From: Pocillopora damicornis
Lineage: Eukaryota
DNA length: 64,000 nucleotides
Assembly: GCF_003704095.1 (NCBI RefSeq)
Contig: NW_020847369.1
Span: 62,001 to 126,000 of the forward strand
Direction of reading: 5' to 3'
Made by a program: the position numbers and the translations under genes. Numbering within the stretch: the stretch's first letter is position 1; each line of letters begins with the position of its first letter. Of this stretch, positions 1 through 64,000 are shown in pieces. The notes beneath the pieces are model-generated. The model did no database searches and had not been told where the DNA came from. It saw only the letters and a list, made by a program, of their open reading frames with translations.

Positions 1-306
1 TTTGTTAACAATATATTTATTTCAATTTTTGCCCGGAAAATGTGGTTTTAAGTAAAAAAAAATATATCTTCAAATGTTTATTTCTTATCACCTCGCTTGA
101 AAATTTTTTAATACTCTCGAGGATAAATTCCTCTTTTTATCACTTTATTTATTAGAGAATTTCCACACAAGGTCAAAAATTTCTGATTAATAAGAAAACT
201 CTCCTCATGGATTTATCAGTCTGACTCACCAGTTTAGAAAAATGCTAAACAACCAAAATAATCAGGAGGATGGTGAACTAATTATGCTGCTCTTGATCTG
301 TTTTAG

Positions 307-3300
307 TTATCCAACTGACGTACAGAAATGAAGCTAAGGATACAACTCCATTCTGCTGGTATGGGATCTGTGCTACAACCTATATTGGTGCAATGCTGGC
401 CAGTAATAAGGCTCTTCAGTGGGTGAACTATCCAACTCAGGTTAGTATAAATTCCTCTTGATCAATCCTTGCAATACGATCGCTTATTTTGTTTCAGTGA
501 CTCAGTTTTCATAGGCTGAGAAAATATTCACTTTGATGCAAAAAATGTTGCTTGAAAAAGCCAGGTTGCAAGGGTCACCATATATTTCAAATTTAATCTG
601 ATAAACTCTAATAATTCTTTTTACTATTTTCCATGAAGTGAAACTTAATCATAATTTTGTTTTGCTGGTAGGTCTTAGGGAAGTCATGTAAACCTATTCC
701 AGGTGAGTGATAACATAGAGCAGGTATTGTCATTGATTAGGAATGAATTGATGTACATACTAACTTTAATTGCAGATAAAATATGACAGTTTAGAAAGAG
801 GAGAATTTTGTTGTAGTTTAAATTGATCTGAGTCGAAACATTTTTTCATGGCTGTATTTGTGATAAATTGTCACAATTCTTAATCAAAGAAAGCTACAAA
901 CTAACCTTATACCTACCAATCATGACTGAACTATGCCACTTGAGTCTGACAGCCAATAACATCACAGCAAAACTGACCAATCAATTCATACAAACTGGAC
1001 TAAGAACATAAGACTGAAAACAACTATTCAGTTGACACTGATGATGACTTCCACTCAGGTTGTCAAAATGTCAGTCACCACCACTGAAAACAGTCCTTCT
1101 TAGGACTACACTTGTCTGGATGATCAAACTACACTATTACAAAATTAATCTAGTTTTGTTTCTAATTTGAAGACTTCATTATTTGATGAATGACACAGGA
1201 ATACTCAAAAACATGTTTCTGAATGCTCCCAATTGGAGTCAGGCCAGTTAGTGGTTTGGATGCTCTACCAGGGAGCTTTAGGTATAATCATAGATCAGTA
1301 ATGAATTGAGTGAGCTGTAGGAGCGGGGTGGCAGGCTGTGCTGTCCATGTTGACAAACTTCCTGCATACTGCTAGGAAAGGAATGTTGATGTGTGTGCAT
1401 TGATGATGTTAGTGAATATTGTTAGATTTTAACCCTGGTTTTTTGGTTTAAGATGATGGTATTCAGGAAATGATGCGATTTGGGCATTCTTTTGAGTATA
1501 CCAGTGTTTTATTCACTGAATAACATTGTCTTTCACTAAAATCACCAGGCCTAAAATCAACCATTTTCATTCATATGTTTCTAATTGTCTTTCAGTTATG
1601 ATTCTGGGAGTTCTTCTAGCAAGGAAAAGATATCCCCTTCTGAAATACCTATGTGTTTTTCTTATTGTTTGTGGAGTAGCTCTGTTCATGTACAAAGAGG
1701 TGAGGTGATAAGCTGTAAATATAGAAAAATATTACAAACTTGTCACAAGAGTGGAATTTAAATATATCTGAGGATGCAAGCCTCAGACTTTTGGATATCT
1801 ATAACAACTATCTACAACATTTTTCTGACCAAGTTCAAAACTTACCAAAAGAAGACTAAATTTTCAAATTGGTGATTAATTGTAGAATAAGAAACAAGTA
1901 TCAAATGACAGTGGAAGCTGGATTGGATTTGGAGAACTCCTCTTGGTAAGTAGTGTCACACATGTAGGGCTTAGGGTGGGGTGGGAAGGGAGCTCAGAGG
2001 AAAAGAGAGAGTTGGGGAGGGGGTAGGTGGGAAGTTGGTTCAATAGCTGTTTTAGGTTGTAAATGCTTGGCTGCTTAGATGATGAGGTGTGCTATTTAGA
2101 CTTGATGGCAATTTAATGCAGTGGTCAAATGTAGGCATGAGTGAGGGGATCAATTCTGGCCGGCTGGGCACTAATTTAGTGTGCAAAATTTCAAAGCAAA
2201 ACGTAGGAAATGACCACACATGCATCATCATCATCACCATCATTTTATTTGCCTTTCAATCAGTACAAAAAATTTATCTACATGATGTGGAGACCCAAGA
2301 AGCCACTAGGCTTATGGGACAGGCCATCTCACTTTCAACACTACTGGTATATTCAAAAAAGATTAAGTGCTACAAATGTGTGTCTTGGCCAGCGTAGTGA
2401 TTATTAAAGTAAAAACTTGTGCATTTTTGCTGTAAAGCTAAGAAGGTTTGATGAATGAGCAGCTGAAAGCGAGTGAGCAAGAGTGAAAAAGAGACAGAGA
2501 GGGTGGAAGTAAAGCACTATGAATTATAGGTTTTCAAAATGTGTTTACAACTCTTGCTGGTAAAATGTTTGCACGAGGAATTAAATTTTAGGTGGTTGAA
2601 AATTAATAGTTTGTTTCTTTTTGCAGCTTGTATCTCTGACATGTGATGGATTGACAGGTGCGGTGCAGGACAGAATGAGAGCAGAACACCACGTCCAGTC
2701 ACACCATATGATGTTTAACATGAATCTCTGGTCAATTGGTATCTTGGCGATAAGTAAGTAACAGCAAAGCTAGCTTTTTTTTTAAAATACACAAGTTCTG
2801 AACAGTTGAAGAGGAGAAGTATGCTCCATTGTGCGCGTTGTGGTTTTCATATGTGGCTAGGTCACAAAATCTTTTGTTCAAAATGGCGGCTTTTACGGTG
2901 AAATGTTTTACACACCTGGACAAAACAATTTGGGAACAATTACATGTAGCCCCTTGTTTGGAATCTCAAAACGCGGTAGAAAGTTCATATTTATATCAAC
3001 CTTTTGATGGTGGATTTCAATCGTAAAGATTTTGGAGCATACTTCACTTTTAAAACAGTTTTGTGAACACTGTTGTAAAACATTTTCAAAGCAATTTTTG
3101 AAGCGATTTGGATGTGATCTGGGACTTGGCAAACTTTAGTTCGCACATTTTACTTTTTTCTCCTTGGCGTTTATATTTTTTAATAGTGACTTTTGAGTCA
3201 ACTTATATTTCGAGGGAAATCATAAACTGCAGCCTTTTTTGTCCTTAGTTTAACTGATAGCACTTGATGTACTCTTTGAGCAGTTGCAGTTGAGTTTTAT

Positions 3301-6300
3301 TATTTTTGAAGAACCACCGTTAAGTCTTTTCTTATTACGTCCACAGCTCTCTTGACAAGTGGTGAAGTCTTCCAGTTCATTGCATTTTGCCAGCGGTATC
3401 CTTACGTTCTACTACACATATTCACATTCAGTCTGGCTAGTGCTATAGGACAGGTATGACCAGTTTTAAGAACGAGTATAATCCTTATTAGGTACTGTCT
3501 TTTTAGGGCTCTTTTCGATATTGTGTCGTAAAACTAAAACAAAAGCAATCGCAGCGGCCAATCAGAAAAAAGGAAAAGACCTTTCAGAGCCAATGAGAAC
3601 TCAAAATAAAAACTATCAAACTGCCTAAAGCGCGGGAAAAACGCGGGTGACCAAATCGCGATTGGTTTCAATTTTGAATCTGATTGGTTTAAAAAGTGGT
3701 GCGAATTTTTCTTGACCAATCACAAAGCGAATTGAAGCGATGCCAGAGCAATCCCGGGTTACTTTATACACTCAATTGAAATTTGCTCTAATACAAACGT
3801 ATTACAGATTCTCGGGCCGCTCAGTGTGCATATTCTCCATACTGTTCTCTATACATTTCCTAAGGTGCTGACAAAGAAAATTTGTTTAACGATCAAGAGC
3901 TTCTTTAGTTGGTGATCATTTCCTTTATTTTCATGGCCTCAATGTTTGATTCAGAGATGAGAAATTCGATACTAGTGGCTCTCAGGGGTCAAAGGTTTCA
4001 GAAAAGTGATTGGTTATGGGACTAAAATAAAAACGAAAATGAACAGCAGTAACAACAATTAAACAAGAGTGAGCTTGTATAGTGTAGGCTGCATCTGATT
4101 GGCTGTAAAGACCTGCCAAGTTCACACTGATTGGTGAGCAGTTATCAAATCAAGGTCACGATTTTCCAGGGGATGAGTGAATCCCCTAAGTCTTATGCCT
4201 TGCATGGAGATCGGTTCTTCCTTAGAATTAACCAAGGTTTTACTTTTTTGTGGACTTGGGGAGGTTTTCTTTCTTTTGCCCCGCAAGAGTTTCGTCACGG
4301 TCTTCCGGAATTCTCGAATCTTGAGCACGTAGATGATGAAATTGGCGAAAGAATTGCTATAGTGCAAAAACTTTGCGAAGTAAATCAACTGGAGAACATA
4401 ACAGTCTTTGCAGAACATGATGATAATGTTCATAATGTAGAAAGGGACCCACGTGAGGATGAACACAACTGTGATTAAGGACAGCGTTACCGCTAGCTTT
4501 TTTTCTTGTTTCGTGCCTGTCCTGTGGTTTTGGCTCACAGGCTTCCTAACCTTGTGCCAAATCATAGCGTAAGCGACAGAAATTAAAATCAATGAAGTGA
4601 ACACGCAGACAAGCACGGCGTAGTTGAAGACAGTTTTTAGCAGGTCTTTGCTGGTGAAATTGCTCAGAACGCGAATCCCAGCAACGCAAGCCGCTAAGAA
4701 CCAGACCAGGCCGATCTCCATCAAATAAGTCGCTTTGGTGATAGTTTTGTGCTTGTGAGGGCGGAACACAGAGTATGCGCGATCCAGCGCTATGGCGACG
4801 AGCGCAAAGATTGACGCGAAACCCATAAACGCGTCGATAGGCAGGTAAATCTCGTTAAACCGGATTCTGGCCTCGTTTTTACGTAGATAATAAAACAGCA
4901 TTTCAGTTACGTACATCGGTATTGAGCATGCGCCAACCATAAAATCCGCTATCCCCAGGCTCACTAAGAAGTAGTTGGTGCGGGCGTTGGCGAGCTTTTT
5001 GTTTGTGCTGAATGCTGCGATTGTCAGCGAGTTTCCGACGATGATGGCTATTGCTACAATAGCATACGATATCGCCCAGCCAAGTAGGCTTGGTATTGAA
5101 ATGTAACCTTGTAGTTCGCCTTGATTTGTTTCGTTGTTCGTTGTATCCGTGACGTTCACGGAAGGTTCATGGCAGTTCATGGCAGATTATTGTAGTCTAG
5201 AAACAGAAAGCAAATTGTGTTAATGGAGCCGACTCAGAGCGATTTATTTCGATGTTATCTTTGTTTCAAGTCACACTCGAGACTGACTAGAATAGCACTT
5301 GAAGCATATCCCAGACGGTTTCAACTCCCCCCTCCCCTGGGTAAGGTACTAGTCCCATCACAGGTCAACCCCCTCTTCTCCACAATTTCACCAGGTTTTC
5401 TTTCTCACCCCCCCCATCCGAAGTTTTCGGTACCCATTTTTACTCCTGGGTGAGGAAAGGCACTGTCAGGATATCATGTCTTGCCTGAGAACACAACAAA
5501 AGAAGGAATAATTCTAACGAAATTCAGCTGTGCAAACCTGAGCGAGCGAGCCTGAAGCGCGGGAAAACGCGAGTAAGTCGGGAGTGATTTTTTGGTAAAA
5601 ATTGTATTGGCTTAAAGATTGGCGCAAATTTTTAACCAATCACGGTGTACAGTGATGCAAAACCAATGAGATGTCAGATTAATTCCGATACTTAGCTAAA
5701 AATTGCTCTTAGGTGGGATTTCCTGCAATCATTTTGGACCACTTTGTGTACGTGACCGCACACCGCAAATTTATTTCTGACATCTGCGGGATTTTTCGTT
5801 CGTCTGGTTTAAGGTGGAAGTGTCAAATTGTCAGTGATAAAATTCACACTCGGTATGTTCAATAACAGTCTGTGGTAGTTATTAAATCGAAGGAACTTTG
5901 GCGGTTGTCGAAAAAATAATTGTAATGTGGGTAAGGTCAAGGAACGTGTAAACTTGTTGAAACAACAGCACTTGTAAACGATTGTCCTCGGAACTTTTTG
6001 GGAGTCTCCAGGTTTCTTACATTTTTCCCGAAATTGTAAAACTTTTATTTAAAAGTCATTTCTAAAAAGTAGGACAAAAATAATGAGGTTTGCAGGTTCT
6101 TTATTAATGTAGTTACTTTGAAGAAGGGTTTTAGAGCTTAGAAATTGAATTAGAAACTGCATACCATGTGTACATGGTGAACTTCGTTCTAAATTGGCGG
6201 ATTTACTTTTTGGGCTCTCATCCAGCAACTAAATATTTGTTTGCTCTTTTTTAACATATAAATTTTTTCCTTGATTCAAAATTTTTTTCCTAGTTTTTTC

Positions 6301-9300
6301 TTTCTATTTTTTGTGCGCACAAAGGAGGCAGCTAACGAGACAGTTCGCCTCTGTTTCAAACAGATTATAACTATAATATTTCTCGTCGTGACACTTTTGA
6401 AATTCTGCCTGATCTTTAGCCAAGCTCCACAGTTCAGTTCAATTACATGTTATTGACTTTTTCGTCAACTGAGAGCATTTCACGTCGTTTTCGTTTACCC
6501 GCGAAATGACATTCGACGAAAAGTCAAAACTGTAGAATAATGCAGCAAAATAAAAACAAAATAAAAGTGAGCATTTAGTGGTCATAAATTTCACTTCGAT
6601 ATGCAGTTAATTTCCTATTAAATAATTTTTCAATTTTGTCCTCTGTGCAAAGTTTACTTTTTTTTTAATGGCGTTTGCTTTTGTGGTGCGGAAATGACTT
6701 ATTTAACCATGCCTTGACATCTGCACTTTTTTACCATTTAGTCATTGAAAAGGCTTTTTTTTAGTCCTTAGTAATCGCTCTTCTAAGCTCAAATTCAGTC
6801 AAGAACTGTTGTTTTTTTTGGCGCATTACTGCTTTAACGCGTTATCTCTCTGATGCAAGTGCCTTTTAAGGCATTTTTTCTCAGCCGGTATTATTCTATT
6901 GTGATGATATTTTAGTAATATTTAAATTGCGTCTCGTTTTATAGCTCGAGGCGAGCAGTTTTGATTATCATTACGATATGACGAATTTTTATGTGAGATG
7001 AAAGACTTCCCGATACATGACGCTTTCTTTTATTTTCGTAACCTCAAGCAGAATATCGCGTAATTCACTGAATTTCAGTATCGTTCCTTCACTATTTCTG
7101 GTATCTGTACCTGTATATGACATTTCGCAATTAAAGTTTTACTTTCTTATTGTTTGTTTTGCGTAGTATGTAGCTTGGAAAACTTCAACAAGCGAGCGCA
7201 GTTTGATATTACTTCTCCACTGACTTTTGAAAACGTTGCCCAGAAATTGAATTTGAATTCGATTCGGAGGACTTTGCATGCTCTTGTGGGAAAAGTCGCC
7301 GAATGAAGTATGATATTCCTTCATAAAGTACGTAGCAATAGTTTTTTTCTTACCTGTCGACTTTAAAACGTGGTTTTTAGTTTTATTCCGCTTTTATCTG
7401 ATTAAAACCACGGCGTTTTCGAGCTTTTGAAGACTCACTGTCCCTTGCAAGTTGAGGACTCTGGTGGTGGTAGCTGTGTTGCAAATTTGTCTTCTTAATG
7501 TGTTACTGTCAGCGCCTTTTGTTATAACCAGCAACTGTTATTGCTTCCTGTGCAGCAACCAATCGAATTACGCAGGTGAGATAATTTTTCGCAAGCAGAT
7601 ACGACATCTAATTTGGCGCTAAATTGCGTTACGATTAGGAAGTCGATGAAACTCTCGATTGTATGTATGATTGTATAAAATCGTTTAGGTTCATTTTCCA
7701 CTAAATATTTCGAAATATATCGCGACGGGCTACCAACGTCATTAAGATAAAACACAGTTGGTTTAAATGCCGGAGGAAACCAAGTGGTCCTCAAGACTGT
7801 CATTAACCTTAATTCAGTTTTTTCTTGCAATAACAATATTGACGAATCCCTTTGTTCTTAAGTCACTCAAGTTTTCGGTCTGTGTTTGTGACAGAGGGGG
7901 ATACGTTCTGTATTTTATTAAAACTTTTAATTCGCCTATGTTGATTGTGAATTTAGAGGGTATTTGGTGAACTGTGTTTGATGCTTTTTGTGGGCTGTAA
8001 AAATTAGTCTATTTCCGATAATGTAGATAAGCCCTTTCGTATTCATTTGAATTAGTTGTGCGGAGAGTTTTACAGGAAGCCGCAAGAGAAAGGTGGGAAA
8101 TTGTGTCTGATTGTCAGAAAATAGCGTGAACTCGGTCTGATTGCGGAAAACAAAGGCAGGAATCATGTCTGATATTGAGGAAATAATTTGTAGGAGAGAA
8201 ATAGCGCGAATAAACTGGTATAGTTTCCCTGCATCGGGAAATTTGGCATGCTGCATTGAAAAAATGGCGGGAAACTAGGTGACCTCAGCTGAAAAATTGA
8301 TTCGCTTCGCGAGGATAATGGCGGGAAACTATAATTGTACGCGGTGGAAATAGCGGGAAATTTAGCGTGCTACGTTAATAAAAAGGCGATAAATTTAGTG
8401 GCTTTAGTTGAAAATAGGTTTGCATCCCAAGGATGATGGTGGGAAATTAGACTTGTAGCCGCTAGGAATAGCAGAAAATTAACGTTTAGTGCGGAAAGAA
8501 ATTTCTGAGGAATATTATGACGTAAATAAAGATTTGGCGGCACTTTGTGCTATATTTGATTAGGTGTCATACTTGAAATTTATGGTTAGAGTTAAATATA
8601 TTGTGTGAAAATCTGTCTGGAAAAGTTGTGATCTCGTCTAATTGCATCTCGGTCACCTCCTGATGGTAAGTAATGTCCAAGTTCTCTTGGCACATGTGAC
8701 TTACTGTCAAGCGCACTAGGAAAAAGAGTGACAAATTAATCAACAAAAACTGTTGGAAAGGAGTGTAAGGCGGCCGGTTTAAAAGAATTGATATTCTGAT
8801 CTTTTAGTTGACCCTATCTAATCAGCAAGCAGCGAAACTCTAGAACTATCGTTTACCAATCTAGTGTCCGGTCATCACACAATGCTATTTTCAAAATAGC
8901 TAAAAAAATTCGATGAAGAAAAGAGAGTTGGGGCTAAAGATGCCACATTCTAAATAGAATAATGTTTTGCAAGACTTAATAGTTATCCACACACGTTCAT
9001 ACATCAGTTAAGATTCATATGCACTTGCATGATATGGTGAGACGCATCTCTGTTTATTGGTAATTTACCTTTTTCCCTTGAAATCAAGATCTTTAGTTCC
9101 GTTAACGCTTCACTGTTCAGTTTTTATCTCGTGTTTCGATTTACGTGAGCTTTTATCAAACTTGAGTTTGCGTAAGAGCTACATATGGCGTTTTCTCTTT
9201 GTTTTATCACATGTTTCGGAAATTCTTTTCGTGATTCATGTTTTACCTAAATTTTTGATTTTTATCACAAAATATTATGCAAATGCCCGTACGTTCCAAC

Positions 9301-10583
9301 TAACTCGCGTGCGGTTCCACTTGAAAACCTTTGAAAATCGTGGGTTCTTTTTTACCAGAAGTTTACGGTTGTAAACAACGAGGTGTCCCTATAAAGCGTA
9401 TCTCGACCCGCAAGCCAATAGAAATCGTGACGGAATATGACGGAAAGGAAGGGCTGATCATAGCCTACTTCGGTAGGTACACCGAAAAACAGCTCATGAA
9501 TTCGTACTTAATATGAAACCTAAACAGAGCAGTTCGTTCTTGCAAAATTTTTGTGCAGGGATTTAAGAAAGTTTTTCCGACGCCAGTTTGTTTTCAGTTA
9601 GGGAATCAGAGAGTCCTGCAATACTTGACTTACCCTGGAGGTCGAATTTGTTTCATGATCGCCATTGTATTCCCAAAACGAACGCCCTTCAGTAGGGTAG
9701 TGCTGGTGTCTCGAAAGAAAATAACATATGAAGTGAATCATATTTTAAAGTGTGTTTCATAAGTTACCAATTTTTCTTGACCATCCTCAGTCGTTTCCAA
9801 AGTGTTTGCGTTGGTAAAGTAGGGGAGAAGGCGAGGAGACCTCTCTCACTTTCACGCTACCCATTACACTTCACGTTCCCATTCTACCTGCGTCGGTTGC
9901 CGCCGTTAGACTGGGAATGAGTCAGGAGTTTTTCTGTGCGGTAAACTTCAGTTAAGGAAATTTCGGAAAGGGCCTGGAAAAAAGAACTAAGGCATGGGCT
10001 TAAACCTCTCGCCTCTCATACACTACTTGGGTGCCACCACCAATGGAGCCACGAAGCCTCATCTTGTGAGCGAGGCAAATGGGTGCCGTGGTCTCCTCCT
10101 TAATCCTTTGACTCCCAGAAGTGATCAACATGTAACTTCTCTCTGTGATATCCGTACATTATCTAACAAACAGGTAATGAGAATACTCAAACTTATCAGG
10201 TAGAAGTTGCCATCTTGATCTAACACCAAATTCTCAAAACTAATTTACAAGGAAATGTTTAGCAGCTGGAGGGGAGAATTAACAGCTAGTTCCCAGGAGT
10301 TTAAGGGTTAACAAACGTAATCAATAATACTACATGGATTAAATAGTGTTAAATTTCTTTTCTGATTTTATTTCCATCACAGAATTTCATCTTCATGACT
10401 GTGGCTAACTTTGGCCCACTGACCTGCTCCATAATCACCACAACTCGTAAATTCTTTACAATCCTCGCCTCAGTGCTCTTGTTTGGAAATTCGCTTATCA
10501 CCCGCCAATGGCTTGGTGTGTTTTTGGTTTTCGCTGGACTCACACTGGACAGCATTTATGGAAAAGCAAGGAAAAAAGCGTAG
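307..10583 (+). CDS. SLC35B1: Solute carrier family 35 member B1 (UGTrel1/AXER, ER ATP/ADP exchanger), 5'-partial, 7 exons visible
   Basis: Phase-consistent GT-AG exons 307-440, 672-702, 1596-1699, 1886-1945, 2627-2753, 3347-3453, 10383-10583. They give ...[41 protein letters not shown]...[16 protein letters not shown]...[10 protein letters not shown]...[41 protein letters not shown]...GKARKKA*, which are SLC35B1 hallmark motifs. Last intron 3454-10382. Confidence 0.95.
900..1140 (+). mobile_element. Penelope-like element terminal fragment with a decayed minimal hammerhead motif
   Basis: tgaca-CTGATGA-t-gac..gtc-AAAA-t-gtc-agtca at 1033-1077 has the layout of a type I hammerhead. The assignment to a Penelope-like terminus is from recalled family patterns. 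Confidence 0.55.
1200..1450 (-). mobile_element. Degenerate tRNA-derived SINE
   Basis: ctcccaattggagtc...ggatgctctacca..gagct is the reverse complement of a decayed tRNA-like head. Confidence 0.4.
3507..3790. repeat. Dispersed CCAAT-rich repeat (family A), non-autonomous element
   Basis: Core aagcgcgggaaaacgc...gattggtt...tctgattgg...gaccaatca recurs at ~5540-5710, ~41790-42180, ~42920-43120 and ~43589-43857, with decayed remnants near 31400-31730. Confidence 0.8.
4122..5180 (-). CDS. Rhodopsin-class (class A) GPCR, monoamine-receptor-like; single coding exon nested in the last intron of SLC35B1
   Basis: 352-aa ORF with 7 hydrophobic segments: GN (TM1), LGIADF (TM2), ALDRAY (TM3), W4.50, FILTWVPF (TM6), [11 protein letters not shown] (TM7) and helix 8 EFRKTV. 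It also has N-terminal N-glycosylation sequons (NVT, NET), Asp3.32 and Tyr7.43. Confidence 0.92.
   Translation of the reverse strand: MNCHEPSVNVTDTTNNETNQGELQGYISIPSLLGWAISYAIVAIAIIVGNSLTIAAFSTNKKLANARTNYFLVSLGIADFMVGACSIPMYVTEMLFYYLRKNEARIRFNEIYLPIDAFMGFASIFALVAIALDRAYSVFRPHKHKTITKATYLMEIGLVWFLAACVAGIRVLSNFTSKDLLKTVFNYAVLVCVFTSLILISVAYAMIWHKVRKPVSQNHRTGTKQEKKLAVTLSLITVVFILTWVPFYIMNIIIMFCKDCYVLQLIYFAKFLHYSNSFANFIIYVLKIREFRKTVTKLLRGKRKKTSPSPQKSKTLVNSKEEPISMQGIRLRGFTHPLENRDLDLITAHQSV
5335..5497 (-). mobile_element. tRNA-derived SINE body fragment
   Basis: ggtacccatttttactcctgggtgaggaaaggcactgt...tgtcttgcc is the reverse complement of the SINE core at 54635-54690 (aagacactta...caggagtataaatg). 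Confidence 0.55.
7354..7560 (-). promoter_or_regulatory. Putative non-coding first exon / promoter region of the nested GPCR
   Basis: A minus-strand acceptor (ctttctgtttctAG, intron end at 5197) lies 16 nt upstream of the GPCR ATG, and a strong minus-strand donor CAG|GTAAG is at 7354/7353. The implied 5'UTR intron is 5197-7353. The 5' end of this exon is a guess. Confidence 0.4.
8000..8500. repeat. Degenerate tandem repeat (~120-bp period) rich in (G/T)GCGGGAAA
   Basis: Units beginning cgggaaattt at ~8235 and ~8354 align along their length. ggcgggaaa/ggtgggaaa motifs recur at ~8092, 8266, 8320, 8353 and 8437. Confidence 0.65.
10100..10311. mobile_element. piggyBac-like MITE (TTAA-flanked)
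   Basis: TTAA-tccttt...aaggg-TTAA ends. A close copy in the opposite orientation lies at 33412-33623. Confidence 0.8.
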
Positions 10584-11043
10584 AAGAGATAATTGTCCGA
10601 AAATTAGGTAGCACAAGTAATTTTTTGGTCGAAATCAAAACAGCAGAGAATAGTTGAGCCAGCGGTTTCCGTTGTTAAGCATGATGAAGGGTGACTTGAT
10701 GGTCACTTTAGCTCGCTCCTTTCCCTGACTGATCGGTTAGAAACTTACTTGTTCACTCCTGTTGTCATTTTAACAAAGAAACAAATATATTTATTAGTTT
10801 CTGTATTTATGTGAATAGCAAATCTGTAGAGATTGTCATTGTAAACAGCTCAAGTACCATGTGAAAGCTGAAAAACGAAAACCATAGCGTGAAGAATGCT
10901 AAAAACGTTTTGGTTTCTCTTGTGATTGAGTTAAAAGAATAGTCTAAAGCGGTCAGTATCAGAAAACCGAAACAGCTTGCGTGAATCAGGGAGAAATGGA
11001 TTAAAATATGCGCTTTCCGTCTTAACATAGGGGGCGGAATTTT

Positions 11044-11080
11044 GGGGGGGGGGGTGGGGGATGGGGGATGGGGGATGGGG
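11044..11080 (+). repeat. G-tract / (GGGGGAT)n, G-quadruplex-forming motif
   Basis: G11-T-G5-AT-G5-AT-G5-AT-G4, downstream of the SLC35B1 stop codon. Confidence 0.8.
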
Positions 11081-12534
11081 CGCTGTAGATCCTCAAACGA
11101 AAATTTGGGGGAGGTAGAGCCTCCCCCGTACGTTTCGGTGTGGAGACTATCGCTGGAGTAGCATAACTGTTTTGGCAAAATATTCAGTCCTGTTATCCCT
11201 TCACTAATCATCTCTTCAGGATTGCACCTGACGGAAAAAAAACCCTCATTGCGGTATTTTTTTTAGCGAATAACTGCCTTCTTATGCATTGACAAACATG
11301 GATCACCTTTGCTCGTAAGGACAACCACGCATAGGCCACTATATTTTTCAGGAACTTTGAGTCAAGGTACTCATTTGACTTGATGCACGTTGACCATCGG
11401 CTACCCTATGTTGTTTATCGCTTGCTTCCCGTATGGAAGCACGAAAAGTATTTCTTATTAGTCTCACTGACTTTGGCGTACGAATTAAAATACTTAACAC
11501 AGAATTCGATGCATCGTTTATTAGGCGTTGTTCACAGTTAGGAGTCAATAGTCAGTTTCACCTTGATCATTACGACGAAAAAAATGGACCCTGAGTGTAC
11601 TTATTCTACAATTCTTTGTCGACCCTGTAAAAAAATTGCGGAGAAAACCTTTATCCACTGTAAATGCAAAATTACTTTCACTTTGGTGTAAAAACAACTT
11701 GAAGCGAATAGCAAAAAGGTTACCAGCTATGTCTGGTTGCTGTTTGCCGGTGAATAGCATGGTTCATCTCCTTCATGAAGTAGAATATTGATTGAAGAGT
11801 TATGAAAAAGATTTGTTGAATACGGATCGTTAAGAAAGCTCGCGATTTTTCTGACGAGGTGTTGAGTCTCGGGGAAACTGTCGCTGCAGGAAACTTTGAG
11901 AATTATTTGATGAGTTATCGTTGAGGATCGCTTTTAAAACAGTACCTTTCACAAATTAGATAAAACGGAAAGAAAGCAAAATACTAACTATATGGTGATG
12001 TACCATGCTCGAGCGCCTTACTCCAAGAGCTTCCCGCGGCGCGCTAACATCAATTTTTTTTTACTGATTTCAGTTTTTCAAACGCGCGACGGACTTCTCA
12101 GAAAAAGAAGGATTGCTCGTAGTCTAGAAAGACTTTTGTTCGTTTGAGGTTTATGATTCATGACTTTCGCTATCGTTTCTACAGAGGGGGGGAGAGAGGA
12201 CAGTTTCTCAAACTTGAAGACCACAGATCCTATAATTTGACGAGAGAAAGATGTCATAAAAAATTAAATTTAGACTAAATCTATTTCTTTCGTGTCCTGT
12301 TTTAATACGATTATAGATGCGGTTAACAATGATCGTTTATGAATACCATTTTCTGTTGGTCAATTTGAAAATTAATCTACTAAACCAAAAGGAAACTTCT
12401 CTCTCCGGAAAGGAAGCGCTAATCTATATATCATCTACACGGCCAGTTAAGGGCGAGTGCTCATTTGTCGGTAGTCTAGGAACTGATCTATTCCTTGAGC
12501 CCGCGTACCAATTGGTCTGAATACTTCTTTCAAG

Positions 12535-27500: not shown

Positions 27501-28387
27501 ATTTGTTTCCGCAAAATATAAAAACTATTACAAAATTTTCATGCTACTCGGGGTGATTGAATTCCGTGTAACCTTGAAGTAGAGTGTGTTTGTCCAACCT
27601 CTCAGTTCTTTGGACTAAAAGGTGCTTGCTACGTGTAAAAACATTTGCAGTTCACTGAAACTTCCTGAAGTGGGATTAAAACCTAACTCTGAGTTTCATC
27701 AACAAAAAACAGTCGAGCAGACTTGTAGATTGTGGGTGGCCGCTATGTCGCACTAATCAGAAGAGAGTTGAAGACATAACTGTAATAACTGTTCTCTAGT
27801 GTGGTCGATACAAACGGACTAAAACTCAGAAGGTACCAAATTTGGACACAAGCTGGATTATTTTTAGTGAGTTTCCCTGTTATAATTCAGTTGACAATAG
27901 CCGAATGCGATGACACAGTCTGGGCGGAATATACAAAGTGTAGTTTGCGGAATTTTACAACAGCGTTCAAGGACTCAATTTTTCAGAGAAACTCAAAACC
28001 GTGAAAGTAGAAGAAAGAGTATAAAAGTGTACCCCAAAACCAGAGACGCATTTTGGAGGGAACTCGATCCAATACAGAGAAGCAACTTTACAAAATAGAA
28101 CAAATAAAGAGCACGGCCAACAGTTTTAAAACGCAGATTTAAGGGTCTGTTATCTAAATGCAACACTTACTAGAAAAATCAACTTTGATCTCATTGTCAT
28201 CGTAACCAAACACTGGGAAACTATGAATAGTATTTTGAAGATTTTAGTTTTCCGCTTAATTTGAATTCGCTCGGTATATAATTTTGACAAAGGGCTAACG
28301 CACGAAACGTTAGTTTTGAAATTGTTTATGGTGGCTAATTTACATCGTCAACTCAGTTGATAGAACCAAATTATCTTGTTACAATTC

Positions 28388-28428
<41 letters not shown>

Positions 28429-30445
28429 TTTACATAATTTTGGTTATTTGTACCTCGTAGGAATTTACTTTGATTTTTGAATGCGCTACCCTAGTCATTA
28501 CGCTGATCATTTCCTCGTGTTGAGATGAATTCATTTCAATTCAGGCGACGCAAGATTTCAAAAACTTGTACTGTAATAAGAAACCCTTTCACTTTCGGGA
28601 GTGACTAACGCTCCTCACCGTATTAATCATTTTACAGTGACCAAAGTAACTTCGACTTCAGCCTTAAGATTGAGTGATAGTCAAAGCAATTTTTTTTAAG
28701 TTGAAAGATGAACAATATCATTTACATGATCCAAAATGATACAAGAAATCAATTATGTTGCATAAGTCTGGGGAAATTAAATTCCGGAAACCATTAATTC
28801 AGTAATCAATCGTTAGTATTTAGAGAATGTTGATACATTTACAGGTCTAATTAGATAAAAAGAATCAAAATTGAAAAGCGATATTTTTGTATCAATTCCT
28901 TTGTCCACTCATGCAGTTTCTCGCGTGCGTAAATGATTTTTGTTGGATGTTTGAAACAGTTCGAATATGCAGCCTTCCTTCCTTGTGTGAATTTGTTAAG
29001 GGTGAACTGAAATACAGTTTAAAAAGTGTAACTTGAAAATGTTCATGGGGCGGCGGAAAAATGGAGGAAAAGGGGGAAGGGGCTGTAACCTTGCCGGCCT
29101 TGCTGAGTGAAGAATCGGTTCTACATGATATCCAACTTTGTGGTCTTTCCACAAATCATCTCTTCAGAATCACGCTTCGCGAGATAATGTGTTGTGTTTT
29201 GAACAACTGCCTGGTTATACACTGTTACAATTTAACCACGACTACAACAGGTAGTTTTTTCGCATTTCAAAGAGGTTTGCCAGCTTATGCCAACGCCATT
29301 TTAGGAAATTTGGTTTGGTTAGCAATAAGCTCTCATCTTTTAAACTTTCCGCTGCTCAAGCAATGCTTAGGCTGTTCGAGCAATGTTGAACATAGAAAAT
29401 TGGGGGAGGGGGGAATGGAGGAGCCAACATCGCTGTCCCTCCCCCCTCCCTGCACCTCTGCCACGCCGCCTAGGCAATCTACATTTTTAAAAATTTTAGA
29501 TTTACATCCATTTTAAACAACTACGGCCGAAGTCAATTCCATTTGGCTAATTGACCTTGAGTGACAGTGCCTAAAGAATTTAAATTCTACAAAGGGAGAT
29601 CGAACATATTTCTTTGTCTCGGTCCGTGCGACTGTCTGCTTCTTTAAAAAGCTTAACTAAAATTAGCTGACCTCGTCCGATATTATCGCAATAGTTCAGA
29701 CTACTTAGCTCGTAGTTCTAACAAAAATTAATGATAATCATTCAGTTGTACGGAAAATGAAAGATGTTTGTAAACGATTAAGGTTTCTATTGCACGCGAA
29801 AAGAAATTTTGCTCGTACTTTCTTAGCCAACCTACGAGCAATTTGCAGAGCATAGAACACTTGTCTAGTTGCCTGCGTGAAGTGTGAGGAGTGTCTGTCT
29901 TGTTTGAATATTTAATTTCGACGTCTAGGAACTGTGTAAATTCAATTTGCAACGTCCAGAAAATTGGGAAGGACAAAATCTGTCCGTACTTTGCCGTATT
30001 CTAGCTGTGTGCAGCGCCAGTAAAAATAATATTTTATGCTAAAATATGACTTCCTTCTCTCTGATAATTTTATGGTTACTACAGAATGATTTTGTTTGGT
30101 TCCTGTCTTGGTTGAGTAAAATCCTCTGTCTACATTTCCTTTTTGTCACAGAAATGAAAATAATGGTTTTGTAAAAGTAAACTAAGAAGTTTTAAATTTT
30201 ATACACAAAAATTAATTCATTCTATTTTAATTTGTTTCCAGACCCCTCGCTTTACTTTTTGTCACCTGATATTAGTTATTCTAACTCCTCCTTTTAATAT
30301 TTCAGACGAACTTTCCCAAATGTTCCAAGAAGCCGGCCTTGTTGAAGAACAGAACTACGTTGACCGCCGACTTCAAGTGAATCGCGGCCGGCAGCTGAAA
30401 ATGTATCGTATTTGGATTCAGTGCAAGTATAGGAAACCTAGATAA
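12535..30445 (+). CDS. METTL2: tRNA N3-methylcytidine methyltransferase METTL2 (Trm140 family), 11 exons, 348 aa
   Basis: Exons 12535-12620, 12793-12884, 13480-13540, 14417-14660, 14783-14832, 15372-15432, 16195-16334, 16670-16700, 16841-16916, 17928-17993, 30306-30445 total 1047 nt with all phases matching. Motifs: [39 protein letters not shown] motif [69 protein letters not shown]. Confidence 0.95.
12977..13188. mobile_element. piggyBac-like MITE (TTAA-flanked), second subfamily
   Basis: TTAA-ccctttacaccctaacatcagtatgca...agag-TTAA. Related copies at ~3823-3997, 13820-14021, 30886-31090 (inverted), 34795-34998 and 35289-35471. Confidence 0.8.
13820..14229. mobile_element. Two adjacent piggyBac-like MITEs sharing one TTAA
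   Basis: The left element ends agagTTAA (14018-14021) and the right element starts at the same TTAA (ccctttcactctcaagatct...aaggaTTAA 14226-14229). The right element has a relative at ~41361-41560. Confidence 0.75.
15080..15214. mobile_element. Palindromic MITE-like element
   Basis: ~33-bp inverted arms: aacaattggttcatacgtcagcgtgcattcatc / gatgaatgcacagctgacatatgaaccaattgtt. Confidence 0.7.
20227..20457. repeat. Local tandem duplication, 125-bp period, ~105-bp matching units
   Basis: cactcagtgaat.tctttcttgagtgac.tgcaagcc.attaatgaa.gcaaagtttgaaatatttatctt.tgagat.agaaagatt... starts at 20227 and again at 20352. Confidence 0.9.
22664..23705 (-). CDS. snail: Snail-family C2H2 zinc-finger transcriptional repressor, 2 exons, 251 aa, nested in the last intron of METTL2
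   Basis: Exon 1 (23705-23621) encodes the SNAG domain [14 protein letters not shown] intron spans 23620-23335, and exon 2 (23334-22664) is in phase. Five fingers include [59 protein letters not shown] and a terminal C2HC finger ([16 protein letters not shown]). Candidate polyA signal at 22166-22171 (minus). Confidence 0.96.
23820..24240 (-). promoter_or_regulatory. Snail proximal promoter with motif cluster
   Basis: CCAAT (minus, 23843-23847), perfect CRE TGACGTCA 23859-23866, E-boxes CAGGTG 23872-23877 and 24151-24156, TCF-type CTTTGAA 23885-23891, SOX-type CATTGTT 24172-24178 and 24183-24189. These are motif matches only. Confidence 0.55.
27790..28220 (+). mobile_element. Degraded LINE (CR1/L2-type) fragment
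   Basis: From 28139 the frame reads LRVCYLNA...[11 protein letters not shown], resembling the start of an APE endonuclease domain with a deletion. No intact ORF. Confidence 0.35.
28285..28432 (+). mobile_element. Penelope-associated short repeat with a decayed hammerhead core
   Basis: tgacaaagggctaacgcacGAAACgttag...ggtggctaatttaca..caactcagttga...cccaccgacgcagcaccacagtttctttagaaactta. Related copies at ~34175-34285 and, inverted, at ~14925-15020. Confidence 0.6.
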
Positions 30446-31155
30446 CGAAAAACTGTCTGGAAAAAAAAGAGGGAATTCTCGAATTCCATGTAAATGTTGT
30501 GGAAACTTGTAGATTTCTCAAGACTATCGGAGAAATCTGCTCAACTTTAAGGAAACCAGCTACTCACCAAAGATAAATCTTGCAAGTGTAGCATTTCGCT
30601 ACATAATATTTATTTATTTACACCAAATTTCCATTTGCTTGAACCCCTTACCAATGGAATGAGATACGAGGTTACTTAATCAAACATAAAAAAATGAAGA
30701 AAAAGAAAAGAAACAAAACCCACGTGCGTTAAAAAAGAAATAAAAGTGAAACTCCATGAAAGCATTTTTAACTTGGGTACAAGATAATCAAAATTTCCCA
30801 AATTCCTTGGTAACAGCAGGGATGGGACATCCTCAGCATTTTTAAGAATTATTAAGTGCTTAGTTTCCCGTGAATACACATTTACTATCCCTTTGATCCT
30901 GAAAAGTGACTGACTTCTACATTTACCTTACATTACATTCCTTGAATCAAATGTAACAGTCATAAGAATAACGGAAATGATCACCAATTTAAAAAGCTCC
31001 TGTTTGTCAAACAAATTCTCTCTGTATTACCATAGAAAATGTAAAGAGAAAAGTGTGGAAATACGAATAATGAAATTAGGGTGTAAAAGATGAAGTCCTA
31101 GCCATCTCTGTTCTGCTGGAGTTCCACAACAAAAGACAGACTTCTCAATTGGTCT

Positions 31156-34100
31156 TTACTTGTCACTGAATTTCGTATGCTTTGGTAGTTTTGTCTTTAC
31201 TTCTGAAGCCTTTGAGGAAAACAAAAACAAAAAAAAACAACATTATTTACCCTAGTACTTCGAATCGCAATGTCTTTAATATTGGCATGAGTAACAGGTT
31301 TGGCGAGAGAATTGCACAGCTGTGAAAGCACTTCATTGCAACTGCTCTGAGATTGTTCAACTCCTATTGCTTGGAAGGTATTTGTCTACCAGTCTTCTCT
31401 GCATGAGTATCTTAAAATCAAAGCCAACGAAATCACATCCCCAATAAGCAACCAGAACAAAGATAAATATTTTGAAAACCTGTGCTGAAATTATCATCAG
31501 AATCAGGGTTCTGAGGTTCATGTTTAAAAGTTAGAGTTCTGCTAAGGTTGTTGAAACATCAGGCAAAAGCGCCATAAACAAGAAATTCAGAAATTCTCTC
31601 ACAGCCCCCTAGACAATCAGTCTAAATGATTTCTCCTGGGTTCAAACTGTAAAGTCTGGACTGTCTTTTGTTTTGTATCTAATTGGTTGGCAAGGAAGCA
31701 AAAGTTTTCTACAACTGTTCAAAACTGATTGGTATAGTTGAACCTCGATTATCCGGACCTTGATTATGCGGATTTCTCAATTATCCGAACTTTTTCTCTG
31801 ATCCCAGTTTTGTCCTGAATATTTATTAGTCATGATCAAGACCCGTAGCCATATTCTTTAAAACTAGAGCGTTGAAAAGTGAAGAAAGTTGGGTTTGTTT
31901 TGCTTTCAAAAAGCAAAAGCAGTGCCTTGTAATGCGTTGTAACTAACGAAGAACATTAGAATGAGGTCTGATTGGCTTAGAGTTGCTTTGTTGCTGTGTG
32001 AGGTTTCACACTCTACACAGCATCACAAATGGTTATTCAAGATCATTATGTCCTTGATTTGTAAATGTTTTGTTACGCTTAAATGTTATTTTTTAATTTT
32101 AATCAGTTTTTGTTCCTCATTAATATTCATATTCTTAATTATCCAGACACTCGATTATCCGAACTATTTCATCTAGTCCCAACAAGTCCGAATAATCAAG
32201 GTTTGACTGTATCAATTCAGTTTTTGGACCCCCCCCCTCCACTGATTAGATTTTTGCCATGCCACAAATGGGAAGTTTGAGGATTGAATGTAATTATTTC
32301 ACTGTTAGTTTTTTCCTTTTAATCCGTTATTGCTAATAAACTGTTTAATTTCAATGCCAACCACAATGGAAGGTGAAATCAATCAATACCATCTTGTTAA
32401 CACTAGCAGCACTTTTGACATGTGATTAATTATTTCTCTAGTTAATAATTAAACTTGCATACTTACATATCCAGGAAAGTCATAGTCAATACCAAGATCC
32501 TTGATCTTCTTTCTCTTTCTTTTTTCTTTTTTTAAAATGTTTTCCACTTGCTTTTCATGTTCCTTTTTACTTTTTTCCTGTAAATGCAAATCAAAAAGAC
32601 ATCTTACATAAGACCATCACCTATTTGGTAGAGAAAATAAGTATATTGATGAAATTTTAGTACCTTGTCAAACAATACCAGCTAATAAAATTTGTAAGGA
32701 TCTTCAATTCCTACACACTACTTCAAGTACTTGATACATATTATGAAAAATTTTAGGGTAAAACATTATTAGTTCCTCATCAAGCACCACCACCTGATTG
32801 ATTAGAAAGGATCTTCAATTCCCACACACTACCACAAGTGCTTGATACACAGTACAAAAAGTGCGCTGTGGGCCAGTTACACACATAACTGCATAAATCA
32901 AGGATTTTAGATTCAGGCCAGCTGAAATACTTCAGAAAAAAAAAATTTCTTATAACCATTATTCCAAGGAGCAAACAGGTATTTTCAATACATGCATGTG
33001 TTCATCATGAGTCATTTACAACTGCAGCTTCTCTAGAAGAAAATAATTGTTCTGTTTGCTTCTTCACTTAAGCTACTGCACACCTTATTGTGCTTTGTTA
33101 TTTCTTCTTGCTGCCGCGGTATAGAATAAAACTTCCTCTCTGATCCTTTCCACAGCCTTGGATGAACCTTTTCCTTTGAAACTACTTTGCCTGTAAACAC
33201 AAAAGCAAGCAAAGGGAAAAGGTTGATCTTTTGTTTTGGGTATCAGGAAAAGGAAAGTCTAACCTCCAATTAAGATTTGGATGCTGTTCAGTTGCTCTTG
33301 GAAAGTTGAATAATCTACCAACTGAGATACAATGAACTCCTCTGCAGGGATTTGAAAATGTTTTGAAGTAGGCATCAGACTCTACCATAGTATGTGACTG
33401 TGAAAAGTTAATTAACCCTTTAACTCCCAAGATCTGATTGTTAATTCTCCCCTTTAGCTGCTACATAGTTCCTTGTAAATTAGTTATGAGAATTTGGTGT
33501 TAGATCAAGAAAAAAACTTCTACCTGACACATTTGAGTGTTCTCATTACTTGTTTGCTGGATACTGCATGGATATTGTAGGGAGAAGTTACTTGTTGATC
33601 ACTTCTGGGAGTTAGGGGGTTAAGGGCCTTTAGGTAACTATTTTAATCAGAGTAACTAGCAACATGTTATCAAGTAGCAGTTGGAACTCTGGCGGCTGCC
33701 GGCTTGGACCCCCCCCTTTTTTTCAAGCAAGTATGCAATATTCAGGGGGTGAAAACTGGTGAGTACCCTCTGTTTGTTGCAGTGCAACACCCTCCCCCCT
33801 CCCCCATCCCTTTTGAAAAATTTGGCTAAGCCCCTGCTGGACCTCTTGGTCATGGAGTCCTGCGCACTGACCATTGGGCCAATGTGTGTAACATGTCCTG
33901 CCAGTTGCTGCTGACAAATAATAGTAAGCTCATGTGTAATAACTTCTCACTACCTTTTCCTTGCAAACTGTACGCTACTCAAGAAATACTTAGTTGTATC
34001 AACAGATACCTGAAAATAACTACGGTAAATAAACTTGACAATCAAATTATAAAACAATTATTAAATGCAGTCATCACAAAACACCATATCAGTGTGGTGC

Positions 34101-37100
34101 AGATCATATTTTTACCACAGCCTTCAGCTTTGAGCTGTTCACCAATAACAAATAATGATACTTTGTCTCATAACGTAGCAACTACTTATGGTGGCCAATT
34201 TACATTATCCACTCAGTTGAAAAAATCAAATCATCTTTTTATAATTCCCACCTACATCGCACTAAAGTATCTTTAGAAACTTAATACCATTATTTGATTG
34301 TGTGATAAAATTTGATAAATCTTTGCTTCAAATCAATGTGGTTTCTCTTTTAGTGACATATTATCCTACGGTACGTACATTTTAGTAATCTCCCAAACAT
34401 CATGTAGTTGTCCATAGTTTCAGCTGCAATCTTGGCTACTTCGTCACAGGAAAACTCTACAAAGGCATATCCTTTTGACCTTGCAGTCTATATAGTGACA
34501 AAAAAATAAAACAAAACAAAATTAATAAAGCAAGGGAACAAATAAATTCTTTAATCTTATCATGGCTGTGGTCTAGCAGTACCCAGTGGCCCCTAGCATC
34601 TAACTTTTGCTCATGGGTGACTTAGGAATTTAGTTTTTCCATAAAAAGCAAGCACCCTTGATTTCACAGTTTCAGAGCCCTGGGCTCCCTTCAATTTTTC
34701 TTAGAGCGCAACCTTATCTTATCTTTGAGTCCTTTGTGCTTCAGTAATGGGCTAATGCTAAAATATTGGCTTGTCAAAATTTGTAACTCTGATTTTCACC
34801 CTAACATGAGTATGCATATTCTCCATACTGTTCTCTATACATACCCTTAGGTGCTGGCAGGGAGAATGTATTCAACAATCAAGAACTTTTTTTAGTTGGT
34901 GACCATTTCATTTATTCTCTTGGGCTTAATGTTTGATTTAGATGTGATATTATAATGAGAAATTATATGCTAGTCACTCTTAGAGGTTTAGGGGTTAACC
35001 CTTAAACTCCCAGACCTGATAGCATCCCTGTTACAATTCCAATATGTTATTTGGTAAACTGGTTCTGAGAGCAGACAAGCTTACCAGCTACAGAGAGTTT
35101 TCATGGGTTAAGCACCCTATAGTTTATAATTCATCTATGAATTTCAACTGCCTGCAGACATAGCATGACAATCTATTGAAAAACTAATAAATTTGCAAAA
35201 TAACTTCTCCTTGTCTTGTTTCAACATCTGTTACTGTCCTCAATAACAACTGCTTTCAAGATTACCTTTCTCTGGAATATCATTCTATTTAACTCTTTAC
35301 ACCCTAATATCAGTAGTCCCAATACATTTCCTACAGTGCTGATAATGAGAATTTGTTCAACAATCCAAAATTCTCTAGTTGGTGACCATTTCCTTTATTT
35401 ATTGGGTGATTTGGGGGTGACTTTGTAAAGAGAAATTAGAAGCTAGTGGCTCTAAGGCGTCTAAGGCTTAACAACAGTATAACAAACATTTTGGAGAAAT
35501 TCTGTTTGCAGGTTTCTTCTTAGGAATCTCAGCCTCCTACCTTCTTACTTCTTGATAATCTGACTTTATTCACCGTGCCAAACTGTGAGAAAAACTTTCG
35601 TATTTGACCTTCATAGAAGCCATGTGGAATGTGACCGAGATAGATAACACCAGGTGTCAAGTTGTTAGCCTAAAATAAGATAAATTATCATTTAGTACAA
35701 GTACTTTGATTGGTCAATTTAGAAGGCCATATTCCAGTGGGCAGCCCACTAAATTCAAAAGTTTGTTTGAATTGAAATCTTCCGCTTCTTTTTGAACCCA
35801 AAGATATAACAAATATATCATTGACCTCATTTTCTCAGTTCATATTATACTTTAAAGAACCTTGTTTTTTCTGTTAGGTGGTATTGTCCACATGCTTCTG
35901 CTCTAAGCAGAAAAAACTTGGTCTGCAACTTAAGTATGGACCTCAGTTATCACTTCATTACATGTGTGCCGAAATTTATACTTTTATTATGTGGACATGA
36001 GTGTTTTAGTGAGAACTAGACCACTCATAGAATCAATATGAACACAATCAGTCAATTCCTGCCTTTTCAAACTTCACTGAATGAACTTGGGGTTTGTTTG
36101 TTATTTGGAATATTAAATGGTCATAAGATTTCTTGTGGTAAGTGAAGATGTATATGTATTTTCCTAACAACAAGACAACAAAAACACAAAAAGAAAACCT
36201 GTTTGATCTTAAGATTTTCAAGGAATTTCTGAAAGTTATAACAAGTCAAAGGTAAGTTTTTATTCTGCTTGTGCTAAACAGCCTTCAAAGGTTTTTAGTA
36301 GGAGTGAATGTAAAATTATCTTATGATTCAAATTAAGAGTTAGTAATTGAATTTTCATTAAGCTCTTAACACCATTTCACATGTATTTCAGTGTAACTGA
36401 TGGTCCTACATGTAAACCTTTTGTAATTTGGGCACAAGTTTTCAATCTCTTCCATGTACATTAATTGTCCATGTAACAAATATGAGTTAGCTCAAAGATG
36501 TGAATTTTAAATTCTTGTGGCATGAATAATGGCTCATTTGTGAGCTATTAATCATGCCACTTGAACATAAAATTCATATCTTCTCATCACCATGTACTAT
36601 CCTCGTCATATTTCAGAATTATTGCTATGATCACTAATTAAGTTTTTTTTAAAGAAAACGGCTTGAGATAGATCATACACATTCCAAAATTTTTCGCCAT
36701 TTCCTAATTACACACAAAAGCTTTAGGTTAGCTTCACCAGGATGCAAGCAATTGTTCACTGAATAGTTTTAGCTTAATAAAAACCACAAATGTTTGGCTC
36801 CAGTCCTATCAAATTCAAAACCACTGACTGCAGAAACTTCCCAAAAATTTTCCAACTTCTCTACAAACACATTATGCACACAGTTTGATTGGTTCTTTCG
36901 TATGATCTATGGAAGGACAGAGGCACATCTTAAAAAACTGATAGAATCCGTGTTGCCGGGGGTCTCTAATGTGCTACATCACAGAAGCTAGAAGACATCA
37001 AAAATTTCTGAACAAACGCACGGGACACATGAAATCTTTTCGTCGAGCAAACAGTTCAAAGAGTTGTAAGGAAACAAAACTAGAGAAACAGGCGACAACA

Positions 37101-37248
37101 TTCTCTTAACTGCAAAATAAAACAATCTCCTTCTTACCGTCGCACTTATTCTTTTTACTCTATCCTCGAATTCTTTCTGTTTGTTCGAATCAAGAGCTAA
37201 AGTTGCCATTTCTTTCGCGTTACTCTCTTCGTTGTTTTCATTCGCCAT
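31156..37248 (-). CDS. NIFK: MKI67 FHA domain-interacting nucleolar phosphoprotein (Nop15 homolog), 6 exons, 206 aa
   Basis: Minus-strand exons 37248-37138, 35669-35541, 34487-34379, 33190-33084, 32577-32467, 31209-31156 total 621 nt with matching phases. [69 protein letters not shown], plus C-terminal [10 protein letters not shown]. Confidence 0.94.
31735..32209. mobile_element. Tc1/mariner-pogo type MITE in the last NIFK intron
   Basis: TA target duplication (31733-31734, 32210-32211), imperfect TIRs tagttgaacctcgattatccgga / tccgaataatcaaggtttgactg, and internal repeats of the gattatccg motif. Confidence 0.8.
33412..33623. mobile_element. piggyBac-like MITE in a NIFK intron
   Basis: TTAA-ccctttaactccca...tgggagttagggg-g-TTAA; reverse-complement match to 10100-10311. 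Confidence 0.8.
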
Positions 37249-37371
37249 GTTGCAAATTTTTACCACGTGCACGCAGAGCGCATGTACTTAAGAATATATA
37301 CGAGCCCGCAATTCTAACAAGAGAACCATTGCCTTGACAACTACAATAAACCGCTCAGGTTGGAATACAAA
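37249..37371. promoter_or_regulatory. Bidirectional promoter shared by NIFK (-) and MDH1B (+)
   Basis: Only 123 bp separate the two start codons. The interval contains CACGTG (37264-37269), GCGCATG (NRF1-like part, 37278-37284) and X-box-like ATTGCC-TT-GACAAC (37328-37341). Confidence 0.75.
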
Positions 37372-38781
37372 ATGGCGAAGTATGTTATTGCTGGAAAGGC
37401 AAATTGCCCCTTTTATTCTAAAGCAGAGCTTCTTGCCGATGAACTTTCGTTGAACTTACCAGATTTTAAAGTCCACAAGATCGTCAAGCAGCCAGAGGAT
37501 TGGGAAGGTTGGCTAAAAGAAACCTGCGAAGAAAAAGGATGGAAACATTCTAGTTCTCCTCTTGTTTGGAGGGAGCTTGTCGATCGAGGTGGAGCAGGTA
37601 TTCTTCTTGGCGGATGCGATGACTTCTTAGAAATGGCCAGAGGTTATTATGGCATCACTTCGGTTAAAATGAGTGATGAACTGTTAAATATCGCTCACGA
37701 AAACCTTCAAACAAAGATCGAAATTGATGCCGAAGAGGAACAGAGAAAGGCAGCCATTAATCCGTTACGAATTTGCGTGTCTGGTGCATCTAATACGTTT
37801 GCTTATGGTGTTTTGAGTTATTTAGCTCAAGGAGAAGTGTTTGGGATCGACCAAGAATTGAGTATTTATCTGCTCGACAAGGCTGACTCTCAGGAAGTTC
37901 TTAAAGGTACAGCAATGGAGATCCAAGATTGTGCATGGCCTTTGCTCAGAGATGCAGTACAGACATCGGATCCAGCGATCGCTTTCAAAGATGCCAGTGT
38001 GGCTGTTCTGCTCGATGGCATTCCCCTTGAAGAAGGAGTTGATAAAAAGGAGCAACTTCTCGCTAATGCTAAAATTTTTAAGGCCCATGGAGAGGCCCTT
38101 GACCAATATGCTAAGAAAGACGTGAAGGTGCTTATCGGAGGGGGGCCGGCAAGTGTCAACGCTTTTGTCGCCAGTAAATTTGCTCCCTCAATACCTAAGA
38201 AAAATATCTGTGCCCTGGCTCGTCTCGTGGAAAATAGGTCTAAAGGGCTCTTGGCCAAAAAACTGAATGTCAACACCGCAGGAATAAAAGATGTCATTCT
38301 TTGGGGTAATATTGGTGTTCTTACTACAGCAGACCCTAGAAATGCCAGGGTCCATGGCTTTGATGGTGCCATCTGGGGACCACATATTCCTGGATTCACC
38401 CGACACGTACCAGAAATGGTCCATGATGACAAATGGCTGGCAGGAGAGTTTTTAGAAACCTTAAAAAAGCCCATGAATACTGCCAAAAGCCCAAAAGGGA
38501 CCCCTCCCTTGCCAGGGAGCTTCGCTGTGTTAACTCAGCTTCGTGATCTGTGGCAAGGGACATCGTCAGAGATTTACTCTCTCGGGGTGTCCTCTGAAGG
38601 CTGGTATGACCTCCCTCAGGAAATCTTCTTTTCTCTTCCAGTTAAGTTCGGACAGGGCTCTTGGAAAATTGTTGACAACATTCCACTTGATGACTCTCTG
38701 AAAGCACAACTGTTGGCAATTGCTGAAGAGCTTAAGAACGACTGCGAAGAGATTTTGAATAAGCTTAGTTCAGTGTCTTGA
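37372..38781 (+). CDS. MDH1B: Putative malate dehydrogenase 1B (MDH1B-like), intronless CDS, 469 aa
   Basis: The start is the ATG at 37372 (aaaATGGCG); the ORF track begins at an upstream TTG. N-terminus MAKYVIAGKANCPFYSKAELLAD..LPDFKVHKI..SPLVWRELVDRGG..LLGGCDDFLE is typical of MDH1B and is followed by a degenerate MDH fold (VILWGNIG, GAIWGP, HDDKWL). Confidence 0.92.
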   Translation: MAKYVIAGKANCPFYSKAELLADELSLNLPDFKVHKIVKQPEDWEGWLKETCEEKGWKHSSSPLVWRELVDRGGAGILLGGCDDFLEMARGYYGITSVKMSDELLNIAHENLQTKIEIDAEEEQRKAAINPLRICVSGASNTFAYGVLSYLAQGEVFGIDQELSIYLLDKADSQEVLKGTAMEIQDCAWPLLRDAVQTSDPAIAFKDASVAVLLDGIPLEEGVDKKEQLLANAKIFKAHGEALDQYAKKDVKVLIGGGPASVNAFVASKFAPSIPKKNICALARLVENRSKGLLAKKLNVNTAGIKDVILWGNIGVLTTADPRNARVHGFDGAIWGPHIPGFTRHVPEMVHDDKWLAGEFLETLKKPMNTAKSPKGTPPLPGSFAVLTQLRDLWQGTSSEIYSLGVSSEGWYDLPQEIFFSLPVKFGQGSWKIVDNIPLDDSLKAQLLAIAEELKNDCEEILNKLSSVS

Positions 38782-40474
38782 ATAGATTTGTGATACAGAT
38801 TGTACATACTTAAGTAGAAATGTTAGTACCTTTTGACATGTTAAATCAACTTTAAAAAAGGTTCAAATCCAACTGACTAGTAGTCAATATTTGAGAGGTT
38901 ATGTTTTCCGCGTGGCAAAGGGAATAAAAACGGATTGATGTTCACAACACGACCGTTAAGTGAAGCATTTCAGCGGTATACTCATCAAACGATTCTTTTT
39001 GCTAGCCTGTAGGACAGGTGACAACTCTTCATGGTTCATTAGGCGAGCATGGGCAAGGGCGAGGCCAATGCAGGAAAAAGCGAGAAGAACACGAAGAGAG
39101 CGCGAGAGGATTAAGTGAAAAGCGCGAGAACATCCCAAGGTAAACGCAAGAATAACGCGAGGTGAGCGCGAGGGGCGAGTCACAGGTGATGAGAGGGCGC
39201 TGTCACTTCCCAAATCGAAAACGGTCTGAAGACAGTCAGTAGAGACCAAACTAAAAAAGATTTGCTGGTTAGGTGAACAGGAAAATCAGCCAAATATTGC
39301 AGGGAAACTCTAAGGGCGTCCCCATCGGGGCACAGTAAATGACGAAAGATCTCTCATGAGCATTCCTTGAATTCTAGATTTCGGTAAAAACTTTGCAATA
39401 CGCGCCTTGTTTACACTTAACGTTCAGTCAAATTGGAGCTAAAATTAATATGCGTTTCGCTTTCGTTAAGTGCGCGCTTGCTCTGGGAGTGGCCTCACTT
39501 GCGAGTAGGCTCTCATTCAGATTATCAGCGCTGCAACACGCTCGTTTCTCCGCCCGCGGGAATATTTGAAACGAGTCGGGGAGAGGTTTCCTAGAGGTCT
39601 GGGTTGCAGACCTCTCGCTGGGATCAAACTTGATTTAACATGAAACGGATGTGGTTGTTTGTTTTGTCCGCGAAAGATGTATTGCGCACCGATCCCAGCG
39701 CACTACCTCAGGGAAATGCTTGGCCTTGAAAATAAATTGGAAATTAAACCTTACAACCTTTTTTGTTTCATCTTCTTTCTTTCTTCGAAAAGCCAGGTTT
39801 TCTTGATATTTATTAGACAGAAAATGTCAAAGGAGTCTCTCTTGTGTGATGACTCTAAAATACGACAGCAGTTTTTCCGCGCGTCTCTTATTAAGACTGT
39901 CAAAGATCTGGAAGGGAGAACTCAGACATGATTTAAGCTAATGGTTAATTAAAAGCTAACCCGATGCTCTGCGATAAAACGTAGATATGAGCGAAAAGTT
40001 TCCTGTATTTAGATCATTTCTCGCGACATCTAGGTGAAAAACAGAACATTTTAGCTCCAACTCTAAAACGACGAAACCTTGTCGTGACATTCAAAGTTAT
40101 TGATAAATGACTAAAATTTGAGGTCATAAAGGATTGAGTTCCAACTTTTTCTCGACTGTTCCAGATCACTGAGGTCTGATTCGATTTACGTGCTCTAAGT
40201 TATATAAATTTGCGTTTGCAAATCATGATTGACAACATCGTGTTGTTTTTTATTTTTCCACCGCCTTTTAAATTTGACAGCTACCAGCTTTTTTCTTTAT
40301 GTAATATCATTGTGTTTCGATTAAAACGGTTATAAAATTATTCGCATTCATTAACATCTCCCTAGCCTATCGCAACAAAGTGACGTGGGCTGGAATATTT
40401 TCTTTTAAGTGATAACGAAAACAGCTGTAACACAAAACCTTTCAAAGCTGCACTTCACGACTAGACTATAAGAA

Positions 40475-42725
40475 ATGGCAGCGCTTGGAAAAGGTGCAAT
40501 CTTTTTAATTTTGTTTTTCCTGTGGTGCGCCTATGTTGTCCTTGGAATCTTTGTCTTTGCTGCAACAGAAGGAAATGTGGTGCATAATTCTCAGGAGCGA
40601 AGAGAACGACAGAACATGACTGGCTTGAAAGCTGAAACGATGGAGAAACACAACATGACCGAAGCTGAGTTTGAGACCCTCGCGAAGAAAATTCGTGAGG
40701 TGGCGAACTCGCACGAGGATTATCAAGATGAACGCCGATGGAATTACATAGACTCATTTTGGTTCGTGGTCGTTCTCCTCACGACTATTGGTAAGGAAAA
40801 AAAATTGATGTAATTAATGCAAAAATCATGACTCAGAAATAACAAGGGAACTAAGGCGTCGGCTGGGTTTGTTTTTATTTAATTAGACATGAATCTTTCA
40901 CGGCATAACAATAATAAAGAAAGATTGCTCCATGCATTATGATTGAAAAGGTATCAGATCAAGCTGTTGATAACTTTATGTTTTCTTTGCAAAGCATCAC
41001 GAAACATGCTTTCAAAAACTTTACATGGAAGAAACACGTAGTCATTCAGTCGCAATTTCAAAGTTCTGACTGTTTTCATTTCCTTTCAAGTAGTTTTCTT
41101 TCATTTTCATAAACAGACCGAAGTAACCATTGAATATTTGCATATCTTGCAACAATGAAAGTGAAAATTAGGACTTAAGATCAGTTGAAGCAACATAAAA
41201 ATTTATTTCAGGACTATCACTGTTTGGGAAAAAAAATATCGAAATAACTGGCACTATTTATGGGAACGTAAAGCCATTTACCTTTTAAGTTCGTCCACGT
41301 TTTTATAAAAGTGTCATCAACTCTGAGAATGGACACAGCAGTCAGCTGGATTTAAAACAATCAACCCTTTCACTCTCAAGATCTAATTAGTAATTCTCCT
41401 AACTATCTGCCATACAATTCTTATGGTGGGAGTTTGGAGATCGTTGTATTGGTTTAACTAATAATCCTCTAATTTACATATATATATTTCTTTATTCTCT
41501 TCACTTGTCTGCTTGATTTTGTTTTGACATTGTAAAGAGAAATTCTGCCTTGATCATGAGAAAATCTATTAATGCGTACTTTAATTCAGAACATAGATCA
41601 TGTCAAGGTTAACCTTCGCGAAGAACTCTCGAAGAACAAACCTTTCGTTTGCGAGATCATGTCTTGGAGTAAATTTTGTGGAAGTGAATTAATCCACCTG
41701 CTGCTTCAGTGGATCCTCTTTCTCGGTCTTCTAATTTTCTCTTGAAACAAACGAATGCATTAAAATAACTGGAACTTTCCCCTTTGAAGCGCATTTTCAC
41801 AGTGTCTTGTAATCACAACCAAAGAAATAACAACAGTCAATCGGAACAAATATTCTATTACAAGGAGCTAATCAGAAATCAAAGTTTAAAAAGCACATCT
41901 GCCTGAAGCGCGGGAAAACGCAAGTGAACCTGCATAATCAGCGGTTATTATGCACTCTTAAAGTCACGGCTTCACTGCTCTATTGTGAGGCTCTGCCACT
42001 GAATGCTGCGAAGTAATTCGCAAAAATGTCAGCAGCGTGACACGTTAACGGTTGGTTTTAATCTAGCTTCTGATTGGTTGAGAAGATGGCGCGGGTGTTT
42101 TGGACCAATCACAGGTCGAAGTAAATACAAATTCAGTGAACCCTGTATTACTTGCGACACTCAATTAAGAAAACCCCTTTTAACGCCGTGTTTACTTCAC
42201 TCAGGTTATGGCGACTTTTACCCAGTCACGGTCATTGGCAAGGTCGTGTGTGGGTTGTACGCCGTATTTGGCATCCCTATAACCATCTTGCTCCTGCGAT
42301 TTATTGGCCAGCAGATGCTACGCGGAGAAAGAGCGCTGATCACCGCAATTGAGAGAAGCTGTCTGAAAAGAAATGGGCCTCCGTGTCACCTGAACGAAAA
42401 ATGTTTCGTGTTTGGTTGTCTATACTTGTTAATATTGGTCCTTGGGGGAGCGGGTGCTTCAATGGTAACAGAGGAAGGGTGGAGTTATGGGGGATCCATC
42501 TACTTCTACGTCATCACATTCACGACCGTCGGTTTCGGAGATATGTATCCTCAAAAAGGAAGACATGTCACCATACCGTTCATATTCCTCGGTCTGACCG
42601 CCATCTCGAATATTCTTCACGCGGCTGCTGCATGGGCGCTGGTCAGACGTGTCACTGCGGGCTCAGACGAGAGCGAAGAAACTACGAAGTTAACGGAATC
42701 AACGGAGAAAGGAACTGAGGTTTAG
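40475..42725 (+). CDS. Two-pore-domain potassium channel (K2P/KCNK family), paralog 1, 2 exons, 278 aa
   Basis: Exon 1 40475-40790 plus exon 2 42205-42725. The intron splits P1 (TTIG|YGD), and P2 is FTTVGFGD. Four TM segments, with a 55-residue M1-P1 extracellular cap region. Confidence 0.93.
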
Positions 42726-43588
42726 ATGAAAAGATGAAAAGTAAGCTTGTGGAAAAACGTATTGTCGATTCAAACAGCTTCCTATGTCAAGAATAACCAT
42801 TAAAAGTATACTTATTAAGATAATTACAATCAGCTGAAAATGTAGAAAGTAGTGTAGAAGTGTAGTAGCGTAAGACCCAAAGAAAATTAATCTCAACAGC
42901 CTAGATTATTTTCAAGGTAACCATAAGTAAAATAAAAAAACGAACAAACTGGGAAAAGCGCGGGAAAACGTATATAGTTAAGTCCGGTGCGAGTTTGTTT
43001 AGCTCGCTACCTGATTGGTCGAGAGGGTGGCGCAAGTGAGGCGAGTTTTTTTAGACCAATCAGAGCGAAGTAAATAAACTTGAAGTAATCCTTGATCGTT
43101 TTGACTTAGACACTCAATTTAACGAAGGACAGGAATTTCTCGCTCTGGGTCTCGCACTACTTAGTTTGTGTGCATTAGAGAAAGCAAATTAAATAAGTAA
43201 ATTCCTTCGTTGTGTACAAGCGCTGGGGATGTAAGTGAAGGAAATCAAACTAAACATCGGACAAAGTTTTAACCTCTGAGTCGATCCTGTGGCAGGAGGG
43301 GGTGNNNNNNNNNNTAGTCACTCTTGCCCTCTATAAGGTCTGCTTACTAATAGAAGCAAATGGGACTAAATTTTAACATGTATGCTCGTTATATGCACTG
43401 GAGGTCAAATAGTAACGCAAAACATGTACGTTTGAGAAAATTGCTACTCTCTGTGGATTGATGTAGAAATGAAAAATTCGCAAAGAAATAGCAATATACT
43501 GCATTTTCTTAACTCCTAAAAGTATATGAAATAAATTTTGATTAGCTTTTGTTGTTGTGCTTTACATAATATCAAGATTTGCCTATAG

Positions 43589-43857
43589 AGCGCCTTTCAA
43601 TTGAATGTCCTAAAACCAAAGGTAAAGCTATCATAACAGCCAATCATAGCAAGACAAAAAACGCAAGGAGCCGATGAGATCACGAAGCAAAAACAAGCAA
43701 ACCGCTGAAGCGCGGGAAAACGCGAGTGACCGAGTCACGATTGGTTTTTAGGTTTGAATCTGATTGGATGAGAAAGTGGTGCGTTTTCTGGATCGGTCAC
43801 ATCATGAATTAAATCAAAACCAAGGCTCTTTTCAACTCTGAATTTAAAATCGATCTA
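43589..43857. repeat. Family A dispersed repeat copy between the two K2P genes
   Basis: Colinear with the 3507-3790 copy (gccaatca...aagcgcgggaaaacgcg.gtgacc...gattggttt...tctgattgg...gtggtgcg). Confidence 0.8.
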
Positions 43858-44372
43858 CTCTACTGAGATTAAATAGGAGTTTCCTCTTGCGACCAGCAGA
43901 GCAATTTTGAAAACTATTCGAAACTATTTGAAGAATAGGTATCCGGCAAAAATAAAAGCTAGTATTGATATCTTTGAGAGTAGCACGTTCAATTTTTAAT
44001 CAATATGGACTTCTTTACGAGGCACATGTCAAATCAAAGCGGACAGACGACCATTTTTCTCATCATGTCAAAATAAAAGTTAATTCGAATACCACTCGCA
44101 GCTGGAGTCACGAAACACCTACTTCAAATATGTAAATGTAACAATGTTTTTATCGAAACTGTTGTCAAACTGTTATAGTTATGTCTAATTTTATTCTCTA
44201 ATGATTGCAAAACAGCTGTAAAATGTTATTTATGAGCACGCAAAGTACGTCTAAGCCCTGAGGTTTAAAGGTTTCCTAAGCAACAAAAGTGACGTATATG
44301 CAAATTATTGGGTTTTCACAATCGCAAGATCACCAACAAAACAAACCTGTAGCATTATTAAAGTTTGCCGTC

Positions 44373-46452
44373 ATGGCATTACTCGCGGAAAAAGCGAAAC
44401 TACTTTTGATTCTCTTTATTTTATGGTGTGGGTATCTTGCGCTCGGAATGCTTGTGTTTACTGCATTGGAAGGCAAAGACGAGGTCGAGGAAGAGGAGAC
44501 GAAATGGAATCACGGTGATTCTGTCTGGTTTTCGTTCGTATTACTGACAACTGTTGGTAAGTAGTTAGAGCCAGACATAGCGAGTCGAACTTCCTTAGAT
44601 TTTTGTCGTGAGATGCCTCGATGCTCAGTAACAAGGTTTTCGACGACTTCATGGATGCTCGACCTAATCAAAACAAAGCTAATTCATTTACCATTCTACC
44701 GGCAAATTGAAGGCGTCTTGAAAGGATGAAGTTTTCTCGTAAATCAGTTTCAAAATAAGATTCACTGAATTACTCTTTAATACTACCCCCAAATCAATGA
44801 TGAATCTCGTTTGAAGTTTTCTTTGTAATTTATTTCATTTTTCAAAACACAATCAACCAAATTTGAGACACAATTAATATTTTGCGAAAAATTGAAGGTT
44901 TATCATTCAAACTTAAAATAAACGGCTTGATTCACTCACGGAACAAAGGCTAAGAACTATGGAAACTTGAATTCTATTTTCTTTCTCAGACTAGTAATGT
45001 GTTTCAAGAGGATAGTTTTATCAGTTTCACGAAATGTATGTTGCAAATTGAAAAAGTGATAATTTTCACCTGCTTAAAACTCTAATGTAACCACCGATGA
45101 AGCTACCAGATTCGACAGTTCATCGTCGCTGTTTGAATATAAAATTCATACATATTCATAATTTTTATATGAATTTTAGAATTTTTGATAGTTGATAGCC
45201 CCTTTAAAAAGTCAAGCTGTGCATCTGTTTTGTGCTTTATATGAAAACTTCCTCCCAGCGTCTTAGGTAGCCCATGGTTTTAGTCACTAAATATCGAAGC
45301 CAGCTGTCTTTGACTAATTCGGCTTTTCTTGTGATTACCATGCATAATCTCGTAGCACAACGGGGAAGAGCTCTGATTGGCTCACTTGATAATCATTGAC
45401 GGTCTCAACAAATTATCAAATTAGTTTTCTTTCAGCTACAAGTCTTTTACAAGAACACTTGTCGGGAAGAGCTTATCGTTTGTTGACAGCAGAAACCAGC
45501 GACGAGAGTCTTCTCCCTCTGCTCCAGTCCTCCGTGCGCCCACTCTTGGGGTAGTCAGGAATAAATGTACCGCATCTTAAAACATTCTTTGCCGTTAATC
45601 GGCTCAGATGTCTTTCCATTCTAAATTTCACCTGCCTGCCTCTACATGTTCCTCATGAACACAAGCTTATTTTGGAAACGGTTCTAATTCATCTCCTAGA
45701 GGGAGGGGAGGGAGGGGACACGATAAAATCATGTACTTGATCCCGCCATGAGATTCTATAATATTCTTGGGATCCTCCCCGGGCAGTTAATTGGCGGTCA
45801 ATTTCTCCTTTCTTTTCTGTTGATGACGACTGATGTGATCCCCGCTCCGTTCCCCCTGAAAACCATGTGATCCACCCAAAATTCTTCCACCCTCCCCCCG
45901 AGGGAATGATTAATGGTCCCTACTTTTCCTTTTTTATCTCGAATAGGCTATGGTGATGTAACACCCAAGACAGGTCTCGGCAAAGGTCTGAGCATATTGT
46001 ACGCCATTTTTGGCATCCCTTTGACAATTCTGCTCTTGCGACTTATTGGCTTGGAAATGCTTCACAGCGAGAGGAGACTCATCAACGCTATCGAGGGACG
46101 TTTTTTGAGAAGAAACCGACCACCCCACCACTTGCACCATAAGTGTTTCCTGCTCGCCATCTTGTTCTGGTTGTTGCTGCTTCTTGTGGGAGCTGCTATT
46201 CAGATGTTGGCCGAAGACTGGAGTTATGGAGATAGTCTTTACTTCTACACGATCACCTTCATGACGGTGGGTTTTGGAGATCTGGTACCACTCGCGAGGT
46301 ATATCAGCGTACCTCTTACAATGCTCGGGCTGGCAGCCGTTTCAAATATCCTGCATGGGGCTGCGTCACTTCCGCTGATCAGACGTATTACCGCGGGCTC
46401 GCTAAGGGATGAGGAAATGGCTGAAGTTGAGGAACAAGAAATAAGCGTTTAG
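44373..46452 (+). CDS. Two-pore-domain potassium channel (K2P/KCNK family), paralog 2 lacking the cap, 2 exons, 229 aa
   Basis: Exon 1 44373-44556 plus exon 2 45947-46452, with the same intron position as paralog 1 (TTVG|YGD). P2 is FMTVGFGD. Exon 2 is clearly homologous to paralog 1 (YAIFGIP.TILLLR.IG..ML..ER.LI.AIE; PP.HL..KCF; SNILH; RR.TAGS). Confidence 0.92.
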
Positions 46453-49400
46453 AAGGACTTATTTCGTTAATAAAACCGTAATGTCTGTTATTGCAGGTTT
46501 AACTCAGATCGCATGTAGCAATCAAGTGGCTAGATCAATCAGAGTCAAGTTTAACGGAGTGTGACGACTTGTACAAACTTATTTTATTTGTTTGAAAAGT
46601 ATCTATCGAAAAACGTATGGAACGTAGCTACCATAATGTCGTCCTGAAATGTAAAATCAGAAGTACTTCAAAGACGGGCGTCTAAGTTGAGATTTGAATT
46701 TATCGATATAGTATCAAGATTTACAAAAGAAAATTTTACCATGAAGCTTTTCAAAATATCGTCATTCTAGCGTCGATTGTTTTTAAAACAACTGTAATTA
46801 AAAAGTTTCTGTATAATAGTTCATCTTTTCTTCTCTCGTATTACTCAAGATTTCTTATGGAATTTTTGTGAAATTTTTATTATTAATTATCTAATTTATT
46901 CATCAGAGTTGTTAGTTTAGTTGATAGAGAGTGGGTAAGGTTTTTTGCAAAGGAAAATAATGGTACCGTTGTTTTTCTTGTTTTTTTAATCGATCATTAT
47001 TCTTCGTTCTAAACCTTCATGTTAGATTTTCAGCGATAACTATTATTACTTCTGTGTTGTTAACAGAAACAAAATATCAATAACCTTGTGATCAAATCAC
47101 CTCTCTGTAGAAATATCATGGAAAACGCTGAATAGATGTAAAATTTATACATAAAATTATACATAGATTGACGTATTTGGTTGCTGGCCAGTGAGCATTA
47201 AACTATTATAGTACTGACTGGACGAAATTGCACCCAGCCTCCCCTTTCCGATGGTAAAACGTCCTAAAAACCGTTTGGCTAGTTCAACGGTTTTATTTTA
47301 TTGTTTTAACAAAGCGGCCTCAATTTGTATGGCTACGCAGGAACAAAAGAGAGCTTGTTTCTACTCGACAGTCATGCGCAGTAGAGAAGAGCTCTGAGGT
47401 CGAGAATGCCTCCATTTCGGCTGGTTATTTGGTCCCACATGCAAAAATAATTTGAGAGAGAAAAAACATGGTGTATAAAAACAATATTACAAAACAAAAA
47501 CAACTTATTCGTTAAAGAATAATTTTCTTGGTTGAATTATATCCTTGAATTTCATAATCGCTCTGGAAACATCGCTGGCCATTCATTAGACTCGATATGC
47601 CACTTGGAGAAAAGGACCCACGCATTTAGTTTGAGCCTGGGGGTTAATAAAACAGCGGTCAAATATCGGGCATGCGCCAATGAATTTATTTTGGCCGGTT
47701 GCGCGCCAGTTTCCCGCGCAAAATTTGTTAAGTGTCACATCAAAAAATAAATTGGAGTCCACCCACATTAAAAACAAATTGCCCGCATTTGGTTTTTAAA
47801 TGGACAAATGTTCCGGGCTTGAGCATACTATAATATCGCTCGGTTGCCGACACTTAAAAATTGCACGCTTCTGATCAGACAGCCGGGCACGGTCTTAAAT
47901 GGAATAAATGCCCGGCAGTTGAAAATTTTCATCAAAATGCCACTTAAAACTTCACACAAGCATATTGAGTATTAGAAATGACAAACGATTCTAAGAACTG
48001 CGTTAGTTTTTTAGGTGGTCAAGCTTGGACGTACCATACTAAAAAACACATAAACATTTCAAAACTCATGAGAGGTCACGTTGGTTTCGTAGAATGTTGT
48101 CTTCGAGACCACTGCCTGGCGTAACAGTGAGGGAAATAAGGAAAAATTACAGAAAACCTAAAATAAGCCCATTGATGCTTTTTAAGATAATCCAAGTGAT
48201 TTTAAAATTATTTTGATTTTTGGTGAAAAAATTCCTAGCTTATCGAACCACAAAATCACCTGGTTGAGCAGACTGCCGGGAACCACACAAGCCAGTAATT
48301 CACGGTGTTTTAAAAGGGTATGAATGATAAATTAAATTGGTTCCTCTATTTGAATATGCTTTCTCAAGGTTTCTTTTTTCTACTTTTATTTCAATTTACA
48401 GATTTCTAAGAAAGTTTCAGTTTTCTTTCGTTTATTTGGAAGACAGCAGTTGATTCTTATGTTTTCCTTTTCAGCGGTTTCATTCAAAATTATTTACTAT
48501 TAACATTATGTGGTTTCCACTTGAATGTATCTGATTTAGATCGGTTTTTGTTATCATCGTATAGATTCCGCTTAGTTTCGCCATCTTTCCGATGGTTTCA
48601 AGTTAAAAACGCCCTTTGAAACAATTGGACGGAATACTGTTTTAATTTGACGGGCAATATTTTGTTCTTTTCATTAGGCTTGTGAGGTCAGTGATAATAT
48701 GCAAAATCTGGAAGAAATTGATTATCATAGCAATGCAGCGAATTGAATGCACGAAACAGTTGTTTGCCCAAAACATGTTCATAACAAGGTCTTAAAGGGA
48801 TCGATTCGTGGTTTTTATTTCTCCTTTACATATTTTTTTCATGAGAACATAATGCAACAGACAGGTGGCGAAAAATTATCGAATTTTCTACGCGTGAAAT
48901 ATTAGGAAGCTCAACTGTGAATATCATTGGCTGATTCTGAGGAATATTATATTATGGCGAGCGCGCAGCGAGGGCTCTTATTAAAAGACTCCACCGAAAT
49001 AAAGAGCGTTTGAACGAACATTAATTAGGAATACTGTTGGCAAAAACTTCGAGGTAAGTGAGCCCATTTATTCTATTGTATATCGCGGGTGAATTGGTTG
49101 GTTTGGAAGAAATATCTCGTTTACTTTGTTACATATTTTGAAAGGTTTGCTATGCACCAAAACTGCAAAATCGGAGGAAAATGTAACATAGTTAAACGTA
49201 ACACAATGTGGGGGCTCTTAATCCTTAGTATGCCTGAATTTGCGAGCGCACCGGCCAGTGGGTAAATGAAGAATCCAAAGTTTTGCAGTTGAACTGTTTT
49301 ACTTTTGTTATACAAAGCATTCCTCCTTCGTTTCTTGATCTGTGTGTTGGCGGTTTCATAGCTTTCACAAAACTTCGACGCATCTTAAAATGATTACAAC

Positions 49401-52400
49401 ATTTTTTTTTTCTTGTCTTGTCCAATACGTTAACTTAAAGATATCAGCGTTTTAAGCATCGAAAATGTTTTAGGCATAGAACATACCTCATCATAATCAA
49501 CTGAATGGATGTATTTTCAACAAAGACATCGATTGTAAATTTTGTTTGACCACGAAGGGTTTTTTTTTTTGCCAGACGTATTAAAAAAATTCATTTCCTC
49601 ACGGTTGGGAAGACTTTGTCAATTTATTAAGGATTGTGTGCACAGCTCACAAAAGATCGTACTGACTTCGCCGCAAGGTAAATTAACTACAATAACTCTT
49701 ATTTTCAAAACCTAAGTCGTTTGTCGCTAAGGCGCCGACGTCGGTAGGAAACTTAATGCCTCGGGGTGAAATGATATGTATCTGATATTTGAAATAATTG
49801 AATTCAAGAGGAAGTGGGTGTCAGTCAAGTCACAACCCTCGATTATTCTAGAAAAGAATTGTGAACTTTAAGGAGACCTCGAATAACCTCGCGAATTTAT
49901 CTCTGAACAAACATTTTACCTTTGTTTACGATAAACATACGATCATTCTAGTGACATTTTATGAAACCAGCAGAAAGATGATTAATTCAATGATTTCCAT
50001 GAGTTTATTTTTGTAACAATCTCGAGAAGATAATCTGGGGAAAAAAAGGTAATATTGCGAAAACAAAACGATGTAAAATGAAGGAATCGAGGTGGCTAGG
50101 TAAAATTTAAAAAAGATATCTTAATATTAAGACAATTTATAATCAAATGTTCGGATTATGAAATGAGCTGTGAACGTTAATCAGGCTAAAGTAATGAGAA
50201 CTCAAAAAGTATTAATCCAATTTTATTACATGAGTTTCTTCCCGTAAATTCCCAGAAAGTTATCCTCCAATTGCTGATATATTTTAAAGATGAATTGGAA
50301 TTTATTTCATATTTCGCATAATATCAACACCGAAATTTTAATACTGACTCAAGTTCTTTGAGGAACACATTGAAAAAAAAAATGAATTACGGGGTTTTGG
50401 CCTGACTGAAAAAGGTTTTGAAAAATCTAATTATTTCACGAGTTGCTTTTTTGGAATTTAGGGTAAAAAGATAAAAGAAAATAAAAAACGACTGAATCAA
50501 CTTAAAGAAAAAGAGGCTTTGGCTCCATGGTTGTATTAGGATCAATTGATGCTATTTCCTAATTTTAATAACAAGCCTGAAATAAGTGACCTGAAATAGA
50601 TATCGTTAAAGATGATATTTAGAACTGATAAATTACTCGATTAAGAATGATCTAGAAACCATAATAACAACAAATTCCAATTTATTTCATCGGAAACGTT
50701 TTTCATGAAGACAAATGATACTTTGCTAGTAGCTGAAAGTGTCGGTAGAGCTGTTGTACAGACGTCATTGAATATTTAAAATCAGGAAACGTGCTTTGAA
50801 TTTAAATTATTCTTTGACAATCAATTTTCATCTTTAAGACAGCCATTTCTTCAGGGAAAATTTAATGAAAAAGACAGTCTTTGATAAATCAAGCGCCGAA
50901 TCTAAAGTGAACTAGAGTTTAAATGGATTTGTTTAGATATGGTGAGTTCTGAATTTCGAAAGGTAATCAGAAATGAAAAAACCGATATTGAATATAGAGA
51001 AGTTTTTGCTAAAGCTGGTTGTTGAAGCCGTTTTGCGACTTCAAGTCTTACGAGTTCGCACGTTGGACAATGGATTAAGTATAATGTAAATTAAACTTAC
51101 TAAATTTTTTTCCTAAACTACTACGATTTGAAGAGAAGTATTCAGAATGAGTAGAAGGCCCCCATGCCTGAAGTTTAGCACATTAAACTCCGGAGAAAGG
51201 CCTGGGTTCCAATCTTGAGCCTGACAAAAATTCTGGGAAATAATCTTTGATGTGAAATTTGGAATAACTCGGCACTCATAAATTTTTCAAAGGCTAACCG
51301 AATTGCACGAGGTTGTAGGGCGTGTCCAATTTACACTTAATTTTAACTCTCTGCACTGCATGGGATAAATTGACGTGTTCTTGGTTAATGAGCATGCTGA
51401 AATTTTTACATGATTATTAGTACAAAATGGCTGTCTCGTTAAATAAGCGAAAGGGGAAAGCGTTAATCAAAGTTCAAGCGTAATCAAGTACAGGTATCCT
51501 ATTGGTTTACTACTCAGTTCTGAACTTGATCAAAAAGTTAATACGCTTTTAGAACACCTTGAATTTCTGGCCTGTGAGGTTGTTGGTAACTTCTGTAAGA
51601 CAACGTGATTATTACCGCCTGAAAGCACACAACAATCGCACATGCCCCCACGTTTGACCACTGTGTTGCACTAGTCACCAAAAAGATGTTTTCTTTCATA
51701 ATTAGCTAAAATACGACATAATTAGTCCCGAAATGTGTCCCTCAGATGAACTTAGGTGAAGACTAGTCAAGCAGTCGTGTTAATTAGACAAAGAAACGCG
51801 TTTATTCAACAGCGCGAATGTTTTTTTTTCTTCGTGTTTATTGGTTTCGATAAAAATATGAACGTTGTTTTACGAAACTACAGTTAACAGTTTAATGCGT
51901 CACATATCAAATTCCAAATTGAACGGTTTGCGCTTGCCAAATATTGATCTATAATTTTTTAAATCTTCATTTGCAACCTGTTATAATGTCATTAACATTC
52001 TCTGTTCTTTTATGAATTTTTTTTATGCCTATTTTGGTATTTGTTTGAGCCGGTGATCTAACCATCTAACATCTTGTGGTCGAAGAGAAATTCCTCTCGA
52101 AAAAAGGTAAATTTTGTACGTAAAACTGCGACACTATTTAAAGATACCATAGATCTGCTCTTTTCTTTGTAACGATGACATCAAAAGCTCAGACAAAAAA
52201 TGAATGTGAATTCTAATCGAAGTTTATAAAGCCGTTTCCAAAAGAGAGCCTTTTATTACAGACAACGATAGAATTGTGTATGTTTTTATAACCAAAAAAC
52301 CATGGCTTAAGAATATATTCCAAATATTTATCCCTCAAACGATTTGAACATAAAATACTGCTCTAAATTGTACATTTTAACAAGTATCCAGGCCAGATAA

Positions 52401-54574
52401 ATTAAATCTTTAGTCAACTTTTGACTGCGCCTGACGATAAAACGAACTGAACCGCAGTATATTGTGGATGTTTTTAAGCAACAGCTTTCTGCATATAATT
52501 TGTTGACATTTGACCACCTGAGTTTATCCCCGCAGCAGGTGGCAAACCATATTACAAGCAATTAAAAACCACAACATAACTTTTGTCACACTGCATTAAG
52601 TTGCAACTTCATGTTCTGTGAGGCCATTTGAACGGACTTCCAGCGAAAACTGTCAATATCAGCGGCACCATTTCAAGTTTCCGAGATCCCAGGGAAACTA
52701 GCTGCAAAAGCACTCAAACTATGGTGAGATGTAGTTTTAAGATATCCGCCAACAGGATGTTTTTTACACTATATTTTCGTGCTTTCTTTTTCTGCCGTGC
52801 AGTGTAACAAATGTTTTAATCGACAGTCATCAGCATAGCAAAGATACAGCAAATCGTTTGTATTCAAGCTTGACAGCGAATTATTTTCTCACAATAATAT
52901 TTAGGATTTCGAGCATTTCGGAAGACAAATTTAATTGACCCATTTTCCGAGTTAATTAATCAGAGGTTGTTCGGGTTTTTTCTTAAAGATTATTCATTGA
53001 GTAAAAACCTGACGATTTAAGGAAAATTTCTAGAATAATGCAGCTACTCGCAAATAATTTCAATCATATGGCATGATTCCTGCTCTATTGCCCAGTTAAT
53101 GCGTTTTGTGGAATCAATCCAGATAATTTGTTAAAGATAACATTGTTTTTTGAAAGGAAATGTTTTGAAAATGAAATCTTTGGTTTAAATCGAATTAAGT
53201 AACATAATATCAGTATGCGCTTAGATTTTAAATTCGTCCATGAGAGATACGTTTAATATGAGAAAAAAGGGTAACAATTCTCTTTTGCTTTGTAAAACAA
53301 ATTAAATTCATTTAAACGACTTAGAGGCACCAAACATAAAATTACAGCTCACAAGAGGCTGACGATGTTGTAGCAGTGAGCGAAAACCTCCTTCAAATAG
53401 CCCATAGAATTAAGTCTATGACAAATTATTCTATTTCTACCCAACAGACGGAGTATGTTCTGCGGTGTATGATCGCCATTTTGCGCTTTGAACAAAATCA
53501 ACAATTTTCACGACAATTAAAAGCGCACAGCCAAATGCAAGATGGAGTAAACAGTTGTTGAAAAAAAGAGCCAGCGATTCGTGCTTGGGTAGCCTGTGTC
53601 CTCATGGATATTACATGGGTCTCCGATGTATAAAATTTCTTAAGAGAGAGAATTCTTGAACTATTTACCCATAAAGTTCAGCCATTCTCGCAGAGCGAAT
53701 TATTCCCAAGATTTTTGGAAACTTTATAAGAAATAAAACGGTTCTTCTTATCTTAAGACGACAACAAATGCGCTTGTACAGCTCTGTTCAAAATCAAGAA
53801 GATCGATTTCTTAAAGTGCATTTGATTTATACATGTGCTTTTTCAGTTATGTTTTTAATCGTGTTTTTCTCGTAAATTGCTTTTAAAACGCTACGTTTGA
53901 AATGTTTTGGCAGGCCAAAACCACCTTAATCCCCACTTAACTCCTTTTAACATAATATTTTGTCGTACCACAAAGCTTGTTTTCTTTTCAAACTAACCGC
54001 ACGGAGATTTGCGTACAAAATGCACGTGAAATTCAGTTATTGTGAAGGATGGTTTTCTCGTCATGTAATTACCAGGTTCAGGTTCAGTGTAGGTTCAATT
54101 TTATGGGTACGCATTTTATGCGGTGATAGTTCTCTTCCTGTGTGCGATAGTTTTGAATTCATATGTTCTCAAAATTTTCATAAATGTTGTGACGCTGCTA
54201 AACTTTCATCTAAATTCTTTCGATGGATTTTTCATTCATCCCATTGGCCTTCTGTTAACTCGACTAGCGCACTCTTTAAGGTCTTTCAAGGGCCTATCTT
54301 TGGCCAGCGCTGGGTTTGTATTCCATGTTTGATATAAACTCCGCTTTTCTGTCTCTTCAGCTTCCTTCTTATTATGTTCAGGCCTATTACGCTAACGCCA
54401 GTCTTCAGGTGTCCTCTGTGGTGTTGCATGACGGGAAATCTTGAGAGAGGACAAAATTATGCTCCTTTTAGGGAGGGGCAGGGGCGTTGACACTTTCACA
54501 CTTTCCTGATCCCAACCCATACTGAAAGTTTTCTTTTTAGTATTATCGCGTGCTTGACGGATAACTCAAGCGGA

Positions 54575-54795
54575 CAGCCTAATACATCGCGTCCTTAGAC
54601 TTAGGATTGGAAGGCCTGGGTTCGAGTCTTCTGTAAGACACTTATCTCCTGGCATGCATGCCTCTCTCTCTCCTCTCAGGAGTATAAATGAGTTCTCGAT
54701 GAATTGCCAAGGAAACCTGATGATATATTGAGTGGGAAAGGACTATCATCCCATCCTGTTGGGTACAGCAACACCACTTGTCGCTTAAACTGAGA
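54575..54795 (+). mobile_element. tRNA-derived SINE
   Basis: B-box GGTTCGAGTC at ~54619-54628, followed by aagacactta...tgcctctct...caggagtataaatg. The same core is present inverted at 5335-5497. Confidence 0.6.
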
Positions 54796-56914
54796 TTTGT
54801 TGCGCCATTGCAAGTGTGGGCGAACTGGTTCAAGCATAGAATAGAATATTACCTCTCTTATCTTTGTCCTCGGTTCTCTCAATGCGGACACCAATTTCAC
54901 GTGATTATTTCCCATCACTTTGTTATATTTTTCATTATTCTATTTCATTCATGTTTTTTCTCTCTCCCACTCTCTCACACGACGATGTGAAGCTGATAAA
55001 AAGTTCTTTTCTGTCCCGGTTGAGAACACATTCTTTTACTGTTGTGGTCGGTGATAACCCACTTGAAGAAGAATTGTTTCAACCATGATGTCAAGATGGA
55101 AACAGGTGTCTTCTCTTGTTCGCTCTAAAGCACTGGCCCCATCTGTGGTGAGTATTTTAAAACTTCTTCCAGAACCCATTATGCTCTCAAACATTCAAAC
55201 ACACCATCATGCCTTAACGTTCACACCATCATACCTTAACTTTCAAAGGTCTTCATATTGCATGGTAAATCGTTTCTTCATTAAGGGATCTATTGAAAAA
55301 TGAACTATTTTCGCAATTTTTTTGCCACCGCTTGTATCAAGACATGTTAAACCCACAAGACGTTGTTAAAAATTACATCTCTTTCGCCACTGTTCACCAT
55401 GACCCTGGAAAATTATGTTTCTCATTTTCCTTTATCAGTGTCAAATTCTGTTGGAAATCAAATAGCTGAAACTGCTGTTTCCTTTTGTTTTTATTAATAG
55501 TATTTCGTGTTTTTTTTTCCCTCCGTCACCCGAGGCGTTTCTAAATACTTTCGAAGTATTATGTAGAGTTGCCTAGTTTTGTTTTGTCCTCTTTCTTTCA
55601 CACCGTGCCATGTTCATGGACTTCGGACTTTGGACCCTTTGTCTCAATAAATTATCTGAGATAAATAGAATTCGAAAACTAGTTTTTACTTTTCTATCGC
55701 TCATCATTTTTATCCGGAAGATTAGATTCCTCTTTTCTCTCAGACAAACATTTCACAGGTTTTATCATTTTCAATTCATTTGTCAAATTGAGTGCAAAGT
55801 CCGGGGTAGTATTTCAGGATTTCTATTTTATTGCTGCCAAGATAAAAGCAAGCATTTAATGCTAGAAACGCTATTTTTTCACTCTGGCTTCTATTCCTTC
55901 TGCTATTTCATTTATCGCAAGTAAAAAACGCTTCACAACCCTTTTTTTTAGTTTTCCTTAAGGAAATATAAACGTGGCATTTAAAAGCTCAATAAGAACA
56001 AATGCCTTTGAGCGCCTTTATGGCGCAAACAAATCACAAATATAAAACACCTTGCTGGGCCATTTTGAGAAAATATCGTTTCTTTTTAAAAGAAAACAAA
56101 TCCTCGACATTTATTTTACGCTCGAGCTCTATGCAATTCACAGTTGTCACCCATATTGAGACGTGAAAAATAATTGAGAAAGAGGTTTAAAGCTATTTAA
56201 ATTTTCTCAATTAAAATACGCTGTAACCATAGAGGAACACATTTTAGTTATTATCGAACACGATGATGATATGAGAAAGAAAACCCATTTTGTAAAGTGT
56301 CCTTAATTCTCGAGACGTGTTAATGTTATCTCGAGATGGTTTTCTCGATAGTAAAATGTCATAAATATTTTAGCTAAAAAATCAATCTTCTATGATGGCA
56401 AGTGTAAATGAACCAGCTATTATTTTGCTAGGAAGCGAGGCCCGGAAATAATTTCCATATTGAATAGACTTTTTCAATGAAAGCGTTCATACATGCGTCG
56501 AATTATTGATCATTTAAAAAAATTAGGTCTGGAAGACATCGAAAATTCATTCTGAATCTAGTTTATTTTGAAGTACGGAGCCGTTTTCGGCGTTTTGCGG
56601 CAAAAATACTGCAATTTTTGTTGAATTTTTATACGAATATTTATATTTCAAGTTGCACTTTTCGTGTTTGCATTTGGCCATCAAATGAGGAACTCTTGAG
56701 GAGGAGACCATTTGCAGTAGTGTTGTACAATAACGGACTAATGTGGAGCTCTTTGGAAAAATACTCATTTGTCGAAAAAGTATGATACCCATGGTGAGAC
56801 GCTTTCTTCCACAAGGAGCTGATTTCTGTAAAATAAAGAGAAATGACAAAACTGTCGTTTTAAACAGAATTCTAATGTTATGCTTGAAAGATTTACCAAT
56901 TTATTTGTTTTCAG

Positions 56915-56967
56915 CAGCCTTCGAGTTACACGTTCACCCCAAACAAAGATGAAGTCATTGATTCAAG
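56915..56967 (+). CDS. Candidate small upstream exon of the C2-domain gene
   Basis: Polypyrimidine acceptor (tttgttttcAG), open frame QPSSYTFTPNKDEVIDS and donor AG|GTGGGT in phase 2. A possible ATG-only exon end (ATG|GTGAGA) is at 52721-52723. No homology support. Confidence 0.35.
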
Positions 56968-57882
56968 GTGGGTAACTTTGTCATTTGCTTTTTCCTTTGA
57001 TTCAGTTAAAAGATCTTTTCGATTTACAATTTTACTCTAGAAACTTTGTCTTTATATTTCACCTATCCCAGAAAGAAATCGAGATCGGCAGGGGAAAACT
57101 TCGACAAAATAAACGCTATTTCAAATGCAAATTGTTCATTTGCAAAGCGTAACAGGATATATTACTTCGTACCCTAAACCTGAAAGGACTGCAATGGTGT
57201 CATTTCTCTGTGTTTGTGCCAATGAATTCTCTCCCGCCGTGATGTGGAGAAGAAAATGCATGAAAGAAGTAGGGCTAAATAATTGTCCCTTCATCGAGTC
57301 AAAAATTAAAATGACATGTAAAGATGTTTACAACAGTGAAACAGATTATTTTCACTTTCAAGATTTATTTACGAAACATTTCTTATCACGAGAAGTGAAG
57401 TCTGGCTTTAGTTCAATACCAATTTTTTCGATGATTATAAATATTGCCACTCGATGTCTAACAAGCGTATTTATCGGAAGCAAAGAAGACAAAAGGCTTT
57501 TTTCATGCTTAGATCTTCAAGCCACGTGAAGTTACATTAATTAATAAGTGCTAGGTTTTCAACGGCTGAAAAAACACGGCAACCTGAGTAGTAAAAGGAA
57601 AACAATTAAGAAGATATTCTATCATTTTGTTCACGAAATAAAACAAAATTGCTCATGGAAAATTGCGACAGATATAATTGTTTATGAAAATTTCTGTAAT
57701 TATCCAGAAGAAGATCATGTAATATCAGTGATAGTGTCGTACCCAAGCCTTTCACGGCCAAGGGGCAAATACAGTTACACGGTAGGCTCTGGGTACGGGA
57801 TTATATCAGTGGTCAACTGATAGGCATAATGGAACTAATATGCCTTAATTTTGAATAATTTCTCCCGTATACTAAGATACAA

Positions 57883-58031
57883 ATCATTCATTCATTTATT
57901 ATTTCATTCATTCATCATTCCTTCATTCATTNNNNNNNNNNNNNNNNNNNNNNNNNNNNNNNNNNNNNNNNNNNNNNNNNNNNNNNNNNNNNNNNNNNNN
58001 NNNNNNNNNNNNNNNNNNNNNNNNNNNNNNN
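57883..58031. repeat. Imperfect (CATT)n microsatellite running into a 100-N assembly gap
   Basis: atcattcattcatt... continues up to the Ns at 57932-58031. Other gaps are 13394-13403 and 43305-43314. Confidence 0.9.
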
Positions 58032-58065
58032 CCCTTATATTTTGTGCTTGTATTGGTTTCCACAG

Positions 58066-59641
58066 TTACCTTCTGCGCGATGCTAAGAAATCAACCAAGT
58101 GCAGAACAAAAACACGAAAAGGCAAAGATCCTCTTTGGAACGAACAGTTCTTAATCGTTGGCGTCAATTATCATGACATAAAGCGAAGAGCGCTCGAAGT
58201 ATGCATCGCCGACGGTCATTTTTCCAGCGGAAAAAAGGAAAAGCTTTTCGGGGGTGTTCGGCTCAGTCTCGGTTACAAGGCAGTCGTGGCTGCGCAAACC
58301 AAGCAAGTTAATCAGGTGCTGCGGTTTCTAAAAGGAAAGGAAGCGATGAGTGGTGATGTGAACTCGAGCTTTGGTAAATGGAAGAGAGCAAGTGGTAGGA
58401 AACCTGTGGCGGATGACACAGGACAGGCAACAGAAGAGGAGAGAAATGAAGGCACAGAAACGATAGATAGGCCAGGAAATGCAAACAAAGTGGATGAAAA
58501 AAGTGTTGTCACTGACATGGCAAATAGTAAAGATGAACGTGAAGAGACAAAGCAGGAAATTGTCGAGAGTGGACCGCAAAGTGCATCGTCTGCCAGTACA
58601 GAAGTAATGGCGACGGACCCTGTCCCAGATCCCTCTCAGGATGAGGCCAAGGCGAATAACACCAGAAACCGCTTGGCTGAGCAACGCCTTTTCGAAGCAG
58701 TGATGGCATCTATCAAGCACCTAGAACTCGCCGCACGTCAGACTGTAACGCAGTCAGAGTCCAGCGAAGAACAAGACAAAGGACTTGAAGAAAAACTTGA
58801 AAAGCAAGAATCTCCCGAGATTTCCACTCAGAGCATCAACAACGGCACTGATGAAGGAAATAATGATTCGCAAGAAGCAGATACTAGTGATCCAACCCCT
58901 AACGCAGTAGAAACAGCAGACGAGAGTACAAGAAATGAAAGTTGGAGAAGGAATTCATTGGATACAACTAAAAATTCCAAAAGCAAGAATGTCCAAGAGA
59001 AGAACATTTGGAACGAAGATCAAACTCAACGATGCAGCGACCAAGCTGAAGACTTGCTAAATGTGATCAAAAATCATATAGCCGATAGAGAAAATCTGCC
59101 AACAAATGAACCCGAAAATTCCCGAACGGAACCCGATCAAATATCGAATGGACACAAAGGCAATGAAGATCAATGTACTGATGAGAGAAGCGCTAAGAAA
59201 GAAGAAAGTTTTCCTAAAAAAGGGTTGAATCCTACTGATACTAAAACAGATAACTCGGTAGAAATTCCTAAAGAAGAGCCCAAACATTACTCTAAGCATC
59301 CCACTCAGGAAATAAAAACGGAAAATCCTGAAAGCGAAAACAGTCTACCACAGAAGTCGACGATTTTGAAGAAATCGTCTGCAGGAGGACCAAACGACAT
59401 GAAGCGGAGCTCATCCTTCACCTTGAAAGATATCGGAAAGAGGCTAAGCTTTAGGCGCAGCAGCAAATCAGAAGTCAGCGGAGATAGCAGATTGGAGACG
59501 GGCTTACAAACAAATGCAGACAAGATGATGTTAGATGCTCAAGGACTCGAAATAACCCAATGGACGCTTGTCGTGTCTCGGCCGAAGGAGTGGCACTACT
59601 GTTGGCACATCCTCAGATCTGAAATGACCATTCTACACTAG
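58066..59641 (+). CDS. Terminal exon of a C2-domain protein (synaptotagmin-like protein C2B-like) with a long low-complexity insertion; 5' exons unresolved
   Basis: Acceptor tttccacAG at 58065. The reading YLLRDAKKSTKCRTKTRKGKDPLWNEQF..ALEVCIAD..LFGGVRLSLG resembles the SLP C2B strands, and the C-terminal MLDAQGLEITQWTLVVSRPKEWHYCWHILRS resembles the SLP C2B terminal helix/strand. A 100-N gap lies immediately upstream. Confidence 0.8.
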
Positions 59642-62600
59642 ACATTAATCTCGTCAATCGTTAAGGAGCCTCGATTAGTCAGAGGGCTGGTCAATTATGC
59701 TCTAACCGCTGATTAAAAGGCACTTAGAGACAGGAGGGCTCAAGTCTAGGCTTGCCTCGGTCAACACTAGCCGTGGAGGTCTGGGTCGAGCATTGATATA
59801 AAGTGCAAGGAAAGGCACAAACTTAATAATTAAATTAGGACTTTGAAGTCATAAAGGTGAAGTTGAGTGTAGATGTTGACTTAACAATTGCAATCTACTT
59901 CGTGTTCGACATCGAGTAGGTTTAGCTCATACATCTCCTACAGGTAATCTGCTGAACTGTCAACTACAAAAGCATCCATAAACGTTAAAATCGAGAAATA
60001 TGACCTGATCTTTTTGTTAAGGATCTTAGTCATTCTTATTTATGATAATAACTTTGTTAATAGCACTATTAACGAAAGTATATTAATGATGATATTAGAG
60101 ATATAATAGCAATTATAATGATAATGAGTGAAAAATGATGTAAACTAAATCATGACCACCAGTAGGTTAGTTTCCTACGTTTTCTCACTTTTTAGTGTTA
60201 GGTATATCAGCTTTTAGATTCCATAAATGATATCTTCCATAAATCTGCTACAAAAATCTAACAACTGATATTAGATGCGCATGCATGACAAACCTGCGTT
60301 TTTCACTTTCTAATAACTTAGTGAATAGTCGTAAGAGTTTTAATGTTTATTATGAAATTATATTAAATGTTAAGGAATTTTTAACCGCATTCATTTGAGA
60401 ATTAAAAATTAAGAATAAGAAAAAAATTAATTACTTGTCTCTGTCGTCTTTTTTTTTTTTATCTCACAGGATCAGTTCTGTGCATATGGTATACTGCCAT
60501 TTGCAGCGTTCCACTTAAAGAGGCTTTCAATAAGTTTCACCCATGAAGATTTTTAAAACACTTCAGTATTTACAAGCTTGAAACATTTTATTCGGCGTCT
60601 AAGAACTAGCTCCAGAAGAGATAAGAAAACATAGCCTGACTGGGTTAAGACATAACGGGAACTTTGTTTCTCGGATAGAAACTGAATAAGTGCGATATTG
60701 TAATCAAAATCGCCTGAATTTAACTCTTCTTTACATGACAGAAGTGGCTAAAAAATTGCTTCAGTATTGTTGTATGACTGTTTTTTGTAGCATTACACTT
60801 TCTGCATCGTCGCTGGAAATAATAAACCGGGTTTCGTTTATTTTCGAAAAAGCCGCTATTTTAATGGGGAGTGGGACGGGGCGGATTTTGCAACGATGGA
60901 ATCAAGGTTTCAGTTGGAAAAGAGGGTTCCAAAATACGGCAGAATAGAATCACATCCGGGAAGATTATTGAATTATTTGGGCCCCAGATGATGCCCTGCA
61001 TCAATTCATTTTGAAGCATTTGATTTAGCACAAGAGATTATAAAGTTCAGTTATATTATCTTGATCTAGCAATAACCCCCACTCTAAATATGATGTTTTT
61101 ATAGCTCACGCGCGTTCTATAAACATTTGAACGTGAATCCAGAGTTGAAACTGGTTTGAATTTGACACATTGGAGTCAACTAAAAGACTTCCTTGGAAGT
61201 CTAAAAGTATAAAAATTTCAATCGTGCTTTGGTTTCTTTTTCATCTTGGTTCTTCCTTCTCTTTAAGAGTTTTCCCGTAAAAAATTCGTCAAAACAGCAG
61301 TTCAAAGGGAAGAGTTTTATTCACATTATTATTCCCCAAAGTCACTCCTTACCCTCGTTCTCGCGTTGTGGTTCCCCTGACTTTCATTGAGACACATGGA
61401 ATGCGGGAAATTTTGCGCATGACTGTTTGAATGACGGAGAATACAGATAAAGCCGCAAAAACGAAATTGCAATGCGTGTGGTCGACTGCTGTTCAATTGG
61501 CTATAAAAACGTTTAAATTAAAAATCTCTTAGGATAAATTATTCTGAAAGCGCCGCAGTGCTAGCTTCCGTGCATTTATTACTAAAATTTTCGACTGTTT
61601 TCAAATAAAACCTGAAGCTTTTTTGATTTAACGACGGTACAAAAACAAAAGCACTCTCCTGGTGTTTTTTTCACGGAGAGCCTAGATTTCAAAACGAAGT
61701 GTAGACCAGAAATTAAAGAAAAATAATAATTATTCATTAGTGGAGATGAAGTTTCCTTTGACAACTAAATTTCGCACGTACACGACTAAAACTACTTGAA
61801 AACAGCTTTAGAATGCGAATCGCATTCATTGAAGGTCAACAGTGACTTTTTCTCCATATGTAAAGTGATTGAATTTGTCAGAATTTCATTTCGTTGTAGA
61901 ATTGATTACAACGCTCGACACCTCTTTCAATTTTCGAATCCTTCCCGTTGACGGCGGCTTCTTTGTGGTGAAAACCAATCATGACATCAGTGTGAATTTT
62001 TGTGGCATGTCATTAGTTTTCTTGTCAGAGAATCACTTACGGGCGCAGTGCAGATGTTTCGCTGAAGAATGTTTGAAATTCATAGCAAACTTCTGTATTT
62101 GAGGTGCTTTAGAGAGAAGAAAGGAATTCTAATAAAAAAACTGCGAGAGGAAAACACGCTTAATCTAATAAGCTCAAAATAAACCCTTTCAGCGTCACTT
62201 TTTTTTTTCCTGAAGCTTTTCCTTTCATCAAAAAAAAATTAAACATTTTCTGCCTCGATTACGCAACTGTTCACTGATTATCTTCACAAGTTATCCTTGC
62301 AGATTCTGCAAGTTACGTTTCATCGTTTTTGTTTATACTTCGAGTGCAATATTTTTTTTACAGTTTTTTAACATGTATTTTCATTTATAAGTACATCAAT
62401 GAGAGATTTCATCAATGTTTACATTCATTCTGGTCACGAGTATTTCGGAAGTAGTTCATTGCTGGTACGTTTATTATGACAACGTCATTTGCAAACGTGA
62501 GATCGATCGACAGACGACGAAACTGAAAAACAAATCGCTCTTTTTGCGCTGAAAAGCCAGTAGTTCCGCCATACGGTGTGATAAACCTTCGCTGAACAAA

Positions 62601-62655
62601 TGTGAATGCCTAGATCGGGAAATATTTTAAGTGCTCGTCGCTGGATCCAACAAAA

Positions 62656-64000
62656 ATGTCCAAAAAACAAAAAAATCTCGCAGCTGGCACGTTGCGCGGG
62701 AAAGAAGCGTTACTCGAGTGGTGCAAGCGACAAACGGTGGGATACAAGAACGTTCGTGTGTCTAACATGACAACCTCATGGAGAGATGGATTAGCCTTTT
62801 GTGCTATAATACACCGCTACAAGCCGGACCTCATGTAAGAACAATCATGTTCTCACTTCACATTAAGATAGGAAACAAAAATTCTTGACTTCCCTGAGTT
62901 TTTCAGATTATATCGTATGTTAATTTAAATGTGAAAAAGGTTAAATTTAATCTGAACTCTCGATCTAAGCTGGTTTTGTAGCATAAACGAGTTGCGTTTG
63001 AATCGAGCACTTGCATACAAATTTGCAAGAAATACAAATTTCGAAACAGTATTATAATCTCCCATTTAATATTGGGTATCTTAAGATGTATTTCAATTGA
63101 CTACCAGCTCTCGATCGCAAACGTTTCAAACCTCCATAAAGCAATCTGCATATAACAAAATCATCATGGGCTAAATTTCACAAAATTCGTAATCGTAGAA
63201 TGCAAACCTGTTCTGTTTCTGACAATATTGGAAAATAATCCTATGCCAAAATACGTTTTTCCTAAGCGCTGTTTATGTCTACACTTGATGTGTGATATTG
63301 CAAAAACAATAATTGGTGTTTGCGTCTGAATACTCATACTTCAGACGCAATCAAAACATAACAAGTGATGTAAGCTTTGTTTTTATTAACATATCTTTGA
63401 ATGTCGGAGAAATTTGAGCTGCCTACAATGAAACCAAACTACAGATAAGCCGAACGTGTACAGGTCCGGCCCTAAATTGCAGATTTCAAGAAGGTTTGGG
63501 TTTCAGAATGTTTCAGAACATAGCATCATCGGAGGAAATACAAAATTAAGAAAATGAAAAAGAAAAAAGCGCAATCTAAAGACTCGTGATTGCTAAAATG
63601 CGTCACGTTTGCGGAAGATTTCCGGAATACCCACATGTCCACTATCGGATGTAGATATTTCACTTAGCCCTTTACATCCTACAAGCGATGAACGTGTAAA
63701 TTTTCCTTACAATATAGACCACGAAATTCTCCAAATCAGTTATAACTTAGTGTACCGTAGCTGGAAAGGAGATTTGCAAAGTAGATCAAAGGTCATAGGA
63801 CGGGCAAGCTGGATTCATCTCCTTCGTTTTTCGATGGCAGTATTCTAATCAATTATGATCGTTCTCGCTATAGGTCGCAATCGAGTATTAACTTAATTTC
63901 CGTGTCGGTGTTCGGTCTTCACTCACAAGCTGTACTACCGATCATTCTTTTATTTCAGAGATTTTCAGAATCTATCGAAGGAAGACATGTTGAAAAATAA
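62656..64000 (+). CDS. MICAL-like protein (N-terminal calponin-homology domain), 3'-partial
   Basis: Exon 1 62656-62834 (donor AT|GTAAGA) and exon 2 from 63959 give [43 protein letters not shown]|[13 protein letters not shown]. This is a CH domain of the MICAL/EHBP1 type, and its position at the extreme N-terminus favours MICAL-like. Confidence 0.85.

What the first reader, a model, noticed from the sequence alone, without database searches (positions are those of the whole stretch)
44373..46452. Cap-less K2P channel: tandem paralog has lost ~45 residues of the extracellular cap
Seen: between the end of M1 (EG) and the pre-pore-helix Trp, paralog 1 has 55 residues, while paralog 2 has only 10 (KDEVEEEETK). 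The difference lies within one exon, so it is not a missed exon. The frame, both filters (TVGYGD, TVGFGD) and the intron position are intact. Established: the helical cap is the structural hallmark of animal K2P channels; it contributes to dimer assembly and shields the pore from peptide toxins and classical blockers. Inference: this is a minimal 229-aa channel with an exposed, strongly acidic outer mouth. It could be toxin- or cation-sensitive, or act as a heterodimeric modifier of paralog 1.
Basis: partly seen in the sequence, partly recalled or inferred. Interest (0 to 1): 0.8.

Follow-up and report, generated by a model that had tools for sequence, protein, structure and literature searches.

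The report
Naturally cap-less coral K2P potassium channel
A coral gene encodes a two-pore potassium channel that has lost the extracellular "cap" found on other animal channels of this family; it is expressed, conserved and under selection, so it offers a natural test of what the cap does.

Summary
Two tandem, two-exon K2P genes lie at 40475-42725 and 44373-46452. The M1-P1 linker is 55 residues in the first gene and 10 in the second. Both selectivity filters and the phase-1 intron are intact in both genes.

The short form is not an assembly or annotation artefact:
- Spliced RNA contigs from three separate studies carry exactly this exon 1 and this junction.
- A DNA run is collinear across exon 1.
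- No cap-coding remnant lies nearby.

The window is Pocillopora damicornis. The gene is already deposited (RMX57521.1, XP_027057415.1), but I found no paper noting that it lacks the cap.

The short loop is conserved in other anthozoans:
- Stylophora has the same 10-residue loop.
- Three further coral assemblies show the same order: an MDH-like gene, then a capped K2P, then a short-loop K2P (13-14 residues).
- Montipora has an 8-residue loop and Nematostella a 6-residue loop.

Exon 2 dN/dS is 0.27, against 0.22 for the capped neighbour. AlphaFold2 gives a confident K2P fold with no cap, and a homodimer prediction passes its controls.

In roughly 20 other K2P genes of this genome, and in all bilaterian hits measured, the loop is long. 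The strong acidity of the loop is specific to Pocillopora. Toxin or cation sensitivity and heterodimer roles remain untested. Verdict: a new variant of a known kind, of moderate to high interest.

The parts
44373..44556 (+). Paralog 2, exon 1 coding part: M1, a 10-residue M1-P1 linker, pore helix 1 and the first filter residues. It ends on the first base of the Gly codon.
   Evidence: Confirmed as a single uninterrupted exon by the spliced RNA contig L021 and by runs X1, X8 and X10.
44475..44504 (+). Codons 35-44 (KDEVEEEETK): all that remains where paralog 1 has its 55-residue cap linker.
   Evidence: The AlphaFold2 model shows M1 running to residue 63 of P0001, an 8-residue loop, then pore helix 1. 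Variant 44491 A>G gives E40G in run X8.
44557..45946 (+). Phase-1 GT..AG intron inside the P1 filter Gly codon, at the same position as in paralog 1 and in the Nematostella gene.
   Evidence: Joint 44555->45946 in three RNA runs and absent from DNA run X19..
45947..46452 (+). Paralog 2, exon 2: rest of filter 1, M2, M3, pore helix 2, filter TVGFGD, a short SF2-M4 linker, M4, a short C-terminus and the stop codon.
   Evidence: dN/dS is 0.27 against Stylophora.
44067..44372 (+). 5' UTR as seen in RNA contig L021. Run X1 extends it to 43783. It holds an in-frame upstream ATG at 44298, which RefSeq uses for its 254-aa model.
   Evidence: Orthologues start at the position of 44373.
46453..47243 (+). 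3' UTR, at least to 47243.
40475..40790 (+). Paralog 1, exon 1. The 55-residue cap linker is encoded at 40577-40741 and carries two N-glycosylation sequons (N47, N60) and no Cys.
   Evidence: Joint 40789->42204 in three RNA runs.
42205..42725 (+). Paralog 1, exon 2.
   Evidence: P0032 from Pocillopora verrucosa is the full-length 278-aa orthologue.
42741..42746 (+). GTAAGC, 16 nt after the paralog 1 stop codon. The equivalent site in Stylophora is spliced onto the acceptor of paralog 2 exon 2, giving a read-through chimeric transcript.
   Evidence: L043. In Pocillopora, run X10 record 7 runs from paralog 1 through the intergenic DNA into paralog 2.
37360..38781 (+). Intronless ORF of 473 aa, taken as malate/lactate-dehydrogenase-like from its position. 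It is the syntenic anchor upstream of the K2P pair.
   Evidence: A gene with Ldh_1_N and Ldh_1_C domains occupies the same position in L042 and L046. The window ORF itself was not scanned against Pfam.

Best explanation
Paralog 2 is Pocillopora damicornis pdam_00005756 (RMX57521.1, XP_027057415.1). It is a functional K2P subunit in which an in-frame deletion of about 45 codons within exon 1 removed both cap helices. The deletion left an M1-P1 turret of 10 residues, about as long as the M3-P2 turret.

The subunit keeps everything needed for a K+ pore: four transmembrane helices, two pore helices and the filters TVGYGD and TVGFGD. It most likely assembles as a dimer around the pore axis through the pore helices, filters, M2 and M4.

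Several consequences follow, all inferred:
- With so short a linker, M1 cannot be domain-swapped.
- There is no arch and no bifurcated extracellular ion pathway.
- There is no N-glycan.
- The outer mouth is open to the medium, as in KcsA or Kv channels.

Together with a short SF2-M4 linker, this makes the channel nearly four-fold symmetric.

Shown: sequence anatomy, expression, splicing, conservation, purifying selection, and a predicted fold without a cap.

Inferred: homodimeric assembly, K+ leak conductance, and the idea that the acidic turret substitutes for the cap's electronegative ion pathway in holding K+ near the filter.
For: Anatomy.

Expression and splicing:
- L021 is a spliced mRNA contig.
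- The same junction appears in RNA runs from three studies.
- Several Logan contigs encode the full 229- or 254-aa product.

Conservation of the short loop:
- Stylophora P0212 has a 10-residue loop.
- L045C, L046B and L047B have 13-14 residues, at the same syntenic position behind a capped paralog.
- A spliced transcript of such a gene exists in another coral, P0241: 220 aa on a 943-nt contig.
- Montipora foliosa and M. capricornis have 8 residues. Nematostella has 6.

Selection:
- Exon 2 dN/dS is 0.27 for Pocillopora against Stylophora, versus 0.22 for paralog 1.
- Among short-loop genes it is 0.17-0.42 for exon 2 and 0.44-0.52 for exon 1.

Fold and assembly:
- AlphaFold2 gives pLDDT 88.8 and pTM 0.80, with M1 helix, 8-residue loop, then pore helix.
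- The nearest solved proteins are TRAAK (E 5.7e-23), TASK-3 and TREK. TRAAK residues 61-107 have no counterpart in the query.
- The homodimer prediction scores 0.72 against a best control of 0.00. Runs agree in at least 73% of contacts and partner pLDDT is at least 78. The mark was reached by 21 of 30 solved homodimers and 0 of 23 solved monomers. The pass may be from memory of solved K2P dimers.

Literature: an engineered cap-less TASK-3 still expresses and dimerises (PMC6121469).
Against: - No electrophysiology exists for this protein or any orthologue.
- The engineered cap-less TASK-3 lost K+ selectivity and was active only in high external K+ (PMC6121469). A cap-less K2P is therefore not guaranteed to conduct normally.
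- dN/dS is somewhat higher than in the capped paralogs. The Pocilloporid branch is long (0.55 changes per site). Both fit relaxed or changed constraint.
- In Stylophora, the RNA contigs I could see carry exon 2 only in unspliced form or in chimeric read-through form. The proper exon 1-exon 2 mRNA is not shown there.
- All RNA evidence is from assembled contigs, so expression level and tissue are unknown.
- The dimer score may reflect memory of solved K2P dimers.
Confidence: 0.6

Rival explanations
1. Paralog 2 is mainly a heteromeric modifier. It pairs with the capped neighbour, paralog 1, or with another of the more than 40 K2Ps in this genome. The resulting channels have half a cap or none, and paralog 2 conducts little by itself.
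For: - The tandem arrangement is conserved across corals.
- Both genes are present in the same three RNA runs.
- Read-through transcripts join the two genes.
- K2P heteromers are well established in mammals (general knowledge).
- Engineered cap-less TASK-3 works poorly alone in physiological K+.
Against: - The cap is built from paired helices of both subunits (PMC8436263). One capped subunit would present an unpaired helical hairpin (inference).
- The homodimer prediction passes its controls.
- Exon 2 is only 55% identical between the paralogs.
- No heterodimer test was run, because the only complex job went to the homodimer.
Confidence: 0.2
2. Paralog 2 is a slowly decaying duplicate. It is transcribed mostly as read-through from paralog 1 and has no function of its own.
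For: - The Pocilloporid branch is long.
- dN/dS is higher than in capped paralogs.
- Read-through and chimeric transcripts exist.
- The few differences among Pocillopora transcripts are mostly nonsynonymous: 2 of 3 in L021, plus E40G, S>C, I>V and S>N.
Against: - Frames, filters and splice sites are intact in Pocillopora damicornis, P. verrucosa, P. meandrina and Stylophora, and in the syntenic genes of three more corals.
- dN/dS of 0.27 is far below 1 and close to the value for the capped neighbour.
- Properly spliced mRNA contigs with their own 5' UTR occur in several studies.
Confidence: 0.08
3. Paralog 2 is a channel of an internal membrane (endomembrane, symbiosome or secretory compartment). 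Without cap and glycan it would parallel the cap-less vacuolar TPK channels of plants.
For: - There is no N-glycosylation sequon anywhere in the protein, while paralog 1 has two in its cap.
- The protein has very short termini.
- Protist two-pore channels among the hits also have short loops. That TPKs are vacuolar comes from my own knowledge.
Against: - No targeting motif was identified and there is no localisation data.
- The gene descends from ordinary capped K2Ps and does not share ancestry with TPKs.
Confidence: 0.07

Closest known systems
Animal K2P (KCNK) channels; nearest solved ones are TRAAK/K2P4.1, TASK-3/K2P9.1 and TREK-1/-2
   Same: - Architecture of four transmembrane helices and two pore domains.
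- Filters TxGYGD and TxGFGD.
- Phase-1 intron in the P1 filter glycine codon.
- Best sequence and fold matches.
- It nests inside a clade of capped coral K2Ps.
   Different: - It lacks the Cap domain that reviews describe as the distinctive K2P structure (PMC8436263). It therefore has no arch, no extracellular ion pathway and no scope for M1 domain swap.
- The SF2-M4 linker is only about 5-6 residues. Among mammalian K2Ps that length is reported only for TRESK.
- There is no N-glycan, and the cytoplasmic tails are very short.
Engineered cap-less TASK-3 (TASK-3/2loop2; PMC6121469)
   Same: A K2P without a cap, in which the M1-P1 linker is reduced to the length of the M3-P2 linker. That construct still expresses and dimerises.
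   Different: - The construct is artificial and also swapped the P1 sequence. It lost K+ selectivity, was active only in high K+ and became TEA-sensitive through a ring of four Tyr.
- The coral protein is natural and conserved, and it keeps its own GYG P1.
- It has Thr and Val at the TEA position, not Tyr.
Plant and protist two-pore K+ channels (TPK-like) and fungal TOK
   Same: Tandem-pore K+ channels with short outer turrets and no cap. Examples among the hits are Acrasis P0158 and Thecamoeba P0183.
   Different: - They are not the closest relatives.
- The coral gene lost its cap secondarily. Residues homologous to both ends of the capped linker flank the deletion.
- It has no EF hands or 14-3-3 site.
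Capped tandem neighbour (paralog 1; Pocillopora verrucosa 'sup-9' P0032)
   Same: Same locus, same strand, same exon structure and same clade. Exon 2 is 55% identical.
   Different: - Paralog 1 keeps the 55-residue linker with two glycosylation sequons.
- It has Tyr at the external TEA position of P1 (GYGDFYP).

Membership tests
K2P / KCNK two-pore-domain K+ channels | Two pore domains and four transmembrane helices in one subunit | tested here: met
   Pfam Ion_trans_2 hits exon 1 and, as two stretches, exon 2. The AlphaFold2 model shows M1, P1, M2, M3, P2 and M4.
K2P / KCNK two-pore-domain K+ channels | K+ selectivity-filter signatures in both pore loops | tested here: met
   TVGYGD and TVGFGD are present and conserved in orthologues.
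K2P / KCNK two-pore-domain K+ channels | Extracellular Cap domain formed by a long (about 50-70 residue) helical M1-P1 linker | tested here: not met
   The linker is 10 residues. The model has an 8-residue loop and no cap helices. TRAAK residues 61-107 have no counterpart. By my loop measure, the first loop was about 49 residues or more in all the two-filter bilaterian hits measured. The one exception is a truncated pigeon gene model.
K2P / KCNK two-pore-domain K+ channels | Descent from K2P genes: phylogenetic position and the shared intron in the P1 filter codon | tested here: met
   It lies within a 100/100 coral clade whose other members are capped. The phase-1 intron sits at the same codon in both paralogs and in Nematostella. 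That this intron is also shared with vertebrate KCNK genes is from my own knowledge and was not tested.
K2P / KCNK two-pore-domain K+ channels | Dimeric assembly around one pore | tested here: inconclusive
   The homodimer prediction scores 0.72 against a best control of 0.00. The interface runs through filters, pore helices, M2 and M4. The pass may be from memory of solved K2P dimers.
K2P / KCNK two-pore-domain K+ channels | K+-selective background (leak) current | not testable with these tools
   Needs electrophysiology.
Plant/protist TPK-type two-pore channels | Closest kinship to TPK sequences; cytosolic EF hands or a 14-3-3 site | tested here: not met
   The nearest relatives are animal K2Ps. 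The C-terminus after M4 is only about 25 residues and has no further Pfam domain.

The most novel reading that the evidence does not exclude
Hexacorals have shed the K2P cap more than once: in the syntenic second paralog of stony corals, in the Montipora/L042 lineage (26 then 8 residues) and in Nematostella. The products have been kept for tens to hundreds of millions of years as working, nearly four-fold-symmetric K+ channels with an open outer mouth. If so, the cap is dispensable for assembly, trafficking and K+ selectivity in a natural K2P. These channels would also have pharmacology that capped K2Ps do not have, such as access for pore-blocking peptides or cations.
Probability: 0.4. Interest if true: 0.75.

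Novelty: new variant of a known kind. Interest (0 to 1): 0.6.

Why it matters
The Cap domain is described as the distinctive structure of K2P channels. It is invoked to explain their resistance to classical pore blockers, their domain-swapped M1 and their bifurcated ion exit, yet its role is called poorly understood (PMC6121469, PMC8436263). The only cap-less K2P studied so far is an engineered TASK-3 that lost selectivity.

A natural, conserved and expressed cap-less K2P sits next to its capped sister gene in the same locus. That gives a matched pair for asking several questions directly. Is the cap needed for dimerisation, surface expression, selectivity-filter stability and blocker resistance? 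What compensates when it is gone?

It also shows that the M1-P1 linker is evolutionarily labile in anthozoans (55, 26, 13-14, 10, 8 and 6 residues). That could not be seen from bilaterian K2Ps.

Tried and rejected
- Missed exon or alternative cap exon: rejected. RNA contigs are continuous across exon 1. There is no other joint into exon 2 in Pocillopora and no cap-like coding remnant in 42726-47300.
- Assembly artefact: rejected, with a caveat. DNA run X19 is collinear, but its independence from the assembly sample is not shown.
- P0125, a 63-aa apparent orthologue with 'IIVG' in place of the filter threonines: rejected as evidence of decay. Every difference is a C>T change, so it is most likely assembled from bisulfite-converted reads.
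- Pigeon P0122, an apparent short-loop vertebrate K2P: it is a truncated gene model whose cluster mate is a 308-aa KCNK6-like protein.
- Resolving one cap loss against several, using the exon 2 tree: inconclusive.
  - The link of the Pocilloporid pair to the other second paralogs has only 56/61 support.
  - AU tests reject neither 'all shortened coral loops are one clade' (p 0.29) nor 'Pocilloporid p1+p2 are one clade' (p 0.21).
  - A third AU test was lost when the script was killed.
- ESM Atlas look-up: nothing useful.
About half of the 41 K2P loci were therefore not examined for loop length.
- One gene at C4004:20140-20938 has an N run where the linker lies.
- The exon 1 of L045 gene B was not found.
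- The look-up of encoding contigs had no record for P0007 or P0013 and no DNA for P0015.
- Heterodimer prediction was not run, because the single complex job went to the homodimer.
  - Exons were searched by reference. Full-length work used database proteins P0001 and P0201, which the tools returned.
  - In two local scripts the two exons were concatenated in memory, only to count sequons and codon differences.
Full report
**1. What is in the sequence**

Two K2P genes lie head to tail on the + strand. Each has two coding exons.

- Paralog 1: exon 1 at 40475-40790 and exon 2 at 42205-42725.
- Paralog 2: exon 1 at 44373-44556 and exon 2 at 45947-46452.

In both genes a GT..AG intron in phase 1 splits the glycine codon of the first selectivity filter (TT[IV]G|YGD). 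All four exon translations hit Pfam Ion_trans_2. Exon 2 is 55% identical between the paralogs.

Exon 1 aligns at both ends with one 45-residue gap. Between the 'EG' that ends M1 and the Trp before pore helix 1, paralog 1 has 55 residues and paralog 2 has 10, KDEVEEEETK. The filters are TVGYGD and TVGFGD, and the product is 229 aa.

**2. It is not an artefact**

- A Logan contig from run ERR9592214 (L021, 1786 nt) aligns to the window at 99.2-99.6% identity in two blocks, 44067-44557 and 45946-47243. It is a spliced mRNA with this exon 1, this junction and both UTRs.
- I laid contigs of four runs on 40450-46449. RNA runs from three different studies (X1, X8, X10) each contain the joint 44555->45946 (GT..AG) and the paralog 1 joint 40789->42204.
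- The DNA-type run X19 has neither joint. It has a contig collinear over 43764-45280 without gaps. X19 may be the sample the genome was assembled from.
- No other joint enters exon 2, and tblastn with the paralog 1 cap finds nothing in 42726-47300.

There is therefore no hidden cap exon. These data are assembled contigs, so they show presence and structure but not expression level.

**3. Identity of the gene**

Cluster look-up shows the exact 229-aa protein as RMX57521.1, 'hypothetical protein pdam_00005756 [Pocillopora damicornis]'. It lies on a contig of 632,130 bases, the length of the window's contig C4004.

RefSeq XP_027057415.1 ('potassium channel subfamily K member 4-like', 254 aa) starts at the in-frame upstream ATG at 44298. 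Near-identical proteins exist in P. verrucosa and P. meandrina.

The gene model is therefore public. Five full-text searches found no paper noting a natural animal K2P without a cap. The only 'cap-less' K2P in that library is an engineered TASK-3.

**4. How unusual it is within the genome and the family**

The genome holds at least 41 K2P exon-2 matches, many in tandem arrays.

- Every other exon 1 that I recovered, roughly 20, has a long linker with a conserved K[YF]N[MI][TS]xx[ED]F motif.
- One gene has an N run at that place and was left alone.

Among the 150 best representatives in a search of 1.84 billion proteins, I measured the first loop in the hits with two filters. It was about 49 residues or more in almost all of them. 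The short-loop exceptions are:

- anthozoan proteins;
- protist TPK-like channels (Acrasis, Thecamoeba);
- unnamed metagenomic proteins;
- a truncated pigeon gene model.

**5. The short loop is conserved in corals**

- The Stylophora pistillata orthologue (PFX30477.1, 222 aa) has the same loop length, ES-KDKVEEYEAK-W.
- Three unnamed coral assemblies (L045, L046, L047) show a capped K2P followed on the same strand by a second K2P. Its linker is 13-14 residues, of the type NNAEREDHYYRYE.
- In L046, as in the window, a dehydrogenase-like gene lies just upstream.
- Alignment A1 shows that the short linkers keep residues homologous to both ends of the long one (N-x-ERE ... D-[HY]-Y). This marks an internal deletion, not an ancestral short state.
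- A 220-aa product on a 943-nt Logan contig (P0241) is a spliced transcript of such a gene in another coral.

A different sub-clade has one gene behind the dehydrogenase-like gene:

- L042 has a 26-residue linker, also seen as the spliced product P0229.
- Montipora foliosa and M. capricornis have 8 residues.

Nematostella vectensis XP_001637271.1 (229 aa) has 6 residues. It has the same intron phase, but it lies outside the coral clade and in a different genomic neighbourhood.

**6. Phylogeny**

The tree uses exon 2 only (168 columns), so that no joined model was needed.

- It gives a 100/100 coral clade.
- Within it there is a 97/92 clade of second-position short-loop genes.
- There is also a 100/100 pair of Pocillopora paralog 2 with Stylophora, on a long stem of 0.55.
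- The link between that pair and the short-loop clade is weak (56/61).

AU tests reject neither a single origin of all shortened coral loops (p 0.29) nor a Pocilloporid-specific duplication (p 0.21). Synteny favours an old, shared second paralog. The number of independent losses is at least two (corals and Nematostella) and is otherwise open.

**7. Selection**

| Comparison | dN/dS (Nei-Gojobori) |
|---|---|
| Exon 2, paralog 2, Pocillopora vs Stylophora (dS 0.33) | 0.27 |
| Exon 2, paralog 1, same species pair | 0.22 |
| Exon 2, other short-loop genes | 0.17-0.42 |
| Exon 2, capped genes | 0.11-0.29 |
| Exon 1, short-loop genes | 0.44-0.52 |
| Exon 1, capped genes | 0.18-0.38 |

This is purifying selection, somewhat relaxed relative to the capped genes, and not neutral decay. 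All frames, filters and splice sites are intact.

**8. Structure**

AlphaFold2 on P0001 (the 254-aa form) with a 54-sequence alignment gives pLDDT 88.8 and pTM 0.80.

- The M1 helix runs to residue 63.
- Residues 64-71 are a loop.
- Pore helix 1 is residues 72-84.
- The rest is a standard K2P body.

Both filter-to-helix linkers are about five residues. A review states that a short SF2-M4 linker is found among mammalian K2Ps only in TRESK.

Foldseek and phmmer give TASK-3, TREK-2, TRAAK and TREK-1 as the best matches. In the TRAAK alignment, residues 61-107 (the cap) have no counterpart.

A two-copy prediction of residues 26-254 gave the following:

- a score of 0.72 against a best control of 0.00;
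- at least 73% contact agreement between runs, and partner pLDDT of at least 78;
- a mark reached by 21 of 30 solved homodimers and 0 of 23 solved monomers;
- an interface through filters, pore helices, M2 and M4.

Because K2P dimers are solved, this pass may be from memory. It shows likeness, not binding.

**9. Mechanism proposed**

The protein is a K2P by descent that has reverted to the simple outer architecture of other K+ channels. With an 8-10-residue linker, M1 must pack on its own subunit. The review attributes domain swapping to the interposed cap helices.

There is no arch, so ions leave straight along the axis and the mouth is exposed. The protein has no N-glycosylation sequon, whereas paralog 1 has two in its cap.

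In the engineered cap-less TASK-3, the authors linked loss of selectivity to loss of the cap's electronegative ion pathway. The acid-rich Pocillopora turret (net -4) could play that role, but this is inference.

The acidity is not conserved. Net charge is about -1 in Stylophora, -1 to -2 in the other corals and +1 in Nematostella, and E40G occurs in run X8.

The external TEA position holds Thr (P1) and Val (P2). From established Shaker/KcsA work, I therefore do not expect high TEA affinity. Notably, the capped paralogs carry Tyr there (GYGDFYP).

**10. Rivals**

- A heteromeric modifier role is possible. The evidence is the tandem, co-present and partly co-transcribed genes. It was not tested, and it would be structurally awkward because the partner's half-cap would be unpaired.
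- Pseudogenisation is unlikely given sections 5-7.
- An internal-membrane channel is speculative.

**11. Verdict**

This is a new variant of a known kind: a naturally cap-less K2P lineage that is conserved and expressed, sitting beside its capped sister gene. The functional claims await electrophysiology.

Noticed in passing
window 42204-44555 and 42741; locus L043: There is read-through transcription from paralog 1 into paralog 2. Run X10 has one 4096-nt contig that runs from paralog 1 (spliced), through the whole intergenic stretch, into paralog 2 (spliced). In Stylophora, RNA contigs join a donor just after the paralog 1 stop codon straight to the acceptor of paralog 2 exon 2, skipping paralog 2 exon 1 (products P0003, P0215, P0218). 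Contigs cannot prove a single molecule.
   Followed up: partly
window 44298: There is an in-frame upstream ATG, which RefSeq uses for its 254-aa model. Orthologues in Stylophora and other corals start at the position of 44373, so the 229-aa form is the conserved one.
   Followed up: partly
window 37360-38781; L042 1908-3317; L046 1-384: An intronless ORF of about 470 aa lies upstream of the K2P pair. In L042 and L046 the gene at this position has Ldh_1_N and Ldh_1_C domains. It is a conserved syntenic anchor upstream of this K2P locus in several corals.
   Followed up: partly
window 41250-41650 and 43650-43850: Contig depth is very high in both DNA and RNA runs: thousands in the first stretch and about 155 in the second. 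There are many loose ends and odd joints. These look like high-copy repeats, one inside the paralog 1 intron and one in the intergenic stretch. A poly-C run near 43314 breaks the contigs.
   Followed up: no
G000 contigs C138:40113-79773 and C4052:13148-71135: There are large tandem arrays of K2P genes, at least 10 in each. The genome has at least 41 exon-2 matches. All exon 1 sequences recovered from these arrays have long cap linkers.
   Followed up: partly
protein P0125: This 63-aa apparent orthologue of paralog 2 exon 1 differs from it only by C>T changes (A>V, L>F, T>I, S>F, H>Y). It is most likely assembled from bisulfite-converted reads, and such proteins sit in the big protein library.
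   Followed up: partly
window 46255-46290 (paralog 2) and 42530-42570 (paralog 1): The SF2-M4 linker is only about 5-7 residues in this coral clade, in capped and cap-less genes alike. The neighbouring C4004:18-28 kb K2Ps have about 14 residues. Among mammalian K2Ps a short linker is reported only for TRESK.
   Followed up: partly
L042 8207-8437; P0229: There is an intermediate M1-P1 linker of 26 residues in another coral. It has its own N-T-S sequon and is also seen in a spliced transcript. Its closest relatives in Montipora have only 8 residues, which suggests stepwise shrinkage.
   Followed up: partly
L045 8673-9362: The middle gene of a three-gene array has an intact exon 2 that is 93% identical to the short-loop gene C. 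I could not find its exon 1 in the 6.5 kb upstream.
   Followed up: no
G000:C4004:20140-20938: This K2P gene has an N run exactly where its M1-P1 linker lies. It was left unfilled, so its loop length is unknown.
   Followed up: no
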